This document shows positions 1 through 64,000 of a stretch of 64,000 nucleotides of DNA, piece after piece (positions within the stretch are counted from its first letter, which is position 1; every line of letters begins with the position of its first letter). Under the pieces are notes generated by a model, which was not told where the DNA came from, did not search any database, and was given only the letters and a program-made list of their open reading frames with translations. The stretch is from Minisyncoccota bacterium (GTDB lineage: Bacteria; Patescibacteriota; Minisyncoccia; UBA6257; 2-01-FULL-56-20), in NCBI GenBank assembly GCA_035509435.1, contig DATJLR010000007.1, positions 1,555-65,554 on the forward strand, given 5' to 3'. A program made the position numbers and the translations under genes.

Positions 1-9944: not shown

Positions 9945-11732
9945 ATGGCAACCGAACACTCGCCGGAGAAGATCGACCATATCCGCCACTCGCTCGCGCA
10001 CCTGCTCGCGGCAGCGGTGCTCAAAGAATTCCCTGACGCCAAGCTCGGCGTGGGGCCCGCCGTGGAGAACGGCTTCTATTATGACTTTCTGCTCCCCCGC
10101 CCCGTCACGCCGGACGACCTGAAGGTGCTCGAGAAGACGATGCGCTCGTTCGTCAATAAAAAGCTGGCATTCACCGGCCGCGAGGTCACGCCCGCGGAGG
10201 CAAAAAAGCTTTTTGCGCATCAGCCATTTAAGCTGGATCTAATAAACGACTTTGCGGCCGACGGAAAGACGCTGACCGTGTATGAAACGGGTGCGCCAGA
10301 AACCAGTTCCCAGAAACCAGTTACTGTTTTTATGGATCTCTGCCGCGGCGGCCACGTGGAGAACACATCGGAAATTCCCGCGGACGCTTTTACGCTCGAT
10401 AAGATCGCGGGCGCGTACTGGAAGGGCGACGAAAAGAACCAGCAGCTCCAGCGCATCTACGGCCTCGCGTTCGGGAGCAAGGCCGCGTTAAAAGAATATG
10501 AAAAAATGATGGAAGAAGCCAAGAAGCGCGACCATCGCAAGCTTGGCAAGGAACTTCAGCTCTTCGCGATCATCGATGAGATCGGACCGGGCCTTCCGCT
10601 CTTTTATCCGAAAGGAACCATCCTGCGCCGCACGCTGGAAAATTACATTACCGAGCTGCAGGAACGCCGCGGCTACGTGCCGATCTGGATCCCCCACATC
10701 ACGAAGGGCGAGCTGTATAAGATCTCCGGACACCTCGACAAATATGACGCGATGTATCCGCCGATGGAGCTCAAGGACGAGGCGAACTATTACCTCAAGC
10801 CGATGAACTGCCCGCACTTCATGATGCTCTATAAGACACTGCCGCATTCATACCGGGAGCTGCCGGTGCGCTATGTCTGCACGACCACCAATTACCGCTA
10901 CGAAAAGTCCGGCGAACTTTCCGGTCTTACGCGCGTGCGCGCGCTCACGCAGGATGACTGCCACGTGTTCGCGCGCCCGGACCAGATCAAGCAGGAGATC
11001 AATCTGATGCTCGACATGGTCGCCGAGATATACCGGACGTTCGGCTTTGATGATTTCTGGGTGCGCATCTCGACACACGATCCCGCCAATAAGGAAAAAT
11101 ACATCGGCAACCAGAATGTCTGGGCCGATTCAGAGGCGGCGCTCACCGACCTCATAAAGGACCGCGGATGGAAGTATGATATCGGCGTGGGCGAGGCGGC
11201 ATTCTACGGCCCAAAGCTCGACTTTATATTCAAAGATGTCATCGGCCGTGATTGGCAGCTCTCCACCATACAGCTCGACATGAACCTCCCCCAACGGTTC
11301 GAGCTTGAATATATAGATGAAAGTTCTTCAAAGCAGCGCCCGGTGGTGATCCATCGCGCGATCCTCGGATCGACCGAGCGGTTCCTCGGCATCCTCATCG
11401 AGCACTTCGCCGGCAAATTCCCCGTCTGGCTCTCCCCCGTGCAAGTAGCGGTCCTTCCTGTCAGCGAAAAATTCTCCGATTATGGGAAAAAGGTTTTTGA
11501 TGAGCTTGCCGCCGCCGGCATACGCGCCGAGCTCGCGGCCGCGAACGAGTCGCTCGGCAAACGCATCCGCGAAGCGGAACTGATGAAGGTCCCCTACGTG
11601 CTCGTCGTCGGGGAGAAAGAAGAGGGCGGCGGCTCCGTGAACGTCCGCGACCGCAAGGGCGAGGAGCGCGAAATGCCGCTCAAAGAGTTCCTGAAGCATA
11701 TCAGCGCGGAGATAAAAGAAAAAGCGCTGTAA
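9945..11732 (+). CDS. thrS: Threonyl-tRNA synthetase (short form lacking N-terminal TGS domains)
   Basis: Likely true start MATEHSPEKIDHIRHSLAHLLAAAVL at 9945, in frame within the 9525 track ORF. Motifs DLCRGGHV, HRAILGS, C-terminal anticodon-binding domain. Confidence 0.9.
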   Translation: MATEHSPEKIDHIRHSLAHLLAAAVLKEFPDAKLGVGPAVENGFYYDFLLPRPVTPDDLKVLEKTMRSFVNKKLAFTGREVTPAEAKKLFAHQPFKLDLINDFAADGKTLTVYETGAPETSSQKPVTVFMDLCRGGHVENTSEIPADAFTLDKIAGAYWKGDEKNQQLQRIYGLAFGSKAALKEYEKMMEEAKKRDHRKLGKELQLFAIIDEIGPGLPLFYPKGTILRRTLENYITELQERRGYVPIWIPHITKGELYKISGHLDKYDAMYPPMELKDEANYYLKPMNCPHFMMLYKTLPHSYRELPVRYVCTTTNYRYEKSGELSGLTRVRALTQDDCHVFARPDQIKQEINLMLDMVAEIYRTFGFDDFWVRISTHDPANKEKYIGNQNVWADSEAALTDLIKDRGWKYDIGVGEAAFYGPKLDFIFKDVIGRDWQLSTIQLDMNLPQRFELEYIDESSSKQRPVVIHRAILGSTERFLGILIEHFAGKFPVWLSPVQVAVLPVSEKFSDYGKKVFDELAAAGIRAELAAANESLGKRIREAELMKVPYVLVVGEKEEGGGSVNVRDRKGEEREMPLKEFLKHISAEIKEKAL

Positions 11733-12074
11733 GCGCAGGCAAAGTAAAGGGCTTCGACGCGATCGTTCGCATCAAAGCCCTTAGGGGGTCTTGCACTTCA
11801 TCGTTCCGCCTTTCTCATCCATGTCTGGGGAACAGGATGGTTTTCTTTCCACTTGCGGATCTCTACGATCCGCCTCTCATCTGCCTCGAAATCCGGTCGC
11901 GGATCCGGCGTGGGCTGGGAGGCCACGCGCAGAAACCGAATCACCAGACCGGAGGCGGCGCAGACAACGATAAACAGATCTTCCTTCATGCCGACCGCCC
12001 TCCCGAGCGGGAGAACCACTGTTTCTAATATACCATATTGACTAAAATTGTCAAATTATGCATAATTTTTAACA

Positions 12075-12998
12075 ATGACCCAGGATACCATCAACGATTC
12101 GCTTCCCAAATTGATCGCCGTCGTCGGTCCCACCGCGAGCGGCAAAACCGCGCTCGGCATCGCGCTCGCGCAGGCGCTCGGCGGCGAGATCATTTCTGCC
12201 GACTCGCGGCAGGTCTATCGCGGGATGGACATCGGCACGGCAAAGCCGACCGCGGCGGAGCGGCGCGCGGTCCCCCATCATCTGATCGATATAAGATATC
12301 CCGACGAGGACTACACGGTCGCCGACTACCAGCGCGATGCGATCGCCGCGATCCGCGACGTCATCGCGCGCGGCCGCGTACCGCTCCTTGTCGGCGGCAC
12401 CGGCCTCTATGTGCGCGCCGTCGTGGAGAACCTCGACATACCGGCCGTCGTTGCCGACCCGCGGCTCCGTGCGGAGATCGAGCGCGAGATCGCGGACGAA
12501 GGCCTCGCGGCGGTCTTCAAGAAACTCGTCGCCCTCGATCCGGAAGCGGAATATATCGTGGACCCCAAAAATCCCCGGCGCGTGGTGCGCGCGCTCGAGG
12601 TTGCGCGCGCCACAGGCGAGCCGTTCACCGCACAGCGACGCAAACACCACCCGCTCTTTGAAACGCTCACGCTCGGCATCGACCCTTCCCCGGACGTGCT
12701 CCGCGACCGGATCGACCGGCGCGTGGACGCAATGATGCGCGACGGGCTCGTGGAAGAGACGCGAGCGCTCGTAAAAAAATACGGCGGCGCGCAGGCGGCG
12801 TTCGATGCCATCGGCTATCGTGAGATCGTCGCCCATCTGAACGGCACGCTCTCGCTTGCAGGAGCAATGACGGATATAAAATTGAACACGTGGCATTACG
12901 CCAAACGGCAGATGACATGGTTCAGGAAGGGCGATTCTGTTCAATGGATAGCGGATACGGATGAAGCGATCGTTTCGACAAAAAGATTTTTGCAATAA
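12075..12998 (+). CDS. miaA: tRNA dimethylallyltransferase
   Basis: P-loop VVGPTASGKTALGIALAQ, DSRQVYRGMDIGTAKPT. Confidence 0.9.
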   Translation: MTQDTINDSLPKLIAVVGPTASGKTALGIALAQALGGEIISADSRQVYRGMDIGTAKPTAAERRAVPHHLIDIRYPDEDYTVADYQRDAIAAIRDVIARGRVPLLVGGTGLYVRAVVENLDIPAVVADPRLRAEIEREIADEGLAAVFKKLVALDPEAEYIVDPKNPRRVVRALEVARATGEPFTAQRRKHHPLFETLTLGIDPSPDVLRDRIDRRVDAMMRDGLVEETRALVKKYGGAQAAFDAIGYREIVAHLNGTLSLAGAMTDIKLNTWHYAKRQMTWFRKGDSVQWIADTDEAIVSTKRFLQ

Positions 12999-13051
12999 AA
13001 AAACGCCTGAAGCAAATTAATGCTCCAAGCGCCCGTTGAATAGGGTCTCCT

Positions 13052-13420
13052 TTATTTTCTGGCACCTCCTGCGGCCCAAGAGCCAGGGAGGTTGCGCCTT
13101 GAATAAGGATGGCTCATCATCCGCTGCCGCTCATCTTGTGCGGCGGTCGTGGCCGTGAAGATCCGCGTGGGACCATCATTTTCGGAAGAGGATTCGGTCC
13201 AATGCCGGATGATCGAAATCCATGTCAAGAGCGCGAACAGCCCCGGGATGATGATTATCGGCGACCAGACTACGATCCTGACGGTTAGCCACGAGTAATT
13301 GCGTTCCGCCATCCAGCTCGGTTCCGGCGCGCTAGAAAAATAGCATGCCATGGCGACCGAAGCGCAGATAACGATCAGAGTGACAAAGACAAGGCGGATA
13401 GGGGTGATTTTCGGGAACAC
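13052..13420 (-). CDS. Hypothetical small membrane protein
   Basis: 122 aa with 2-3 hydrophobic helices; no homology recognised. Confidence 0.3.
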   Translation of the reverse strand: MFPKITPIRLVFVTLIVICASVAMACYFSSAPEPSWMAERNYSWLTVRIVVWSPIIIIPGLFALLTWISIIRHWTESSSENDGPTRIFTATTAAQDERQRMMSHPYSRRNLPGSWAAGGARK

Positions 13421-13625
13421 GAAGCCTCCTTTGGCTGGGGATATGAGATTGAGGACAAAGAACTATGGGGCGAACGAGCGCACCGAAGATTTCTTCGCTA
13501 TAACTTCGTGAAGAAAGCCCCTTGGGAAACGAACATTATTTCCTCACTTCACAAAAGGCTGTCTCCACGAATGCGGCAGTAAAAAAATCTTATATGAGCT
13601 AACAATAGCATACCACCTTTATGAA

Positions 13626-15083
13626 CTATTGCAAGTTCTTCTCGAACAATTCCCGCAACATCTCCGGCCGTGCACGCCCCTTCAGGCGGCCCATCGCCTT
13701 TCCGATCAGGAACTGCAAGCTCGCCGTCTTCCCCTTTTTATAGTCCGCCACGGCCGCCGCGTTCTCCCCGATGACCGCAAGCACCACGGCCTCCACCTCA
13801 TCCGCATCGCCGATGCCGATGTTCTCGCTCTTTATGATCTCTTCCGGATCGGCGCCCGTCTCGAACATTTTTGCCAGCATGTCCTTGGCTTGGCGGCTCG
13901 TGATCTTCTGCTGGTCAATGAGCACCGCCAGCGCGCCGAGCCCCTCCGGCCGCACCTTAAGGTCGGCAAACGACGTGCCAGCCTCGTTCATAAGCCCCCG
14001 AAGGTCGCTCGTTAAATAGTTATAAACGATAGTCGGACTGCCATCGGGAATATCTTCACGAAACTCAGAAACCGCTTCCTCGAAGTAGTTGGCCATCGCG
14101 ATATCCCCTGTCAGCGCGTCAGCGGCGCGGGCGTCCAATCCGTATTCCTTCGCAAAACGAACGCGTTTCGCTTCCGGCAACTCAGGGATCGAATCGCGCA
14201 ATGCCTCGATGCCGAGCACCGCCGTCTCGAACGGCGGGATATCCGGCTCCGGGAAATAGCGATAGTCCTGGGCCTCTTCCTTTGAGCGCTGCGGGACGCT
14301 TTTTTGCTTTGCGTCATCCCAGCCGCGTGTCTCCTGCGTGACTTTCTCGCCCTTATCCAAAATTTCCGCCTGGCGCTTGATCTCATAATTGATCGCCTGG
14401 AATACCGAGTTGAATGAGTTCAGGTTCTTGACCTCCGCCCGCGTGCCAAGCGCGGCGCTGCCGTCCGGCGCGATGGAAATGTTCGCGTCGGCGCGCATTT
14501 GGCCGCGCTCAAGGTCGGCGTCGGATGCGCCGAGATAGCGCAGGATGAGCTGCAGCTCCTTCATGAATGCCACCGCATCCTCCGCGCTATGGATGTCCGG
14601 CTCCGTCACAAGCTCCATGAGCGGCACTCCCGCCCGGTTATAATCCACGAGCGTTCCGCCGCCCACATCGTCATGCATCAGCTTGCCCGCGTCCTCTTCC
14701 AGGTGGATATGGTTCACTTTGATCCCGCGCAGCGCGCCACCGGTCATGAGCGGCTGGCCGTTCTGGGAGATCTGATACGCTTTCGGAAGGTCGGGATAGA
14801 AATAGTTCTTGCGGTCAAAACGCGAGCGGCCGTTCGGAGTGCCGCCGAGCGCGAGGCCGACCCGCACGACGTGCTCGATCGCCTGTCTATTCGGCACCGG
14901 CAGCGTTCCCGGATGGCCCATGCAAACGGGGCACACATTCACATTCGGACGCAACTCGCCCGGATCGTTCAGCGAGTCGCAGAACATCTTGGTGCGCGTT
15001 TTGAGTTCCGCATGCACCTCAAGGCCGATGGTAGGTTTATAGTCGCTCATTGATAGTTCTGATAGTAGCCGAAAACGGCCCAT
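13626..15083 (-). CDS. gatB: Asp/Glu-tRNA amidotransferase subunit B
   Basis: YKPTIGLEVHAELKTRTKMFC, CPVCMGHPGTLPV; C-terminal GatB/YqeY domain. Confidence 0.9.
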   Translation of the reverse strand: MGRFRLLSELSMSDYKPTIGLEVHAELKTRTKMFCDSLNDPGELRPNVNVCPVCMGHPGTLPVPNRQAIEHVVRVGLALGGTPNGRSRFDRKNYFYPDLPKAYQISQNGQPLMTGGALRGIKVNHIHLEEDAGKLMHDDVGGGTLVDYNRAGVPLMELVTEPDIHSAEDAVAFMKELQLILRYLGASDADLERGQMRADANISIAPDGSAALGTRAEVKNLNSFNSVFQAINYEIKRQAEILDKGEKVTQETRGWDDAKQKSVPQRSKEEAQDYRYFPEPDIPPFETAVLGIEALRDSIPELPEAKRVRFAKEYGLDARAADALTGDIAMANYFEEAVSEFREDIPDGSPTIVYNYLTSDLRGLMNEAGTSFADLKVRPEGLGALAVLIDQQKITSRQAKDMLAKMFETGADPEEIIKSENIGIGDADEVEAVVLAVIGENAAAVADYKKGKTASLQFLIGKAMGRLKGRARPEMLRELFEKNLQ

Positions 15084-15131
15084 TGTTCAATGTTCCAAAT
15101 GTGATTTAACTATGTTTTAATATATATCAAT

Positions 15132-15686
15132 ATGATCATCACCATTGGCGGCAATCTCGGGGCGGGAAAAACGACACTTGCGGCGAAACTTGCCGAGGCG
15201 CTTCACTACGAAGAACTCTATGTAGGCGGCATCTTCCGACAGATGGCCGCGGAAAAGAATCTCACCATCGAGCAGTTCTATGCCCAGCTCAAAAGCGATC
15301 CCGCCGTCGAGCAGGCAGTGGACAAGCGCCAGGCCACCCATATGCGCGAGAAGGACAACGTGGTCGTCCAGGGACGCGTGGCGTGGTATTTCGCAAAAAG
15401 CAGTCCGTTCGGGGTGCTGAACATCCTGCTTACCGTCGACCCCGCGGTCGGCGCGCGGCGGTCAGGAGAGAAAAAGGAAAATATCGGAAAGACTACCGAC
15501 GAGATGGTGATCGCCACTGCGGAGCGCGAGAAAATGGAACGCGAGCGCTATGCGATGCTCTATGGCATAAAAAACCATCTCGACCCGGCGCATTATGATC
15601 TTATCCTCGACACCACATTGCTCACCCCGGATGAAGTGTTCGAAAAAGTGCTTGGCGCAGTTTATACAAAGGAAGCGAAAAAATGA
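15132..15686 (+). CDS. Cytidylate kinase-like P-loop kinase
   Basis: MIITIGGNLGAGKTTLAAKLAEAL Walker A; size and pattern of the cytidylate kinase 2 family. Confidence 0.55.
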   Translation: MIITIGGNLGAGKTTLAAKLAEALHYEELYVGGIFRQMAAEKNLTIEQFYAQLKSDPAVEQAVDKRQATHMREKDNVVVQGRVAWYFAKSSPFGVLNILLTVDPAVGARRSGEKKENIGKTTDEMVIATAEREKMERERYAMLYGIKNHLDPAHYDLILDTTLLTPDEVFEKVLGAVYTKEAKK

Positions 15687-15694
15687 TCTTTTTC

Positions 15695-15725
15695 CGATAA
15701 ATAAAAGCCCGCGGGCGATGAGCGA
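15695..15725. terminator. Bidirectional hairpin (gcccgcgggc) with A/T runs between convergent kinase and rplK genes
   Basis: ataaataaaagcccgcgggcgatgag; on the minus strand it is followed by ttttatttat. Coordinates approximate. Confidence 0.4.
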
Positions 15726-15768
15726 GTGGCCGTTCCGACGGCGGAGTGAATCGCGTGCGGATTTTTAT

Positions 15769-16194
15769 TTATCCCTCTACCGTGATCCCCATGTTGCGGG
15801 CGGTTCCCGCAATGATCTTTTCTGCAGCTTCCAGGTTGTCGGTGTTCAGGTCAGCGAGCTTGCGTTCGGCGATCTTGCGAATGTCCGCCTTCGTGACCTT
15901 ACCCACCTTTCCGGTGAGGGGGTTCGCGGCGCCCTTCTCTATGCCGGCTGCCTGCTTTAGCAGTGCGGCTGCCGGAGGCGTCTTTAAAATAAAAGTGAAC
16001 GAGCGGTCCTCGAAGATCGTGATCTCCGCCGGAACAACGTCGCCCTTCATGTCTTTCGTGGCATCATTGAACTGCTTGCAGAACTCCTGGATATTAATGC
16101 CTTGCGGGCCGAGCACGGTGCCCACCGGCGGAGCCGGCGTGGCCGCAGCGGCGGCGAGCTGGAGCTTCAGCACTGTTTTTACCTTCTTTGCCAT
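15769..16194 (-). CDS. rplK: Ribosomal protein L11
   Basis: 141 aa; [43 protein letters not shown]. Confidence 0.95.
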
Positions 16195-16254
16195 AGTACG
16201 AATATAGTACAGGATGTCCCATATAAAATCAAGGCGGAGAGCGGGACGGTCGGC

Positions 16255-16809
16255 CTACTTGCCGTTCATTGCGGCAAACGTGGCCTTGTCGATAACGCCG
16301 GTCTGCGGGATGCCATGCGCCTTTTGGAACGCCTCGACCGCCGCCTCGGTTACGGGGCCGTATACGCCGGTCGTCGTTGCGATCTTTAAGTAGCCTATAT
16401 TGATGAAGAATTTTTGTATGGCGGAGGCCTCGGACGCTGACGCTCCCGGCCCTACGACGACGAACGTCGAAGCCCCCGCGGCAAGCGAAGAGGTAACAGC
16501 GCTCGACGCGATCGTGATCATCCCCGTCACCGCAAGGCCCTTGTCCGATTGAAACGCCTTTACCGCTGCTTCAGTGGAAGTATCGTACACACCGGTCGGC
16601 TGCCCCTTCAGGTAGCCTTCATCGATGAGCGCGCGCTGGACCGCGCTCACCATCACATTCTTGCTCCCGAGCGAAAGGGCCACGGAAGGAGTTGACGATG
16701 CGGATGGCGCGGCAACGCCCGGAGTCGCCTGCAGGTGGACAAAGATGATGGCTCCGCCCACCAGGGCGGCAAGGATGAGGGCTACTATGATCAGTGTTGT
16801 TTGGTTCAT
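16255..16809 (-). CDS. Secreted protein with two peptidoglycan-binding (PG_binding_1-like) repeats
   Basis: Signal/TM helix; two repeats of (V/I)Q(R/K)ALIDEGYLKG...TGVYDTSTEAAVKAFQ. Confidence 0.65.
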   Translation of the reverse strand: MNQTTLIIVALILAALVGGAIIFVHLQATPGVAAPSASSTPSVALSLGSKNVMVSAVQRALIDEGYLKGQPTGVYDTSTEAAVKAFQSDKGLAVTGMITIASSAVTSSLAAGASTFVVVGPGASASEASAIQKFFINIGYLKIATTTGVYGPVTEAAVEAFQKAHGIPQTGVIDKATFAAMNGK

Positions 16810-16826
16810 AAGATGGATGATCGATT

Positions 16827-18347
16827 TTATAGCGTGCAGCTCATGCTGATATCCGACGCGTCATCATAAATGGCGCATTCGGAACCGCCGCCGTCTGCTC
16901 CGCTGCTGCCGCCAATATCAGACCCGCCGCATTCGGGACTATCGGGATAGTCATCGCAATAGTTCGAATCGCTCCCGGAATCGGATCCGATACATGACGC
17001 ATCATCGGGGTTTTCCGAACAGTAATTCGGGCAGTCGGGATCGGCGGGATTCTGGTCGCAGTAGTCGCTTCCCGAATTGCCTGGACAGCTCGGATCGGCG
17101 GGATTCTGGTCGCAAAACGATGGCGTGCTGGGAACGGAGGCGCACCATGACGGTTCGGGGTCTGTAGTGGCACAAACGCTGGCGCAGGAAACATCCTCTC
17201 CCGTGGCGGAATCAACGCAATCCCCGCTTCCGATAGCCTGGCACGATCCGTCGGGAGCCGCAGAGGTGCCGCTTGGGCAACTGTTGGCGGGCGCATTGCT
17301 GCACGACGGATCACTGGCTGGACATTGGGTTCCGGATGCTTCGGTACAGCTGCCGTCCGCATTCGCAGTATAGCCCGGCGCGCATGTGCACTGGCCGCTT
17401 GAGGAATCATAGGTCTGGTTTCCTCCGCACGCAGGGGAGGTCGGCTCTGAAGTTGATGACGGAGATTGTGTCGGCGTCGGGGGCTGGCACCCCGTCGAAT
17501 CATCGAACGTCCATCCCTCCGCGAGTTGGGCGGCGGTACAGGCCGGAAATTGGCATGTATAACTGCCCGGCACAGACGGCGACCATACGGGCGTACTGCC
17601 AGGATGCTCTGCCGCGCAAACATCCGTGCAATTTCCAACTGTGACATTTCCACTGTTAAGCTCACGGATCGCCTCTTGTACAGGACCATCGGTCCCCCAA
17701 TTGGGTTGCGGCGACTCCGGACCCACAAAACTCATAAGGCCATCCTCGTCAGAAGGGGAATCCGCCAATCCAAACGCATGCCCCATTTCATGCTCTATCA
17801 GGCTCGTGAGCGCTGAAGGATCATTGAAGAAACCCAGGGACTCCAATGCGCTCTGATTTATATAAATGTGACCGATGGTCGCGCCGGTAACAGCATCCAC
17901 GTTGGTCCACTCGCATCCATCGGTTCCGCTATAACACTGACTGTTATCGGTACCCATCTCGATTTGAATGCTATTATTGCTTGCCCCATCCGTTGCCTGT
18001 GGAAACCCGCTGATCGAGTTCCCCTGGGCCGTAGCGGAGTTCACGGCGCTTACGAGATTGACACAATCGGCTCCACTGCAATTCACTCCTACGGTATACG
18101 TACCGGTGATGTTATAGATCTTCCCGTCCGGCATTACCTCGACCCCTACTATTTCTTTTGCGACCGTGCCGTCTGATCCTGTTATTGTACACGTGCTCGG
18201 CGCTGCGGGGGGCGGATTCGTAACGGTCACAGCCGCGGAAACGATACGCGTGGAGATGAGTCCCGCCACAAATAGAACACAAAGTGCAAACGCCAAAGCC
18301 ATCTCCGATCGCCGCTCCGGCCTCTTAAAGAAAGGTCTCATGATCAT
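16827..18347 (-). CDS. Secreted zinc metalloprotease (HEMGHAFGL, matrixin/M10-like) with Cys-rich CDQNPADPxCP C-terminal repeats
   Basis: The track ORF begins at a GTG at 18680. The probable real start is MIMRPFFKRPERRSEMALAFALCVLFVAG (signal peptide) near 18347, abutting the upstream gene's stop. Start coordinate is approximate to +/-3 nt. Confidence 0.65.
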   Translation of the reverse strand: MIMRPFFKRPERRSEMALAFALCVLFVAGLISTRIVSAAVTVTNPPPAAPSTCTITGSDGTVAKEIVGVEVMPDGKIYNITGTYTVGVNCSGADCVNLVSAVNSATAQGNSISGFPQATDGASNNSIQIEMGTDNSQCYSGTDGCEWTNVDAVTGATIGHIYINQSALESLGFFNDPSALTSLIEHEMGHAFGLADSPSDEDGLMSFVGPESPQPNWGTDGPVQEAIRELNSGNVTVGNCTDVCAAEHPGSTPVWSPSVPGSYTCQFPACTAAQLAEGWTFDDSTGCQPPTPTQSPSSTSEPTSPACGGNQTYDSSSGQCTCAPGYTANADGSCTEASGTQCPASDPSCSNAPANSCPSGTSAAPDGSCQAIGSGDCVDSATGEDVSCASVCATTDPEPSWCASVPSTPSFCDQNPADPSCPGNSGSDYCDQNPADPDCPNYCSENPDDASCIGSDSGSDSNYCDDYPDSPECGGSDIGGSSGADGGGSECAIYDDASDISMSCTL

Positions 18348-18979
18348 ATTTGCGGGCCAATAAAAATTCCCACCGTTGCGCCGTTCGCCGGATCCGTGAC
18401 CATAACATATGGAACATTGCCCATGACACCCGAATTGACGGTGCACCCAAGGGCCTGCAATGAAGCGATGGCGGATTGTGAATTGCCCGTTGCGCCGCCA
18501 AGGATCGTCGCCACAGTGGCGTGCTGGGATGTGCACGTAGAAGTGGACAATACTACCGTTGGGCCGCGGACCGGCGTAGTGGGACATCCGGATGCAGGGC
18601 ACGCCGGCGTGACAGCGGCCGAAGGCGACGTGGGAGACAGTACAAAGTTCGTGCTTGCCGATCCCCCACTCCCGGTGCACGTGATGGTATACGTATAGCT
18701 ACCCGTGCTTGGAGGGGTCACCGTGAACGATCCGCTCGTAGGTATCGCTCCTGTTCCGCCGATATTCCCGGACGCGGTGCAAGAGTTGGCATTCGTGCTC
18801 GACCACGTGATCGTGGTCGACTCACCGAGCGTGATCGTCGAGGGATTTGCCGAAGCGCTCACGGTGGGGGGAGGGGTCTGCGCACTCGCATAAAATGTGC
18901 TGAAGATCCGGAGCGAGATCAGAAATAATCCAGCCAGAATGGCGAGGGTGATGCCAATTGTCCGCCCGCCCAGCTTCAT
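18344..18979 (-). CDS. Secreted Thr/Ser/Gly-rich protein with Ig-like repeat (SASANPSTITLGESTTITWSSTNANSCTASG)
   Basis: 211 aa; N-terminal signal/TM; forms a likely operon with the metalloprotease. Confidence 0.5.
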   Translation of the reverse strand: MKLGGRTIGITLAILAGLFLISLRIFSTFYASAQTPPPTVSASANPSTITLGESTTITWSSTNANSCTASGNIGGTGAIPTSGSFTVTPPSTGSYTYTITCTGSGGSASTNFVLSPTSPSAAVTPACPASGCPTTPVRGPTVVLSTSTCTSQHATVATILGGATGNSQSAIASLQALGCTVNSGVMGNVPYVMVTDPANGATVGIFIGPQI

Positions 18980-19033
18980 GACTTTTATAGTAGCATATCG
19001 CCCCCGGCCGTAGCGCCTGAACTGTGGAAAGCC

Positions 19034-19528
19034 CTAGAACGGGATGTCCTCCGGCTTGATCTCGTCTTCCTCCAGATTGATCACCGGGATCTCGTCGAGC
19101 GAGGGCGCTGCGTCTTTATCTTCACCTTGCGCATGTGAAGACGGCGCGCCTCCGCCGAAGCTCCTGCCGCCGCCCTGCCCTCCCCCGCCGCCGGCGTTCG
19201 CGGCGCGCGGGCCGAGCTGCATGCGTTCCGCCATTACCTCCGTTGTTTTGCGCTGCTGGCCGTTCTTGTCCGTCCAGCTCCGCGTCTGGAGCCGGCCCTC
19301 GATGAGGATCATTGCACCTTTCGTTAAGTATTGGCCCGCGATCTCCGCCTGGCGCCCCCACAGGACAACGTTATGGAACTCCGTCTGCTCCTGCTTCTGG
19401 CCGGCTTTGTCCGTCCACGTGCGGTTCGTCGCCACGCCGATCGTCGTGACCGACTGGCCGCCAGGCGTGGAGCGCACCTGCGGGTCCGCCGTTACCCGTC
19501 CCACCAAAATGACCTTGTTCAAATCCAT
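19034..19528 (-). CDS. ssb: Single-stranded DNA-binding protein
   Basis: OB-fold MDLNKVILVGRVTADPQVR, Gly-rich linker, acidic C-terminal tail ending DIPF. Confidence 0.95.
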   Translation of the reverse strand: MDLNKVILVGRVTADPQVRSTPGGQSVTTIGVATNRTWTDKAGQKQEQTEFHNVVLWGRQAEIAGQYLTKGAMILIEGRLQTRSWTDKNGQQRKTTEVMAERMQLGPRAANAGGGGGQGGGRSFGGGAPSSHAQGEDKDAAPSLDEIPVINLEEDEIKPEDIPF

Positions 19529-19592
19529 GGTTTTATATGGTTTTTTAGTTTATTTACCCCTATCTTAGCACATTGTGCATTAAAACTCTCTT

Positions 19593-19722
19593 AAAGGAAA
19601 TCAGGAGAAGGCATACTGTTTCAAAGGCGTCTCGGAAGCGCGAAGGCGCTGAGAGCCAAGGCGGCCGGTCAGCAGACCGGAACGCCGCCATTTGAAACAG
19701 ATGCCTTCTCCTGATTTCTCTG
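19593..19722. ncRNA. Structured RNA candidate in the ssb/phosphatase divergent intergenic region
   Basis: A ~29-bp near-perfect inverted repeat (gaaatcaggagaaggcatactgtttcaaa / tttgaaacagatgccttctcctgatttc) encloses a 67-nt GC-rich core. The core has nested hairpins gcgc-GAAG-gcgc and ccggtc-AGCA-gaccgg plus ggcgg/ccgcc pairing, and contains AGCCAAGGC. Class and strand unknown. Confidence 0.4.
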
Positions 19723-19751
19723 CCTTTTAAGAAAAGGGGTAGAATTAAGAA

Positions 19752-20288
19752 ATGGTCACCATAATTTTTGAACCTCACAGTACCACGTTCGACAACGAAG
19801 CTCATGTTGCATCGGGGCATAATGATGTTGCATTATCCCCGCTCGGGGAACAGCAATCAAAAGAAATGGGCGAGCGATATAAAGACGTGAAGTTCGATGC
19901 GATCTTTTGCTCAGATCTCCAACGCGCATACCGAAGCGCGGAGCTTGCGTTTGGAAGTAAATTTCCCATCATTCGTGGCGCGCGCCTGCGCGAATGCGAC
20001 TACGGTGACCATACAAAAATGCCGAGCGCCGAAGTCGAGAAAGAAAAGCCCCAGCGCATCACCGTCCCCTTTCCGAATGGCGAGAGCTATATGCAGGCGA
20101 CCGCGAGGATGAAGGCGTTTCTTGCTGACCTGCTAAAAAACCACGGTGGAGAAACCGTTATGGTCATAGGACACCGGGCAACCCAATATGCGCTTGAGAA
20201 TCTCATCAATAAGATCCCGCTTGAGACGATCGTTCCGGCGCCATGGAAGTGGCAGCCCGGCTGGCGTTACGAATTAACAGGAATTTAA
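19752..20288 (+). CDS. Histidine phosphatase family protein (phosphoglycerate mutase-like)
   Basis: 178 aa; SGHNDVALSPLGEQQ ... FDAIFCSDLQRAYRSAELAF. Confidence 0.7.
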   Translation: MVTIIFEPHSTTFDNEAHVASGHNDVALSPLGEQQSKEMGERYKDVKFDAIFCSDLQRAYRSAELAFGSKFPIIRGARLRECDYGDHTKMPSAEVEKEKPQRITVPFPNGESYMQATARMKAFLADLLKNHGGETVMVIGHRATQYALENLINKIPLETIVPAPWKWQPGWRYELTGI

Positions 20289-20319
20289 TCGGCGATGTGT
20301 TACGGTTCGCTGGTCAATG

Positions 20320-20394
20320 GGGCTGGTGGTGAAATGGTATCACAGCCTTCTTGCCAGATGGCAGTTCGGGGTTCGATTCTCCGCCAGTCCACCA
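20320..20394 (+). tRNA. tRNA-like gene, Gly(GCC)-like anticodon loop, encoded 3' CCA, irregular anticodon stem
   Basis: Acceptor GGGCTGG/CCAGTCC (one G-U), D arm GTGA-AATGGTA-TCAC, T arm CGGGG-TTCGATT-CTCCG, discriminator A then CCA. The anticodon region GCCTTCTTGCCAGATGGC has loop TTGCCAG (anticodon GCC), but the stem pairs only as G-C, C-G, C-G, TxT, T-A with an 8-nt loop. Confidence 0.55.
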
Positions 20395-20477
20395 TTGATA
20401 CCGAATTGACATCCATAAATACGCGCGTATCATGGATAATGATCTGGCAAGAAGGCGCGGTGCCTTTCACCGTGCAG

Positions 20478-20517
20478 AAAATAAAAAAGGCCCACTGCGG
20501 GCCTTTTTTATTTTCCG
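20478..20517. terminator. Bidirectional intrinsic terminator (ggccc-actgc-gggcc flanked by A6/T6)
   Basis: aaaataaaaaaggcccactgcgggccttttttatttt lies 13 nt past the rpsF stop (minus) and downstream of the tRNA-like gene (plus). Confidence 0.8.
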
Positions 20518-20527
20518 AAACTTTTTA

Positions 20528-20971
20528 CTACTGCAGGATTTCTTCGATCTTTTTTTCCAGGGCTTCGTTGCTGAGCGGGCGCGGCGCGGGCGGCTTTGGC
20601 GCCTCCGGAGCCGGCGTGTACGCGGCAGCGCGCGGGCGACGCTCTTCACGCGGCGGCATGGGCGACGCCGCAGTGCGCTCCACCGGGGCCGGCGACGCGA
20701 TCACCATAAAGCGGAGCACGTCGCCGCGGGTGTTCAAGTCGTGCTCAAGCGCCTTCACGTCATCGCCAAACATCTTGAAGGTGAAATAAACGAACACCGC
20801 ATCGGTATGCTTCTTGATCTCGTACGAAAGCTGGAGCCGTTTGGCGCGGGGTTCCGAAATGCCCTCGCCGTTGTGCTGGCCGACGAGCGTCGTCACGCCC
20901 GAAACATCCTCCTCGTTCTTCAAAAGCAAAGCGAGCTCGTATTCCTTCTTATCTTTTTCCTCGTTGGTCAT
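20528..20971 (-). CDS. rpsF: Ribosomal protein S6 with Pro/Ala-rich C-terminal extension
   Basis: YELALLLK...GEGISEPRAKRLQLSYEIKKHTDAVFVYFTF...VLRFMVI matches the S6 fold pattern. Confidence 0.75.
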   Translation of the reverse strand: MTNEEKDKKEYELALLLKNEEDVSGVTTLVGQHNGEGISEPRAKRLQLSYEIKKHTDAVFVYFTFKMFGDDVKALEHDLNTRGDVLRFMVIASPAPVERTAASPMPPREERRPRAAAYTPAPEAPKPPAPRPLSNEALEKKIEEILQ

Positions 20972-21036
20972 AGTTCCAGATTGTAGCCGAACCGGCTCTA
21001 AAAGTCCAGCCGGTCCCGGCTACCAGTTTCTCGTTA

Positions 21037-27774
<6,738 letters not shown>

Positions 27775-27986
27775 GGTGTTTTAAAAATAGTTAACGTGTT
27801 CAAGCGATGCCATCAAAACGCAAACGCGCGAAACCCAAAAAAATAGTGGCTTCGCGGCGGATCCTTGAATACGTCGATGAAATAAAATGTGGTGGTCATT
27901 TTTGTTCGGCCTTTATATTACTACACCTGCCAGAGTCCCCAACACGCAAAAAACGGCTCCGCCCTTCCTTTATTTCGAGGGATCCG

Positions 27987-28988
27987 TTATTGGTTGCTTT
28001 CTAGGTATTTAACTCTATTTTGGTTCTGTTCGTCAAGGGTCTTGGCGAATATGGTTTTTCCCGTCGCGGGGTCGGTCAAATAATATAGATAGGGAGAGCT
28101 TTGAGGGTGCAGCGCGGCGGTAATGGCGGAAGTGCCTGGATTTCCGATGGGCCCCGGGGGCAGACCCTTGTACAAGTAGGTATTGTAAGGCGAATCTATT
28201 TTGAAGTCAAGGGCCGTGAGGGTGCAGGCCTGGCTGCCGGGAGACGGGGGGCTGGAAGACTGGGAAACTAGTAGTTTCGCATAGCAAACGGTCGCGTCTA
28301 TATCGAGAGGCATGCCCAAGCTCAGGCGCTTCTCAATGATGCCAGCTACCAATTCCTGGTCTGCCAGGTTGGGCACTTCTTTTTGTACGATGGAAGCAAT
28401 GATAAGGGTGCGCAGGGCGGCAGTGGGATCGGCGGGGAGCAGCGGTGCCGCCTTCGCGTTGAAATTGTCCGTCATTTCGCCTACCACCGCCGCCACGTTT
28501 TCGTCCGTATAGAACTGGTAGGTGTCGGGAAAAAGATGGCCTTCGAGGGCCAGTGACCCGGTCGCATCCACGAGCGTGCCGGGACGGATCACGAGCGCGT
28601 CGCTCAATATCCGGTCGATGCCAAATATCGTCGTCCCCTCCGGGATCGTGACCGTGACCTTTGCGGCATTCCCGCCGGAGATCGCCGCGACGATGGCGGG
28701 CGTGTCCATGGACGGACTCAATCGGTATAGTCCCGGCTGGAGCGTGAAGGCGCGTCCATCCACCAGGGAAAAAAGATCGAATGCGAGCGGCGAACGGATG
28801 AGGCGTGCTTCATAAAGATTTTCCGCGACCATCCGGAATCCGTCGCCGGTGTTCACCTGAAAGACGACCGTCGTCCCGCTCGCCGTGGCATTAGCGGGAC
28901 CAAGGCCGAAAAAGAACGAGCCGGCCGCGAGGACGACGGCCATGAGAACCGCCGCTCCGATAATGTTCTTCTTGATAAAGAGCTTCAT
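27987..28988 (-). CDS. mltG: Endolytic murein transglycosylase MltG/YceG
   Basis: TM anchor, YceG-like domain, GLPPGPIGNPG...PYLYYL. Confidence 0.8.
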   Translation of the reverse strand: MKLFIKKNIIGAAVLMAVVLAAGSFFFGLGPANATASGTTVVFQVNTGDGFRMVAENLYEARLIRSPLAFDLFSLVDGRAFTLQPGLYRLSPSMDTPAIVAAISGGNAAKVTVTIPEGTTIFGIDRILSDALVIRPGTLVDATGSLALEGHLFPDTYQFYTDENVAAVVGEMTDNFNAKAAPLLPADPTAALRTLIIASIVQKEVPNLADQELVAGIIEKRLSLGMPLDIDATVCYAKLLVSQSSSPPSPGSQACTLTALDFKIDSPYNTYLYKGLPPGPIGNPGTSAITAALHPQSSPYLYYLTDPATGKTIFAKTLDEQNQNRVKYLESNQ

Positions 28989-28991
28989 TTT

Positions 28992-30038
28992 TTAGGAACG
29001 CTTGCGGATGGAATTGACCAGGGAAAGCGTGAAGAAGTTTGCCATCATGCTCGATCCGCCGTAGCTAAGGAACGGGAACGTGACGCCGATGACCGGCGTA
29101 AGACCCGTCGCGGAACCGGCATTCAGAAGGAACTGGACGCCGAGCATCATCGCCGCGCCGATGCAGACGAACTTCTCGAAATTCTCGTCGGCAAGGAGGC
29201 CGATCCTCAATATCTGGAACACGAGGAACATGAACGCGCCGACCACGACGATCCCGCCGATGATCCCCCACTCCTCAATGAGCGCCGCAAAAATGAAGTC
29301 CTCTGACGGCTCGGAAAGGAACCCGAGCTGGGTCTCGGTCCCCTGCCCGTATCCCTGCCCCCAGAGGCCCGCCGAGCCGATCGCGATCTTTGACTGTATC
29401 GCGCTGTAGTTGATGCCGAGCGCGTTCGCGTTCGGATCGAGGAACCCGATGATCCGCGCGCGGTGGTACGGCTTGAGCACATAGATCCATATGAAGCCGC
29501 CGGCGAGCGCGAGCGCGATGACCGCCACCGCCACGCGGCGCCACGGCAATCCGAGCAGGAGCAAAAAACCGAACCAGATGGCAAAGAAGATCACTGCGGA
29601 TCCCAGGTCCGGATATTTCACCGCGATCGCCGCCGGGACGACAAAAAATAGGAATGATGTAAAAATATTCTTCCATCGCGCGATCGCAAGATGCCGCTTA
29701 CTGAAATAGCTCGCGTACACGAGAATGAGCGCCACCTTCATGAGTTCCACCGGCTGGATGCTCACCGGTCCGAGCACTATCCAGCTGTGCGTGTTGCGGA
29801 CGAGCGGCGACGCGATGAGCGCAAACACCATGAGCGCGAGCGCGAGCGCGTATATTCCCCATATCACCCATTGCGCGCTGAATACCGCGCGGATGTCCAC
29901 AAAGAACGATACGGCAACGAGGCCGATGCCGAGGATGATCCATATCGCCTGAAACGCAAAAAAATGGAACGATATCGCGGAGAGAACGATCAGGCTCGCC
30001 GCAAGAAGTATCCCGACAGGAATGAATAATGCCACCAT
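28992..30038 (-). CDS. SEDS family peptidoglycan glycosyltransferase (FtsW/RodA)
   Basis: Polytopic protein; GSAGLWGQGYGQGTETQ ... SYGGSSMMANFFTLSLV. Confidence 0.85.
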   Translation of the reverse strand: MVALFIPVGILLAASLIVLSAISFHFFAFQAIWIILGIGLVAVSFFVDIRAVFSAQWVIWGIYALALALMVFALIASPLVRNTHSWIVLGPVSIQPVELMKVALILVYASYFSKRHLAIARWKNIFTSFLFFVVPAAIAVKYPDLGSAVIFFAIWFGFLLLLGLPWRRVAVAVIALALAGGFIWIYVLKPYHRARIIGFLDPNANALGINYSAIQSKIAIGSAGLWGQGYGQGTETQLGFLSEPSEDFIFAALIEEWGIIGGIVVVGAFMFLVFQILRIGLLADENFEKFVCIGAAMMLGVQFLLNAGSATGLTPVIGVTFPFLSYGGSSMMANFFTLSLVNSIRKRS

Positions 30039-30090
30039 CGTGATATAGGATAAACGAAACCCCGGCGTTCCGCCAGCGCCGCGGCCCCTG

Positions 30091-30888
30091 CTAACGGATC
30101 GCGTAGATGAGCGTTTGGTTCAGCGCAGGATTTACCTCCGGCTCATTCGGATAGATCACCGAAAAATCGTTCGTGCTGCCCGCAGCGACGTTCTCCAGCT
30201 CCGTCTGCGAGACACCTACCGGCGTTCCTCCGGGCGTCGTAAAAATGACCATGACGAACACCTGTTCGTATGACGCAACGCTCGTATTGACGATCTGGCC
30301 TCCCACGGAAACCGTCGTAGAGGCGGAGGCCGATTGTATGTTCTGTAAGGCGAACTCGCCGGGCCCGATCCCCGGGATCGCGCCAAGCGTTGAACTTGCG
30401 ATCCACGACACATCCGTCACGGAAAGCACCGCGTGATCGAACGGCTGGCCGACCGACTGGTTCAACACCGCAAGATAGCGCGTTTGGGACGGATAGACGA
30501 ACGCCCGTGCCGGAATCGATTGCAGTACCGTGCCGGAGGCGTTCTCAAGATCGATGGAATAGTCCAGTGCTTGCGCGGCATAGTTGGCATTTTCGTCGGT
30601 CACCTGCGCAAGAAAAGTGTATTGCCCCGGGCTCGTGACGAACGTCGCGACCGCGCCCGGCACGATCGGCGCGGTGCTCGTCGGGGCGCACGTGCTCGGC
30701 GCGCAGGCAATGGCAGGCGCGCCCGTGAACGGCCTTATAAATACCGTATAGACGGCGGCGCAAAAGAGAATGATAAGAACAATATAGAGCGTCCCGTAAA
30801 TGAGCTGCTTCGCGCGACGGGTGGACATGCATCCATTATAGATGATAATGAATGGGCGTGTACATCCTCCTTCTTTCCATTCTGCCAT
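30091..30888 (-). CDS. Hypothetical membrane-anchored extracytoplasmic protein
   Basis: Probable start MSTRRAKQLIYGTLYIVLIILF (TM helix); no recognised domain. Confidence 0.4.
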   Translation of the reverse strand: MAEWKEGGCTRPFIIIYNGCMSTRRAKQLIYGTLYIVLIILFCAAVYTVFIRPFTGAPAIACAPSTCAPTSTAPIVPGAVATFVTSPGQYTFLAQVTDENANYAAQALDYSIDLENASGTVLQSIPARAFVYPSQTRYLAVLNQSVGQPFDHAVLSVTDVSWIASSTLGAIPGIGPGEFALQNIQSASASTTVSVGGQIVNTSVASYEQVFVMVIFTTPGGTPVGVSQTELENVAAGSTNDFSVIYPNEPEVNPALNQTLIYAIR

Positions 30889-31403
30889 TTCTCGCCGTCG
30901 CGTTATTTGCCGTATTCACCGTCTGGCTCTTTGTTTCCGCGCGGAGCGCGCGCAAAAGCGGCGCGCCGTATTTCCCCACACCCACGCGCGCCATCCGCGC
31001 CGCGCTCCGCGCGGCGGAGCTCAGGCCCGGCGAGTCCTTCTATGACCTCGGCGCGGGCACCGGCAGGGCGCTCCTCATAGCCGAGCATGAATTCGGCGCC
31101 CGCGCCACCGGCTTTGAGATCTCCCCTTTGTTTGCCGCGATCGCACTGGCCGATCTTTTTCTTCACCGGTCGCGGGCAACGATAAAAATGGCCGATTTTT
31201 TCAAGGAAGATATCGGCGGCGCGGATGTTATTTTCTGTTTCCTTGCCATCCGCACCATGGCCAGGATGGAGGAGCAGATCGGGCGCCAGGCAAAGGCCGG
31301 CGCGCGGATCATCGTCTATGCATTTCCATTGCCAGGCATGAAACCGACGCAGGTCATCCCCGTCCGCGGGCAGTGGAAGATGTATCTCTACCGCCTCGCT
31401 TGA
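30852..31403 (+). CDS. Small class I SAM-dependent methyltransferase with N-terminal TM helix
   Basis: Motif I FYDLGAGTGRALLIA, post-I acidic residue, motif II DVIFCF. Confidence 0.6.
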   Translation: MGVYILLLSILPFLAVALFAVFTVWLFVSARSARKSGAPYFPTPTRAIRAALRAAELRPGESFYDLGAGTGRALLIAEHEFGARATGFEISPLFAAIALADLFLHRSRATIKMADFFKEDIGGADVIFCFLAIRTMARMEEQIGRQAKAGARIIVYAFPLPGMKPTQVIPVRGQWKMYLYRLA

Positions 31404-31439
31404 CGGTCGCCGCTTTTATGGTATATATTCTGCGAAGAG

Positions 31440-31865
31440 GTGCGTATGTTTGAAGATCTTTTGTCCCCCGCAAATGTCATTGGTCGCGGTGACGACCTGC
31501 CGAGCATCGCAGACCGCATCAGGATCGCGCTTACCATCGGTGGTGGCAGTGCCGCACGACAGTTTGCCTACCAGCAACGGATCCCCCATCCGGACCGCTC
31601 GTTGTGGGTGGTAGGAATAGGTCCGTTTGAAAAATGCGTCCCATTTTCTCCGCCTGTCGGCGTCATGGAATTCGCCCGCAAGCTTCTCCGCTATTCCGAC
31701 GCCCAGCAGCGGGAAGACCGGGCGAGATATCCTTCGGTACCCGCTTCTTTCGCGGCGACAGCGACCAAGGGCTGGACCATCAGCCGCTCCCCCGCTATCA
31801 CCGACCAGATAGGCAATCCGCTGATCGCAGCGTATGCGTCATGGATCGATCCGAGAAGCGGCTAG
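31440..31865 (+). CDS. Hypothetical protein
   Basis: 141-aa ORF with typical codon bias; no motif recognised. Confidence 0.35.
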   Translation: MRMFEDLLSPANVIGRGDDLPSIADRIRIALTIGGGSAARQFAYQQRIPHPDRSLWVVGIGPFEKCVPFSPPVGVMEFARKLLRYSDAQQREDRARYPSVPASFAATATKGWTISRSPAITDQIGNPLIAAYASWIDPRSG

Positions 31866-31879
31866 AGAAACACAAAAAG

Positions 31880-31915
31880 GCGCCGCGCACATCCATGCGC
31901 AGCGCCTTCTTTTTT
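31880..31915. terminator. Bidirectional intrinsic terminator (rRNA operon end on minus, upstream gene on plus)
   Basis: aaaaaggcgccgcgcacatccatgcgcagcgccttcttttttt. Confidence 0.7.
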
Positions 31916-31942
31916 TATCTTTTTATAATTCCCTGAACGGCA

Positions 31943-32066
31943 CTTTGATGTCGGCACATCCTACTTTCCCCGCCCGAAGGCAAGTATCATGGGATTGGGA
32001 CGCTTTCACTTCTCTGTTCGGAATGGGAAGAGGTGGGACACGCCCGAATGAAGCACCGACATCAAA
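31943..32066 (-). rRNA. rrf: 5S rRNA
   Basis: Reverse complement contains CCCATTCCGAACAGAGAAGTGAAAG and paired ends tttgatgtcggtgc / gcaccgacatcaaa. Ends +/-5 nt. Confidence 0.85.
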
Positions 32067-32075
32067 AAGCCGTTC

Positions 32076-32153
32076 GTGCCGCTGCTCTTGCATTCTTTTT
32101 TGCACCACACAGCGGACGGGTGGTTCCAAAAAAGAATGCAAGAGCAGCGGCAC
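32076..32153. repeat. Perfect 26-bp hairpin in the 23S-5S spacer with 26-nt loop containing GGACGG (H1)
   Basis: gtgccgctgctcttgcattctttttt-[gcaccacacagcggacgggtggttcc]-aaaaaagaatgcaagagcagcggcac. Confidence 0.7.
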
Positions 32154-32324
32154 TCACTACTTTGTTGATCTCTGGTTGTAGATCAGAAATGATAATGCAA
32201 GTCAGCATTGGGATGGTTGGCGGGATCATTAGTACGTCTTGGCTAAAGCCGTTGCCAGCCTTACACCGAACGCCTATCAACGTCATAGTCTATGACGAGA
32301 TCACGCATACCTAATCTTGGGGTG

Positions 32325-32357
<33 letters not shown>

Positions 32358-32499
32358 CTTCCATACATAGCTACCCGGCAGTTCACCTGGTGGCAAAGCC
32401 GGTAGACCAGAGGTATGTTCAGCCCAGTCCTCTCGTACTAAGGCCAACTCCCCTCAAGTATTTCACGCCTGCAGCAGATAGAGACCGACCTGTCTCACG

Positions 32500-33268
32500 C
32501 AATTTCTTCTTCTATCGCCATTACTGGCGGGTTGGACTATACCACCATCTCCACTGAGATGATCGACGTGTTAGTCCGGCATGATTGCCGGACTCCAGCT
32601 CGTAATGAGCTAAGTCTCTAAGGGGTCAATGCATGATATTTCCGCTTTTTTGAATAATTCAGAAAGCGAAAACGTTCTACTAATTCTGCCAACGCTCGAA
32701 AATCATCTTTACTTTGAATTTTCGATTTAGCATCGAGGATTTGGACCATCAGATCGGCTTGCTCACCTTTCAGTATCAGGAACCCACGAACTTCGCCGAG
32801 AAACGATCTGATCGCCTCTTCGCGCGCGATGGTATATTCGATCATGCCATCATTGCGTTCGCGGATATATCCCAAGTTAATAAGCGAACAAATTTCTTCA
32901 AATTTGCGCTGATCTTTTTTGGATTGGAAAAGCACGATGCAAGGAGCTATTTGAAATCCATATCGATAAGTCGAGTTAGATTTCATCCTTACATAGATAC
33001 TCCCATCTCCATCCAGAAATCCTGCTATGTATGCTTTTTGCGTTGACGAAAGACTTTTCATACACGACTTCCCTCGGTATTATCCTACGATCTCACGTCT
33101 CATCAAACTAGTTTTTAATCTATTTTTAATAAGCGTTACGATACATCCCAGGTCAGGATGTTAGGACTTCACCGATATGAGTCGATTTTGCTATCTCGAT
33201 CGCTCGAGAAAGCCGCCGTTTTTGTTTTAACAGTTTTTGATGTACCTTCGATCGGGTTATCTTCGTTG
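32500..33268 (-). mobile_element. Group I intron at 23S position equivalent to E. coli U2593 (I-CreI site)
   Basis: 5' exon ends ...GGGTTCAGACCGT and 3' exon resumes CGTGAGACAGGTCGG. The intron begins CAACGAAG and ends ...AATTG (omega-G). It is ~770 nt and includes a LAGLIDADG ORF. Confidence 0.75.
32618..33061 (-). CDS. LAGLIDADG homing endonuclease (single-motif, I-CreI-like)
   Basis: 147 aa; IAGFLDGDGSIYV motif; encoded inside the 2593 intron. Confidence 0.85.
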   Translation of the reverse strand: MKSLSSTQKAYIAGFLDGDGSIYVRMKSNSTYRYGFQIAPCIVLFQSKKDQRKFEEICSLINLGYIRERNDGMIEYTIAREEAIRSFLGEVRGFLILKGEQADLMVQILDAKSKIQSKDDFRALAELVERFRFLNYSKKRKYHALTP

Positions 33269-34269
33269 ACGGTCTGAACCCAGCTCACGTGCCACTTTAA
33301 TTGGCGAACAGCCAAACGCTTGGGAGCTTCTACACCCCCGCGCTGTGGCGAGCCGACATCGAGGTGCCGAGCATTGTCGTCGCTAGGGACGCTCGGACAA
33401 TACTAGCCTGTTATCCCCGGAGTAGCTTTTATCCGGTGTCTCCGGCCTTTCTATTAAGAAGCCGTCGGGTCACTAACTTCTGCTTTCGCACCTGCTCGTC
33501 TTGTATGACTCGCAGTCAAGCCAGCTTTTGCGTTTGCACGTCCTGCCCGATTTCCATCCGGGCTAAGCTAACCTTAATAAACTCCTCCGTTACTCTTTTG
33601 GAGGAAAACGCCCCATTTAAACTGCCTACCAAGCACTGTCTTAGCGGAGTTTCCCCGAAGGGTTCTCCGCCAGTTAGACGTCAAAATTCTGAAAATGGCT
33701 GTTTCATTGTCGGATCCACGTCACCCGAAAGCGACGCTTCAAATCCTCGCCACTACACTACGTAACAGAACTCTGAAATCAATACCAAGCTGCAGTAAAG
33801 CTTCCGGGGTCTTTTCGTCCCGCTGCAGGTATCCCGCGTCTTCACGGGAATCGCATTTTCACCGAGCTCATCGTTGAGACAGTTCTCCGGTCGTTACACC
33901 TTTCGTGCGCTTCGGAACTTACCCGAAAAGGAATTGCGCTCAAACATGTTACAACACTTTTTGTTGGCCAAAACATTTCTGCTTGGCTCTCTGTGTCGCC
34001 ACAGAGTTCGGACTATATCTTATCGCCTTGCGGCGATCCTAACGTGTAGTCTCTGAGGATCCTTCAAAAGAAGTTTCCTGCTGATTTTCCGCATCGATCA
34101 AAGATTGTTACCTTGCGGTACTTTGATATGCGCGGGTGTTCCAGCATATAGTTAGGTTTTACTAAGGCAATGCAATCACCTTAGAACGATTCTTTTACGT
34201 TATCACCCGCTCGTTTTTTAATTTAAGCGGGATCCTCATGGTCGCCCATGAGATCGGACTATATCATCT

Positions 34270-34827
34270 CTAAAAACTTTTAGAGTCTGGCGTATAGTCT
34301 CTGAGGATTCCTTGATAGTCTATTTCTACGTCTATTACGTTGTATTTACGCCTTCTTCCTCTTCCCTCATTTAAATTTTCCCTGATAGCGATAATTTCTT
34401 GCAGTCCTTTTGGATCAAGGTGTTTGCCTTGCTCCATAAGAAATGCAATTTGTTTGAACAGGAGAAAATTTTTCTTTTTTGATGAAGAAAAGAAAGGAAA
34501 CTTTTCGAAAAACGGTATGACGCGATCAATGATCGAACGATAATCGCCGACGACGAAGTAATGCACTCCGTCTTCACGATTTTGCAATCGTCCGCAACCT
34601 AAATGACTTTTTAATAATTCCAAATTGGCGATATCGCGCTGGGCCACGTTAAAGGTCATTTGCACCTGCCATCCAAGGCGATGCCCATTCCCTTTTCGAA
34701 GAGAGACATTAAAACTTCCCTCTCCATCCGTAAAACCAGAAAGATACCAGCCAATGTTGTCTGGAATTTTCTCAAGCCATTCACGGTTATACCAAGGCCT
34801 TTCCTGCTGATTGTCTGCACCGATCAT
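34270..34827 (-). CDS. LAGLIDADG homing endonuclease (single-motif)
   Basis: 185 aa; LSGFTDGEGSFNVS motif. Confidence 0.85.
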   Translation of the reverse strand: MIGADNQQERPWYNREWLEKIPDNIGWYLSGFTDGEGSFNVSLRKGNGHRLGWQVQMTFNVAQRDIANLELLKSHLGCGRLQNREDGVHYFVVGDYRSIIDRVIPFFEKFPFFSSSKKKNFLLFKQIAFLMEQGKHLDPKGLQEIIAIRENLNEGRGRRRKYNVIDVEIDYQGILRDYTPDSKSF

Positions 34828-34991
34828 ATTGTCACGCTAGCACATCAACATTAAATCTTTATTAAAAAGATTTCATGATGAGCAACGTAATGTCGGATTC
34901 TCAGAGTTTCCAGCATTTGGCCAGATTTTATAACTACAATCGTTATGTCTATAGTTATCGCTGACATTGACGAGGGCTTGAATCAGTGAGC

Positions 34992-35080
34992 CTCCTGGTA
35001 ACTAATTGCTAGTAACTCGGTAACCTAGCAAGAAAAATCTTGCTAGTTACCAAGGTTTACTAGTAACCAGTGACCAGGAG
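34992..35080. repeat. Imperfect ~40-bp-stem hairpin built from GTTAC(C/T)AG / CTAGTAAC words at the 5' edge of the domain-IV insertion (replaces the helix-68-like hairpin)
   Basis: ctcctggtaactaattgctagtaactcggtaacctagcaag-aaaaatc-ttgctagttaccaaggtttactagtaaccagtgaccaggag. Confidence 0.7.
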
Positions 35081-35723
35081 ACCCCCAATCTTGACCTTCT
35101 CGCATCGGTCAGGTGTCACCCCCTATACATCCTGTTGCCAGTTAGCAGGGAGCTGTGTTTTTGGTAAACAGTCGCCAGAGATTCTTTAGCTGCGGCCCCG
35201 CCCGCATTGCTGCGGAAAGGGCAGGCCTTATTGCTAACTTACGGCCGCTATTTTGCCTAGTTCCTTAACGATGAATCACTCGTTCCCCTTGGGCTACTCG
35301 CCCTATACACCAGTGTCGGTTTCCGGTACGGAGACCACACGCTCGATTTGGCCAAATTTTTCTCGAACGGCTCTTCACAAACGTCGGCCAGGTAAATTCC
35401 TGACCTTCTCTCGGCGCGCGCTTGAACTCCGCGCAAAGAATGCCAAACCGATAAGGCACGCCTGCTTATATCCGTTGTCCTTTGGTTATGATCGTGCGGC
35501 CGGGCTGGAATATTAACCAGCTTCCCATCGACTGCCCCTTTCGGGATCGCCTTAGGACCGCCTAACCCGTGGTTGATTGCCAGTGCCACGGAAACCTTGT
35601 ATTTTCGGGGTTCCAATTTCTCATTGGGATTGTGGTTACTCATTCCAACATTTTCTCTTCCGGCCGCTCCAAACGCCCTCGCGGGTCGATCTTCACTGCA
35701 GGCCGAAATGCTCTCCTACCACT

Positions 35724-35762
35724 ACTGGTAACTGATTACTAGTTGCTAGTAAACCTAGTAGA
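35724..35762. repeat. IVS 3'-flank motif block, complementary to 36163..36204 (RNase III-type stem of the 23S IVS)
   Basis: ctggtaactgattactagttgctagtaaacctagtag; reverse complement of the 5'-flank block is ctggtaactgattactggtaactaggaactagtaacaag. Confidence 0.7.
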
Positions 35763-36113
35763 TTTTTCAATGCTTTTTGTAAGATTGGTCAATTCTTTGC
35801 CGACGATCGCGTATTGCTCGGAAAGGAATTTGTATTGTTCATCGGAAAGTAACTCCACTTTCCGCATGAATTCAAGATTGAACGCTATTTCATCCGCTGA
35901 TCCCAAGGAATCTTTCAGATGATTGATCGTGTCCTTCTTTGATTTCTTCCGTGCGAACCCTTCCGCGATGTTTGAGGGAATTGAACGTGAGGCCCGCCGT
36001 ATTTGATCGGCAAGCTCCAGTTTATATTCCTTCGGCAATGAAAGAGATATTTTATGAACCTTTATTGCAAGTTCGAACGATCTTTTGAACACATCAAGAT
36101 CTTTGTATATCAT
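35739..36113 (-). CDS. 23S rRNA intervening-sequence protein (four-helix-bundle, TIGR02436-like)
   Basis: 124 aa; FELAIKVHKISLSLPKEYKLELADQIRRASRSIPSNIAEGFARK. Sits at a helix-45-like position (~E. coli 1170-1200) flanked by complementary motif blocks. Confidence 0.8.
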   Translation of the reverse strand: MIYKDLDVFKRSFELAIKVHKISLSLPKEYKLELADQIRRASRSIPSNIAEGFARKKSKKDTINHLKDSLGSADEIAFNLEFMRKVELLSDEQYKFLSEQYAIVGKELTNLTKSIEKSTRFTSN

Positions 36114-36162
36114 CCTTCCATTGAACCATTTCTCGCATTAACTCTTTCTTAAATCTTTTCCT

Positions 36163-36204
36163 TGTTACTAGTTCCTAGTTACCAGTAATCAGTTACCAGT
36201 AATC
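36163..36204. repeat. IVS 5'-flank motif block (partner of 35724..35762)
   Basis: cttgttactagttcctagttaccagtaatcagttaccagtaatccg. Confidence 0.7.
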
Positions 36205-37050
36205 CGTATCTTCGGTACCATGCTTAGCCCCGGTACATTTTCGGCGCCACGACCCGTCGAATAGTGAGTTGTTACACACTCTTTAAAGGATGGCTACCTC
36301 TAAGCCAACCTCCTATCTGTCTATGGGTCATGACTACCTTTTACACTTAGCATGGATTTAGGGACCTTAGATGACGATCTGGGCTCTTCCCCTCGCGACC
36401 ACGGAGCTTAGCCCCCGCAGTCTAACTAGCAAGATCTTGACTCTCGGTATTCGGAGTTTGATTGATCGTTCGGTCTTTCGACCTGTAACGATCATCCAGT
36501 GCTCTACCCCCAAGAGGAACTCTTGCCGCCAGTCCTAAAACTGTTTCGGAGAGAACCAGCTATTACGTTATTCGATTAGCTTTTCACTCCTTACCTCAGC
36601 TCATCCGAAGATTTTGAACAATCAACCGGTTCGGGCCTCCCTCCCGATTTCTCGGGAGTTCACCCTGGCCAAGGCAAGCTCATAACGCTTCGGGTCTATC
36701 TTGTGCTGCGATCCCACTCAAATTTTTGGAGCCGTGACAAATCCACGGCGATGCGGTATTTTTATGATTAGCTTCTCCTCCACGGGAGGCCGTATGTTCT
36801 CAGGACACAGCCCCGATCCCATGCTTCAGGGCCTCACTTCCTTTCTCATGGAAGCAAACCCGATTGCCTGGGGAGTGCTTGCCGTCGGTGTCGCATTGCT
36901 TATCGTGGCCATTTGGAGCATGCACCACGAAAACAAAACCCCGACCTGCAAGTGACCAATCTGCCAAAACACCTGCCCGCTCACGCGCGCGGGTGTTTTC
37001 TTTTGGCGCTCACGCGCCGCTTATTTCTCCAAAAATTTGAGTGGGATGTG

Positions 37051-37081
<31 letters not shown>

Positions 37082-37244
37082 TCACGCTATGCGCGCTTAG
37101 ACAAGCAACACAAAATAAGTCGTTGGATCATTCTTCAATAGGCACATTGTTCCACTCGTCCGCGGATTGCTCCGCAGCCGTTCGTGGTTCAATTCCTTGT
37201 AGACAAACGGTTTCAGGTTCTATTTCAACGGCCTCACCGGCCTG

Positions 37245-37281
<37 letters not shown>

Positions 37282-38230
37282 ATCTAGAAAAGTATTTAGC
37301 CTTACCTGATAGTACAGGTGTATTCCTCCGGAACTGTTTTACTCCGAAGTACTCAAGTTAAAAAACTAAGGAGACCAAAAGTTTTCGTCTACGGGGCTAT
37401 CACCCGCTCTGGCGCCGCTTTCCAGACGGCTTCGACTAACCAATGATTTTTTTACTCCTCCACCTCCCAGCGAGTAACGCAACGTACACTTGCGTGCGCG
37501 CTACGTTACTTGCTAAAAGAGCGTTTTTTACTGAACCCCAAGATCGTGATAAATCACAACCTTAGTTTGGGCTCCTCCCCGTTCTCTCGCCGATACTTAG
37601 GGAATAACTGATTTGTTCTATTTTCCTCCGCTTACTGGAATGTTTTACTTCAGCGGGTACGCGATCCGCTTGCGCGGAACAATTGAGGGTTACTCAACTA
37701 GGTTTCCCCATTCGGAAATTCCCGGATCACAGGTTGCTACGCACCTCCCCGAGACATATCGTTGCTACGCCACGTCCTTCATCGCCTTTTCTAGTCTAGG
37801 CATCCACCGTTCGCCCTTATTTGCCAACCATCCCAATGCTGACTTGCTCGTGGATCACAGCGAAACGCCGCAATCCACTTGCCATCAGTAAGAAAAATTC
37901 TTACCGATGCTTTGACCCTGTCCGTCACGAGAAATTGACTACATATGCGTATGCAGCGATCCGGCCCACCCGCAATGCGGATGTTAGCGACCGGACCTAA
38001 TAGTGACACAGGGTCTCCATATTATGTCCTCCGACTCTACAATTCGGAGTTCCGCCAAATCGGCGAATGATTTGAAATAGCATTTGCTCAGCATCGCGAG
38101 ACGCTGCAAGACACGGACCGCCAAGAAAAAAATCAGCCGCACACAGCGGCCGCTGACTGCTTCAAAGAAGCGGCTTCAGCCGGAGTGTTGTGAGAGATTT
38201 AAAGTCTTGACCATTCGTATCTTGAGGATA

Positions 38231-38259
38231 AGGATACTCCGGCCTCAAAAGGATGTCAA
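38231..38259 (-). promoter_or_regulatory. Candidate promoter for the 23S-5S operon (TTGACA-N17-TATCCT on minus strand)
   Basis: Minus-strand reading cccctaTTGACAtccttttgaggccggagTATCCTtatcc, ~340 nt upstream of the 23S 5' end. A hairpin-plus-U-tract element tcagcggccgctgtgtgcggctga-ttttttt lies in the leader. Confidence 0.5.
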
Positions 38260-38276
38260 TAGGGGGCCTTATCCAC

Positions 38277-38351
38277 ATAAAAAGCAAACCCCTCCTTGTT
38301 GAGCGAGTGGACGTTCCTACGTCGGAGCGAAACAAGGAGGGGTTTGCTTTT
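38277..38351. repeat. Long hairpin with 30-nt loop containing GGACG (H2), 5 nt from the tRNA-Pro 3' end
   Basis: aaaagcaaacccctccttgtt-[gagcgagtggacgttcctacgtcggagcga]-aacaaggaggggtttgctttt; acts as a terminator for the tRNA. Confidence 0.7.
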
Positions 38352-38356
38352 TATTG

Positions 38357-38427
38357 TCGGGCCGCCGGGAATCGAACCCGGTCTTTACGCACCCGAAGCG
38401 CACGTACTACCGGTATACTACGGCCCG
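38357..38427 (-). tRNA. tRNA-Pro (anticodon CGG)
   Basis: Minus-strand cloverleaf: acceptor CGGGCCG/CGGCCCG, anticodon arm TGCGC-TTCGGGT-GCGTA, T arm CCGGG-TTCGATT-CCCGG. No encoded CCA. Confidence 0.85.
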
Positions 38428-38526
38428 TAGAATACCAAGCTATTTAACCGCATTTCGCGGAAAAACTCAACTTTAATCGTTTTAGATAATTTTAATGCCG
38501 CTTGTGTATCATGGCCTTGCGGATCC

Positions 38527-38577
38527 TTGACAGACATCCGGCGTGGAGTATCATGATAAGTATTACTAAGTAATACT
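38527..38577 (+). promoter_or_regulatory. Promoter TTGACA-N16-TATCAT with overlapping 19-nt perfect palindrome operator (agtattactaagtaatact)
   Basis: TTGACA 38527-32, TATCAT 38549-54, palindrome 38559-77, antitoxin ATG 38585. Confidence 0.6.
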
Positions 38578-38584
38578 CACACCA

Positions 38585-38899
38585 ATGAGAATCACGCACA
38601 TCATGACCGTATCCCTTCCCCCGGCGCTCGTTCGCCAGTTCGAGGAAGTGCGAAAGAAAGAATCACGCACCCGCTCCGAGCTTGTCCGTGAGGCTTTGCG
38701 ATCGTATTTCGAAAGCCGCTACCCCATGGTGATGCCTACCAAAGCGGAACGCGCCGCCATGCGGCGCGGGCGGGCGGCCCTCCAGCGCGGCGATGCCATG
38801 CCATTAAAGAAATTCCTCCATGAAATGGAATCTGCTGATCGCCGGTCCGGCGCAAAAAGAATTTCAAACGCTTCCAGAAAAAGATCGGGAGCGCATTAA
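38585..38899 (+). CDS. Ribbon-helix-helix (CopG/RHH) antitoxin
   Basis: MRITHIMTVSLPPALVRQFEEVRKKESRTRSELVREALRSYFE. The 3' end overlaps the toxin ORF; the functional stop may effectively be earlier. Confidence 0.6.
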   Translation: MRITHIMTVSLPPALVRQFEEVRKKESRTRSELVREALRSYFESRYPMVMPTKAERAAMRRGRAALQRGDAMPLKKFLHEMESADRRSGAKRISNASRKRSGAH

Positions 38900-39080
38900 G
38901 GCGGCGCTCTTTGAGATGCAAACAAATCCCCTTCGGGGAGATTTAAAGCGTTTACAGGGACATCCAGCCGCATGGCGGCGGCGAATAGGCAGCTACCGGA
39001 TTATTTACGATCTTTATTTTAAGAAACACACGATTGTCGTCGTGGCTATCATTCGGCGAACCTCATCAACATACGAATAG
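38820..39080 (+). CDS. RelE/ParE family toxin
   Basis: 86 aa; ...RIGSYRIIYDLYFKKHTIVVVAIIRR, the typical RelE/ParE C-terminal pattern. Confidence 0.7.
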   Translation: MKWNLLIAGPAQKEFQTLPEKDRERIKAALFEMQTNPLRGDLKRLQGHPAAWRRRIGSYRIIYDLYFKKHTIVVVAIIRRTSSTYE

Positions 39081-39092
39081 CGCCGCGGGGGC

Positions 39093-40553
39093 CTACTGCA
39101 CGTGATGCTGCTTCTTGATCTCGTTGTCCATCTCCTCCTCTGCCTCGCGCTTCCTGGCCTGCGCCTGCGCAAACAGCTCGCGCAGCTCGACATCGCTCAG
39201 CGTGTTCAGCTCCTTGGCGCGCTTCGTGAGATACTTCTTATCGTTCTTTTTTGGATCATCGATCACCTCTTCCATGAGCGCGTTCAGGATCCAGCCGACG
39301 CGCGGCGATTGCGGAAGGTCGAGCAACGGCATCAAGTCGTCGCCGCGGAGCGCGAGCATCTTCGGCGAGAGCGGATCACGCTTGACCTTGTCTATCATAA
39401 AGAGCAAATGGCGCAGGCGGTACGGCATCGCTTTTTTGACGCCGCTGCCGATGCGGTCCGCTTCACGAACCTTTAACAGGTCGTCGATATTCTCCGGCCC
39501 GACGCGCACCACAAAACGCCGCACGCCCGCGGGCGAGATCGCGCCGGTGTCGTAATAGAACATGTGCGAGCGCACAAGGTGCGCCACCTGTTCCGTGAAC
39601 TCGCGCGGAAAACGCAGCCGGTCGAGCATCCGCACCGCCATCTTCGCGCCAACATATTCGTGCTGATAGAACGTCGAGTCGGGGCCATTGCCACCCTTCA
39701 CCTTCGGCTTGCCGACATCGTGGAGGAGCGCGGCCATGCGTACCGCGAGCGAATAATTCTCGCGCGCGGTGTAATCGAGCGCGCGTACGTTGTGCTCGAA
39801 GACGGTATAGATATGATGCTTGTTCTGCCCGACGCCGATCCCCTCGCGCAGTTCCGGCAGAACGTACCGCAGGAGGTCAAGCTCCTCGAGCAGGATGATC
39901 CCTTTCGCCGCGTTCGGCGTCATGACGATCTTCACGAGCTCATCGCGCACGCGCTCCTTTGCGATCGCCTCCAGTCCGCCCGCGAACTTCACGATCGCGC
40001 GGCGCGTGTTCATCTCTATCTCAAAATCCAGTTCAGCGGAAAATCGCACCGCGCGCATCAGGCGCAGGGCGTCCTCGCTGAACCGCTCCTCCGGCGCGCC
40101 GACCGTACGGACCACGCCGTCTTTCAGGTCGTGCTCGCCGCCGAACGGGTCGATCACATCGCCCTTCATATCCATCGCCATCGCGTTTACCGTAAAGTCG
40201 CGGCGAGAAAGGTCCTTTTCGATGTCCGCCGCGAACTTCACTTCATCGGGATGGCGCTTATCGGTATATGTTCCCTCAATGCGATACGTCGTTACCTGGA
40301 TGATCTTCAGCCGTTCGTCCTCCGATTCGGTCTTGATGCCCACCGTGCCAAAATCATTCTCGTAGACGCTCTCCGGAAAGAGCTTCTGGATCTCCTCCGG
40401 CTGTGCGTCGGTCGCCACGTCCCAATCCTTCGGCTCGCGGCCAAGCATCATGTCGCGCACACAGCCGCCCACGAGGTACGCCTCAAAACCCGCTTCGGCA
40501 AGCGCCTTTGATATGGCAATCACTTCTTCCGGAACTGAAGGCTTCGTTTTCAT
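39093..40553 (-). CDS. cca: tRNA nucleotidyltransferase (CCA-adding)/poly(A) polymerase family with HD domain
   Basis: GGCVRDMMLGREPKDWDVATDAQP head domain; HD motif LLHDVGKP. Confidence 0.75.
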   Translation of the reverse strand: MKTKPSVPEEVIAISKALAEAGFEAYLVGGCVRDMMLGREPKDWDVATDAQPEEIQKLFPESVYENDFGTVGIKTESEDERLKIIQVTTYRIEGTYTDKRHPDEVKFAADIEKDLSRRDFTVNAMAMDMKGDVIDPFGGEHDLKDGVVRTVGAPEERFSEDALRLMRAVRFSAELDFEIEMNTRRAIVKFAGGLEAIAKERVRDELVKIVMTPNAAKGIILLEELDLLRYVLPELREGIGVGQNKHHIYTVFEHNVRALDYTARENYSLAVRMAALLHDVGKPKVKGGNGPDSTFYQHEYVGAKMAVRMLDRLRFPREFTEQVAHLVRSHMFYYDTGAISPAGVRRFVVRVGPENIDDLLKVREADRIGSGVKKAMPYRLRHLLFMIDKVKRDPLSPKMLALRGDDLMPLLDLPQSPRVGWILNALMEEVIDDPKKNDKKYLTKRAKELNTLSDVELRELFAQAQARKREAEEEMDNEIKKQHHVQ

Positions 40554-40781
40554 CGGTTTTTCGGCAGGTATACGTTCATTGTAATTGAATTGCGGGAATT
40601 ATTGTATAACATACCAGCCCACCACAAAACAGGGACACGAGCCATTGAAGACGGCTGGCGGATACTTCGTTCGTTCCCGCGGCGACGGCCGCGCGAGAGC
40701 GATCCTCCCCGGCCCACGGATGGGCGTCCTTTATAGTGCAGTGAGTGACTCAAAAACAGAATATGGATCAGATGACAAAAA

Positions 40782-40825
40782 GAAAGCCGGGCGCACCAGA
40801 GCGCGCCCGGCTTTCTTTTATTACT
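40782..40825. terminator. Bidirectional intrinsic terminator after pheS
   Basis: aaaagaaagccgggcgcaccagagcgcgcccggctttcttttatt. Confidence 0.75.
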
Positions 40826-40834
40826 GCCCCGACC

Positions 40835-42013
40835 CTATCGGACCGTCGCGCCGAACTCTTTCACCGTTCCCTCTTCTATCTTCTTGTGCAGGACGTCCAC
40901 TTCGTCGTTCGTGAGCGTGCGGTCGCTCGATCGGTACGTAATGCGGTATGCGTAGCTCTTTTTGTCCGCGCCGAACTTTTCGGCGTTCTCATATTCGTCG
41001 ATCAGCTCCACCTGCTCCACGAGGTCTCCCGCGATGTCGCGCACGAGATCGAAATAATCGTTCGGCGCGAACGCCTTCGGCACGATGAACGAGATGTCGC
41101 GGATGACGGGCGGATACTTGCTCACCTCCGCGAACTTCGTTCCCATGTGCAGCTGTTTCTTTACGCGCTCGTCATCGGACCAGAGCAGGCGGATGTCCGG
41201 GAGCGTCATGCTGATGATCGCGAGGCGCTCCAACCCGAAGCCGAACGCCCACGCGTTGTACCCTTCGACGCCGAACTTTTTGAACACGCTTTGCTTTGTC
41301 ATGCCACCGCCGAGTATCTCGATCCAGCGGCCGCCGTCCGGCCCCGGGTCGTCGGATGATTCGGTCGTGGGCGCGCCGGGCCCGATCCATACCTCCACCT
41401 GCAGCGATGGGTCCGTGTACGGGAATGTGTCGTCGAGAAAACGGAAGTGGGCGCCGGCGCCGAAGATCGCGCGCACGATCTCGCTCAAAGCGTTGCGCAG
41501 GTCGTCGATCGTGAGTGGGTCGGTGTCCGCGGGCGTCATATACCATCCGCCGAACTGGTGGAAGATGTTCATATGCTTGCGGTCGATCTCGTCCTTGCGA
41601 TACACCTTGCCGTAACAGACAACGCCCAATTTTTCGCGGCGCGCGAGGCGCTCTTTGACCTCCGGCAGCTGCGTGTAGTAATACCACATCACGGTGTCGT
41701 GCGTGCGCAAAATATTCTTATCGTCCGCATAGTAGGTGTCCGACGCGCTGCGTGCCGGATGGTCGGGCGCGAAGTCAAAAAGGTCGAAGTTGATCGATGC
41801 CGGCACGATCTCCGGGATGATGATGTTGTCAAAATCCTTCAGTACCGGCGTCGCGCGTGCCGCTTCCACGATCTCGTAGAGCGGGCTGCCCGGCGTGCGC
41901 GAAAGGTCGGGCATCGCAAGGTAGCGCTTGATCCGCGCGGCCTCGGCGTCCGTGCGCTTGTCGACCGCGGCCAGTATCCTGTTCTGCTCGTCAAGGGAAA
42001 TGCGATATTCCAT
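40835..42013 (-). CDS. pheS: Phenylalanyl-tRNA synthetase alpha subunit (no adjacent pheT)
   Basis: Class II motifs; FGLERLAIISMTLPDIRLLWSDDERV (motif 3). Confidence 0.85.
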   Translation of the reverse strand: MEYRISLDEQNRILAAVDKRTDAEAARIKRYLAMPDLSRTPGSPLYEIVEAARATPVLKDFDNIIIPEIVPASINFDLFDFAPDHPARSASDTYYADDKNILRTHDTVMWYYYTQLPEVKERLARREKLGVVCYGKVYRKDEIDRKHMNIFHQFGGWYMTPADTDPLTIDDLRNALSEIVRAIFGAGAHFRFLDDTFPYTDPSLQVEVWIGPGAPTTESSDDPGPDGGRWIEILGGGMTKQSVFKKFGVEGYNAWAFGFGLERLAIISMTLPDIRLLWSDDERVKKQLHMGTKFAEVSKYPPVIRDISFIVPKAFAPNDYFDLVRDIAGDLVEQVELIDEYENAEKFGADKKSYAYRITYRSSDRTLTNDEVDVLHKKIEEGTVKEFGATVR

Positions 42014-42073
42014 ATAAGGGCAATTGTAATGCTAAAATAAAGGCAGGGCAATTTTTACAATCCAACGACAGAT

Positions 42074-42916
42074 ATGCCACATCAAGGAGGCCCATTCGTG
42101 AAGACGTCGACATTTACCTGCATACTGTCCCTTGCATTGCTCGCGGTGCCGTTCGCGGATGCCGCCTCGCACGCAAAGCGCGCCACTCTCACTCCGTTCC
42201 GCGAACGCGCGGCGCGGGAAACACTGATCAAAGATCGCATCGTTCACAAGTTCGGCCACGCGTTCGCCGATCCGATCGTGAACGATCCGCGCCTCGTCCT
42301 TCCGCAACCCGCGCCGTCGGCGGCCAAACCTTCGCACCACGCGAACCGGCACGACTACCGCTACATGTTCACCGCCGACGCGCTGGCCACGGGCCGGAAA
42401 TTCCTGGAAGAGAACAAAACGCTGTTCGCCGAGAACGAAGCAGCCCATGGAATTCCCAGTCCGATCATCAATGCGCTTCTTGGCATCGAGTTGGGATGGG
42501 GAAACGTAAAGCCAAAACGGTTGGTGATCGTCTCGCTTTACTCGCTCGCCGTCAACCGTCCCAACTATGTCAGCCGCGGATGGCCGGAGGAACAATTGAT
42601 GGCATGGCTCACCATCTGCAAGAATAACGGCTGGGATCCGTTCGCCATGACGGGTTCCTGGACCGGCGCATTCGGGCTGGACCAGGAAGAGCCGACGACG
42701 TACCTGCAGTTCGCGAAAAATTGCGTTTCGGAAGGAAACTATTCCGATCCATTTTCCGCGAGGGACGCTGTCTGTCGGATCACCAACTACCTCGGCAACG
42801 CCGGGTTCGGAGAAACCAGATCTTCGATCCTCAAAGCGCTCTGGGAGTACAACCACGATCCCGCTTACGGGCGAGCCATCATGGAGTACGCTTCCATCGT
42901 TAAGCCATTGCCGTAA
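42074..42916 (+). CDS. Lytic murein transglycosylase B-like (SLT domain 2)
   Basis: Signal peptide; MTGSWTGAFGLDQEEP matches the MltB signature (TGSWAGAMGQTQF). Confidence 0.7.
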   Translation: MPHQGGPFVKTSTFTCILSLALLAVPFADAASHAKRATLTPFRERAARETLIKDRIVHKFGHAFADPIVNDPRLVLPQPAPSAAKPSHHANRHDYRYMFTADALATGRKFLEENKTLFAENEAAHGIPSPIINALLGIELGWGNVKPKRLVIVSLYSLAVNRPNYVSRGWPEEQLMAWLTICKNNGWDPFAMTGSWTGAFGLDQEEPTTYLQFAKNCVSEGNYSDPFSARDAVCRITNYLGNAGFGETRSSILKALWEYNHDPAYGRAIMEYASIVKPLP

Positions 42917-42961
42917 CAGAACAGGCCGCTATCACATAGCGGCCTGCAGTTCTATCATTCG

Positions 42962-43034
42962 GCACAAAAGAAAACAGGCAGGTCCGCCGGACGGTCATCT
43001 GCCTGGAGGCGAACCTGCCTGTTTTCTTTTGCGC
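42962..43034. repeat. Palindromic element H3 with conserved 28-nt loop CCGCCGGACGGTCATCTGCCTGGAGGCG, 8 nt from the tRNA-Met 3' end
   Basis: gcacaaaagaaaacaggcaggt-[ccgccggacggtcatctgcctggaggcga]-acctgcctgttttcttttgcgcc; homologous to H4 in both stem and loop. Confidence 0.75.
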
Positions 43035-43041
43035 CTTGTTG

Positions 43042-43114
43042 TGCCGACGGGAGGAATCGAACCTCCGACCTTGGCCTTATGAAAGCCCTGCTCTAACCGC
43101 TGAGCTACGTCGGC
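43042..43114 (-). tRNA. tRNA-Met (anticodon CAT; elongator or Ile2-type)
   Basis: Acceptor GCCGACG/CGTCGGC, D arm GCTC-AGCGGTTA-GAGC, anticodon loop TTCATAA, T arm GTCGGAGG-TTCGATT-CCTCC... 1:72 is paired, so not initiator-type. Confidence 0.8.
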
Positions 43115-43174
43115 AACGGCATAACTATATTATAGAGCGGGAACTTTTTCAAAGGCCGATCGGACACCGCCGCG

Positions 43175-44764
43175 CTATTGCGCGGCAGGCGTCTCGAGCG
43201 GAACAGGACGCGGCACCGGAGGAACCACAACGCTCTGCGACGGTTGTTCAAAATCCTTGATGAGCGGCACCATGATGTATCGCGTTGAAGCATTATCGCT
43301 CGCGCTGCCCACGACCGGGAATGCAAATGCCGGAACGAGGAATTCGGAACTCTGTCCGTTGCTGTCCGTCTGATACATATCCTCGTAGACCATTGTCGGC
43401 GTGCCAAGGTCATAGGTGGTAACAGTTGCATTTGTGTCCGCTGAATCCGCGCTGCCGCTCCCCATAGCGCCGTTATAGATCACCGGATAAACTTCCGGAT
43501 CTTCCGCCATGGAAAGGATCGTGCTTGTGTCCGTGATCGCATCATATGCGGATGACTGATAGCTTTCCGCCTGCAATCCATATACATTCTCCACGCGGCT
43601 ATAGCGGATATTCACCTCCACCGTGAGGCCGATCGCGCTGCCATTCGTGTTGTACACGGGCATGCCGTTCACGGTGAGCGGATAAAGCACCTGCTCCGAA
43701 TCCGGATAATACGGGATCATAGGCATCGCGGCGGCGGAAGATCCGCTGCCGGACCCGACTGACGCTCCCGCCGAAACAGCGGGCGTGGCGGCCGGCACCA
43801 CGAAGTTCGTGATGTCCGTCGTCACCATCGGAGTACCATAATTCGCGGTACTGATATCGTGTACCGAGAGGAATTGGTTTGCGACCGCGATCACGGCGCT
43901 GTTCGATGGAACATCCGACGCAGTGAGCGGTGTCGTCGTAGCGCTCTCTTGCGGCCACTCATTGTAATTCTCGCTGATGGAGATCGTGCCGTCCGCGAGG
44001 TCGAGCGATATCTCATATCCAAAGCTCTGGGTCTGGGTGAGCGTCACGTTCGATATGGTAAGGCCGTCGAATGTGGAAAGGTTGACCTGGCCGAACCCCG
44101 CCTGCTCGAGCGCGGCGGTCGCCTGGTCCGCGGAAAGCGGCGCGGCGATCTTCTTAAGTACGTCCAGCTGGGCCTGGCTCTGCGAGATCGGGCTGCCGGT
44201 ATAATCATATTTTACGGCGGGATACGGCAGCGGCCGCACCGGCATGATAGCGACGCCGGGAGACGCCGTGCCCGATCCGGAGATCGCCGCGCCCATCATG
44301 GGCGATGCGGTATTCATAGGAGCGGCCGTAGGCGCATTCGCCGCGGCGGGAGCGGCGCTCCCAGCCGCCGTGCTGAGCGATCCGAACGCATCCGCGCCGA
44401 CATTGGTGATGCTCACGTTTCCGGAATTCAACGCAACGGAACCGGGATTGTGAGGCGACAATGGCCCGAACGCCGCAAAGGAAACAGCGGCAATGGCAAT
44501 GACGGCAATGCCGATCGCCGCGTAGCGGAAGGATTTCCCCGCAAAGAATGACGCGAACGAACTCCGGGCGCTTCCAGAACCGCGCTGCGAAAGCTCCGTA
44601 AATATCTGCGAGCGCAACCGCGCGGCAAACGCCGGATCATAGTGCGCCTCCGGCTTGATCGCCATGGCGCGGATGATCGTCGTGAGTTCCTTTTCGCGGC
44701 TCCGCAGCGACGGGTCGATCGCGTAAAGGTCGTTTAATATTTTTTTAATGTCTTCGTGGTTCAT
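43175..44764 (-). CDS. Putative anti-sigma factor / membrane protein with large Ser/Ala/Thr-rich extracytoplasmic domain
   Basis: Its start overlaps the ECF sigma stop (ATGA). Small N-terminal cytoplasmic domain, one TM helix, then a large extracytoplasmic domain. Confidence 0.5.
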   Translation of the reverse strand: MNHEDIKKILNDLYAIDPSLRSREKELTTIIRAMAIKPEAHYDPAFAARLRSQIFTELSQRGSGSARSSFASFFAGKSFRYAAIGIAVIAIAAVSFAAFGPLSPHNPGSVALNSGNVSITNVGADAFGSLSTAAGSAAPAAANAPTAAPMNTASPMMGAAISGSGTASPGVAIMPVRPLPYPAVKYDYTGSPISQSQAQLDVLKKIAAPLSADQATAALEQAGFGQVNLSTFDGLTISNVTLTQTQSFGYEISLDLADGTISISENYNEWPQESATTTPLTASDVPSNSAVIAVANQFLSVHDISTANYGTPMVTTDITNFVVPAATPAVSAGASVGSGSGSSAAAMPMIPYYPDSEQVLYPLTVNGMPVYNTNGSAIGLTVEVNIRYSRVENVYGLQAESYQSSAYDAITDTSTILSMAEDPEVYPVIYNGAMGSGSADSADTNATVTTYDLGTPTMVYEDMYQTDSNGQSSEFLVPAFAFPVVGSASDNASTRYIMVPLIKDFEQPSQSVVVPPVPRPVPLETPAAQ

Positions 44765-44766
44765 GG

Positions 44767-45324
44767 TTAAATTATTTTAATGATAAGGAATATGAGCGCG
44801 AGCGGTGCGAGCTCTTTCAATCGGATCGTGGCGCGATAGAACGCCATTTTGCAGCTCCCTTCGCTTTTGCCGAGCACCTTCGCGATCTCCGCGTAGGATA
44901 GCCCGTCCCACACGCGCATCGTGACGATCTCGCGCTGGTCATCGCTCAACTTGGAAAACGATTCTTTTACTTTACGCACGAGCTCGCGGTCGCCCACCTC
45001 GCTCTCCACGTCCTTGGCCGGATCCGCAATTTCGTCCGCAAGCTCGATCGGCTCCGCGTTATGCCGGTTGCGATAATGGTCAAAGAGCGAGTTGCGCGCG
45101 ATGCGATAGAGCCACGCGGAAAATTCGCCCTTGGACGCGTCGAACCGCCTGAGTCCGCGCACGGCCTTAAAGAATGTCGTGCTCGTAAGGTCTTCCGCCA
45201 TCGCGCGGTTGCGCGTCCGGTAAAATATGTACCGATAGATGCGCTCCGCGTAGGCGTCGTAAAGCAGCCCAAACTGCTCGGTGTCGCCCGCCGCTATGCG
45301 CGCCAATATCTCGGATTCTTGCAT
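44767..45324 (-). CDS. ECF-type sigma-70 family factor
   Basis: Region 2 (ERIYRYIFYRTRNRAMAEDLTSTTF) and region 4 (LSDDQREIVTMRVWDGLSYAEIAKVLGKSEGSCK). Confidence 0.8.
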   Translation of the reverse strand: MQESEILARIAAGDTEQFGLLYDAYAERIYRYIFYRTRNRAMAEDLTSTTFFKAVRGLRRFDASKGEFSAWLYRIARNSLFDHYRNRHNAEPIELADEIADPAKDVESEVGDRELVRKVKESFSKLSDDQREIVTMRVWDGLSYAEIAKVLGKSEGSCKMAFYRATIRLKELAPLALIFLIIKII

Positions 45325-45412
45325 GGTATGGAAGGACGGATCCGTAAGGTACCTTCACCCTGTACTACGCGCCCTTGCTTTAAGGGTAACATAGCGGATA
45401 TGGTCGCATTCA

Positions 45413-45859
45413 CTACAATGCAAGGTCGTTCTCGTGGTTCTTCCTGTGCTGATGATTAAAAACCGCTCCTATTTCCCGGATCGCGAAGATCGAATGGCGG
45501 ATAAAAAGAACGCCTGCACCGAGAGAGAACCACTCAAGGATGAAGCGGCCGACCATGCCGGGAATGCCCGGCCATGGCAATAAAAGAGCGGCGGGGGCGG
45601 CAAGCGGCTGGAAGAAAAACATCGAAAAAAACGTGAGCCACAGCGGGAAGCAGAAACTGCAATCAAGCGGATGCCCGACGATGGGCAACTTTTTTACCCA
45701 CGCGTGAAACGCCGGATGATCGTCAAGCCAGTTCCACCAAATGAGGGATGCGACCGCAACGGCAGAAGCAACGATAAGATAATCGATAAGCATGATGGAT
45801 AAAATAATTGATAAAAAGTGAGGGGTTCCGCTTGCACAGAACCCCTTGTTCCAGCCCAC
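45413..45859 (-). CDS. Hypothetical polytopic membrane protein
   Basis: 148 aa, 4 predicted TM helices; Trp-rich. Confidence 0.4.
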   Translation of the reverse strand: MGWNKGFCASGTPHFLSIILSIMLIDYLIVASAVAVASLIWWNWLDDHPAFHAWVKKLPIVGHPLDCSFCFPLWLTFFSMFFFQPLAAPAALLLPWPGIPGMVGRFILEWFSLGAGVLFIRHSIFAIREIGAVFNHQHRKNHENDLAL

Positions 45860-45864
45860 AGACG

Positions 45865-46623
45865 TCAGGCGGCGACGGCGACGTTCCCTTTGAGGAACCC
45901 CACCAGCCGCGTGTCGACCGGCGGGTTCGCCGCGACGACGTTGGCCGCCACGACTGCCTCGTTCACTCGCGCGAAACGGAGATAGCTTTCCACTTCCGCT
46001 TCGTGAAAGTCGGAGGATGCATCAAGGATGTCCGGTGGCAGATCGGCCACCGAATCGGCCTCGAGCAGGTCCCCCGTGACACAGAGCACGTCCGAATCGA
46101 AAAGGCGCCCGTACGTCTCCCGATTCCGGTAATGCTCGGAGGTGAACAGCGTCTCGGCGTCCGATGAACGCACGACGATCGCGCAGCAGGAGCAACCGAA
46201 TGCCAAGCGGAGGCCGAATGCTTCCGCGAGGATCCCGTTGACCTTCGCGACGCCGTCGGTGCGCAACGCGAGCTTTTCGCACGCGCCGTGCATGAGCTCG
46301 CTCTCGCGCGTCTTCACGCGCTGCACCCGTTCCTGCTCCTCGTTCCAGAAGAGGACGGAGAGCGGATTCGAGACGGCCTTGATGGAAAGGCCGCGGATCC
46401 GCGAGAACGACCCCTGGAGATAGCGGTGCACCACCTCGAGGATCGTGGTGACCTCGAGAAGGCGCGGCGCGTTGATGGCGTCCGCGATCCTCGCGATCAC
46501 ATCCCCTCCTACGAGAGGATAGGCTTCGGCGAGGTACGGGGTGTCGTTCGGGTGAAAGTAGCCGTAGATGGTCCGGTTACCGTTCGCGTGGAGGGCGGGG
46601 TGATCCTTCATGATCGATCTCAT
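45865..46623 (-). CDS. Hypothetical protein
   Basis: 252-aa ORF with consistent codon usage; no motif recognised. Confidence 0.4.
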   Translation of the reverse strand: MRSIMKDHPALHANGNRTIYGYFHPNDTPYLAEAYPLVGGDVIARIADAINAPRLLEVTTILEVVHRYLQGSFSRIRGLSIKAVSNPLSVLFWNEEQERVQRVKTRESELMHGACEKLALRTDGVAKVNGILAEAFGLRLAFGCSCCAIVVRSSDAETLFTSEHYRNRETYGRLFDSDVLCVTGDLLEADSVADLPPDILDASSDFHEAEVESYLRFARVNEAVVAANVVAANPPVDTRLVGFLKGNVAVAA

Positions 46624-46647
46624 AAATCTCCTTTTCTTGATCCGCCG

Positions 46648-46971
46648 CTATGCGGCATGGCTGGGGTGGTTGATGAGACCCTCGAAGTCGTGGACCATAC
46701 GATCCACGGCACCTTGGGCACGAAGATAATTCGTGATCGCTGACGACTGCTCGTCCGTCAGCGTCGCGTGGTGCTCGGAGATGATCCGGATAGGGTCATC
46801 GTATACTCCCACATGCACATGATCGCCGTATTCGCACACGGCAGGATCACAGCGATGCGGGAGCACGTTGACGCCCTTGAACGTACGCCCGTCCACTTCC
46901 CACGTGGGAAAATAGAGACGAAGCTCCTCCTCTCCTTTATGATTTGCGAAAACAGCGAGCATTGCCTGCAT
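46648..46971 (-). CDS. Hypothetical protein (His/Cys-containing, possibly metal-binding)
   Basis: 107-aa ORF next to the Fur gene; contains HRCDPAVCEYGDHVHVG. Confidence 0.35.
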   Translation of the reverse strand: MQAMLAVFANHKGEEELRLYFPTWEVDGRTFKGVNVLPHRCDPAVCEYGDHVHVGVYDDPIRIISEHHATLTDEQSSAITNYLRAQGAVDRMVHDFEGLINHPSHAA

Positions 46972-47040
46972 ATTCGATCCTCCTGCATCTAAAAGATCTA
47001 TAACGAATATACCCGTTGGACAGCCCTGCGGTCAAATTAA

Positions 47041-47075
47041 TTGCAAATATTTCGCATTTAGATTATGCTGGATCC
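47041..47075 (+). promoter_or_regulatory. Promoter TTGCAA-N17-TATGCT overlapping a Fur-box-like palindrome (aattgcaaatatttcgcatt)
   Basis: Immediately upstream of the Fur-family ORF's internal ATG (47076); suggests autoregulation. Confidence 0.5.
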
Positions 47076-47525
47076 ATGCAAAAGAAGACCGATTTCCGTC
47101 AGGTGCTAAGAAAGAGCGGCTTCAAAGCGACGCCTTCGCGGCTTGCGATCCTTGAAGTATTCCGGAATTCACGCAGGCCTCTCAGCGCCCAAGGCATCAT
47201 CGATCTTCTTCCCCGCGGCATCGACCAGGCCACCGTCTATCGGACATTACGATCGCTCCAAGAGAAAGGCGTCATCAAGCAGATCGATCTGCGCCACAAC
47301 CATGCCCATTATGAGATCGCCGACCTCGCGGACCACCATCATCTTGTCTGCCTCTCGTGCGGAAAGATCGAGAACGTAGAACATCACAATGTCGAGGCGA
47401 TGGAGCGCGTGATATTGCACAACGCAAAACACTTTGCGGAGATCAAACAGCACACGCTTGAGTTCTACGGCATCTGCAAAGCATGCGCGAAACGACCGAG
47501 GGCCGCGGAAAAGGAGGGGTCGTAA
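47076..47525 (+). CDS. Fur family transcriptional regulator (Fur/Zur/PerR)
   Basis: MQKKTDFRQVLRKSGFKATPSRLAILEVF (wHTH), HHHLVCLSCGKIENVEHH, CKAC metal sites. The track ORF starts at a TTG at 47016 that reads through the promoter, so ATG 47076 is preferred. Confidence 0.8.
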   Translation: MQKKTDFRQVLRKSGFKATPSRLAILEVFRNSRRPLSAQGIIDLLPRGIDQATVYRTLRSLQEKGVIKQIDLRHNHAHYEIADLADHHHLVCLSCGKIENVEHHNVEAMERVILHNAKHFAEIKQHTLEFYGICKACAKRPRAAEKEGS

Positions 47526-47535
47526 TATTCCGGCC

Positions 47536-48015
47536 TCAATTCAGCCGCCAGATTGAATAATTCAGATAGAGGGCAAAGCTTACCCAGAGGATGTACGGCG
47601 CAAGCAGCCATGCCGCCGAACGGGAAATTTTTGAAAAGGCAGTTATCGTCGCAACGATCACGATCCACATCGCAATAATTTCGATTAGTGCCCACGCGGG
47701 GCTATGCAGGCCGAAAAATATGATAGACCACAAGGCGTTCAGTATCAGCTGAATGGCAAAGAGAGAAAGCGCGGCCTTGACCCCTTTGCTATTCCATCCC
47801 TTGCGCCAGACGAGAAACGCCGCAATGCCCATAAGGAGGTAGAGCGTCGTCCAGACCGGCCCGAAGATCCACGCGGGCGGATTGAGCGCGGGCTTGGCGA
47901 GCGTCGCGTACCATATCGGAATCGCTGAAACAGTAAAAATGGAGCCGATGACTCCAGCAGCTTCGGAAACAACCACGGCGATGATAAGCTTAAGCCAGTC
48001 AAATTTTTGCTTCAT
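47536..48015 (-). CDS. tspO: TspO/MBR family tryptophan-rich sensory protein
   Basis: LNPPAWIFGPVWTTLYLLMGIAAFLVW; five TM helices. Confidence 0.85.
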   Translation of the reverse strand: MKQKFDWLKLIIAVVVSEAAGVIGSIFTVSAIPIWYATLAKPALNPPAWIFGPVWTTLYLLMGIAAFLVWRKGWNSKGVKAALSLFAIQLILNALWSIIFFGLHSPAWALIEIIAMWIVIVATITAFSKISRSAAWLLAPYILWVSFALYLNYSIWRLN

Positions 48016-48080
48016 GGCTTGGAACGCTTTTATCTTAGCACGCTTTTGGGCTGCTCGTATAAGGCATCCTATCTGTTATA

Positions 48081-49067
48081 ATGGCAGGGATGAAGTCGCC
48101 AAATTCACCCTTGATGTATGCACGACGACGACGCGCGAACAAAAAATGGCTGTGGGTGGCAGTTGCAGCCATCACTTGCCTGATTGTGCTATGCGGCTGG
48201 TGGGCTTTCGCCCGATCGCCAGCGTCCCCGTCTGCGAATACGCCGCCCGGCACGCTCGCGTGGCCGTCGTTCGGACAGGCCGCCGTCGGCATCGTTGGCA
48301 CGAGCACGATCCAAACATACGGCGATCAAACGCCAGTGCCGACGGCGAGTACCGCAAAAATGATCACCGCTCTCGTGGTGCTCCAAGCCAAACCGCTCTC
48401 GCCCGGCCAAACCGGTCCGATGCTTACCATGTCGCGCGATGACCTTGTCTTATTGAAAACCTACGCCGCCCTTGATGGCTCGAGAATCACCAAAATGGGG
48501 GTCGGCGAACAGCTGAGCGAGTATCAGATGCTGGAAGCCATGATGCTACCCTCCGCCGACAATGCAGCCGACAGCCTGGCCATCTGGGCGTATGGCTCGC
48601 TGCCCGCATACAGCGCAGCTGCCAACAGTTATCTGGCCGGTTTGGGCTTAAGCGGCACGCATGTGGGAACCGACGCGAGCGGCCTTGACCCGAGCACGGT
48701 AAGCACCGCGCACGACATGGTGCTCATCGGCGAACTTGTTATGCAGAATCCTGTGCTTGCGGAAATTGTTGGGGAGCAAAGTGTCAGCGGGTTTCCCTTG
48801 GTAGGCACCATTACCAACACGAACAGCTTGCTTGGCCAGGACGGGATCGTCGGCGTGAAGACCGGCAATAGCGACGAGCAGAGCGGCGCTTATGTGGCGG
48901 CCGCGGATGCCACTGTGAACGGAAAAACTGAAACCATCGTAACGGCAGTACTTGATGCGCCGAGCCTCGACGACGCCATGGATGCCAGCGTGCCGTTGAT
49001 AAAGAGCACCAGGTTTGGCTCTTTATCAAAATCCCGACCTAAAGCCACTCAGGATGTTTCTCTTTAA
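48081..49067 (+). CDS. D-alanyl-D-alanine carboxypeptidase (S11, PBP5-like)
   Basis: TM/signal; STAKMIT (SxxK), SADN (SxN), KTG-like region. Confidence 0.75.
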   Translation: MAGMKSPNSPLMYARRRRANKKWLWVAVAAITCLIVLCGWWAFARSPASPSANTPPGTLAWPSFGQAAVGIVGTSTIQTYGDQTPVPTASTAKMITALVVLQAKPLSPGQTGPMLTMSRDDLVLLKTYAALDGSRITKMGVGEQLSEYQMLEAMMLPSADNAADSLAIWAYGSLPAYSAAANSYLAGLGLSGTHVGTDASGLDPSTVSTAHDMVLIGELVMQNPVLAEIVGEQSVSGFPLVGTITNTNSLLGQDGIVGVKTGNSDEQSGAYVAAADATVNGKTETIVTAVLDAPSLDDAMDASVPLIKSTRFGSLSKSRPKATQDVSL

Positions 49068-49395
49068 TCGAATTAAACCATTCAGCACCAATGATATCTT
49101 CAAGGCTATAATCTTTAAACTCTTTTGATTGAGAGAGGTCGATGACATCTTTTTCGTCTACATAGACCTTGCATTCCCCGCTTGATTCCACGTCACGAAT
49201 TTCTCCTGGGAAAATTTGCAGGTTGATCTTGTTATTCTTGTGTCTCATATAAAAGAGCCAAATTTTTTGGCCGTTATGTAATGGCCCATATTTATCAACT
49301 AGCTTCTTAATCCAAATTTGATTACGTAATGAGAAATGTCCATCAGCATAGTCGTTCCAATCCCCATTGATAAATACTTGTTTCCCTGATTTCAT
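49039..49395 (-). CDS. Hypothetical protein in AT-rich island (candidate immunity/accessory)
   Basis: 118 aa; local GC roughly 38% versus ~60% for the flanks. Confidence 0.4.
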   Translation of the reverse strand: MKSGKQVFINGDWNDYADGHFSLRNQIWIKKLVDKYGPLHNGQKIWLFYMRHKNNKINLQIFPGEIRDVESSGECKVYVDEKDVIDLSQSKEFKDYSLEDIIGAEWFNSIKEKHPEWL

Positions 49396-49401
49396 GTTTT
49401 T

Positions 49402-49773
49402 TTAGCACTTAGAAAGCTCGAATTTCCCTACGTTCTCTTTAAAAGAATTGCCGTAAGCATATAGTTCGATTTGGGTAATACGGCCGTCCTTTCCCCATAA
49501 TACCGATCCGCCTCCATCATCGATATCCTGAGATTTTATTTCTGGTCCATCAAGCGGCCATCCTTTTTTTCTTAATTTATTTATATCAACAAGGTTCGCG
49601 TCCGAAGAAACGTCGAGCTTTATATAAAATCCCGTTTTAGTCCATTTTCGCTCTTTCAATTTAGCAGTATTTATTTGCACGGAAAGATTCTCGTCTTTAT
49701 AGCGTTGGGCGAACCATTGCAAAATAGCCTTTTCTAAACTATTCAACTGAACTTTGCTTGAAGATGATTCCAT
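49402..49773 (-). CDS. Hypothetical protein in AT-rich island (candidate immunity protein)
   Basis: 123-aa ORF in the same low-GC block, tightly spaced. Confidence 0.4.
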   Translation of the reverse strand: MESSSSKVQLNSLEKAILQWFAQRYKDENLSVQINTAKLKERKWTKTGFYIKLDVSSDANLVDINKLRKKGWPLDGPEIKSQDIDDGGGSVLWGKDGRITQIELYAYGNSFKENVGKFELSKC

Positions 49774-49787
49774 TCAAACTGGCGACG

Positions 49788-50108
49788 CTAAACTTGCTTC
49801 TTCTGTTTACTGTCATAAACAAATTCATAAGCGATATCCCCTTCCTTGTGCTGCTCAAAGAAATCCTTTGCTTTTTGGTAAGAAATTTCAAAACTATCAT
49901 CGGAATAGTCAGCAGAGTAATCTTGATCGATTTGGATCGCCCGAGGAGAAACATTTTTAAGTAAATGAAATCCATCGAAACCGAGTAAGCGCAAGTTGTT
50001 TTCTCTCAATAGACCAAGAAACACTACTGCGTCCTTCCTGTTGAGGAGAGTCGCATTATCGTAGGGTTTTAGTCTGTGTTCGGATAGGAATTGTTGTATT
50101 TTGTCCAT
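49788..50108 (-). CDS. Hypothetical protein in AT-rich island (candidate immunity protein)
   Basis: 106 aa; directly downstream of the toxin-like gene. Confidence 0.4.
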   Translation of the reverse strand: MDKIQQFLSEHRLKPYDNATLLNRKDAVVFLGLLRENNLRLLGFDGFHLLKNVSPRAIQIDQDYSADYSDDSFEISYQKAKDFFEQHKEGDIAYEFVYDSKQKKQV

Positions 50109-50120
50109 GGCTTTAATATA

Positions 50121-50729
50121 TCACTCAAATGGAAAGATTTCATCTGGAACTATGATGCCTGGTTCTTCCGGAACGACCTCCGGAATATATGGATCTTGAA
50201 TGGAAGAATCGGGATACCATTCAGGATCATTTTTGTTGGATACTTGAATTACTTGTTTAGTCACATTATCAACGGAAACATAGTTCCCCTGCTCATCATA
50301 ATACGCGGTCGCTGGATTGCCATTTGCCTTATTCGCTGCAGCGCGCGTGGTGAAGGGATTTCCATAAAGCTTGTCTATGTCTTGCTGAGTCCAACCGCGA
50401 CCCTCCATTTGATTGGATATTTTTTCTGGGATTACAGGACCGCTACCCCCTCCACCAGACCCTCCCGAAGTCACCAAACTTCCATACCCACCAATAGATA
50501 TCCACGGCGATCCCGTTCCACCCTGCCCTCCTCCAGCTGGCGTATTAACACCAACATTGTTCAGATTAGAAGGATTGCCTGCTTTGCCAATATTCGTAGA
50601 ACCAACATTATTTCCCTGACCCGGATTACTCATTGACCCTCCTGTTGTAGCGGCTAATTGCCCCAAGCTATTAACTATGGATTGCAAACTATTCACTATT
50701 TGCTGTAGTGAAGCGATAATAGATTTCAA
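50121..50729 (-). CDS. Gly/Asn-rich secreted protein with conserved C-terminal toxin-like domain (polymorphic-toxin-like)
   Basis: 202 aa; N-terminal LQQIVNSLQSIVNSLGQLAATTGG, Gly-rich linker, C-terminal GWTQQDIDKLYGNPFTTRAA...ATAYYDEQGNYVSVDNVTKQVIQVS, followed by three small ORFs. Confidence 0.45.
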   Translation of the reverse strand: MKSIIASLQQIVNSLQSIVNSLGQLAATTGGSMSNPGQGNNVGSTNIGKAGNPSNLNNVGVNTPAGGGQGGTGSPWISIGGYGSLVTSGGSGGGGSGPVIPEKISNQMEGRGWTQQDIDKLYGNPFTTRAAANKANGNPATAYYDEQGNYVSVDNVTKQVIQVSNKNDPEWYPDSSIQDPYIPEVVPEEPGIIVPDEIFPFE

Positions 50730-51027
50730 ATCTTTTCCGCTCGGATCTTTCTTGGTAATGGGATTATCATCGGAATACGAATACGCATTCTAAGCTGCCT
50801 TTCATCCCGAATACAACAAACCGAGGCCTCTCGGTCTTAAAAGAATCTACCTTGGCTGTTGCGGGGGCAAGACTCGGACTTGCTTCGGAAGCTTATGGGG
50901 CTTCCCGGAAAACCTTTCCCAACCCTCCCGCGCGATGATGCCTGCGCGGGCATTGAGGGCTCACGCATGCATCGCTGTCCTGTGCATTATATAAATTTTC
51001 TGGCGTGATTGTCAAAAGAACGGATTA

Positions 51028-52401
51028 GTGAGATTATCAATCCATATCCATTCCACAACGATGATGACAATGCCCGACGCGGTCGCGCAACACTTTAAAG
51101 GAAAGAAAATAACGCTCATGGGGCTGGGACTCCTGGGCCGCGGCGTGGGCGATGCGGAATTTTTGGCCGCATGCGGCGCGGAGGAGCTTATCGTGACGGA
51201 TCTGAAGACCGAGGCGGAGCTCGCGCCGTCGATCCAAAGATTAAAAGATCATAAAAATGTTGTTTATCACTTGGGCGGCCACCGCATGGAGGATTTTGAA
51301 GGCCGCGACATGATCGTGCGCGCGCCGAACACGCCGCTCGATTCGCCGTTCATCGCGCACGCGCGCGAGCACGGCATTCCGGTGGAGATGGACGCATCGC
51401 TCTTTGCAAAGCTCTCCCCTGCCACGATCGTGGGCATCACCGGCACGCGCGGCAAATCCACCGTCACCCACCTTATATATGAGATGGCGCGCGCGGCGGG
51501 GAAAAGCGCCGTGCTCGGCGGCAACGAGCGCGGGACGGCGACGCTTCCGCTCCTCGCGACGACCGATGCGCAAAGCGTGGTCGTCCTGGAACTCGACTCG
51601 TGGCAGCTCCAGGGGTTTGAGGACTCTAAGCTCAGTCCGCACATTTCCGTCTGGACGAACTTCATGCCCGACCACATGAACTATTACAAAGGCAACATGG
51701 AGCGCTACTTCCGCGACAAGGCCGCCATCGCGCGATTCCAAAAACCGGGAGATGTTTTTGTGACGACGACGGAGATAAAGGAGAAGATAGAAGCGCAGTT
51801 CGGCGCGCTCGCTGGCACGTGCATCACCGATCCAAACATTCCGGATGATTGGACGGTTGCATTGCCCGGCGAGCATAATCGCAGGAACGCCGCCTTTGCC
51901 CGCGCGGCGGCAGAGAGCCTGGGCGTGAGCGACGAGATCATTAAAAATATATTAAAAACATTTACCGGGCTGCCGGGGCGGCTGGAACTGCTCGGCGAAA
52001 AGAACGGTATCGCGTTCTATGATGACGCAAACTCCACGACGCCCGAAGCGACGATCGCGGCGCTCAAAGCGCTCGCTCCGCAGAACCGCCCGATAGTGCT
52101 TATCGCCGGAGGCAGCGACAAAGAGCTGGATTTCGCCGCGCTCGCGCCCGAGATAAAAGCGCGCGCAAAAAAGCTCATCCTCTTTAACGGCAAAGCGACG
52201 GACAAGATCGCGGCGCTCCTTGGCGCAGACACGCCGTTCACGCCGGCGGCGAGCATGGACGAGGCGTTCGCCGCTGCGCTCGCGGCCGCCGCGCCGGGCG
52301 ACATCATCCTCCTCTCCCCCGGCGCCACAAGCTTCGGCATCTTCAAGAACGAATACGATCGCGGCGACCAGTTCCGGGCGGCATTCAAGAAGCTCGCGTG
52401 A
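51028..52401 (+). CDS. murD: UDP-N-acetylmuramoylalanine--D-glutamate ligase
   Basis: KKITLMGLGLLGRGVG Rossmann fold, ITGTRGKSTVTHL P-loop, Mur ligase C-terminal domain. Confidence 0.9.
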   Translation: MRLSIHIHSTTMMTMPDAVAQHFKGKKITLMGLGLLGRGVGDAEFLAACGAEELIVTDLKTEAELAPSIQRLKDHKNVVYHLGGHRMEDFEGRDMIVRAPNTPLDSPFIAHAREHGIPVEMDASLFAKLSPATIVGITGTRGKSTVTHLIYEMARAAGKSAVLGGNERGTATLPLLATTDAQSVVVLELDSWQLQGFEDSKLSPHISVWTNFMPDHMNYYKGNMERYFRDKAAIARFQKPGDVFVTTTEIKEKIEAQFGALAGTCITDPNIPDDWTVALPGEHNRRNAAFARAAAESLGVSDEIIKNILKTFTGLPGRLELLGEKNGIAFYDDANSTTPEATIAALKALAPQNRPIVLIAGGSDKELDFAALAPEIKARAKKLILFNGKATDKIAALLGADTPFTPAASMDEAFAAALAAAAPGDIILLSPGATSFGIFKNEYDRGDQFRAAFKKLA

Positions 52402-52436
52402 TAGCGCGACCACGCCCGCGCGAGCGCCCGTAACGA

Positions 52437-52778
52437 TTGAAAAAACCGGCGTCATCGGCTAAGATGGTGGTAATGTCATCCTCCATCAACAAGAAGGAGC
52501 TGGAGCGTTTGGCCAAGCTCGCGCGGATCGAGCTCGACCCTGCCGAGGAAGAGAAATTGCTCAAAGACCTCGGCAATATCCTTGACCACTTTAAGGAGCT
52601 CCAGGCGCTCGACACCGCGAACGTCCCGCCCATGGCCGGCGGCACCGACCTCACGAACGTGTTCCGCGAGGACGGCGAAGATCACGGCGGACCCGAGAGC
52701 ACGAACCGCGGCGCGGGCGTTGACGCATTCCCCGAGTCAAAAGACGGCTACCTCAAAGTCCCGCCGGTATTTGAATAG
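52437..52778 (+). CDS. gatC: Asp/Glu-tRNA amidotransferase subunit C
   Basis: INKKELERLAKLARIELDPAEEEKLLKDLGNILDHFKELQALDTANVPP. Confidence 0.85.
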   Translation: MKKPASSAKMVVMSSSINKKELERLAKLARIELDPAEEEKLLKDLGNILDHFKELQALDTANVPPMAGGTDLTNVFREDGEDHGGPESTNRGAGVDAFPESKDGYLKVPPVFE

Positions 52779-52814
52779 CAAGAAACTATTTACCAGAAAC
52801 TAATTACCAGTACG

Positions 52815-54266
52815 GTGCCGCTTCACGAACTGACCATCAAAAAATTCCACGAGGGACTGCTCAACAAAGAGTTCTCCGCGCTCGAGGTCACGCAGGCGCA
52901 TTTTGACCGGATAAAAAAGCATGACCCGGAGATCGGCGCGTATCTGAGCCTGGCCGAAGAGTCCGCCGCGCGCGAAGCGAGCGCGGTGGATGTCGCGATC
53001 GCCGAAGGCGAGAACGTCGGCATGCTCGCCGGCGTGCCGCTCGGAATAAAGGACAACATCCTCATTAAAGACCTCCCCGCCACTGCTGCTTCAAAAATAT
53101 TGGAAAACTACATCGCGAGCTATGACGCGGGCGTGATCACAAAACTGAAATCTGAACGCGCGGTATTCCTCGGCAAGACGAACCTGGACGAATTCGCAAT
53201 GGGCGCATCGACAGAAAATTCCGCCTTCAAGATCACAAAGAACCCCCACGACACAACCCGCGTCCCGGGCGGCACATCCGGCGGATCCGCTGCGGCGGTC
53301 GCGGCGCATTTTGCGATCGCAGCGCTCGGCTCCGATACGGGAGGTTCCATCCGGCAGCCGGCAAGTTTTTGCGGCGTCGTAGGAATGAGCCCCACGTATG
53401 GCGCGGTCTCGCGCTCCGGCGTCATCGCCATGACGTCGAGCCTTGATCAGGTCGGCCCGATGACAAAGACGGTCGAAGACGCAGCGATCCTCTTTAAAGC
53501 GATCGCCGGCAAAGACCCGCTTGATTCGACAAGCGCCGATCGGGAATTCGAAAGCGATTTTACGGATCCCAAGCTTGATAAAATAAAACAGCTTACCGTC
53601 GGACTGCCGGAAGAATATTTTATAGACGGAACCGACCGTGTGGTCGCAAAAGAGATTGAGGACGTTATAGAAAAGCTGAAAGGGCTTGGTATGAAATTCA
53701 AAAGGGTTTCCCTGCCCCATACAAAATATGCAGTAGCTGCGTATTATATCTTTGTACCCGCAGAAGTAAGCTCCAACTTGGCCCGCTTCGATGGCATCCG
53801 TTACGGAAAAAGGGCGGCAAACGCAGAAACACTGCACGATGTCTACGTAAAAACACGGGGTGCCGGATTCGGCGTCGAGGCAAAACGACGGATAATACTT
53901 GGCACGTTCGTCCTATCTGCCGGATATTATGATGCATATTACGAAAAAGCTCAGCGCGTACGCACCCTCGTAAAGCGTGACTTCGAAGAGGCTTTCAAAG
54001 AAGTGGACGTCATGCTCACGCCGGTATCCCCCACTCCCGCCTTCAAGATCGGCGAGAAGATCGATGATCCGTTTGCGATGTATCTTTGCGATATGTTTAC
54101 TCTTCCATTAAAGCTTGGCGGATTTCCGGCCATCTCCATCCCCACCAAGCCGCCGGCGTCGCTCGCGCCGGGAGAGCTCCCTGTCGGCTTCCAGCTGATC
54201 GGCAAGAAATGGCACGAGGCGGACATCTTGGGGATCGGCCAATTTTATGAGAAACTGAACCAATGA
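52815..54266 (+). CDS. gatA: Glutamyl-tRNA(Gln) amidotransferase subunit A
   Basis: Amidase signature GGSSGGSAAAVAAHF; GTG start. Confidence 0.9.
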   Translation: MPLHELTIKKFHEGLLNKEFSALEVTQAHFDRIKKHDPEIGAYLSLAEESAAREASAVDVAIAEGENVGMLAGVPLGIKDNILIKDLPATAASKILENYIASYDAGVITKLKSERAVFLGKTNLDEFAMGASTENSAFKITKNPHDTTRVPGGTSGGSAAAVAAHFAIAALGSDTGGSIRQPASFCGVVGMSPTYGAVSRSGVIAMTSSLDQVGPMTKTVEDAAILFKAIAGKDPLDSTSADREFESDFTDPKLDKIKQLTVGLPEEYFIDGTDRVVAKEIEDVIEKLKGLGMKFKRVSLPHTKYAVAAYYIFVPAEVSSNLARFDGIRYGKRAANAETLHDVYVKTRGAGFGVEAKRRIILGTFVLSAGYYDAYYEKAQRVRTLVKRDFEEAFKEVDVMLTPVSPTPAFKIGEKIDDPFAMYLCDMFTLPLKLGGFPAISIPTKPPASLAPGELPVGFQLIGKKWHEADILGIGQFYEKLNQ

Positions 54267-54823
54267 CCACGTCGTCCGCGGCACAGGCGCTCCAGCAGTT
54301 CCAATCCTCCACGCAGGCCGTGAGCCAGAATTTTCTTGCTACCTACTTCGCGCATCTTGGCCTTCTGGAATTTTTTGGCCTCCTGATCGCCGTCGCGGCA
54401 TTCGGCGCCGTCATCTATATCGGCATCGAGACCGGCTACTTTTCCCTGCGCACCAGCCACTTCCGCCACATCATCCTGCAATCGAACATGTCGAAGCACG
54501 AGGCGCAGGAGTCCTGGCATAAGATCCAGGAACATTTCTATCGCGGCAGTGACAGCGACCTCAAGATCGCGATCCTCGAAGCGGACAAATTATTGAACGA
54601 AGCGCTGCGCGAAGCGGGCATCATGGGGATCCAGCTCGGCGACCGGCTCAAGAAAGCGACGGCGGCGCAGGTGCCGAACCTGAACGAGCTCTGGCAGGCG
54701 CACAAGCTGCGCAACCAGATCGCGCACGAGCCGAACTTCAAGCTCAAGCGCGACCTTGCCGAGCGGGCGCTCGGCATCTACGAGGAGACCCTCCGCAACC
54801 TTGGCGTCCTCGACGGCCATTAA
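54263..54823 (+). CDS. Hypothetical membrane protein
   Basis: 186 aa; start overlaps the gatA stop (ATGA); one TM segment. Confidence 0.4.
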   Translation: MTTSSAAQALQQFQSSTQAVSQNFLATYFAHLGLLEFFGLLIAVAAFGAVIYIGIETGYFSLRTSHFRHIILQSNMSKHEAQESWHKIQEHFYRGSDSDLKIAILEADKLLNEALREAGIMGIQLGDRLKKATAAQVPNLNELWQAHKLRNQIAHEPNFKLKRDLAERALGIYEETLRNLGVLDGH

Positions 54824-54831
54824 TTCGAAAC

Positions 54832-54870
54832 AAAAACTCCCTCTGTCAAGCGAGACAGAGGGAGTTTTTG
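54832..54870. terminator. Bidirectional intrinsic terminator
   Basis: aaaaactccctctgtcaagcgagacagagggagtttttgttt. Confidence 0.8.
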
Positions 54871-54877
54871 TTTCAGT

Positions 54878-64000: not shown

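Follow-up and report, generated by a model that had tools for sequence, protein, structure and literature searches.

A stop-free heptamer repeat read in frame in the editing-domain hairpin of threonyl-tRNA synthetase from a Minisyncoccota bacterium

The thrS gene of this Minisyncoccota bacterium carries, shortly ahead of its editing-site cysteine, a stop-free heptamer repeat that is probably tolerated in a permissive hairpin turn of the editing domain as passenger DNA, most likely without a function of its own. We infer that the insert is neutral. As a result about ThrS this is modest, the extra residues coming from repeat DNA and not from adaptive loop design. The unusual part is the DNA, which belongs to a dispersed family of heptamer repeats found elsewhere in the genome and in other phyla. 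The analysis covered a contiguous stretch of 64,000 nucleotides, hereafter the window, in which the relevant features of thrS are as follows.

9945..11732, forward strand: thrS, threonine--tRNA ligase, 595 aa (ORF and translation)
9987..10001, forward strand: editing-site HxxxH, H15 and H19 (E. coli H73 and H77), from alignment to S. aureus ThrRS (1NYQ)
10293..10328, forward strand: the 12 codons APETSSQKPVTV of the original prediction, read from the sequence
10296..10323, forward strand: heptamer array CCAGAAA-CCAGTTC-CCAGAAA-CCAGTTA, the core of the insert (TRF period 14)
10335..10355, forward strand: editing motif D131-L-C133-R-G-G-H137 (E. coli D180...C182...H186), from alignment to 1QF6/1TJE residues 178-186

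The product is a ThrS without the N-terminal TGS/N1 domain that begins at the editing (N2) domain, and it matches at 100% a 'Candidatus Paceibacterota' ThrS with the Pfam domains tRNA_SAD, tRNA-synt_2b and HGTP_anticodon. Residues 63-640 of S. aureus ThrRS align with it, and it possesses the HxxxH and CxxxH editing motifs, the tRNA_SAD domain, the class II core and the anticodon-binding domain of a class II ThrRS (Pfam; alignment to 1NYQ and 1QF6). H15, H19, D131, C133 and H137 are invariant columns across 71 sequences; Cys182 and His73 of the E. coli numbering have been called catalytic and invariant (PMC7302879). The editing motif starts 7 nt past the end of the 36-nt segment (10328), and the insert lies four residues from D131 and six from the catalytic C133; given this closeness, an influence of the insert on editing is possible. 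The ThrS protein cluster has one member and its nearest relative is 86% identical. No relative above that identity was present in the databases searched, and a pre-insertion allele was not seen. The thrS of L078, otherwise the closest syntenic genome, was considered as such an allele and found unfit, being a divergent allele of 70% identity.

The original prediction described an exact 36-nt in-frame unit located between ...LTVYETG and FMDLCRGGHV, a location that the ORF translation bears out: the DNA at 10293-10328 (GCGCCAGAAACCAGTTCCCAGAAACCAGTTACTGTT) is translated as APETSSQKPVTV in frame between these flanks. The segment is indeed in frame, internally repeated and extra, but it is a 7-nt array with a 14-nt super-period and not a discrete unit of 36 nt. 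Likewise, the 13-nt word that was held to be its tandem component (CCAGAAACCAGTT) does occur twice, at 10296 and 10310, but the true period is 14 nt, or two heptamers. TRF returns a period of 14 with 1.9 copies at 100% match, the repeat consisting of two alternating heptamers, CCAGAAA and CCAGTTN, each present twice within 27-28 nt. A period of 14 nt does not divide by 3, which puts the second copy in another frame than the first (QKPV after PETS). The codon usage of the insert is foreign and rich in rare codons: its GC3 is 33% against 74% for thrS, and when 12-codon windows are ranked by codon score it falls in the bottom 0.5%. No RNA structure is predicted for it (z = +0.25 and +0.62), and neither an ORF nor an inverted arm is present at the site. 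A literature search with the exact sequence returned only unrelated PCR primers, and three translated periods (PETSYQKPVTRNQL x3) used as a protein query gave just two weak hits; thus long arrays of the exact ThrS unit are rare in proteins. The AAA-containing heptamer variant is itself rare.

How much of the segment is extra depends on the relative with which it is compared. Twelve codons are read in frame, as had been claimed, but the net gain is 30 nt (10 codons) against insert-free relatives with TG-D-V/I-F and 15 nt (5 codons) against relatives carrying APGEAPI. The insert-free DNA of an 86%-identical relative reads GGC GAT ATC TTT, and in the alignment of 120 ThrS and the DNA of relatives the extra residues over TG-D-V/I-F, at about 10293-10325, are APETSSQKPVT in place of D. 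Judged from the sequence, GTT (V), the last of the 12 codons, is probably ancestral; GCG (A), the first, has its counterpart in the APGEAPI loop only if that loop is ancestral, and the tree is ambiguous on the ancestral state.

A single 14-nt duplication was rejected as the origin of the array on sequence logic, since dropping one copy shifts the frame; such a duplication cannot be the whole story. Either a 30-nt block would have entered at once or two events would have compensated each other. The array may have arisen by replication slippage or by template switching onto another heptamer array, with an ancestral A-P-x-x-x-P-V/I loop possibly offering CCAG...CCAG(T/A)T words as a seed. In the protein it adds 10-11 residues, a hydrophilic extension rich in P, T, S and Q. 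A 14-nt tandem within an essential gene is a liability, as its copy number can change only by frameshifting, and the essentiality of thrS argues against adaptive switching at a phase-variable contingency locus.

The site at which the repeat resides is permissive. The segment had been held to be absent from ThrS of the E. coli type, and the structures agree: S. aureus 1NYQ shows a gap of 11 residues where the insert lies, and the alignment to E. coli 1QF6/1TJE begins at Y178-V-D-M-C182, corresponding to F128-M-D-L-C133 of the window ThrS. An AF2 model (mean pLDDT 89.7) places the insert in a hairpin turn bordered by strands 110-116 and 127-132, a surface hairpin, the point that the original prediction had proposed to check on a structure, and solved ThrRS structures have no counterpart of it. 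Among the 120 closest ThrS, all from Paceibacterota, the hairpin holds some 15 inserts without relation to one another (among them APGEAPI, AAPSAEGGNAEAPI, DENPEKST, SHQSSKNHNLRSKTY and KAINAKYQIPDTKY), and the window's insert is unique. A lineage-wide loop of unrelated sequence in relatives, which the original prediction had named as counting against it, was therefore found by half: the hairpin is a lineage-wide insertion site filled with unrelated sequences, but the window's insert is not a conserved one. Since relatives carry unrelated inserts at the hairpin, extra residues there are ordinary for Paceibacterota, and the turn just before the editing-site cysteine emerges as a permissive insertion site in CPR bacteria.

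These same observations bear on whether the extension is a selected protein feature that tunes editing, tRNA acceptor-end handling or a partner contact in a ThrS devoid of N1/TGS. The insert abuts the strand leading into D131/C133/H137, the hairpin has been enlarged independently in many lineages, and the local pLDDT at the insert falls to 76-85, an intermediate confidence and not that of a disordered segment. However, the inserts of relatives have no sequence, length or charge in common, the closest relatives work with TG-D-V/I-F, and the sequence is set by a DNA repeat read in two frames with the unfavorable codon usage noted above, so that selection on the protein appears quite improbable. 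Lineage-specific insertions of aminoacyl-tRNA synthetases are similar in that they too extend permissive hairpin loops, and many Paceibacterota have one exactly at this position; the present case differs in that its DNA is traceable to a dispersed repeat family and not to anonymous loop drift.

That repeat family, YCAGWWA on the coding strand and TAACTGR or TTTCTGG on the other, occurs as tandem heptamers at approximately seven sites within the window. In addition to thrS, they include the following.

1885..1960, reverse strand: LepA loop VTRDLELVTGNARNKLLETSR, made of the same heptamers, reverse-type ACTGGTA... and then forward-type CCAGAAAC-AGTTACTAGAAACCAGT
21019..21057, reverse strand: remodelled 3' end of the fused rpoBC (...AVLETSS*) and 18 nt downstream, with AACTAGT/AACTGGT words and a hairpin
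34988..35088, reverse strand: ORF-less hairpin of about 45 bp of heptamers (heptamer cluster), within the 23S rRNA gene
35725..36208, reverse strand: 23S rRNA intervening sequence (IVS), a PF05635 ORF between heptamer arms
52779..52814, forward strand: gatC-gatA intergenic spacer, nearly all array, AGAAACTATTTACC-AGAAACTAATTACC-AG (TRF period 14, 2.1 copies)

All TRF period-14 arrays in the window, namely those of ThrS, the 23S rRNA IVS arms and the gatC-gatA spacer, belong to this family, whose spread is lineage-specific, the closest syntenic relative being free of such clusters. Within the 23S rRNA gene (33157-37830), the ORF-less hairpin has a minimum free energy of -59.6 kcal/mol (z = -10.8). 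The IVS contains an ORF at 35739-36113 that encodes a PF05635 four-helix bundle (Pfam E = 1e-28), with (TAACTGR)n on its 5' side and (YCAGTTA)n on its 3' side; one of the arms, at 36177-36204, forms a perfect 14-nt tandem, and 12 of the 14 positions of its unit agree with the ThrS unit. Known 23S rRNA IVS with PF05635 ORFs thus resemble the present case in that the arms in the window are made of the same heptamers as ThrS, and differ from it in that the ThrS insert has no ORF, inverted partner or rRNA context. At the 3' end of rpoBC the fold has a z of -3.7; relatives end in ...EEEEAAVAAE* with GC-rich DNA. Near-matches to the 13-mer inside the fused rpoBC (24303, 24522 and 25885) were set aside as codon choice at conserved RpoB/RpoC residues (KPETINY, SQKPLVT).

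The LepA loop comprises 12 extra residues relative to the LepA of Aquifex and Thermus and is shared among 120 relatives only with P0125. Near-matches to the 13-mer lie side by side in it, two in number and 14 nt apart as in ThrS, its heptamers being read in another frame. A window-specific 9-nt gain, GAAACCAGT (ETS), is found in both proteins. The codon score of the loop falls in the lowest 0.06% and its RNA hairpin has a z of -2.2. The loop is older than the split from L001 (86% identity), and the retention of rare codons since then could reflect constraint at the level of nucleic acid rather than neutrality. One heptamer family ties together inserts in the protein loops of essential genes, spacers between genes and the stems of a 23S rRNA IVS. 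If the pattern holds, it offers a handle on the nature of heptanucleotide repeats and their crossing of phyla, as well as on the role of IVS/Avd-like proteins outside diversity-generating retroelements.

The recurrence of the family also bears on an assembly or sequencing artefact, or chance similarity, as the source of the thrS array. The sequence derives from a MAG, and low-complexity repeats may be mis-assembled. However, the insert keeps the frame and falls precisely on a hairpin known to be permissive, the contig extends over 459,847 bp, the same protein is present in NCBI, JGI and ENA, and the heptamers recur elsewhere in the window, at several sites, as well as in assemblies made independently. 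Chance is excluded by shuffle controls, in which the near-match count of the 13-mer was reached by 0 of 100 dinucleotide shuffles, and the pattern CCAGNNNCCAGNNNCCAG (CCAGN3CCAGN3CCAG), found at the thrS insert, was expected 0.15 times. An explanation of this kind is scarcely credible.

Beyond the window, a metagenome search, one of the checks proposed with the original prediction, found sibling arrays on 68 metagenome contigs. Seven of these arrays lie inside long ORFs, all in the forward orientation, and roughly 12 lie 0-25 codons upstream of a long ORF, directly before the start codon. On reading of the translations, the in-frame hosts appear to include TrmD, rpL10 (L10) and a RecG-like protein; other in-frame cases are a glycosyltransferase and a kinase. 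The exact ThrS unit CCAGAAACCAGTTA was found in three unrelated genomes, from Patescibacteria, Lewinellaceae (Bacteroidota) and Omnitrophota, and the patescibacterial copy is in frame in TsaD (PETSYQKPVTS; LPETSYQKPVTS; Pfam TsaD) in the same reading frame as in ThrS. In every in-frame case, ThrS and TsaD included, the CCAG strand is the coding strand, because it alone is free of stops whatever the frame, the reverse carrying TAA. Heptamers of the TCAGTTA type are interleaved with CCAGTTA in the same arrays in the window IVS (TAATCAGTTACCAG) and at metagenome loci L018 and L063, the protein across the latter array reading ...LSVISNQLPATSYQ....

The closest published case is that of the TAACTGA tandem heptanucleotide repeats known from Beggiatoaceae, Cyanobacteria and Bacteroidetes (MacGregor 2015, PMC4679880), of which the ThrS repeat is, by its sequence, a sibling heptamer and not the same repeat. 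The TAACTGA repeats fall within the class of long simple-sequence heptanucleotide repeats (Mrazek 2007, as cited in PMC4679880), and MacGregor lists TAACTGG among the related heptamers, as one without repetition in the genome she studied. Both repeats consist of 7-nt tandem units (four heptamers in ThrS), are patchy across phyla and are mainly intergenic, often just before start codons, with a minority inside ORFs. Both have one orientation with stops and another open in all frames, ORF-internal copies being restricted to the stop-free orientation; heptanucleotide repeats are also described as slippage-prone (PMC4679880). Furthermore, the reverse form TCAGTTA co-occurs with CCAGTTA in the sibling arrays. 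The present repeat differs in its units, CCAGTTA (6/7 to TCAGTTA) and CCAGAAA (4/7), with reverse forms TAACTGG and TTTCTGG, in its CPR host, in the 14-nt super-period of the ThrS array, and in its position, as an essential aminoacyl-tRNA synthetase carries it in an internal loop, not at a protein terminus or in a hypothetical protein.

For TAACTGA repeats upstream of start codons, MacGregor proposed a role in post-transcriptional regulation (PMC4679880). In similar fashion, the thrS array might be a cis-acting nucleic-acid element within coding sequence, to which a heptamer-recognising protein or RNA would bind, as the arrays in the gatC-gatA spacer and, at some 12 metagenome loci, just before start codons, together with the rare codons kept in the LepA loop across 14% protein divergence, could suggest. 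The site nevertheless lies 350 nt inside thrS and is unstructured, it is conserved in none of the relatives (120 ThrS), and no candidate binding protein was identified; such a role is very improbable.

A weightier alternative, though an unlikely one, is an active insertion process with sequence specificity, of which the array would be the product or the footprint. The agent would be a tiny mobile or templated element, related to the heptamer-armed hairpins at the flanks of PF05635 (23S-IVS/Avd-like) genes, and would settle in rRNA, in spacers and, where the frame is kept and no stop arises, in protein loops. The recurrence of an identical 14-nt unit in three unrelated phyla, in the same frame in TsaD, is not easily attributed to independent slippage and hints at transfer or a sequence-specific process; MacGregor too argued for horizontal spread (PMC4679880). 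The density of sites in the window contrasts with the syntenic region of L078 (most proteins 86-93% identical) and with L002 and L006, in which no heptamer clusters were found, and the shared 9-nt gain in LepA and ThrS points in the same direction. PF05635 genes are bordered by inverted arrays not only in the window but also at L014, L018, L061 and L077, none of these loci being in rRNA, and in a Pfam survey of 141 array-flanking ORFs PF05635 and AAA_14 share first place, with 4 members each. Against this process, the ThrS array has neither an inverted partner nor predicted structure, no target-site duplications or defined ends are seen, and array lengths vary continuously among the metagenome loci, as slippage predicts. 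Viral contigs gave no hits to the array; a phage BLAST was also empty, although its query may have been masked by the low-complexity filter. The 141 array-flanking ORFs show no enrichment of transposases, reverse transcriptases or recombinases. REP/REPIN-RAYT and IS200/IS605 systems have a Y1 HUH transposase and conserved hairpin ends; no transposase is among the top Pfam families of the array-flanking ORFs.

A further system close to the array is that of the Rickettsia palindromic elements (RPEs), which Ogata et al. in 2000 reportedly described as selfish DNA in frame in protein-coding genes. RPEs are palindromic, about 100-150 bp long and have a defined consensus. In both cases dispersed repeat DNA is found in frame in conserved housekeeping proteins at tolerated surface positions; the ThrS insert differs in being 28-30 nt of simple heptamers without a hairpin, while the LepA copy is hairpin-like.

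In a broader version of the insertion process, TAACTGR/YCAGWWA arrays would owe their placement or spread to a sequence-specific mechanism linked with PF05635 cassettes, a new class of very small invasive elements moving between phyla. This is doubtful; if true, these elements would build the stems of rRNA IVS, fill spacers and enter thrS, lepA and tsaD in frame, and, on the reading of translations, trmD, rplJ and a recG-like gene as well. A literature search on PF05635 and the heptamer found nothing relevant. Consistent with a link, most of ten four-helix-bundle genes picked regardless of repeats are bordered by short tandem-repeat arms, with the complementarity of both arms clear in about six or seven of the ten. 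Short tandem-repeat arms are a common feature on both sides of PF05635 genes, and in most of the cases inspected the arms are complementary.

With regard to an involvement of diversity-generating retroelements, none of the window ORFs inspected encodes a reverse transcriptase, and RVT_1 and bAvd are found near thrS on the contig of one relative.

The DNA inserted in thrS is a heptamer repeat free of stop codons, one of a dispersed family that crosses phyla; a permissive hairpin of ThrS most likely tolerates it. The gene is as follows.

9945-11732, + strand, thrS, threonine--tRNA ligase, 595 aa (ORF and translation)

Its product is a 100% match to a protein annotated 'Candidatus Paceibacterota' (CPR/Patescibacteria) from a MAG contig of 459,847 bp. 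The first domain is the editing (N2) domain, without TGS/N1, and the alignment with S. aureus ThrRS runs from residue 63; the same short form (about 570-610 aa) is found in 120 of the 120 closest relatives (64-86% identity). Some 10 residues separate the start of ThrS (window 9945-10001) from the HxxxH motif of the editing site.

Positions 10293-10328 read GCG CCA GAA ACC AGT TCC CAG AAA CCA GTT ACT GTT, giving APETSSQKPVTV, with LTVYETG before and FMDLCRGGHV after. The original prediction saw here an exact 36-nt in-frame unit, a tandem of a 13-nt word. The observation is real, and the 13-mer CCAGAAACCAGTT occurs twice (10296 and 10310), but the limits were wrongly drawn, since TRF gives a period of 14 (1.9 copies, 100% identity) in which each unit joins the heptamers CCAGAAA and CCAGTT(C/A). 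A period of 14 does not divide by 3, so the copies are read in different frames (PETS, then QKPV). Shuffle controls rule out a chance origin of the array. Codon usage in the insert (GC3 33% vs 74%) falls in the lowest 0.5% of windows across nine large genes.

Following the insert, D131-L-C133-R-G-G-H137 makes up the CxxxH part of the editing site of ThrRS, and H15/H19 the HxxxH part; the editing residues of both are invariant in 71 aligned relatives. By alignment, Y178-V-D-M-C182 of the E. coli enzyme (1QF6/1TJE) matches F128-M-D-L-C133 of the window, and His73, Gly95 and Cys182 are described as invariant and catalytic (PMC7302879). In an AlphaFold2 model built from the 71-sequence alignment (mean pLDDT 89.7), strands 110-116 and 127-132 flank the insert, where local pLDDT drops to 76-85. 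Its position between these strands makes the insert, as modelled, an extension that lengthens a beta-hairpin turn.

The common state among the 120 relatives is Y-x-T-G-D/E-V/I-F-x-DLCRGGH, insert-free and like that of E. coli-type enzymes, and the alignment with S. aureus ThrRS leaves a gap of 11 residues where the insert lies; the insert is absent from E. coli-type ThrRS, as had been predicted. At exactly the same turn, however, the 120 proteins carry about 15 distinct inserts unrelated to one another, among them APGEAPI, AAPSAEGGNAEAPI, DENPEKST, SHQSSKNHNLRSKTY, SPQTTNHKHQTY, KAINAKYQIPDTKY and one of 25 residues. The alternative weighed with the original prediction, a conserved lineage-wide loop encoded by unrelated DNA in relatives, therefore holds in that the site is prone to unrelated inserts and fails in that the window's own insert, found in no other of the 120, is unique rather than conserved.

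At this site the nearest relative (86%) has GGC GAT ATC TTT, and relatives at 82-84% have GCG CCG GGC GAG GCG CCG ATC. The insert thus adds a net 30 nt to an insert-free ancestor or 15 nt to an APGEAPI-type one, and a neighbour-joining tree leaves the ancestral state ambiguous. A single 14-nt duplication is ruled out as the origin, as the reading frame would shift. In ThrS of two relatives (loci L004 and L078) the APGEAP(I/V) loop consists of a 12-nt direct repeat (GCGCCGG GCGAA GCGCCGG), which indicates that the turn enlarges by local duplication in several lineages. Extra residues at the turn are ordinary for the lineage.

Most proteins of the closest syntenic genome, L078, are 86-93% identical to those of the window (LepA, PMT, SerS, GatB, L11, SSB, S6, RpoBC), whereas its ThrS is a divergent allele.

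L078 9223-10992 vs window 9945-11729, thrS alleles compared, only 70% identity

This disparity implies that one of the two lineages has had its thrS exchanged for a divergent allele at that locus, and L078 consequently offers no pre-insertion allele. The contig of another relative, P0008 (ENA ERZ1426829), carries a diversity-generating retroelement (RVT_1, bAvd and a 459-aa ORF) between its PMT gene and its FtsQ-like/SerS genes; in the window there is no such element there.

All period-14 TRF arrays in the window (ThrS, one arm of the 23S rRNA intervening sequence or IVS, and the gatC-gatA spacer) are of the same heptamer type, and WWAC[CT]AG words cluster at four more sites, namely the LepA loop, the rpoBC 3' end, an ORF-less hairpin in 23S and both IVS arms.

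1885-1960, LepA loop, WWAC[CT]AG cluster
21019-21057, rpoBC 3' end, WWAC[CT]AG cluster
33157-37830, - strand, 23S rRNA gene, exceeds the Rfam model by about 1750 nt
33989-34187, group I intron in the 23S gene
34270-34827, LAGLIDADG ORF of the group I intron
34988-35088, ORF-less 45-bp hairpin in 23S, -59.6 kcal/mol, z = -10.8
35725-36208, IVS in the 23S gene, with the PF05635 ORF
35739-36113, IVS ORF, PF05635 four-helix-bundle protein
36177-36204, IVS arm, AGTTACCAGTAATC x2, unit 12/14 identical to the ThrS unit (TRF)
52781-52810, gatC-gatA spacer array, TRF period 14

The LepA array, CGCCAGAAACAAGTTACTAGAAACCAGT, matches that of ThrS at about 26 of 30 positions but is translated in a different frame (NARNKLLETS). 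The LepA loop adds 12 residues relative to solved LepA structures, is common to one relative only (P0125/L001) and has codon usage in the lowest 0.06% of windows in the nine large genes. A systematic indel comparison recovered window-specific GAAACCAGT (ETS) in both LepA and ThrS, and no heptamer clusters of this kind occur in the syntenic stretches of L078, L002 and L006. All 36 nt of the gatC-gatA spacer (52779-52814) are heptamer array, and the GTG start codon of gatA is not preceded by an obvious Shine-Dalgarno sequence. The rpoB and rpoC genes are fused in one 2245-aa ORF (21037-27774, - strand), and in a relative, L006, the equivalent product (2251 aa) likewise combines the Rpb2 and Rpb1 domains. 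At 20320-20394 (+ strand) ARAGORN reports a tRNA-like gene of undetermined identity with a two-base 'anticodon' (gc), which the Rfam tRNA model does not report.

In gene sense, (TAACTGR)n precedes the IVS ORF and (YCAGTTA)n follows it. PF05635 genes at L014, L018, L061 and L077, none of the four in rRNA, are flanked in the same way. Among 141 array-flanking ORFs, PF05635 and AAA_14 tie as the commonest Pfam families (4 each), with no transposase or reverse transcriptase prominent. Cyanobacterial and Azospirillum plasmids supplied ten further four-helix-bundle genes (L079-L088), picked regardless of repeats; arms of short (7-8 nt) tandem repeats flank most of them and are clearly complementary in about 6 or 7, the unit varying by lineage (GGGGAGC-type, GGTGACA, GGACAGA, AAGGGAA and others). 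PF05635 genes are thus commonly bracketed by such arrays, with arms clearly complementary, and so able to pair into a long stem, in most of those inspected, not all. Two of these genes with heptamer arms belong to CRISPR-Cas loci, where cas6 and cas4 are their neighbours on either side (L084, Anabaena sp. 90 pANA02; L085, a Pseudanabaena galeata plasmid). A literature search found no paper tying PF05635 to such repeats. The arrangement shows that PF05635 hairpin cassettes are usually built of heptamers; it is not proof of mobility.

Scanning species-representative genomes for CCAGAAACNAGTTNCNAGAAACNAGT gave three matches (an estimated 0.1 expected by chance), all with a perfect unit, CCAGAAACCAGTTA: in frame within TsaD of a Patescibacteria MAG (...LPETSYQKPVTSIQFPAIALLISGGHT...), beside a gene start in a Lewinellaceae genome (at least 4 copies), and as a hairpin arm between atpA and atpG in an Omnitrophota genome (z = -2.85). 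In metagenomes, whose search was proposed with the original prediction, a looser pattern picked out 68 contigs bearing sibling arrays (TTACCAG, TAACCAG, TAATCAG, CAACCAG or AAACCAG), many in inverted arrangement. About a dozen arrays lie immediately 5' of a start codon, and 7 fall within long ORFs, with the CCAG strand coding in every case. Hosts include TrmD (LPVTSNQLPVTS), a RecG-like protein (LPATSYQQPVTSNQ), ribosomal protein L10 (FTSNQLPVTS), a glycosyltransferase, a 2045-aa protein and a Ser/Thr kinase, identified by reading the translations; TsaD alone is backed by Pfam.

Direct repeats of TAACTGA are known in Beggiatoaceae, Cyanobacteria and Bacteroidetes (MacGregor 2015, PMC4679880). 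They are mainly intergenic and near start codons, with few inside ORFs; one orientation has stops in all frames and the other is open (LSVISYQ), and horizontal spread has been suggested (PMC4679880). The same paper tabulates TAACTGG (reverse PVTSYQL) as a related heptamer not repeated in the genome it studied, and cites Mrazek 2007 for heptanucleotides as the commonest long simple repeats, possibly arising by polymerase slippage. The present arrays are the TAACTGG-type sibling of these repeats. The IVS arm, L018 and L063 interleave TCAGTTA with CCAGTTA, and this kinship places the ThrS insert with the known TAACTGA-type repeats. Unlike those repeats, the ThrS insert has a different unit sequence, is hosted by a CPR bacterium and occupies an internal loop of an essential synthetase, 6 residues from the catalytic cysteine.

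Follow-up and report, generated by a model that had tools for sequence, protein, structure and literature searches.

Probable in-frame overwriting of a hypervariable MltG loop by a short dispersed repeat in a CPR bacterium

Rickettsia palindromic elements (RPEs) are selfish repeats which, in the account given of them in PMC10969869 (citing Ogata et al. 2000), are placed in frame in protein-coding genes. A family of short repeats that can be compared with them, hereafter the CyAG family, occurs in a stretch of 64,000 nucleotides from a Minisyncoccota bacterium (this whole stretch is called the window in what follows), where it is made up of units of 7-9 nt, each ending in CCAG or CTAG, frequently with a 14-nt period. 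In analogy with RPEs, the CyAG copies are dispersed in unrelated housekeeping genes (lepA, thrS, the C-terminus of rpoBC, and mltG), in frame and at positions tolerating extra residues; they are also found outside protein-coding DNA, and they can be present in one genome and absent from its close relatives. The two families differ, however, in several properties. RPEs measure about 100-150 bp, are palindromic and encode a conserved peptide, whereas CyAG copies measure 25-65 nt, consist of 7-nt or 14-nt units and are read in differing frames; moreover, the host of the CyAG family is a CPR bacterium and not Rickettsia. Membership of the RPEs was rejected on size, on palindromy (folding z-score of -0.43 for the mltG copy) and on the conserved peptide.

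Other known systems share some of these features. The cyanobacterial STRR heptanucleotides have a 7-nt unit, a length of 20-30 nt and a CAGT/CCAG-like core, and they form tandem arrays that are mainly intergenic. As a set of very short dispersed tandem units, the CyAG family may resemble them and the small dispersed repeats of Nostoc; it is found in another taxon and has another unit sequence. A literature search on heptanucleotide repeats in Patescibacteria and on STRRs found nothing usable; small dispersed repeats are mentioned in PMC3116915. With small mobile DNA of the REP/REPIN and MITE type (PMC3116915, PMC10969869) the family has in common a short over-represented sequence and the formation of hairpins at gene 3' ends, as in the copy at the rpoBC end of the window and of one relative, L003. 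Unlike these elements, it is accompanied by no RAYT or transposase gene, and many of its copies are intragenic. Inspection of the junctions at thrS (against the empty site of the closest relative, L146) and at mltG (against L005 and L007) found neither terminal inverted repeats nor target-site duplications, and MITE identity was rejected on these grounds. A further comparison is offered by the intervening sequences (IVS) of 23S rRNA that carry an IVS protein (PF05635), as the stems of the IVS in the window consist of CyAG units. An IVS, however, is inserted at the RNA level and is cut out of the rRNA, whereas the tract in mltG is translated and retained.

The gene mltG occupies positions 27987-28988 on the minus strand and encodes a YceG-family endolytic transglycosylase of 333 amino acids. 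Its product matches the Pfam profile PF02618 (YceG) with an E-value of 2.8e-68 (a score of 230.8 bits, where the gathering cut-off is 32.4, with 1-273 of the 275 profile positions covered), has matches among solved structures (4IIW, 8YQ7 and 2R1F) and is 100% identical to a deposited NCBI protein, the MltG of a 'MAG TPA Candidatus Paceibacterota' (P0001). The conserved C-terminal motifs DATVCYA, SPYNTY and GLPPGPIGNPG align to 2R1F and 4IIW and surround a variable surface loop. In the orthologues from Paceibacteria this loop is bracketed by the invariant Cys235 of DATVCYA and by a distal cysteine that closes it, whose TGC codon was placed by orthologue alignment at 28224-28226 (minus strand); the two residues may form a disulfide. 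An AlphaFold2 model of the protein has pLDDT values below 50 over residues 225-322.

The first-pass annotation had singled out 36 nt at 28242-28277 as an inverted motif unit that adds 12 residues relative to E. coli MltG. The position proved exact, and the sequence, AGACGGGGGGCTGGAAGACTGGGAAACTAGTAGTTT on the plus strand, occurs once. On the coding strand this interval reads AAA CTA CTA GTT TCC CAG TCT TCC AGC CCC CCG TCT, that is KLLVSQSSSPPS, and comprises a conserved Lys codon followed by 11 codons of the tract. The true extent of the tract, set by codon-level comparison with L001 (L003-L007 were also compared), is 28230-28274 on the minus strand, i.e., 45 nt or 15 codons that encode LLVSQSSSPPSPGSQ. 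Read on the coding strand, it can be divided into the units CTACTAG, TTTCCCAG, TCTTCCAG, CCCCCCG, TCTCCCGG and CAGCCAG, heterogeneous in sequence and 7, 8, 8, 7, 8 and 7 nt in length. One of them is decayed, with CCCCCG in the window where L001 has CCCCAG, and the good match to the family within mltG is limited to about 23 nt (28252-28274). Heterogeneous units, no perfect repeats and tracts in frame in the orthologues examined led to the rejection of a phase-variable contingency repeat. Likewise, a function as hairpin or palindrome was rejected: a 7+7 dyad, GAAACTA-G-TAGTTTC, is present, yet the mltG copy folds no better than shuffled sequences, as indicated by the z-score given above. As regards composition in general, Ser/Gln-rich low-complexity coding sequence can by itself yield CCAG periodicity, through TCC CAG and TCC AGT.

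The comparison with other MltG proteins indicates that the loop was replaced and not simply extended. In HMMER alignments, the loop flanked by DATVCYA and SPYNTY exceeds that of E. coli MltG (2R1F) by 11 residues and that of Listeria Lmo1499 (4IIW) by 12, in keeping with the excess of about 12 residues that had been proposed. Against close orthologues this excess is not maintained. Specifically, among 120 aligned MltG orthologues of 55-78% identity (a profile scan of genome contigs with the MltG alignment gave, among the matches listed, distant relatives of 26-57%), the segment from LDIDATV to SAIT measures 58 amino acids in most and 63 in the window, a net difference of 5, with a range of 56-72 that marks the loop as a general indel hot spot. 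A loop of identical type and length is carried by the closest orthologue (P0002, 78%), so that no excess is left, while the next closest (P0003, also 78%) has the base-state loop and does differ in length. In close orthologues from Paceibacteria, this base state reads KLLAxPTSTAQAC; it is found in the majority, including all deep branches, and at the mltG site in P0003/L005, L007 and about 100 further orthologues. The tract of the window is the derived state at this site. The residues K-L-L are kept in nearly all MltG orthologues and lie outside any insertion, and in the window no match to the family is seen over the final 10 nt of the 36-nt interval (coding strand, CCCCCCGTCT). A clean insertion of 36 nt and 12 residues thus gives way to a replacement, in which eight base-state codons (A-x-P-T-S-T-A-Q) became 13 (V-S-Q-S-S-S-P-P-S-P-G-S-Q). 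Moreover, K-L-L-A is written AAG CTT TTG GCG in base-state orthologues, whereas tract-bearing orthologues have K-L-L-V, in which Leu-Leu-Val is written CTr CTr GTT, continued by TCC CAG TCy TCC AGT, or else TTr CTr GTT. The conserved Leu codons were therefore overwritten too, and in the window CTT TTG has become CTA CTA.

The tract of mltG belongs to the CyAG family and is translated in frame. Plain sharing of k-mers was dropped as a test of membership because it is too permissive: by chance, the arrays have more 7-mers in common with a conserved rpoB segment (25880-25915) than with mltG. It was replaced by a strict array detector, based on at least three consecutive units of the form nnnC[CT]AG at a spacing of 6-9 nt. 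This detector finds five arrays in the window, among them mltG 28252-28274, whereas 50 triplet shuffles give no hit. Applied to related loci, 572 kb in all, it finds four arrays in total, three of which are mltG loops. The tract also carries the family core, TACTAGTT or, in a longer form, yTACTAGTTyCCAG, and is of the CTACTAGTTTCCCAG type. The octamer TACTAGTT occurs five times in the 128 kb of both strands, against 0.28 occurrences expected from a third-order Markov model, and its sites are mltG and arrays A, C, D and E, which correspond to lepA, the rpoBC stop codon and the stems of the 23S IVS. An extended core, TAGTT(T)CC(C)AG(G)wCT, is confined within the window to lepA, the rpoBC end and mltG. 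The k-mers GTTACTAG, TTACTAG and GTTACCAG are near the top of those over-represented in the window, where the G+C content is 56% and CTAG is otherwise depleted eight-fold (31 observed, 242 expected). Codon usage gives a similar picture. CTA accounts for 1.9% of Leu codons and is found twice in succession in the tract, GTT accounts for 10% of Val codons and TCT for 4.6% of Ser codons. When all 9314 windows of eight codons are ranked for low codon adaptation, those that cover the tract hold ranks 56-93, at about the lowest 1% and together with the lepA copy. The regular 14-nt period of the CCAGAAACCAGTTC type is missing from the mltG tract, and the program TRF called the copies in thrS, the IVS and the intergenic spacer and not that of mltG.

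A near-identity between mltG and the rpoBC 3' end, in inverted orientation, had also been noted in the first-pass annotation. The array detector and the counts of TACTAGTT bear out that both motifs belong to one family, and the orientation relative to the gene is indeed opposite. Taken literally, the near-identity is more modest, as CCTGGAAACTAGTAG at 21041-21055 (minus strand) differs from the 15-mer of mltG by two mismatches or one indel, and this match is weak alone and not significant, with 0.61 hits expected at three mismatches or fewer.

The remaining copies in the window, with sizes of about 25-65 nt across the family, lie in very different contexts. The lepA copy (1893-1957, minus strand) encodes ..LVTRDLELVTGNARNKLLETS.. 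and has the lowest codon adaptation in the window; the lepA product is longer by 12 amino acids than Aquifex LepA (2YWE). The thrS copy (10292-10326, plus strand) encodes APETSSQKPVT, shows the 14-nt period CCAGAAACCAGTTC detected by TRF, and is found in a product 11 amino acids longer than S. aureus ThrRS (1NYQ). At the DNA level, the thrS copy (GCGCCAGAAACCAGTTCCCAGAAACCAGT) and one of lepA (CGCCAGAAACAAGTTACTAGAAACCAGT) are identical at 26 of 32 nt, whereas their reading frames differ (APETSSQKP and NARNKLLETS, respectively). At the end of the fused rpoBC gene (21019-21060, minus strand) a copy provides the last codons (..AVLETSS), the stop codon and a hairpin of -20.5 kcal/mol (z -3.67). 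Within the 23S rRNA gene (33157-37830), arrays D (35720-35760) and E (36158-36210), both on the minus strand, form respectively the 3' and 5' arms of one IVS stem (inverted repeat I8, 87% complementary), and the ORF inside this IVS (35739-36113) is a PF05635 23S_rRNA_IVP protein (1.1e-28). A second insertion in the same rRNA (34981-35077, minus strand) lacks an ORF and consists of CyAG units folded in a hairpin of -61 kcal/mol (z -9.8), and an intergenic copy at 52775-52812 (plus strand) contains AGAAACTAATTACC twice. Hairpins are formed by the copies of the rpoBC end, lepA and the rRNA, and not by that of mltG. The different frames of the thrS and lepA copies, together with the copies in rRNA and intergenic DNA, indicate a DNA element and not a peptide motif. 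In addition, the thrS insert is found in none of the 119 other close ThrRS orthologues, including the closest (P0122/L146, 86% identical), and the rpoBC element is missing in 11 relatives whose gene has an AAVATE*-type end, L146 again among them. From these comparisons, the copies in the window genome appear to be recent and lineage-specific.

The reading that we consider probable is that a hypervariable loop of MltG was overwritten in frame by a member of this small dispersed repeat family. The CyAG tract would have overwritten the loop between the two conserved cysteines after arriving by copy-and-paste from another copy, possibly through illegitimate recombination, template switching or transposition. 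Its length would then change by slippage between units, and it may pass from one related lineage to another on short tracts of homologous recombination. In the protein, it is translated as a flexible linker rich in Ser, Gln and Pro. The copy would be tolerated because this position accepts almost any sequence, and the family likewise occupies tolerant loops of lepA and thrS, the rpoBC stop codon, an intergenic spacer and the stems of the 23S IVS. In other words, the mltG tract is most likely neutral 'passenger' DNA and not an adaptation of the enzyme. No transposase is associated with CyAG copies; in view of this, and of the lack of terminal inverted repeats and target-site duplications noted above, transposition is a hypothetical route.

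A local origin of the tract is the most likely of the alternatives, even if we regard it as unlikely. Replication slippage would have expanded a low-complexity Ser/Gln/Pro stretch on the spot, and the stretch would resemble the arrays by chance, through the codons that it contains (TCC CAG or TCC AGT). The loop is, in fact, an indel hot spot: its wide range of lengths in the 120 orthologues includes many unrelated T/P/A-rich expansions, and tandem duplications occur inside the tracts of L004 (24 nt) and L006 (15 nt), which suggests slippage. The weakness of the 15-mer match and the chance k-mer matches in conserved rpoB fit this origin as well. Nevertheless, several observations would be left unexplained. 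Slippage does not account for the recoding of Leu-Leu to CTA CTA, with a 1.9% codon and a probability by usage of about 4e-4, nor for the creation of ACTAGT in a genome depleted of CTAG. Moreover, of the first 24 nt of the tract (yTACTAGTTTCCCAGTCyTCCAG) about 22 are common to the window and L004, whereas their mltG DNA is only about 55-60% identical. Finally, the tract of mltG and the element of the rpoBC end occur together in both genomes that carry the former and have data for both sites, a co-occurrence that concerns these two genomes only.

Related tracts are found in some orthologues, and their distribution is accompanied by local phylogenetic discordance. VSQ-type loops characterize about seven of the 120 closest orthologues (P0001, P0002, P0009, P0014, P0026, P0074 and P0078), and in a tree of MltG built with the loop masked these carriers are scattered among base-state sequences. 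Their loops contain 3-6 CyAG motifs per 51-75 nt; base-state loops and T/P/A-rich expanded ones have 0-2, with the exception of the LLENQ-type loops of L106 and L107, which have three each. The relative L003 is informative, as it carries the tract in mltG and a diverged hairpin element of about 41 nt at the rpoBC stop. Its RpoBC is 96% identical to those of L091, L097 and L102, all of which lack both elements, and 87.5% identical to that of the window. Informative sites join L003 to the window only around the mltG loop (11:9) and the rpoBC end (8:9 / 11:12), compared with about 3:19 elsewhere. A horizontal transfer of the whole mltG-rpoBC segment between the window genome and L003 was rejected, L003 being nearer to L091 and L102 nearly everywhere. 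In the closer clade, an upstream RLSLG haplotype travels together with the VSQ-type loops. This haplotype and the local grouping of sites point to allele transfer on short recombination tracts as the probable source of part of the patchiness of the VSQ loops. The tract and its flanks do not move together in the distant clade (L004, L006), where recurrent gain or very short tracts are possible. In L003, L004 and L006 the mltG loop is the sole array in the flanks at hand; therefore, the link to a genome-wide family is direct only for the window genome and, in part, for L003.

The same patchiness on the MltG tree, with linked flanking haplotypes and local discordance, would also be expected if the loop were a selected allele. 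The VSQSSS.. peptide would then serve MltG itself, for instance as a linker, a glycosylation segment or a surface-exposed epitope under diversifying selection, and recombination would exchange it among Paceibacteria, the DNA repeat being secondary. The conservation of the N-terminal part of the loop, LLVSQSSS, in P0001, P0002, P0009 and P0074 agrees with such a role, whereas the distal part varies freely in both length and sequence. A peptide carried by about seven of the 120 closest orthologues is, furthermore, dispensable, and the presence of the family in other frames of other genes and in non-coding RNA and DNA places the phenomenon at the DNA level. For these reasons we judge a selected allele rather improbable.

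CPR bacteria encode competence machinery, and the repeat core might be imagined as a DNA-level signal that promotes uptake or recombination during natural transformation, similar to the uptake sequences (USS/DUS) of Pasteurellaceae and Neisseria. The copies of mltG and of the rpoBC end do coincide with short recombination tracts, and the coding copies lie, as USS/DUS do, at weakly constrained positions and in several frames. USS/DUS, however, have a density of roughly 1 per kb, one to two orders of magnitude above that of the CyAG family; even if the family cores top the k-mer list, any core 7-8-mer is found just 5-9 times in 64 kb. There is, besides, no single invariant core, and arrays are nearly absent from the 572 kb of related genomes. 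A DNA uptake sequence was rejected on this basis, and a signal function of this kind appears very improbable. An artefact of assembly or sequencing, i.e., a chimeric join or a mis-assembled repeat in mltG, might be suspected in a metagenome-assembled genome, but is hardly credible given an intact ORF, a protein 100% identical to the deposited sequence on a 459,847-bp contig, and homologous tracts in independent assemblies of different projects (Logan SRR28211854 and SRR28211860, ENA ERZ25039529, ERZ27249030 and SRR18077951).

If the overwriting of the MltG loop by a family member is taken as the basis, a broader and more tentative proposal can be put forward, which we hold to be possible but doubtful. 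The CyAG heptamers would constitute an active mobile repeat of about 25-45 nt in Paceibacteria, which colonises loops or termini of mltG, thrS, lepA and rpoBC and the IVS of rRNA, repeatedly enters identical tolerant sites of non-sister lineages and spreads on short recombination tracts, possibly via natural transformation. Such a repeat would be RPE-like and might use a new mechanism of insertion. MltG itself is probably little affected, with a longer flexible loop at a place where variation is already free, and the observation in mltG alone is a modest one; the wider interest lies in a family found inside four essential genes and the rRNA of a CPR genome. If truly mobile, it would rank with the smallest repeats that are known to enter essential genes and would be, to our knowledge, the first such case in CPR/Patescibacteria, as a literature search found none. 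It would then account for some of the lineage-specific insertions behind the unusual-looking proteins and rRNAs of CPR bacteria, and it would raise the question of which machinery copies an element of 25-45 nt in a genome of about 0.5-1 Mb without obvious transposases. In that case, the copies would also provide markers to follow recombination among uncultivated lineages.

The site of threonyl-tRNA synthetase (ThrRS) that holds the thrS repeat array in the window (10292-10326, plus strand) is an indel hot spot among the orthologous proteins (P0123-P0129, P0157, P0172, P0186 and P0193, among others). In particular, the orthologues carry unrelated, lineage-specific inserts at this position, including GAPGEAP, QSPQTTNHKHQT and AINAKYQIPDTKY. 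In the neighborhood of thrS of one orthologue, P0128 (contig ERZ1426829), a reverse transcriptase gene (RVT_1) adjoins a bAvd / 23S_rRNA_IVP-like gene about 4-6 kb from thrS. This pair has the appearance of a diversity-generating retroelement, and P0128 belongs to a close relative.

A stretch resembling the thrS array is found inside rpoB. Specifically, the segment coding for the conserved ISQKPLVT (25880-25915, minus strand), TCCCAGAAACCACTGGTTAC, equals the thrS array TCCCAGAAACCAGTTAC except for a 3-nt indel. This rpoB segment could be a source or a sink of the repeat; however, it presumably represents no insertion with respect to the RpoB of E. coli and B. subtilis, and for this reason we take the likeness to be due to chance. 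A candidate decayed copy of the repeat is the segment GGCTACTATCAGAACTATCA (RFRLLSELS; 15050-15080, minus strand), at the N-terminus of the ORF 13626-15083, which has the lowest codon adaptation of the window and a vaguely unit-like appearance (CTACTATCAG AACTATCA).

The rpoB and rpoC genes are fused in a single ORF of 2245 amino acids (21037-27774, minus strand), and the fusion is also kept in the relatives L007 (2244 amino acids) and L003 (2123 amino acids as called). In the latter locus, the rpoBC stop region (13095-13130) harbors a perfect hairpin with a 15-bp stem, ACCGGTAAATAGTAA-TCGG-TTACTATTTACCGGT, with a folding energy of -28.9 kcal/mol (z -4.85). This hairpin overlaps the rpoBC stop codon, at a site identical to that of the rpoBC-end element of the window (21019-21060, minus strand); the core is ACCGGT in L003 and ACTAGT/ACTGGT in the window.

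The 23S rRNA gene (33157-37830, minus strand) measures 4.67 kb, against 2.9 kb of the model. It contains a group I intron (33989-34187) adjoined by a LAGLIDADG endonuclease ORF (34270-34827), an ORF-less hairpin insertion of 97 nt (34981-35077) and an intervening sequence that codes for a PF05635 IVS protein (35739-36113). A 5S rRNA is located at 31949-32060, and no 16S rRNA is called by Rfam across the entire 64-kb window. An ARAGORN tRNA call with undetermined anticodon (gc), within an ORF region (20320-20394, plus strand), is without Rfam support at the gathering threshold and is probably a false positive. Outside the rRNA region, patches of low G+C content (38-51% versus a background of 56%) occur at 49001-51000 and 57001-59000.

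Over the whole window, the tetranucleotide CTAG occurs 31 times where about 242 occurrences are expected, an approximately eight-fold depletion. The repeat arrays hold about one third of these occurrences, and many of the remaining ones fall in other parts of the 23S rRNA gene region. L130, a locus of a more distant relative (44% MltG identity, 43% G+C), carries a perfect heptamer array of the form (CCACTAG)x4 at 13052-13079 (minus strand), which suggests that CyAG heptamer arrays are present more widely in the group.

Follow-up and report, generated by a model that had tools for sequence, protein, structure and literature searches.

Helix 45 of bacterial 23S rRNA is a site of intervening sequences (IVSs), others being helices 9 and 25. 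IVSs that are excised by RNase III and carry an ORF for the S23p/IVP protein have been described in Leptospira, Coxiella, Haemophilus sp. FF7 and Brucella. In Coxiella, RNase III cuts the IVS, whose ORF is preceded by 2-3 tandem GACAGAT repeats in a copy number that varies among strains (PMC4990558). The origin and function of IVSs and of the S23p/IVP protein "remain unclear" (Warrier et al. 2016). This question has been standing since about 1990.

Brown et al. are said to have described insertion sequences in CPR rRNA in 2015. Rickettsia palindromic elements (RPEs), reportedly described by Ogata et al. in 2000, are said to be 100-150-bp palindromes of unique sequence; we know of no gene associated with them. 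Cyanobacterial STRR heptamers and small dispersed repeats have reportedly been found in RNase P RNA and in a tRNA-Leu intron in work attributed to Vioque (1997), Costa (2002) and Elhai (2008), the STRR units being CCCCAGT, TTGGTCA and CAACAGT.

A study of CPR rRNA insertions found IVP ORFs scattered across several rRNA sites; it used a 100-bp threshold, and repeats or hairpins go unmentioned in it (Tsurumaki et al. 2024, PMC11270868). TAACTGA repeats are spread across phyla with no known mechanism, in a report that does not mention rRNA IVSs or S23p (MacGregor 2015, PMC4679880).

Results

A classical intervening sequence at helix 45

We analysed a 64-kb stretch of DNA, hereafter the window, whose host belongs to Candidatus Paceibacterota (CPR). 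Its 23S rRNA gene measures about 5.6 kb, compared with 2.9 kb in E. coli, and has the following features:

32230..37830, minus strand: 23S rRNA gene, 3' end approximate
35722..36204, minus strand: helix-45 IVS of ~480 nt, in the order 5' arm, leader, ORF, 3' arm
36158..36204, minus strand: IVS 5' arm, six 7-nt units, partner 35722-35762; TRF period 7 and 14
35722..35762, minus strand: IVS 3' arm, UUACYAG-type units
35739..36113, minus strand: ORF of 124 aa for a four-helix bundle (23S rRNA IVS protein, S23p, Avd-like), read in the same sense as the rRNA
34992..35080, minus strand: helix-68 hairpin without an ORF, built from the same 7-nt units at the tip of that helix (domain IV), located by Rfam, MAFFT and folding

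The Rfam LSU_rRNA_bacteria match runs from 37830 to 33157, where its 3' end is set because a second intron interrupts the gene. In a MAFFT alignment with E. coli rrl, homology to 23S rRNA resumes beyond an insertion of 769 nt (E. coli position 2592) and extends to ~32230. LAGLIDADG group I introns are present at positions 1917 and 2593, both of which match frequent sites listed for CPR bacteria, in which 23S genes hold several insertions, as here (PMC11270868). The group I intron core (Rfam RF00028) gave a single match in the window, at 33989-34187. It gave none within 34992-36204, ruling out the two repeat blocks in that interval as a group I intron.

The IVS interrupts the helix-45 loop, with Rfam model positions 1218 and 1219 on either side of it (E. 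coli 1163-1184). All three rRNA blocks, that is the two IVS arms and the helix-68 hairpin, are tandem arrays of 7-nt units, CTRGTAA or its complement TTACYAG. In RNA sense the 5' arm reads CUGGUAA CUGAUUA CUGGUAA CUAGGAA CUAGUAA CAAGGAA, and with five to six units per side the stem spans ~23-30 bp. The first-pass annotation had described the arms as mutually complementary blocks flanking an IVS-protein ORF. This description proved right: segments 35723-35752 and 36172-36201 are 87% complementary across 30 nt, with a PF05635 ORF between them at the helix-45 tip. The sequence was likewise as annotated at these positions, with the correction that the rRNA lies on the minus strand. Folding, which the same annotation had proposed along with a covariance check, gave a 531-nt structure closed by the IVS arms (z = -7.1). 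Pairing was also kept in four relatives, where 94.4% of cells in the 23-pair stem were paired, compared with 12-56% when partners were slid, and where 4 pairs carried compensatory double changes and 0 carried one-sided changes. Its site, complementary termini and PF05635 ORF mark the insertion at helix 45 as a classical intervening sequence.

The likeness to the IVSs of Leptospira, Coxiella, Haemophilus sp. FF7 and Brucella extends to position at the helix-45 tip, complementary termini and a PF05635 ORF located in the loop and read in sense. Unlike in those IVSs, the whole stem is here an array of 7-nt units, which recur in the ORF-less helix-68 hairpin and in insertions within protein genes. 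The heptamer-array nature of short non-intron insertions is a feature of the window that is not described in PMC11270868.

The ORF is surrounded immediately by rRNA sequence, and its last ~7 codons and TAG stop fall within the 3' arm. Its product matches PF05635 (100 bits, E = 1e-28, cutoff 33.8) and TIGR02436 (98.9 bits, cutoff 24); PDB homologues are 2GSC and 2RLD, and the homologue entries hold 5 chains. A dN/dS of 0.07-0.11 against relatives shows that the ORF is under strong purifying selection, in contrast to the Coxiella ORF, which is reported to be decaying. Among relatives, arm identity was 0.78-1.00 compared with 0.37-0.62 at codon position 3, and the arms are conserved about as strongly as codon positions 1+2 of the ORF. 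The protein belongs to the same four-helix-bundle fold family as Avd of diversity-generating retroelements (NF033474 E = 4e-6; phrog_3206; PMC10053308). The cassette itself, taken with the rRNA sequence immediately around it, differs from these in including no template/variable repeat pair or reverse transcriptase, and the ORF was rejected as a retroelement accessory gene at 27 bits against an NF033474 equivalog cutoff of 80. PADLOC gave no match to the protein; across the PF05635, TIGR02436 and PADLOC results it is a four-helix bundle and no known transposase.

A helix-68 hairpin made of the same units

At helix 68, 82 nt stand in place of the 6-nt loop of the Rfam model (model position ~1893; after E. 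coli 1861). Segment 34992-35080 folds into a near-perfect hairpin (-64.8 kcal/mol, z = -9.2) that prolongs the native helix without a break, and 0/200 shuffles folded as well. The resulting duplex of ~40 bp is coaxial with native helix 68. The earlier description of a ~90-nt hairpin built from the same words therefore holds, with one amendment: it had the hairpin replacing a whole native helix, and the replacement is limited to the ~17 nt at the apex of helix 68.

The hairpin resembles the IVS stem. Segments 34992-35028 and 35722-35758 share 78% identity across 37 nt, and local alignment of the hairpin with either IVS arm scored 33-38, compared with a mean of ~14 and a maximum of 24 for mononucleotide shuffles (z about 9-10). 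When whole units of the IVS arms were permuted, the helix-68 arms showed no significantly conserved unit order (p = 0.09-0.23). We therefore rejected the hairpin as a demonstrated direct copy of the IVS stem, which it need not be, and claim shared units only.

In two relatives whose IVS protein is ~80% identical (L007 and L093), the helix-68 apex is short and free of repeat units, and in L007 the rRNA flanking it is identical. The hairpin is thus a recent gain of the window's lineage. Its absence from close relatives, one with identical flanks, also indicates that it is dispensable. Another relative, L005, carries a separate, shorter helix-68 extension of the same units, independent of this one.

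Heptamer arrays in and near protein genes

The units are not confined to rRNA. Runs of at least 3 CTRG/CYAG cores at period 7 were seen 4 times compared with 0.09 expected, and 0-1 times at the other periods from 4 to 11. The 64-kb window contains 8 arrays (shuffle mean 0.87, maximum 4), 4/8 of them outside rRNA, and 0 arrays were found in a 21-kb syntenic relative. Position weight matrix (PWM) matches above the shuffle maximum lie in lepA, at the rpoBC end and upstream of gatA. The arrays in and near protein genes are:

10293..10325, plus strand: thrS array, in frame, reading GCG CCAGAAA CCAGTTC CCAGAAA CCAGTTA CT
1885..1965, minus strand: two-armed lepA array within a presumed surface loop, peptide LVTRDLELVTGNARNKLLETSR
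21020..21057, minus strand: rpoBC array, which covers the TAG stop and final codons of the fused gene
52779..52813, plus strand: gatA-leader array, TTACCAG AAACTAA TTACCAG, in a single orientation, in the spacer just upstream of gatA

The thrS array encodes APETSSQKPVT and stands where a syntenic relative has one Asp codon, the product reading YETG-APETSSQKPVT-VFMDLCRG in the window and YETG-D-VFMDLCRG in the relative (L092). Against L092 this is a clean in-frame insertion of four units (+30 nt), and no target-site duplication is visible at the junction. The relative's site, GGC GAC GTC, contains no seed from which slippage could produce CCAGAAA/CCAGTTC units.

At lepA the array region has a GC content of 0.52, against 0.66 in the relative, and exceeds the relative's loop by 12 nt. 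Among the closest lepA orthologues, 118/120 read LANRDSTGIGAARAKEL or another sequence, and the unit-built form is present only here and in P0125. We rejected a clean element insertion for this tract, which is a loop rebuilt with a gain of 12 nt and is also present in one other lineage. The fused rpoBC gene ends in ...AVLETSS before its stop, compared with ...AVVVAE in a 96%-identical relative (P0241). The gatA-leader array scored 22.4 with the PWM against a maximum of 21.4 in 100 shuffles, a comparison confined to shuffles. Neither this array nor that in thrS, both of single orientation, has a fold of its own.

Presence and absence at orthologous sites can be read at helix 68 (against L007 and L093), in thrS (against L092) and at the rpoBC end (against P0241). 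Comparison with orthologues shows that the same units have spread as lineage-specific insertions to thrS, to lepA and to the 3' end of rpoBC. The motif is accordingly not unique to the rRNA locus, which would have spoken against the first-pass annotation; its units are found within thrS and lepA, at the 3' end of rpoBC and before gatA.

Like RPEs, these are short hairpin-forming repeats found in frame in essential protein genes and in RNA genes of a reduced genome. They differ in being tandem 7-mers, and there is no sequence similarity. With STRR and TAACTGA repeats they share 7-nt tandem units that are scattered over the genome and lengthen the helices of structured RNAs, here helices 45 and 68. 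The differences are the unit (CTRGTAA), the Paceibacterota host and the location in 23S rRNA; the STRR and TAACTGA reports draw no link to PF05635 genes or to cassettes with inverted arms.

The cassette at other sites in relatives

The ORF with its arms was found at helix 45 in the window and in L004, L007 and L094, at helix 9/10 in L005 and L010, and outside rRNA in two related CPR bacteria (L008 and L009). The 23S gene of L010 additionally contains six ORF-less copies of ~110 nt, with five units per arm, which have in common a non-repetitive central module GCGTCGCTTCGCGACGC...GTCGCGCGAAGCGCGAC. A search of the window for this module (GTCGCGCGAAGCGCGACAACCAG, up to 3 mismatches) found no copy. 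Dispersed copies beyond chance, as expected of a miniature element, are present in both cases: 8 arrays in 64 kb of the window and six copies in L010. Taken together, the lineage-specific insertions, the differing sites of the cassette and the L010 copies support the earlier proposal of one invasive element or process.

Array layout in the PF05635 family

A matrix specific for CTRGTAA gave only 3 matches on 80 diverse PF05635 loci, indicating that the unit sequence is lineage-specific. We therefore used a period-based test on 78 GTDB loci from diverse genomes, 14 rRNA-borne and 64 non-rRNA. Across these loci, 62% of flanks exceeded the control 95th percentile at period 7 and 26% at period 8, other periods reaching at most 12%. 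When the upstream flank was compared with the downstream one in reverse complement, 78% of loci showed an inverted repeat above the control 95th percentile. Both flanks carried arrays in 11/14 rRNA-borne and 43/64 non-rRNA loci, and on viral contigs a period-7/8 array lay upstream of the PF05635 gene at 15/19 loci. A typical array has 3-5 units, with a median of about 4. Purine content is 67% in upstream arrays and 35% in downstream ones, and all rRNA-borne ORFs examined (19/19) are sense to the rRNA. The survey shows that the layout of array, PF05635 gene and inverse array is, to judge from these loci, a general property of the family both in and outside rRNA. In the literature search, from whose scope Elhai 2008 was left out, flanking repeats of PF05635 genes in this layout were described for Coxiella GACAGAT only.

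Arrays are not exclusive to the gene. Of 120 metagenome contigs with at least 4 perfect CTRGTWW units, a PF05635 gene was nearby in only 3-4, which refutes exclusivity. No array lay within rRNA on these contigs, and many array-bearing contigs end at the array. Such widespread solo arrays could stem from slippage.

Discussion

We favour, with a probability of roughly 0.65, a reading in which the unit-built IVS at helix 45 and the recently gained hairpin at helix 68 belong to one spreading heptamer family, with excision, a selfish cassette and miniature derivatives as its inferred parts. The IVS gene would be transcribed within the pre-rRNA together with its arms, and these would pair in the primary transcript to a long double-stranded RNA and be cut by RNase III, an excision that we infer from stem length and from Coxiella and Leptospira (PMC4990558). 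Such cutting would free the ORF RNA and fragment 23S rRNA at helix 45, and probably at helix 68 too. The cassette would be a promoter-less selfish unit riding host transcripts, its tandem-repeat arms keeping the stem despite slippage, and ORF-less hairpins and single arms would be derivatives spreading independently, as MITEs do. We extend this only tentatively to the whole family: PF05635 genes with inverted 7-/8-nt arrays may form a widespread, hitherto unrecognised class of selfish cassettes that ride on host transcripts, chiefly rRNA, and are excised at the RNA level through their repeat-built stems, in which a pentameric Avd-like protein recognises the lineage-specific units and ORF-less hairpins and solo arrays are miniature derivatives.

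Local slippage by itself, with heptamer microsatellites arising at each site, harmless hairpins being selected and no element moving, seems to us unlikely. It would fit the true tandem nature of the arrays, the variable copy number among Coxiella strains (PMC4990558), the 117/120 metagenome contigs without a nearby PF05635 gene and the lack of a significantly common unit order between helix 68 and the IVS. It would have to work in thrS from a GGC GAC GTC site that offers no seed, however, and to produce lineage-specific units at 8 sites here and at 0 in 21 kb of the syntenic relative; nor does it fit the common non-repetitive module of the six L010 copies or the ORF with arms at differing sites in related genomes. 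Doubtful, in our judgement, is a network of binding sites in which each array is recognised by a pentameric protein, with about one 7-nt unit per subunit, and solo arrays are further controlled sites. Arrays accompany most PF05635 members while their units are lineage-specific, arm conservation is close to that of codon positions 1+2, and upstream and downstream arrays differ in purine content (67% and 35%), all of which would suit recognition by a protein. Pairing constraint by itself slows the evolution of arms, however, and the translated arrays of thrS and lepA would be an odd location for regulatory sites. The 3-5 units per array (median about 4) recall the 5 chains of the homologue PDB entries, but they also fit the minimum RNase III substrate of roughly 20 bp. 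Xanthomonas S23p is reported as a pentameric toroid in work cited in PMC4990558.

For the helix-68 hairpin alone, one could suppose an expansion segment that stays in the mature ribosome and is neither excised nor selfish. CPR 23S genes do hold many short uncharacterised insertions (PMC11270868), and the hairpin is coaxial with native helix 68 at the helix tip. We consider this highly improbable for a near-perfect duplex of ~40 bp, presumably a typical RNase III substrate, that is absent in close relatives, one of them with identical flanks, and whose units are those of a family found to disrupt coding sequence as well. An assembly artefact or chimeric contig can be practically dismissed. Repeats often break or confuse metagenome assemblies, and many array contigs end at the array; yet the IVS and the helix-68 hairpin are identical in independent ENA and Logan assemblies (L002 and L003), the homologous stems of relatives show compensatory changes, and the ORF is intact and under selection.

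A spreading heptamer family with an IVS cassette thus remains our preferred reading. The data suggest that no particular sequence but a layout, in which a 7-nt array is followed by a gene and then by the array inverted, is what defines an IVS. This layout, which recurs within rRNA and elsewhere, in different phyla and on viral contigs, and which has ORF-less derivatives, provides a testable signature for IVSs. If the selfish-cassette reading is true, it would account for the origin of bacterial rRNA intervening sequences, and its derivatives would seed sites of rRNA expansion and fragmentation as well as in-frame peptides in essential genes. The findings also identify where some of the many short CPR rRNA insertions that had lacked an explanation come from, and likewise the extra peptides within essential CPR proteins, ThrRS and LepA among them.

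A 7-nt unit shared by two insertions in 23S rRNA

The first-pass annotation proposed that the same motif words build the stems of the rRNA intervening sequence (IVS) and a further hairpin in 23S rRNA, and this held. The IVS 5′ arm (RNA sense) is CUGGUAA CUGAUUA CUGGUAA CUAGGAA CUAGUAA CAAGGAA; these units, or the complement UUACYAG, also make up the 3′ arm and both hairpin halves. Runs of three or more CTRG/CYAG cores at period 7 numbered four vs 0.09 expected; other periods from 4 to 11 gave 0-1 core runs.

Features of the 23S rRNA gene
37830..33157, minus strand: 23S rRNA, Rfam match
E. coli 282-290 (domain I), window 37441-37546, minus strand: insertion of ~100 nt
E. coli 537: insertion of 20 nt
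After E. coli 655 (domain II), window 36710-37046, minus strand: stem-closed insertion of 337 nt
36113..35739, sense to rRNA: 124-aa ORF between the IVS arms, PF05635 and TIGR02436
E. coli 1916: 991-nt group I intron with LAGLIDADG ORF
E. coli 2592, window 32500-33268: intron-like insertion of 769 nt
32618-33061, minus strand: 147-aa LAGLIDADG ORF in the 769-nt insertion

The helix-45 loop (Rfam model 1218/1219; E. coli 1163-1184), which is the classic IVS site, is replaced by an ORF-bearing insertion. The two blocks described as mutually complementary do pair: arms 35723-35752 and 36172-36201 were 87% complementary over 30 nt, and on folding they closed the predicted structure of a 531-nt stretch (z = -7.1). 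The enclosed 124-aa ORF matched PF05635 "23S rRNA-intervening sequence protein" (100 bits) and TIGR02436 "four helix bundle protein" (98.9 bits), confirming that the blocks flank an IVS-protein gene, whose final ~7 codons and TAG stop lie inside the 3′ arm.

An IVS was present at the same site in four relatives including the window (the others being L004, L007 and L094; protein identity 75-81%). The 23-pair stem was 94.4% paired across the four vs 12-56% with partners slid. Covariation bore out the pairing: all four varying standard-pair positions had changed on both sides (4/4), and no one-sided change was found at varying, pair-keeping stem positions in these relatives. Arm identity (0.78-1.00) was at the level of codon positions 1 and 2, position 3 being far lower (0.37-0.62). 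Synonymous sites are saturated in the ORF, and its dN/dS was 0.07-0.11. Judged from these comparisons, the IVS stems are functional.

The helix-68 hairpin

The predicted fold of block 34992-35080 is a near-perfect hairpin stacked on native helix 68 (-64.8 kcal/mol, z = -9.2). It is an 82-nt insertion in the helix-68 loop (Rfam [82] vs 6 nt; after E. coli 1861). The hairpin had been said to replace a short domain-IV helix; the domain-IV site was correct, but only the apical ~17 nt, not the whole helix, is replaced. A rival explanation is that it represents a retained expansion segment. In relative L007, the rRNA flanking helix 68 is identical to that of the window (GAUUGGGGGU...GCUCACUGAUUC) and the apex is short, without repeat units; in L093 the apex is likewise short and repeat-free, with related, not identical, flanks. 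The more distant L005 has its own shorter extension of the same units. By this comparison, the hairpin is a recent gain. Upon whole-unit permutation of the IVS arms, 9-23% of permutations aligned to the helix-68 arms as well as the true order; common units are established for helix 68 and the IVS, and direct copying goes beyond the evidence. Identical copies of both IVS and hairpin were found in independent ENA and Logan assemblies, and an assembly artefact is therefore ruled out.

Other insertions and neighbourhood

A perfect 20-bp stem, UCCCACUCAAAUUUUUGGAG / CUCCAAAAAUUUGAGUGGGA, closes the 337-nt insertion (fold z = -7.3), which gave no Rfam family match and no convincing ORF. Since its stem is not made of 7-nt units, this insertion may represent an IVS of another kind. 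The domain I insertion forms a hairpin around AGCAAGUAACGUAGCGCGC...GCGUUACUCGCU, with GUAAC words but without clear 7-nt periodicity. The Rfam match ended at 33157 because of the 769-nt insertion; alignment to E. coli rrl extends the gene to ~32230, and the real 3′ end lies near this position, just before the 5S gene (31949-32060). Upstream of the 23S gene lie a tRNA (38357-38427) and, at 38585-39080, a pair of small RHH/RelE-like genes. No 16S rRNA gene was found beside the 23S or within the 64-kb window, and the rRNA genes therefore appear unlinked. A low-GC island (49039-50729; GC 0.38-0.46 vs ~0.58 for the genome) carries four small minus-strand ORFs, a 202-aa Gly-rich protein followed by three of ~106-123 aa, immunity-type in look; it may be a toxin/immunity cassette.

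Arrays outside rRNA

The motif was not unique to the rRNA locus: tandem arrays occur in lepA, rpoBC and thrS and before gatA. A position matrix was trained on the rRNA blocks, with the maximum of 100 shuffles as threshold, and scored three sites above it.

Matrix sites above the shuffle maximum
1921-1941: lepA
21020-21054: rpoBC 3′ end
52790-52810: before gatA

By a relaxed period-7 criterion, the window held 8 arrays vs a shuffle mean of 0.87 (maximum 4), and a 21-kb syntenic stretch of close relative L092 held none. In thrS, a clean +30-nt insertion (CCAGAAA CCAGTTC CCAGAAA CCAGTTA), with no target-site duplication visible, yields YETG-APETSSQKPVT-VFMDLCRG vs YETG-D-VFMDLCRG in L092. Of the 120 closest lepA orthologues, most read LANRDSTGIGAARAKEL at a surface loop that is built of units in the window and one other lineage; in the window this loop is 12 nt longer and its GC falls from 0.66 to 0.52. 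rpoB and rpoC are fused in one 2245-aa ORF (21037-27774, minus strand) with Pfam domains spanning both subunits. Its C-terminus reads ...AVLETSS*, with the stop codon coming from the array; a relative of 96% identity has ...AVVVAE there. The single-orientation arrays (thrS, before gatA) gave no fold. The C-termini of IVS proteins (STRFTSN*, KPVTSN*), encoded by the 3′ repeat arm (35739-35762 and homologues), resemble the array-added peptides (ThrRS PETSSQKPVT, LepA LLETSR, RpoBC LETSS*); the units therefore translate to a recurring Thr/Ser-rich motif.

An array-gene-inverse-array layout across the PF05635 family

In related CPR bacteria, homologous ORFs with arms of the same units lie at 23S helix 9/10 (L005, L010). 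In L008 such an ORF lies between the 23S and 5S genes, on the other strand, and in L009, a Pacebacteria genome, dnaX and a tRNA are its neighbours. From these placements, ORF and arms behave as a cassette. In L010, a single 23S gene contains a ~110-nt ORF-less element six times (mean column identity 76%); in each copy, a conserved module of two mini-hairpins (GCGTCGCUUCGCGACGC and GUCGCGCGAAGCGCGAC) separates five units from five inverse units. This 23S (JGI 3300020222, 1093-6525) also has the helix-9/10 IVS and two LAGLIDADG ORFs, with two tRNA genes (3105-3178, 3220-3293) inside the span of homology; it could be a split gene or a misassembly.

We examined 78 loci with PF05635 homologues from diverse GTDB species, 14 inside 23S genes and 64 not.

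Flanking arrays of PF05635 genes
Period 7, flanks exceeding the 95th percentile of controls: 62%
Same, period 8: 26%
Same, all remaining periods: 12% or less
Upstream flank vs reverse complement of downstream flank, inverted repeat exceeding the 95th percentile of controls: 78% of loci
Arrays on both flanks: rRNA-borne 11/14, non-rRNA 43/64
Median array length: ~4 units
Purine content: upstream 67%, downstream 35%
Viral-contig loci with period-7/8 array upstream of gene: 15/19
rRNA-borne ORFs sense to rRNA: 19/19
Units: GGACAGA, proteobacterial IVSs; AGGCAGT, Bacteroidota; CTRGAAG, Anaerolineae; AATTAAG, Saccharibacteria

The array-gene-inverse-array layout is a general property of the family, with a lineage-dependent unit. 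Inverted arrays with 7- or 8-nt units flank nearly all PF05635 genes retrieved from GTDB (L011-L090) and IMG/VR (L095-L113), across diverse phyla and on viral contigs, whether or not the gene lies in rRNA; the extremes are 12-13 units (L014) and perfect arrays (L017, L111). When metagenomes were scanned for four perfect CTRGTWW units, 120 contigs were retrieved, and a PF05635 gene lay nearby in only 3-4 of them; solo arrays are therefore common. In these contigs (L115-L234), of very varied GC content, arrays reach 19 copies; they frequently adjoin a second array whose unit differs slightly, frequently lie at the end of a contig, and mostly have no PF05635 gene within 250 nt.

Relation to known systems and proposed mechanism

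In cyanobacteria, heptamer repeats lengthen RNA helices. A helix-45 IVS with an S23p ORF (S23p and IVP being names for the PF05635 protein) is of an already known kind, as are CPR rRNA insertions, scattered IVP ORFs included; the survey describing the latter used a 100-bp threshold and did not mention repeats (PMC11270868). Two to three GACAGAT repeats are reported in the Coxiella IVS (PMC4990558), and TAACTGA repeats in Beggiatoaceae, Cyanobacteria and Bacteroidetes with no link to a PF05635 gene (PMC4679880). Our literature search found no description of the general layout, of an ORF-less helix-68 hairpin of IVS-arm units, or of in-frame 7-nt-unit insertion into thrS and lepA. The legend of Figure 6B in a CRISPR-discovery study places "23S rRNA IVP" among CRISPR adaptation-module associations (PMC10910872); the flanking arrays might contribute to this association.

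As the most likely mechanism, we propose that the arrays pair in pre-rRNA, which would give dsRNA of at least 21-35 bp, and dsRNA of 21-35 bp is long enough for RNase III. We infer that RNase III cleaves it; this would set the ORF RNA free and break 23S rRNA into fragments at helix 45 and probably at helix 68 too. IVS cleavage with 23S fragmentation is documented in Coxiella, Leptospira and Salmonella (PMC4990558). The arrays might instead have arisen by pure local slippage. Slippage certainly contributes, and tandem-repeat arms would absorb it with the stem kept. Alternatively, the arrays might be a binding-site network for the pentameric four-helix-bundle protein; an interaction between protein and repeats is itself something we infer. 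Under the pairing mechanism, ORF-less hairpins and solo arms would afterwards spread or persist on their own. The strict sense orientation of the ORFs and the strand asymmetry of the arms point to a role at the RNA level and dependence on host transcription.

Follow-up and report, generated by a model that had tools for sequence, protein, structure and literature searches.

Gene surroundings of the two hairpins

The window (the whole 64-kb stretch of DNA that was analyzed, with a GC content near 58%) carries two long hairpins, H3 (42961 to 43035, minus strand) and H4 (56786 to 56864, minus strand). They share a core, CCGCCGGACGGTCATCTGCCTGGAGGCG, which occurs exactly twice in the whole window (42984 to 43011 and 56811 to 56838), both times on the plus strand. 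A first-pass annotation had reported this core as identical in the two hairpins, which is correct, and its hairpin coordinates agree to within 1 nt with the inverted-repeat arms determined here: 28 nt in H3 (42961 to 42988 and 43008 to 43035) and 30 nt in H4 (56786 to 56815 and 56835 to 56864), 93% complementary in each case. No further match to the core was present in the window with up to three mismatches allowed, and none arose in 100 shuffles (0 expected by chance).

H3 begins 6 nt past the 3' end of the tRNA-Met(CAT) gene (43041 to 43114, minus strand), which had been annotated at this place before and was called here by ARAGORN and by the Rfam tRNA model (68.3 bits); no CCA is encoded. 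Just upstream of the tRNA is a promoter-like site, TTGAAA-17-TATAGT (43124 to 43152, minus strand; a consensus match only). Since tRNA-Met has this promoter-like site of its own, promoter, tRNA, and H3 would form one small transcription unit. A gene for an SLT_2 lytic transglycosylase (42074 to 42916, plus strand) is convergent with tRNA-Met, its stop codon lying 45 nt from H3. Between that stop codon and H3 is a small 11-bp hairpin, CAGGCCGCTAT cac ATAGCGGCCTG (42922 to 42946), the stem of which is kept in L003, a contig from a relative.

H4 has minus-strand genes on both sides and sits between a low-GC variable segment and a 288-aa gene without a Pfam match (55895 to 56761, minus strand). 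The ATG of the 288-aa gene is 25 nt beyond H4, and an extended −10-like element, TGGTATACT (56768 to 56776, minus strand), is located 10 nt beyond H4 and six bases ahead of this ATG; the element is also kept in L003. With a −10-like element at that distance, the mRNA of the 288-aa gene looks leaderless. For both H4 and a hairpin copy in contig L010 (described below), TGGTATA(C/A)T follows within about 10 nt downstream, with an ATG after it. The element stands 6 to 7 nt before the starts of the genes behind these hairpins (window, 56768 to 56776, minus strand; L010, about 13388 to 13396, plus strand), a spacing that suggests that this lineage uses extended −10 promoters and has leaderless mRNAs.

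The variable segment (56865 to 58580) spans from H4 to tRNA-Asp and contains an ASCH N-terminal fragment (56938 to 57048, plus strand), an ASCH C-terminal-like ORF (57326 to 57499, minus strand), and a GNAT gene (57496 to 58473, minus strand); its low GC content and the ASCH fragments had been noted beside H4 before. L003 carries unrelated sequence at this place, and the segment looks like a tRNA-Asp-linked variable or integration spot. H4 itself is without an orthologue in L003 (13889 to 13960), where homology ends just before the hairpin and the flank is rearranged too. The earlier suggestion that the hairpins mark island borders is not supported: only H4 abuts a variable segment, and the other copies described below lie between conserved housekeeping genes. 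Elsewhere in the window, a low-GC stretch at 49001 to 51000 (0.38 to 0.46, versus about 0.58 elsewhere) is possibly acquired DNA.

Terminator-like anatomy and the apical module

By inverted repeat, RNA fold, and covariance model (CM) score, H3 is a 75-nt hairpin with a 28-bp stem and H4 a 79-nt hairpin with a 30-bp stem, each with a 19-nt loop (42989 to 43007 and 56816 to 56834, respectively) that reads GGACGGTCATCTGCCTGGA on the plus strand. Together with the CGCC/GGCG closing pairs, the loop makes up an apical module that matches exactly between the two hairpins (42985 to 43011 in H3 and 56812 to 56838 in H4, both minus strand); on the tRNA strand, the H3 module is CGCC-UCCAGGCAGAUGACCGUCC-GGCG. 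What had been described as an invariant 28-nt loop is thus an exactly shared sequence as claimed, but the true loop is 19 nt, and the rest, including the CGCC/GGCG pairs, continues the stem. Folding energies were −56.2 kcal/mol (z −9.6) for the minus strand and −50 kcal/mol (z −8.3) for the plus strand of H3, and −50.4 kcal/mol (z −8.8) and −50.7 kcal/mol (z −8.0), respectively, for H4.

In both hairpins, and on both strands, the 5' arm is A-rich, the 3' arm is T-rich (U-rich in RNA), and the inner stem is GC-rich; because the A-rich 5' arm and the T-rich 3' arm flank a GC-rich inner stem, H3 and H4 give the same reading on either strand. H3 can be written for either strand as ...CAGGCAGGTYCGCC[loop]GGCGRACCTGCCTG-TTTTCTTTTG (also ...CCTGCCTG-TTTTCTTTTG), and H4 can be written as ...TTTTTATTTCTTG. 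Flanking by A and T is the known signature of hairpins that act as bidirectional terminators (PMC1852404). In bidirectional intrinsic terminators, as in H3 and H4, a GC-rich hairpin is bordered by an A-tract on one side and by its complementary T-tract on the other, and it stands either where two genes converge or where a promoter follows the end of a gene (PMC1852404). The A-rich stems of H3 and H4, previously taken to be homologous, are just such A- and T-tracts, a general feature of bidirectional terminators (PMC1852404). On anatomy and position, it is highly probable that H3 and H4 serve as terminators, in which the GC-rich lower stem and the UUUUCUUUU or UUUUUAUUU behind it would halt RNA polymerase coming from either side.

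H3 and H4 differ from other bidirectional intrinsic terminators in having a 19-nt loop of conserved sequence instead of 3 to 8 arbitrary nucleotides, and their stems are far longer than needed. The 19-nt loop lies outside the usual range for a terminator loop (about 3 to 8 nt), and because of this loop limit a consensus scanner does not call the full hairpins. Three other A/T-flanked hairpins of like build in the window have ordinary small loops (20473 to 20519, 40775 to 40822, and 54818 to 54883). The first of these plain terminators follows a feature that ARAGORN lists as "tRNA-???" (20320 to 20394, plus strand), which has a two-base anticodon and was not called a tRNA by Rfam. A CM scan of the whole window with filters off returned H3 and H4 only, at 71 bits each (71.1 for H4); the next matches, at no more than 28 bits, were plain terminators.

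The first-pass annotation had also proposed that the loop partly competes with the outer stem, as in a riboswitch or attenuator. The plus-strand loop does contain CTGCCTGG, complementary to CAGGCAGG in the H3 stem, but this complementarity is specific to H3 and is absent from H4 and from the relatives' copies L002, L010, L029, L032, and L052, whose stems differ. No competing fold was predicted for H3 or H4, the minimum-energy and centroid structures both being the single long hairpin, and across the copies there is one hairpin each, of −38 to −56 kcal/mol, which the ccgcc/ggcgg pairing only lengthens. The elements stand at 3' ends rather than in 5' leaders, and there was no Rfam riboswitch match. 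A switch of this kind was rejected because of folding and position, and we put its likelihood close to nil.

A family of tip-bearing hairpins in relatives

In metagenome contigs, an exact 21-mer search gave one real third copy, behind rplS in contig L002. The sole exact match in genome contigs (L001) was due to chance, lying inside a Planctomycete coding region and without a stem. Copies beyond the exact matches were found on contigs of relatives fetched via flanking proteins (synteny). NCBI assigns homologues of the neighboring single-chain PheRS and of L19 to Candidatus Paceibacterota, Minisyncoccia, or Patescibacteria; together with the long, intron-bearing 23S rRNA gene that lacks an adjacent 16S (described below), these names place the window in a CPR bacterium. 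The PheRS of the window (40835 to 42013, minus strand) is a single 392-aa chain with tRNA-synt_2d and FDX-ACB domains and has more than 6,000 close relatives in metagenomes, named Paceibacterota or Patescibacteria. In all, nine distinct sequences of the shared tip, termed type A, were collected; they represent six independent loci and come from at least five related genomes of Candidatus Paceibacterota.

Type A tips occur 3' of tRNA-Met, tRNA-Pro, rplS, rpmE, and a 329-aa gene. An H3 orthologue (L003a in L003) is present between SLT_2 and tRNA-Met in L003 and L007, with 13 of 19 loop positions the same, identical closing pairs, and an unrelated stem; the neighboring SLT_2 protein in a species with the hairpin at the same site is only 64% identical. 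L003 has a second copy (L003b, 11920 to 11977), with an 18-nt loop, which abuts the stop codon of the 329-aa gene. Contigs L010 to L014 carry a copy directly behind tRNA-Pro, followed in L010 by a co-directional gene. Orthologues of the L002 copy were found behind rplS in L029 to L031, L052, and L053, and another copy was found behind rpmE in L032, L034, and L035; the hairpins abut the stop codons of rplS (L002, L029, and L052) and rpmE (L032). The hairpins thus stand at the 3' ends of transcription units, and beyond them is the promoter-like element of the next gene or a convergent gene.

A covariance model (R1) built from seven sequences, with L003b held out, recovered L003b at 52 bits and new copies at 53 to 62 bits, compared with no more than 28 bits for the plain terminators of the window. 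No type A tip was found in the fetched regions of L020 to L028, where PheRS is about 84 to 85% identical, or of the L042 to L051 group. Judged from nine sequences, the phylogenetic range of the type A tip looks narrow. The element had been called novel, in keeping with Rfam 15, which at the gathering threshold has no match at the H3 and H4 sites. Permissive Rfam scans returned only generic long-hairpin matches (miRNA precursors, and Plastid-psbJ-1 at 44.7 bits versus a cutoff of 62) that score nearly equally on both strands. A search of the literature for terminators of CPR bacteria and for terminator loops of conserved sequence brought up nothing relevant.

Between copies, identity is 81% in the loop and 84 to 89% in the closing pairs but 32 to 33% in mid-stem, and these values are the same for orthologous and nonorthologous pairs. 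Stem cells are nevertheless paired in 97% of cases, versus 34 to 48% in slid controls, with changes on both sides in 11 of 16 pairs; 0 of 500 shuffles reached the observed values. The copies have stems of 23 to 30 bp and energies of −38 to −56 kcal/mol (z −7 to −10). The first-pass annotation had posited an element family, and what emerged is a genuine one with covariation, nine sequences at six loci rather than two copies only, in which 11 of 16 stem pairs are doubly changed.

Among the three identities offered earlier for the element, a protein-binding terminator comes closest. MITE-like mobility is not supported, as the arms are about 32% identical between copies, no target-site duplication was seen (no direct repeats flank H3, H4, or L002), and H3 has its orthologue at the same site. 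REP/BIME elements, MITE-like elements, and uptake-sequence terminators resemble the tip family in being palindromic and intergenic, often between convergent genes, and in that they can double as terminators. They differ in that their arms are conserved across many near-identical copies, whereas in the tip family the arms are unrelated (about 32%), the tip is shared, and the density is low.

Written in the direction of the tRNA or ribosomal-protein gene, the 27-nt tip consensus is (C/U)GCC-UYC-NN-G-[C/A]A[G/A]AUGA-Y-N-G-UYC-GGC(G/A). Two inner pairs were predicted independently by RNAalifold: G6-Y14 and N5-N15, the latter present as GC, CG, and UA and also as two mismatches. The terminator apex may therefore fold into a mini-hairpin, and its predicted shape is probably a 3x3 (to 4x4) pyrimidine internal loop, a 2- to 3-bp mini-helix, and a CAGAUGA heptaloop. 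With the inner helix paired in only 77% of cases, support for this helix is modest. Two other readings of the tip were tried and discarded. A small ORF starting at the loop AUG would have the stem as its frame, with neither length nor sequence conserved and with the start buried atop a stem of −38 to −56 kcal/mol. Mimicry of a K-turn, a box C/D motif, or an anticodon loop by CAGAUGA was rejected by eye, the GA/GA spacing and U33 being absent.

Turnover, orientation, and possible function of the tip

A second tip is found on the hairpin directly 3' of tRNA-Pro in the window (38277 to 38354, minus strand), a 24-bp A/T-flanked hairpin that precedes the promoter-like site of the 23S rRNA gene and bears a different conserved 30-nt tip, UCGCUCCGACGUAGGAACGUCCACUCGCUC (type B). 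At the 3' end of tRNA-Pro, type B occurs in the window and in L003 (1060 to 1123), type A occurs in L010, and a third, branched tip occurs in L022. At the 3' end of tRNA-Met, type A occurs in the window and in L003, and type B occurs in L022 to L025 (about 8880 to 8960 in L022). Behind rpmE, L032 has type A, and L030 has a plain CACAA loop on a recognizably similar basal stem; behind rplS, L002, L029, and L052 have type A, and L032 and L043 have small loops. The 3' end of the 322/329-aa gene bears a plain loop in the window and a type A tip in L003: the plain A/T-flanked terminator at 54818 to 54883 (minus strand; 6-nt loop) has the tip-bearing L003b as its counterpart at the same locus. On comparison of these orthologous loci, the tip behaves as a unit that is gained, lost, or swapped, and the module is dispensable, because in some relatives the hairpins at these loci end in a plain loop or a different tip.

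DNA-level copying of the tip is the main rival to a function in RNA. On that account, the tip would be a selfish or passively copied DNA cassette without an RNA function of its own, spread by ectopic gene conversion between terminators with similar A/T tracts or by hairpin-tip-specific insertion. The modules of H3, H4, and L002 are identical at 27 of 27 nt on unrelated stems, while their orthologues differ at 3 to 6 loop positions, which could mean DNA-level copying rather than selection. Copying would also accommodate the dispensability of the module, the occurrence of type A, type B, or no module at the same locus depending on the species, and the placement of H4 against a variable segment and without an L003 orthologue. 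However, 11 of the 19 loop positions are invariant among the nine family sequences, across species, and variation is limited to the same few positions, a pattern that looks like purifying selection. The two copies of L003 differ mutually at 5 positions, so there is no within-genome homogenization there. There is also no transposase-like footprint, target duplication, or set of conserved ends, and other replicons yielded no copies (a degenerate tip pattern gave 0 matches in viral contigs, and blastn against phages and plasmids gave none).

Orientation bears on the same question: the tip is asymmetric, and its orientation therefore carries information. Only two contexts, L010 (tRNA-Pro with a co-directional gene) and H4, receive gene input from one strand alone, and in both the tip reads in the sense direction of that strand. 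Relative to the tRNA, the tip has the same orientation at all three tRNA-linked loci, and type B is likewise constant (at tRNA-Pro in the window and in L003 and at tRNA-Met in L022). Where genes converge, the tip lies in sense to the tRNA, rplS, or rpmE, although the assignment of "sense" there is post hoc. Within the bounds of a small sample that includes these post hoc cases, the constant orientation relative to the tRNA or upstream gene favors an RNA-level role of the tip on tRNA and ribosomal-protein transcripts and counts against passive copying, which we regard as unlikely. An asymmetry of G.U versus A.C pairs in the stem was also considered as a strand signal; it was promising in H3 (two G.U, minus strand) but disappeared across the copies (6 versus 4 in the putative sense orientation).

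A signal acting at the DNA level, such as an uptake sequence in terminators (as in Neisseria and Pasteurellaceae) or the site of a DNA-binding protein, was considered as another reading. Natural competence is believed to be widespread among CPR bacteria, which counts for such a signal. Uptake signals are often built into terminator hairpins; they number about 1,000 or more per genome and usually occur as inverted pairs that form the terminator stem (PMC1852404). The 64-kb window has only two copies of the tip; conservation is in a nonpalindromic loop rather than a stem, core 10-mers are scarce away from the hairpins (4 in the window), and the tip keeps a fixed orientation with respect to transcription. 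An uptake sequence was rejected because of density, loop position, and fixed orientation, and the chance that the tip is a DNA-level signal of any such kind is very slight.

An RNA-level role could also be played in trans, with the released 3' trailer of the tRNA or mRNA acting as a small RNA or sponge and the pyrimidine-rich tip (GCCUCC...) pairing, for example, with a Shine-Dalgarno-like GGAGG. H3 would be the trailer of an independently transcribed tRNA and so should be abundant, the trailer position holds for H3, L003a, and L010, and CCUCC is present in the tip of most copies. A precedent is the 3'ETS-leuZ of E. coli, the trailer of the glyW-cysT-leuZ tRNAs including the terminator, which pairs with RyhB and which, like H3, is a tRNA gene trailer that includes a terminator hairpin (PMC6191717). 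3'ETS-leuZ, however, is a single locus with a single-stranded pairing region, whereas the tip family is a conserved hairpin tip reused at the ends of tRNA and protein genes. The fact that protein-coding genes also precede copies weighs against a trailer RNA, as do the two of five CCUCC bases that are locked in closing pairs. No complementary stretch of at least 11 nt was found in the 64-kb window, including 23S, 5S, and the tRNAs, and the 10-mers found (4) are too few for a target. In addition, the variable loop positions differ between the two L003 copies, against a single shared pairing partner. A trans-acting role is distinctly improbable.

The iron-responsive element, the histone mRNA 3' stem-loop, and phage boxB are protein-binding hairpins whose loop is conserved and whose stem is free in sequence. 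They share with the tip family a constraint on the loop and its closing pairs, a stem that varies but stays paired, and occurrence on several unrelated transcripts; the histone stem-loop also shares the 3'-end location. Lineage, sequence, and host structure (a terminator in the tip family) differ, and a binding protein is known only for the established elements; the likeness is a functional analogy only. Because a constrained loop, a free but paired stem, and occurrence on several transcripts together form the pattern of protein-recognized hairpins, a recognition site is the reading we prefer.

Our main interpretation, to which we assign a rough probability of 0.55, is that H3 and H4 are bidirectional intrinsic terminators with a conserved 27-nt apical module that is probably a candidate protein or RNase recognition site. 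After termination, the 3' trailer of the tRNA or mRNA would display the tip module, which would most likely be read by a lineage-specific RNA-binding protein or RNase deciding 3'-end fate, whether processing, protection, or decay, as the conservation pattern suggests. Comparison of orthologous loci shows that, over evolution, the module is gained, lost, or exchanged as a unit at terminator tips.

We place the type A hairpins among the intrinsic terminators, which they match in every respect examined except loop size, as a probable terminator family of a CPR subclade whose apical RNA motif is conserved and exchangeable; the motif itself is solidly real and undescribed. A more far-reaching version is doubtful: the tip could be a portable "terminator-tip cassette," a sequence-specific RNA handle of at least two interchangeable types (A and B) that a Paceibacterota subclade sets on the terminators of tRNA and ribosomal-protein genes, read by a dedicated protein or RNase for 3'-end maturation or turnover, and spread by a hairpin-tip-directed DNA process. 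We know of no regulon mark on terminator loops described in bacteria.

CPR/Patescibacteria are uncultured and have reduced genomes, and to our knowledge almost nothing is known of how their transcripts end or how their RNA 3' ends are processed. What is unusual here is that the loop of a terminator, not its stem, is under sequence constraint and that this loop is reused behind tRNA and ribosomal-protein genes and swapped with a second tip type at the same loci. The pattern suggests that the terminators of this clade bear additional information, which is probably a signal for binding or processing. Should this be confirmed, the tip could serve, as bait RNA and as a covariance model, in finding an RNA-binding factor specific to the lineage, and annotation would gain a new class of RNA motif; should the tip prove to be no more than a copied DNA cassette, it would nonetheless exemplify sequence exchange specific to hairpin tips.

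Other features of the window were recorded alongside the hairpins. The 23S rRNA gene (33157 to 37830, minus strand) is 4.67 kb long, versus 2.9 kb for the model, and contains a group I intron (33989 to 34187) and other insertions; the GC content of the region is 0.41 at 34 to 35 kb, and no 16S gene is adjacent. Upstream of it are tRNA-Pro and a TTGACA-17-TATCCT site. Between the 23S and 5S rRNA genes, a hairpin of 31 to 37 bp (32066 to 32163) has CGGACGG within its 24-nt loop; it may be a processing stem. In L010, a 187-aa truncated second PheRS copy (6577 to 7140) adjoins a Virulence_RhuM gene and lies 3 kb upstream of the full PheRS.

Follow-up and report, generated by a model that had tools for sequence, protein, structure and literature searches.

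In the 64-kb stretch of DNA analysed here (the window), from a Candidatus Paceibacterota (CPR/Patescibacteria) genome, four minus-strand ORFs lie head-to-tail at 49039-50729 with intergenic gaps of 12, 14, and 6 nt (Table 1). The original prediction had described a four-gene island here, between a D,D-carboxypeptidase gene and murD, and both the arrangement and the flanking genes were confirmed. We refer to the four ORFs as Tox, ImmA, ImmB, and ImmC. Homologues were found for all of them, and their non-synonymous divergence from these homologues (0.11-0.25 per site) is far below the saturated synonymous divergence (0.55-0.99). Therefore, the four ORFs are real genes rather than chance reading frames, and the substitution pattern indicates that they are under purifying selection.

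Table 1. Features in and around the islet, with positions in the window
Feature	Position	Strand	Description
dacA-like gene	48081-49067		Peptidase_S11; flank of islet
Inverted repeat	48996..49029	.	Perfect 12-bp repeat, 10-nt loop; right islet edge
ImmC	49039..49395	-	118 aa; second conserved unannotated family, candidate orphan immunity gene
ImmB	49402..49773	-	123 aa; conserved unannotated family, candidate orphan immunity gene
ImmA	49788..50108	-	106 aa; predicted cognate immunity gene, ImmE5-like fold
Tox	50121..50729	-	202 aa, TTG start; predicted orphan rhs-CT toxin ORF
Tox C-terminal tail	50124..50195	-	Pro/Glu-rich, ends DEIFPFE; common to Tox and P0002 (alignment)
Tox nuclease domain	50205..50432	-	Residues 100-175; predicted colicin E5-type tRNA anticodon nuclease, BECR fold
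Tox N-terminal region	50439..50729	-	Residues 1-97; repeat-containing helical-looking segment SLQQIVNSLQSIVNSLGQL, then Gly/Ser/Asn-rich linker
RHS core-end (PxxxxDPxG) remnant	50730..50792	-	TAG (50790-50792), then 20 codons NAYSYSDDNPITKKDPSGKD
Terminator-like hairpin	50808..50837	-	GC-rich hairpin and T-run, host-side; directly upstream of left junction
murD	51028-52401		Mur_ligase domains; flank of islet

Composition and edges of the islet

At 40.6%, the GC content of 49039-50729 lies below the 56.2% of the window and is the lowest among all 1.7-kb intervals (mean 56.2%, sd 4.4%). The value of ~38% given in the original prediction holds for the three small genes (36.7-38.6%) but not for the whole island or for the Tox gene (45.3%). 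GC3 is 36-40% in the islet genes and 63-80% in the dacA-like gene, murD, gatC, gatA, and rpoBC. The composition strongly argues for a foreign origin of the islet, as the prediction of horizontal acquisition had proposed.

GC content changes abruptly at both islet edges. The RHS core-end remnant marks the left junction, and at the adjacent terminator-like hairpin the GC content climbs from ~40% to 60-70%. At the right edge, the inverted repeat sits within the final codons of the dacA-like ORF, which reads through the junction and overlaps ImmC by 29 nt.

A colicin E5-type toxin gene and its RHS remnant

The C-terminal domain of Tox, for which a Pfam search had been suggested, matched Colicin_E5 (PF12106) at positions 5-87 of the 88 in the profile (E=2.6e-23, 82.5 bits; the curated cutoff is 25 bits). 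Structures of the colicin E5 C-terminal domain (2a8k/2dfx) matched it as well (E about 6e-9). In E5-CRD, the catalytic and substrate-binding residues are Lys25, Arg33, and Lys60, plus Gln29 and Trp102 (PMC1669751). Tox K103, Q107, R111, and W171 align with Lys25, Gln29, Arg33, and Trp102, respectively, while Lys60 aligns with N140, and the family-conserved K141 is one residue off in a gapped loop. The domain is thus a clear member of the family of colicin E5 (plasmid ColE5-099; PDB 2dfx, 2fhz), and from its sequence it would be expected to cut tRNAs in the anticodon loop, the substrates of the family being tRNA-Tyr, tRNA-His, tRNA-Asn, and tRNA-Asp. Unlike colicin E5, Tox has no colicin translocation or receptor domains, its nuclease core is acidic (pI 4.6), and the loop with the Lys60 equivalent is shorter.

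Elsewhere, ColE5 C-termini are joined to different carriers (42 loci), as would be looked for in a polymorphic toxin. The carriers include RHS (L024, L014, L021), CdiA/haemagglutinin with Fil_haemagg/DUF637 (L032, L037), MuF with Phage_Mu_F (L017), colicin/pyocin with Cloacin/Pyocin_S (L043), and PT-HINT (L046). The open frames of these homologues span 87 to more than 2086 aa, and every longer one has a recognised delivery region. Tox-ColE5 with ImmE5 has been described on RHS/FilH carriers (PMC3482391). By these sequence comparisons, Tox carries a genuine polymorphic-toxin C-terminal domain. The prediction of a polymorphic-toxin-like gene therefore stands for the domain, but not for a complete toxin.

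The RHS core-end motif NAYSYSDDNPITKKDPSGK lies in frame after the TAG and upstream of the first possible Tox start codon, and in translation the motif DNPITKKDPSGK is separated from the TTG by three codons (GKD). A six-frame translation of all 64 kb contains no other match. In an alignment with RHS-linked homologues, its Y, Y, P, D, P, and G do not vary, and in two Patescibacteria loci, L023 and L045, the motif is likewise found ahead of the ColE5 domain. The YD-repeat pattern is absent from every frame of the window, and the Tox ORF has no Pfam match to RHS_repeat. The N-terminal region is rich in Gly and Asn as predicted (23 Gly, 10 Ser, and 9 Asn among the 67 residues 31-97). Residues 1-97 contain no Pfam domain, and thus no secretion or trafficking module by Pfam, nor a signal peptide or membrane segment (the Kyte-Doolittle hydropathy of 15-residue stretches peaks at 1.0). 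Since the core-end motif is between the stop and the first start, and both YD repeats and an export region are missing, the Tox gene is, judging from its sequence, a 5'-truncated orphan rhs-CT fragment and not a complete toxin. The closest homologue, P0002 (59% identity), has a matching layout and is likewise cut just upstream of the core-end motif, beginning within the RHS core tail. Between Tox and P0002, dN is much lower than dS.

The three small genes downstream of Tox

The gene directly after P0002 is 53% identical to ImmA. Moreover, an ImmA-family gene directly follows the ColE5 toxin in 14 of the 42 loci by BLAST clustering and in about 23 of the 42 by HMM. This conserved pairing, seen in gene order across the loci, together with the predicted structure, identifies ImmA as the probable cognate immunity gene of Tox. 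The AF2 model of ImmA (pLDDT 93.6) gave the colicin E5 immunity protein 2fhz_A as the top Foldseek match (prob 1.00, E=2.4e-3, TM 0.50, 88 columns), the next match having E=0.75. The top PDB matches of the ImmA-family profile were also colicin E5 immunity proteins (2fhz_A and 2dfx_I, E=0.15). By sequence the relation to ImmE5 is weak: hhalign of the ImmA family against the ImmE5 of Edaphovirga gave P=0.09, and ImmA had no Pfam match at E up to 1, including the ImmE5 model PF11480, with which the true Edaphovirga ImmE5 scores E=3.6e-26. Among 38 family members, 37 had no Pfam match and one had a weak Imm40 match. A G-x-D-G motif is common to ImmA and ImmE5, and in ImmE5 its Asp contacts the catalytic residues (PMC1669751). 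ImmA D45, in GFDGF, is kept in at least 90% of the family and aligns with the Asp of ImmE5 'GIDGG', which becomes Asp51 when residues are counted from the Phe60 given in PMC1669751. ImmA thus belongs to a separate, ImmE5-like family that none of Pfam, NCBIfam, and PADLOC models. The family has 28 representative clusters (50% identity) in 1.84 billion proteins and follows ColE5-type toxins in many phyla, so that its absence leaves a gap in the family libraries.

ImmB and ImmC are conserved, real genes of two unannotated families, and ImmA, ImmB, and ImmC are mutually unrelated. ImmB (NCBI tag VMA75_04395, 'hypothetical protein') has homologues at 43-67% identity, with pN about 0.22 and pS saturated; ImmC has homologues at about 76% identity, with dN about 0.13 and dS of 1 or more. 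The AF2 model of ImmB (pLDDT 83.5) had no significant fold match in PDB or among viral structures. ImmB is weakly similar to the gene after a MuF-type toxin (L022:5464-5826), a marginal match (hmmsearch E=0.005, hhalign P=0.002). The search for Imm/SUKH families that had been suggested for the three small proteins matched none of them, and ImmB, ImmC, and their homologues had no match in Pfam Imm1-74, SUKH/SMI1, PADLOC, or NCBIfam. Neither protein matched a PDB sequence, a viral contig, or a plasmid, and ImmC matched no known family. Each homologue stands alone, forming an AT-rich islet in a contig that is GC-richer elsewhere, and no toxin was found beside those of ImmB in L004/L005, L049, and the P0009 contig or beside those of ImmC in L006, L050, and the P0010 contig. 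Frameshifts interrupt both the L006 and the L050 copy of ImmC, the former of which abuts a large serine recombinase. Of the three immunity genes originally proposed, then, ImmA is supported by synteny and by its top match to ImmE5, while ImmB and ImmC have neither a family match nor toxin-adjacent homologues. Going by position, the best reading of both is as candidate orphan immunity genes within a small 'polyimmunity' array.

Origin and possible role of the islet

We think it probable that the ~1.77-kb islet (about 49030-50795) is a horizontally acquired orphan rhs-CT toxin/immunity cassette with two extra small genes. Orphan rhs/cdi modules, with their recombination or internal expression, have been described previously (Poole et al. 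2011, PMC3150448; Koskiniemi et al. 2014, PMC3967940; Starsta et al. 2020, PMC7043789). Like the enterobacterial rhs-CT/rhsI and cdiA-CT/cdiI orphans, the islet has a 5'-truncated toxin gene that keeps the PxxxxDPxG junction and the full C-terminal toxin domain, an immunity gene at once after it, and a composition different from that of the host. Unlike them, it retains just 20 core codons, which are outside the ORF, two further small genes, both unrelated, come after the cassette, and its host is a reduced-genome member of the CPR. The classical orphans also lie just downstream of the main rhs gene, while no full-length rhs gene was found within the window, and this counts against our explanation. 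Close parallels are L023 and L045, which share the phylum, the toxin domain, the core-end motif (QN.YSYA.N.PIN.SDPSG), and an ImmA-family gene directly downstream of the toxin. However, these loci have a full YD-repeat RHS with adjoining tandem orphans (in L023, a 1515-aa RHS and then three orphan cassettes), whereas the islet is an isolated single cassette. The run of small unrelated genes resembles the heterogeneous polyimmunity loci, whose horizontally acquired genes are thought to protect against the toxins of others (Zhang et al. 2012, PMC3482391). The acquired interbacterial defence clusters of Ross et al. (2019, cited in PMC13622651) are likewise described as runs of small unrelated acquired genes, with or without an adjacent toxin. 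Unlike in these, ImmB and ImmC fall outside the described immunity families and have no known cognate toxin, and the array has only three genes.

The toxin gene is a 3'-terminal remnant of an RHS gene, comprising the last 20 RHS core codons with the PxxxxDPxG junction, the linker, and the nuclease domain. The YD-repeat shell and any export region have been lost, and thus Tox cannot be delivered to other cells as it stands. For enzymatic activity, inhibition mechanism, expression state, and the roles of ImmB and ImmC, we infer the following scheme. The nuclease domain would cleave tRNAs, and ImmA most likely blocks its active site; by analogy, the near-invariant Asp of its GFDGF would act as Asp51 of ImmE5, mimicking a tRNA phosphate. 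Patescibacteria encode full RHS-ColE5 toxins, and the most likely present role of ImmA, perhaps with ImmB and ImmC, would be to shield the cell from RHS toxins of this type made by neighbours. A silent or weakly expressed Tox fragment might supply material for recombination with a full-length rhs gene elsewhere, or act as an addiction element holding the islet. Tox may nevertheless be made, given the available TTG, GTG, and AGGAGG-preceded ATG, and this also counts against our explanation. So do the one-residue offset of the Lys60 equivalent, the weak sequence relation of ImmA to ImmE5, the toxin-free surroundings of the ImmB and ImmC homologues in the other loci examined, and the marginal strength of the single match that ties ImmB to an immunity position.

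The possibility that Tox is made leads to another reading, in which Tox and ImmA act inside the cell as a toxin-antitoxin (addiction) pair: translation of the nuclease fragment would begin at an internal start and ImmA would restrain the product, so that the islet is stabilised or growth is modulated. Orphan Rhs modules of Salmonella have been shown to behave in this way, the Tox ORF is intact with its catalytic residues kept (the Lys60 equivalent offset by one) and with dN well below dS against P0002, and the islet is maintained at a distance from any rhs gene. Besides the TTG, the possible starts are a GTG at 50696, chosen by another gene caller, and an ATG at codon 33 with an SD-like AGGAGG 4 nt ahead. 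The AGGAGG, however, falls in Gly codons of the Gly-rich linker and may be there by chance, no promoter match between the terminator-like hairpin and the Tox ORF exceeds 9/12, and ImmA has no Pfam DNA-binding domain typical of antitoxins. We regard an addiction pair as possible but rather unlikely. Much less likely still is that Tox is a complete, small secreted toxin (bacteriocin-like) whose 97-residue helical and Gly-rich N-terminal region is a new export or targeting module of Paceibacterota. P0002 shares the short architecture, the linker, and the DEIFPFE tail, and likewise has no RHS body; CPR bacteria are also not known to have the usual T6SS/T7SS carriers, which would favour this view. 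But Tox has no signal peptide, hydrophobic segment, or Pfam trafficking domain, the longer homologues all have recognised delivery regions, and the RHS junction motif outside the ORF, directly after a stop, suggests truncation rather than design, as does the start of P0002 in the RHS core tail.

ImmB and ImmC may be no immunity genes at all, and instead mobile 'hitch-hikers', for example accessory genes derived from a phage or another element, that landed beside the toxin-immunity pair. We give this a little less than an even chance. It would fit their single, AT-rich, toxin-free homologues, the recombinase beside one ImmC copy and the frameshifts in two, the lack of any Imm/SUKH or defence-family match, and the lack of a fold match for ImmB. 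On the other hand, ImmB and ImmC follow ImmA closely (gaps of 14 and 6 nt), on its strand and with its composition, heterogeneous polyimmunity loci and orphan immunity genes standing alone have both been described (PMC3482391), ImmB resembles the post-toxin gene in L022, and viral contigs and plasmids gave no match. Finally, the sharp GC step at both edges and the source, a metagenome-assembled genome, might suggest a chimeric join of an AT-rich segment into a GC-rich contig during assembly or binning. Such an artefact is extremely improbable: different assembly pipelines gave contigs of 33 kb (Logan), 99 kb, and 460 kb that all show the same junctions, the dacA-like ORF continues across the right junction, and the islet has host genes on either side within one contig. 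The islet DNA is also 100% identical in a separate Logan assembly, and the annotation of a 459,847-bp NCBI MAG contig includes ImmB.

The islet represents a familiar type of bacterial warfare cassette, found here in an unusual host. Paceibacterota are ultra-small and host-dependent, and their conflict biology is almost unstudied; RHS-type warfare cassettes, displaced orphans and antidotes included, circulate among them. More speculatively, and with a probability well below even, ImmB and ImmC might be the founders of two new immunity families and form with ImmA a compact acquired 'interbacterial defence' islet, by which a reduced-genome Paceibacterota episymbiont survives RHS-toxin attack by neighbours or relatives; the truncated toxin would then be no more than a remnant retained for addiction or recombination. 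In practical terms, the islet provides a small and clean system in which to study how tRNase toxins and their immunity proteins achieve specificity, and it adds two candidates for new immunity families. One gene caller skipped the AT-rich small genes, all three of them, which points to a gap in annotation.

Composition and borders of the island

The original prediction described an AT-rich four-gene island with a toxin-like gene between a D,D-carboxypeptidase gene and murD, and ORF, composition and domain analysis bore this out. Four head-to-tail minus-strand ORFs, the toxin gene Tox and the small ORFs ImmA, ImmB, and ImmC, are flanked by a Peptidase_S11 (D,D-carboxypeptidase-like; dacA-like) gene and murD. 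The GC content of the island is 40.6% compared with 56.2% for the window, the minimum among all 1.7-kb windows (sd 4.4%). GC at the third codon position is 36-40% in the four island genes, as against 63-80% for eight genes nearby. The predicted value of ~38% GC is correct for the three small genes but not for the toxin gene, which is 45%. The island is unlikely to be an assembly chimera because its junctions are common to three assemblies. A Logan contig from run SRR8879132 is 100% identical to the window, and NCBI protein VMA75_04395, from a 459,847-bp contig of a 'Candidatus Paceibacterota bacterium' MAG, is identical to ImmB. ImmA, ImmB, and ImmC are all absent from the predictions of the Logan gene caller.

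Low GC is otherwise confined, within the window, to the 23S rRNA gene. Insertions extend this gene to 4.67 kb, and both a group I intron and an ORF for a LAGLIDADG homing endonuclease lie inside it. Such an intron-stretched 23S rRNA gene fits a CPR/Patescibacteria organism. The window also contains a 5S rRNA gene, no 16S rRNA gene, and a tRNA-like element with an unassigned two-base anticodon that was found by ARAGORN and is not reported by the Rfam tRNA model.

Features in the window and in comparison loci of other genomes
Sequence	Feature	Position	Strand	Length or remark
Window	tRNA-like element	20320-20394	+	
Window	rpoB-rpoC fusion	21037-27774	-	2245 aa
Window	5S rRNA	31949-32060		
Window	23S rRNA gene	33157-37830	-	4.67 kb
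Window	Group I intron and LAGLIDADG ORF	33989-34187, 34270-34827		within 23S rRNA gene
Window	dacA-like gene	48081-49067		
Window	12-bp inverted repeat	48996-49029		right island edge
Window	ImmC	49039-49395	-	118 aa
Window	ImmB	49402-49773	-	123 aa
Window	ImmA	49788-50108	-	106 aa
Window	Tox	50121-50729	-	202 aa, TTG start
Window	Pro/Glu-rich tail of Tox	50124-50195	-	
Window	GC-rich unit	50808-50980		
Window	Promoter to hairpin	50808-51015	-	
Window	murD	51028-52401		
L002	Zinc-ribbon-like tail or gene	1324-1479		
L003	Tandem array	1144-2394		
L004	Zinc-ribbon-like C-terminus of P0007	6406-6537		
L004	Zinc-ribbon-like tail or gene	6831-7163		
L010	ColE5 and ImmA-family frame	5011-6738		
L023	RHS locus	86-8706		
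L023	Zinc-ribbon-like tail or gene	6588-6878		

A search around the island for flanking direct repeats or att-like sites found short chance-level repeats only, plus one 12-bp inverted repeat. This repeat is perfect, has a 10-nt loop, and marks the right island edge. The dacA-like ORF continues across this repeat and shares 29 nt with ImmC, so insertion of the island may have altered how the carboxypeptidase ends at its C-terminus. A perfect sigma-70 consensus promoter on the minus strand (TTGACA, 18 nt, TATAAT; 12/12 matches) is followed by ~170 nt of GC-rich non-coding sequence and then by a hairpin with a T-run directly adjoining the island, an arrangement that looks like a short transcription unit. 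With E values up to 1 allowed, the GC-rich part still matched nothing in Rfam, so SRP RNA and other known sRNAs were rejected, and its fold z-score is just -1.39.

The toxin domain and its RHS origin

Residues 100-175 of Tox match Pfam Colicin_E5 (E=2.6e-23, 82.5 bits, cutoff 25), and the same residues match the solved C-terminal ribonuclease domain of colicin E5 with an E of about 6e-9. The residue roles of the E5 ribonuclease have been described by Yajima et al. 2006 (PMC1669751). Lys25, Gln29, Arg33, and Trp102 of E5 align with K103, Q107, R111, and W171 of Tox, while the position of Lys60 is in a loop that is shortened in Tox, and the family-conserved K141 is offset by one position. Since the domain matches Colicin_E5 and the key residues align, it is probably an active tRNA anticodon nuclease. 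After the nuclease domain there is a Pro/Glu-rich tail common to Tox and its closest homologue (P0002, 59% identity), and the last seven residues of that tail, DEIFPFE, are identical in the two proteins.

Upstream of the TTG start of Tox, right after a TAG stop, the translation reads NAYSYSDDNPITKKDPSGKD, which is the conserved end of an RHS core. Its counterparts are NPYSYGEDNPINLEDPGGK in P0002, NSYSYARNNPINLSDPSGR in L045 (a Paceibacterota locus), and NGYSYAHNDPINLSDPSGK in L023 (a Patescibacteria locus). The motif upstream of Tox is the single occurrence in the six-frame translation of the window, and there are no YD repeats anywhere in the 64 kb. On the 5' side of the TAG, GC-rich sequence takes over, with a terminator-like hairpin at its end, and thus the left junction of the island cuts through an rhs gene. 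P0002, which is encoded in L002, is truncated in the same way. A 2245-aa ORF in the window was ruled out as the parent RHS gene, as it is an in-frame rpoB-rpoC fusion with Rpb2 (beta) at residues 22-1046 and Rpb1 (beta-prime) at residues 1056-2150.

An intact RHS arrangement is found in the same phylum. L023, from Patescibacteria group bacterium KR11_N2, is a CPR locus with a textbook RHS layout. A full RHS protein of 1515 aa and the immunity gene belonging to it come first, and three orphan rhs-CT cassettes, each starting in the RHS core, come after them; the locus has four core-end motifs in total. One of the three orphan cassettes is ColE5 with an ImmA-like gene. The toxin gene in the window is an orphan fragment.

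ColE5 carriers and the immunity gene ImmA

When the domain alignment was scanned against one genome per species, the ColE5 domain was found at 42 loci across many phyla, in open frames of 87 to >2086 aa. According to Pfam, in ten long homologues that were checked the domain is at the C-terminus of RHS-repeat, CdiA/filamentous-haemagglutinin, and MuF proteins, of one colicin/pyocin, and of one PT-HINT protein. The same C-terminus on differing N-termini, named as the polymorphic-toxin signature in the original prediction, was therefore found, and this carrier diversity is in line with the account of Zhang et al. 2012 (PMC3482391).

The gene directly 3' of P0002 has 53% identity to ImmA. At 14 of the 42 ColE5 loci the gene next downstream falls into the ImmA cluster, and a family HMM places a family member directly after the toxin, or overlapping its end, at ~23 of the 42. 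This pairing upholds the proposal that the gene after the toxin is an immunity gene, and ImmA is the predicted cognate immunity protein of Tox. An exhaustive search gave 28 representative clusters of the family, nearly all about 100 aa, with the conserved motifs G-F-D-G-F, Q-I-D-Q..S.D-Y-S, and Y-E-x-V. Pfam, NCBIfam, PADLOC, and PHROGs gave nothing usable for ImmA and have no model for the family. A single-sequence PDB search had no significant match, and exact look-ups of ImmA and P0006 returned no record.

With the family profile, the two best PDB matches were the colicin E5 immunity protein (E=0.15). The AlphaFold model of ImmA (pLDDT 93.6) had one convincing Foldseek match, ImmE5 2fhz_A (prob 1.00, E=2.4e-3, TM 0.50), and the second-best had E=0.75. 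In the profile alignment, D45 of ImmA corresponds to the Asp of the ImmE5 'GIDGG', which is Asp51 in the numbering of PMC1669751 and replaces the tRNA phosphate on the catalytic Lys/Arg cluster (PMC1669751). From the profile and the model, we take ImmA to be a remote ImmE5-like inhibitor that would share this mechanism.

Two other loci differ in arrangement. In Paenibacillus haidiansis (L010) the ColE5 domain and an ImmA-family domain are in one frame with no stop between them (…NPYIPNGGRLMSQENLL…), which reflects a sequencing error or else a toxin-immunity fusion. The tandem array of L003 combines one ColE5 toxin end with a 130-aa gene rich in Cys and His, and a 141-nt piece left of a second such end with a 132-aa paralogue of that gene. 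Its immunity family is other than that of ImmA, despite a toxin at 64% identity.

ImmB, ImmC, and the probable role of the cassette

ImmB and ImmC have homologues with 43-67% and about 76% identity, respectively, and synonymous change far exceeds non-synonymous change in both, indicating that they are real genes. The three small ORFs are unrelated to one another and are not paralogues. No family match to ImmB or ImmC was found in Pfam, NCBIfam, PADLOC, or PHROGs, PDB sequence searches gave nothing significant, and there were no relatives among viral contigs and zero matches among plasmids. A single metagenome scan with ImmC led only back to the L006 locus. For the ImmB model (pLDDT 83.5), Foldseek against PDB and BFVD found nothing below E 0.1. 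Elsewhere, the homologues of both genes are in solitary islets in an AT-poor context with toxin-free surroundings. A large serine recombinase adjoins one ImmC copy, and frameshifts occur in two. Apart from position, a single hint points to an immunity role: ImmB is weakly similar (E=0.005, P=0.002) to the gene that comes after a MuF-type toxin in a toxin array of an Oscillospiraceae genome.

All three small genes had been proposed as immunity genes. The conserved pairing supports this for ImmA. Orphan immunity genes are therefore the best reading of ImmB and ImmC, with at most about an even chance of being right. That they are unrelated hitch-hikers falls a little short of an even chance.

The favoured reading, and a likely one, is that the islet was acquired and comprises an orphan rhs-CT(ColE5)/ImmE5-like cassette plus two extra small genes. 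Tox residues 1-97 contain no detected domain, signal peptide, or membrane segment; the toxin fragment would not be exportable in its present form, and a complete small secreted toxin is unlikely. A plausible alternative is that Tox and ImmA form an internally expressed TA-like pair, which is compatible with the orphan cassette. The selective value of the orphan cassette would likely be in ImmA, which could protect against ColE5-type RHS toxins, and Patescibacteria deploy such toxins (L023, L045). The toxin fragment itself might serve as a recombination reserve or an addiction element, and both roles have been described for orphan Rhs modules of Salmonella (PMC3967940, PMC7043789).

Published work already describes RHS carriers of Tox-ColE5 with ImmE5, as well as orphan cassettes and polyimmunity arrays (PMC3482391, PMC3150448). 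We found no paper that connects CPR bacteria in detail with polymorphic or RHS toxins. The novelty is modest: a Paceibacterota genome carries an orphan cassette in isolation, current libraries lack an ImmE5-like immunity family that is widespread, and two unannotated small-gene families are possibly immunity genes.

The ImmA and ImmB copies in the window are without zinc-ribbon tails or genes. In other genomes, Cys/His zinc-ribbon-like tails or small zinc-ribbon genes recur with the homologues of both.

Follow-up and report, generated by a model that had tools for sequence, protein, structure and literature searches.

[quoted passage not shown] Intervening sequences of the 23S rRNA that carry a 23S_rRNA_IVP gene are known in Leptospira, Coxiella, and Salmonella. 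The Rickettsia palindromic elements (RPEs) are palindromic repeats of about 100–150 bp, each family of which encodes a conserved peptide. The small dispersed repeats (SDRs) of Nostocales, reportedly described by Elhai et al. in 2008, are said to be about 20–30 nt long, to lie often within heptamer arrays, and to have been inferred to be mobile. Among the simple-sequence repeats, the heptameric kind, exemplified by the cyanobacterial STRR and the GGGAATC-type repeats of Xanthomonas and Nostoc, is over-represented in bacterial intergenic DNA, lies in spacers within operons, and can be AT-rich or G-rich according to the genome (PMC4692102). These repeats are found either alone or in convergent inverted pairs and differ from one close relative to the next, and no function is known for them (PMC4692102). 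RPEs are found in frame in housekeeping genes, at surface-exposed sites, as well as in non-coding DNA and in RNA genes (PMC10969869), and rRNA insertions with IVP ORFs have been documented in bacteria of the candidate phyla radiation (CPR) (PMC11270868).

Here we describe the spacer that separates gatC from gatA in a CPR genome, which belongs to Paceibacterota/Minisyncoccia (Parcubacteria) by the names given to identical or near-identical proteins, together with the related units found in the window, by which we mean the whole 64-kb stretch of DNA that was analyzed. On the basis of copies counted within these 64 kb of the genome, the spacer is probably one lineage-specific member of a family of short, dispersed heptad repeats, and would be a passive linker that lacks both structure and a Shine-Dalgarno motif.

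Layout of the gatC–gatA junction

The TAG that ends gatC occupies positions 52776–52778, in the context GTA TTT GAA TAG preceded by CCG CCG, and the GTG at 52815 opens a gatA ORF of 483 aa in the same frame as gatC (Table 1). The first-pass annotation had placed these two codons 36 nt apart in one frame, and both the sequence and the list of ORFs confirmed this layout; an independent gene caller also gave the same gatC and gatA calls on an identical contig. GatC was confirmed by Pfam (PF02686, E 5e-16), and the identity of GatA was taken from source names and precomputed Pfam hits. As the start of gatC, the gene caller chose ATG 52464; the N-termini of the relatives favor ATG 52474. The spacer, caagaaactatttaccagaaactaattaccagtacg, contains 12 G+C among its 36 nt (33%), compared with about 58% for the genome. 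It is identical in two further assemblies, and therefore is no assembly artefact.

Table 1. Features of the gatC–gatA junction and copies of the repeat family in the window
Feature	Position	Strand	Description and basis
lepA copy	1893..1957	-	Hairpin-forming; encodes LVTRDLELVTGNARNKLLETS
thrS copy	10293..10328	+	36 nt; encodes APETSSQKPVTV; period-14 array; consensus match
rpoC 3'-end copy CTGGAAACTAGTAGCTAGTAACGAGAAACTGGTAGC	21019..21054	-	36 nt; last codons LETSS plus TAG TAA stops
ORF-less near-perfect hairpin with family words, 23S helix tip	34988..35084	-	97 nt; -61 kcal/mol; z -10.8
23S intervening sequence, 3' arm	35722..35760	-	TACCAGT-type heptads; complementary to 5' arm
23S intervening sequence, 5' arm	36160..36202	-	ACTGGTA-type heptads
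Promoter-like TTGAAA-17-TAAGAT upstream of gatC	52437..52465	+	Consensus scan; putative function
gatC CDS	52474..52778	+	Ends PPVFE-TAG; ORF list, Pfam, gene call, relatives
gatC–gatA spacer	52779..52814	+	Sequence; fold; missing in six close relatives
Tandem repeat AGAAACTAWTTACC x2.1, two alternating heptads	52781..52810	+	Tandem Repeats Finder
Core match to consensus AAACNAGTTNCYAGAAACCA, 2 mismatches	52783..52802	+	Pattern from thrS and lepA only
gatA CDS	52815..54266	+	GTG start; one residue shorter than relatives (ATG GAA CCN)

The N-terminus of GatA, MPLHELTIKKF, aligns with MEPLHDLTIKKF of the relatives. Since the GatA of the relatives begins MEPLH and the protein here (M)PLH, initiation must take place at or next to GTG 52815. 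No ATG, GTG, or TTG was found in the spacer in any frame, and a Shine-Dalgarno motif (GGAGG-like, 5–10 nt before the start) is absent from it. The predicted minimum free energy of the spacer RNA is 0 kcal/mol, i.e., the RNA is predicted to be unstructured, and a promoter and terminator scan called neither within the spacer. The sequence TAATTA, located 8 nt before the GTG and mirroring the TAAGAT of gatC, was considered as a promoter and rejected, as it matches the -10 consensus at only two of six positions and was uncalled by the scan. Of 28 genes in the window, which have AU-rich leaders, only 2 are preceded by a Shine-Dalgarno motif. Judged from the sequence, the gatC mRNA is probably leaderless, with TAAGAT lying 8 nt before ATG 52474; the arrangement TTGAAA...TAAGAT-N7/8-ATG also occurs in two of the relatives (L164 and L165).

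Just upstream of murD-gatCA lies a low-GC island (49000–51000, 38–46% GC) with minus-strand ORFs, one of which gave a Colicin_E5 domain match. This island may be foreign DNA.

The junction in related genomes

The close set comprised six genomes with GatA 79–87% identical and with the murD-gatC-gatA-downstream synteny kept. Their spacers measure 1, 1, 18, 22, 38, and 348 nt, are mutually unrelated and AT-rich, and contain neither Shine-Dalgarno motifs nor the words of the repeat family described below. All six combine a TAA stop with an ATG start, the tightest junction reading TAAtATG, and in four of them the spacer length (1, 1, 22, and 38 nt) is no multiple of three, so that gatA is out of frame with gatC. 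The 348-nt spacer of the closest relative (L163, 87% GatA identity) holds an ORF of 112 aa (9658–9996), and evidently the gatC/gatA junction accepts large insertions too. The product of this ORF, which is AT-rich, is hydrophobic and without a Pfam match. No clusters of family words were found in the loci of four close relatives (L163–L166), and the pattern ACYAG-N9-ACYAG had no match in about 100 kb of relatives' loci. The lack of the spacer sequence in all six close relatives indicates that it is a recent, lineage-specific acquisition.

The first-pass annotation had suggested that the element targets gene junctions and had proposed a comparison of gatCA junctions in related genomes as a check. 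This comparison returned unrelated spacers of arbitrary length, the very result that the annotation had named as a refutation, and the family occurs at only two gene boundaries in the window (gatC/gatA and the rpoC 3' end), which together argue against such targeting. Nor was there evidence that the exact in-frame 36-nt unit matters: the frame is not conserved and the prior for an in-frame spacer is 1 in 3, so the length and the frame need no special explanation, and the exact layout carries no demonstrated function.

Heptad arrays were found at the same junction in more distant genomes. In L003 (GatA 67% identical; 2376–2417), a TAG is followed by 36 nt, AAACTAG AAAATAG AAAGTAG AAAGTAG AATTTAG A, and then by ATG, and in L083 (64%; 1091–1133) the gatC TAG is followed by 37 nt with five similar heptads of the AAAGTAG type and then by ATG. 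Inverted heptad arrays lie upstream of gatA in L087 and L092, among others. The arrays of these distant relatives consist of different units, contain in-frame stops, and are common in other intergenic spacers there too. From their sequences, the L003 and L083 arrays appear to represent an independent recurrence at the gatC–gatA junction; this site has thus gained arrays of about five heptads more than once. The TAG followed by exactly 36 nt of heptads in L003 could hint at a preference of length or site that our best explanation does not cover.

The spacer is in frame and offers 12 codons without a stop, as would be needed for a programmed read-through of the gatC TAG that yields a GatC-linker-GatA fusion with the linker QETIYQKLITST. 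We consider such a fusion extremely improbable, because the frame is not conserved in the relatives, the 36-nt spacer of L003 contains an in-frame TAG, TAG also terminates rpoC and the IVP ORF of the window, and no suppressor tRNA was seen among the window tRNAs. Moreover, the joint prior for a spacer both in frame and free of stops is about 0.1.

A dispersed family of heptad-built units

Tandem Repeats Finder assigned the array in the spacer a period of 14, not 7 (score 53, 93% matches), the alternating heptads being AAACTAW and TTACCAG. A lag-7 self-identity scan of the window flagged only an rRNA insertion arm, and the four period-14 arrays in the 64 kb all belong to the family (spacer; thrS, 10296–10322; 23S insertion arm, 36158–36204). 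The consensus AAACNAGTTNCYAGAAACCA was written from the thrS and lepA units alone. At up to three mismatches it gave four matches in the window, compared with 0.06 expected from shuffled sequence, from which all pattern expectations were taken, and beyond the source copies it picked out only two sites, the rpoC 3' end with 3 mismatches and the spacer with 2. Apart from the spacer, a 23S insertion arm is the sole place with an exact TTACCAG-N7-TTACCAG; when as many as two mismatches were allowed, the pattern matched seven times (0.15 expected). The pattern ACYAG-N9-ACYAG matched eight times (0.10 expected), in thrS, at the rpoC end, in the spacer, and five times in the rRNA insertions, and GTTACCAG and GTTACTAG are 10- to 20-fold enriched in the window. 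The core of the family can be written as GCCAG-AAACNAG-TTACYAG-AAACCAG. These consensus and pattern tests bore out the earlier claim that the spacer and the intragenic units have their word content in common. Taken one at a time, the pairwise matches of the spacer 36-mer are short, with a BLAST E value of about 1 and a longest exact run of 10 nt, which counts against the reading of the spacer as a family copy. The tetranucleotide CTAG is about three-fold depleted window-wide (62 observed, 208 expected); many of its sites fall within the repeat family.

Raw word matches overcall the family. Clusters of the ACCAGAAAC type at 24497–24535 (RpoC) and 25883–25912 (RpoB) were rejected as units, being ordinary conserved coding sequence. 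A listing of low-GC islands, of which the window has hundreds, was unhelpful for finding units, and k-mer enrichment was dominated by A/T runs, the family words lying outside the most enriched k-mers. A DNA uptake sequence (DUS/USS-like, with a 9–12-nt core at about one per kb) was considered and rejected, as the family words are too few, at only about seven loci in 64 kb with half of these in the rRNA gene, and are not top k-mers. About 1.5 kb of sequence beyond the window contained no new family copy. When IMG/VR was scanned, one family pattern matched 5 times and a second 51 times, numbers that were judged compatible with chance without a computed expectation; the second set (51) consisted mostly of conserved phage coding sequence and a few unrelated arrays of 14-nt period (TTACCAGTA), and no IVP gene was found near the inspected matches of this set.

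The protein loop filled by the thrS unit (GCG CCA GAA ACC AGT TCC CAG AAA CCA GTT ACT GTT) is 'DV' in the majority of relatives, with 'APGEAPI' in those that are closest; in a thrS relative the DNA at this site is the GC-rich and unrelated GCG CCG GGC GAG GCG CCG ATC. In this gene, 31 nt replaced 16 nt, which is not a clean 36-nt insertion. The LepA loop is hypervariable; the copy there amounts to a net gain of only 5 codons and is also present in a diverged form in an 84% relative. The thrS and lepA units thus replace older sequence and are no plain insertions. Between the 3' half of the lepA copy and the thrS unit, 25 of 28 nt are identical, yet the thrS unit is read as PETSSQKPV and the lepA unit as ARNKLLETS, in different frames, indicating that the homology is at the level of DNA and not of protein. 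The orthologous sites of the gatCA and thrS copies in relatives are empty or otherwise filled.

The rpoC-end copy sits in a hairpin of -26 kcal/mol. Within the 23S rRNA gene, near E. coli position 1164, an intervening sequence carries between its two arms an IVP ORF (35742–36119; PF05635, E 1e-28), whose last codons and TAG stop are supplied by the 3' arm, and, by comparison with the LSU rRNA model, the ORF-less hairpin listed in Table 1 is an insertion of 82 nt. Hairpins were found only for the lepA, rpoC-end, and rRNA copies; the gatCA and thrS copies gave 0 kcal/mol or folds no better than shuffles. Neither terminal inverted repeats nor a target-site duplication was visible at the gatCA copy. 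Apart from the two gene boundaries, the remaining copies are in variable protein loops and at rRNA hairpin tips, all of which are places that tolerate extra sequence. The repeat family supplies the stop codons of rpoC and of the IVP ORF and builds the stems of the rRNA insertions, and such units can mislead gene callers on starts and stops and inflate the apparent 'insertions' in protein loops of CPR genomes.

Several features adjoining these copies were also noted. The ThrRS loop after Y-x-T-G is an insertion hot spot in Parcubacteria (alignment P0121–P0199), where six or more unrelated inserts of low complexity occur, among them KAINAKYQIPDTKY, RSHQSSKNHNLRSKTY, and DENPEKST. The rpoB and rpoC genes form a single ORF of 2248 codons (21037–27780, minus strand) with no stop or restart at their junction, suggestive of a fusion of the beta and beta' subunits like that of Helicobacter. 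The 23S rRNA gene (33157–37830, minus strand) is 4674 nt long, compared with a 2925-nt model, and has no adjacent 16S gene; its insertions include a LAGLIDADG ORF (34273–34836) and a group I intron core (33989–34187), after AACUAU at about E. coli position 1917, with others lying close to the 5' end. A tRNA at 20320–20391 (plus strand) scored 45 bits with Rfam in a local scan and was missed in the whole-window scan; ARAGORN gave an abnormal anticodon loop, and the tRNA looks Gly(GCC)-like with a U-U mismatch or a 6-nt loop.

The similarity of the spacer to the other units might be a matter of convergence, if a simple-sequence repeat had been born in place from an AT-rich spacer of about 22 nt by a 14-nt slippage duplication. 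The spacer can be parsed as CA + 14 + 14 + AGTACG, and 22 + 14 gives 36, the spacer of L168 being 22 nt long; heptad arrays with other units also lie upstream of gatA in several Patescibacteria, and heptameric repeats are over-represented in bacterial intergenic DNA and vary among close relatives (PMC4692102). This origin is nevertheless doubtful, given that 18 of 20 positions of the spacer core match the thrS and lepA consensus, for which 0.06 matches are expected per window, that the spacer reproduces the exact TTACCAG-N7-TTACCAG of an rRNA insertion arm, and that the de-duplicated 22-mer has, by eye, no convincing likeness to the spacers of the relatives. A putative derivation of the unit from the ancestral junction was also considered, the two (AATAATATGGAACC against AATAGCAAGAAACT) matching at 9 of 14 positions.

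According to the first-pass annotation, the spacer has the same length as the intragenic units. This holds for the thrS and rpoC-end units, of 36 nt each, and fails for the lepA copy of about 64 nt and the rRNA arms of about 40–45 nt. The model behind that claim, a fixed 36-nt element inserting preferentially in frame, inside genes and at junctions, could draw on the three 36-nt units with their one codon register and on L003 and L083, where gatC likewise ends in TAG and is followed by five heptads, in spacers of 36 and 37 nt, respectively. We regard it as very unlikely, since the spacers of the closest relatives are unrelated and range from 1 to 348 nt (1, 1, 18, 22, 38, 348), the lepA copy lies in another frame with its net gain of 5 codons only, the thrS copy exchanged 16 nt for 31 nt, and the rRNA copies measure about 40–97 nt; an in-frame state in coding DNA is, in addition, what selection lets survive. 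The shared register itself unites the thrS, rpoC-end, and gatCA units, three of the four of the GAAAC type, which read (C)NA GAA ACN, and the spacer sequence CAA GAA ACT ATT TAC CAG AAA CTA ATT matches the thrS sequence CCA GAA ACC AGT TCC CAG AAA CCA GTT at 21 of 27 nt in the same register. This sharing goes beyond a purely neutral model and is suggestive at most, the few copies making it weak evidence.

All four GAAAC-type copies are on the sense strand. This orientation, the predicted total lack of structure in the spacer, and the apparent use of AU-rich leaders in place of Shine-Dalgarno motifs in this genome are features that a functional cis-element would also have, whether as an initiation or standby region for gatA or as an RNase cleavage, protein, or small-RNA site tuning GatC:GatA. 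Such a role is unlikely, as relatives with 1-nt or unrelated spacers have no sequence-specific need for it, and as a role in initiation would be senseless for those copies of the unit that lie well inside ORFs or in rRNA.

We therefore return to the reading of the spacer as a copy of the dispersed repeat. The unit would have been copied into the junction in this lineage by a transposition-like insertion or by templated patch repair or conversion, and its arrival would have been accompanied by the change of the start from ATG GAA to ACG GTG; a 14-nt slippage probably then lengthened it. The resulting AU-rich and predicted fully unstructured spacer would act as a passive intercistronic linker. 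Because it is unstructured, lacks a Shine-Dalgarno motif, and has no start codon before the GTG, ribosomes can initiate at the first start codon that they meet, and those ending gatC, or binding de novo, would start at the GTG. The length of 36 nt and the shared frame would be incidental. The unit looks like a tolerated, lineage-specific filler rather than a device aimed at gene junctions.

Heptad arrays at IVP genes and comparison with known systems

Twelve IVP or 'four helix bundle' genes (PF05635/TIGR02436) were examined. Four came from the window and metagenomic loci (window, 35722–36202; L149, 1134–1729; L010, 3465–4391; L004, 1276–2473) and eight from plasmid records (L228–L235) of Nostoc, Geminocystis, Pseudanabaena, Oscillatoria, Tolypothrix, and Azospirillum. 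Arrays with a period of about 7 abut one or both ends of the gene in 10 of the 12 cases, which span CPR, cyanobacteria, and a proteobacterium. These arrays are mostly inverted on the two sides, commonly 28–48 nt and often about 35 nt long, and their unit differs per genome. A distance of about 450–550 nt separates the IVP gene from its nearest array in L004 and, on the upstream side, in L010. Nearly every array detected in the 1.5-kb plasmid loci adjoins the IVP gene. Heptamer arrays and IVP genes appear to be physically coupled across phyla, and literature searches found no published link of IVP genes with heptamer repeats.

One may speculate that the spacer is the orphan arm of a tiny copy-and-paste element of a hitherto undescribed kind, which when complete consists of arrays of about five heptads flanking an IVP gene; we hold this to be a minor chance. 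If it were true, ORF-less hairpins and single arms would colonize permissive sites such as rRNA helix tips, protein loops, gene ends, and operon junctions, and the long-unexplained heptamer repeats of bacteria would be tied to the equally unexplained IVP protein family.

The 'four helix bundle'/IVP proteins are relatives of Avd, the accessory protein of diversity-generating retroelements (DGRs). In a close relative (contig of P0127), an RVT_1 reverse transcriptase, a bAvd/IVP-like gene, and a large ORF are located a few kb from thrS. This cluster looks like a DGR, and the corresponding region here (L170) is without it.

The array at the gatCA junction resembles the heptameric repeats in being built of 7-nt words, in its intercistronic position, and in being absent or different in the six close relatives. 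It differs from them in having only about five heptads, of two alternating kinds and with a period of 14, and in that its core of 20–28 nt recurs at unlinked sites, including essential genes, where it is in frame, and rRNA. This recurrence at unlinked sites marks it as a dispersed repeat and not a locally generated microsatellite. Like the RPEs, it belongs to a family of short repeats in a reduced genome with in-frame copies in unrelated housekeeping genes; unlike them, the units here are only about 28–64 nt long and are read in different frames, and inverted repeats are missing from the gatCA and thrS copies. With regard to the features that define MITEs and RPEs, the dispersed copies of the family share sequence beyond a simple repeat, whereas terminal inverted repeats or a palindrome are lacking in the gatCA and thrS copies. 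The family therefore fails strict membership of both the heptameric repeats and the RPEs. It provides an example from the CPR of a very short repeat family that enters essential genes in frame, in different reading frames, and extends the RPE type of phenomenon to a much smaller element and a new phylum.

The SDRs of Nostocales are likewise very small repeats; they belong to another phylum and are not known to have sequence similarity to the family described here. With the 23S intervening sequences the gatCA copy shares only its word content, the arm words of the IVP insertion in the window being the words of the gatCA spacer. Unlike those sequences, the gatCA copy lies outside rRNA, in an mRNA spacer, and consists of one arm with neither stem nor ORF. 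The novelty of the present case is that the arm sequence of an intervening sequence turns up in mRNAs too.
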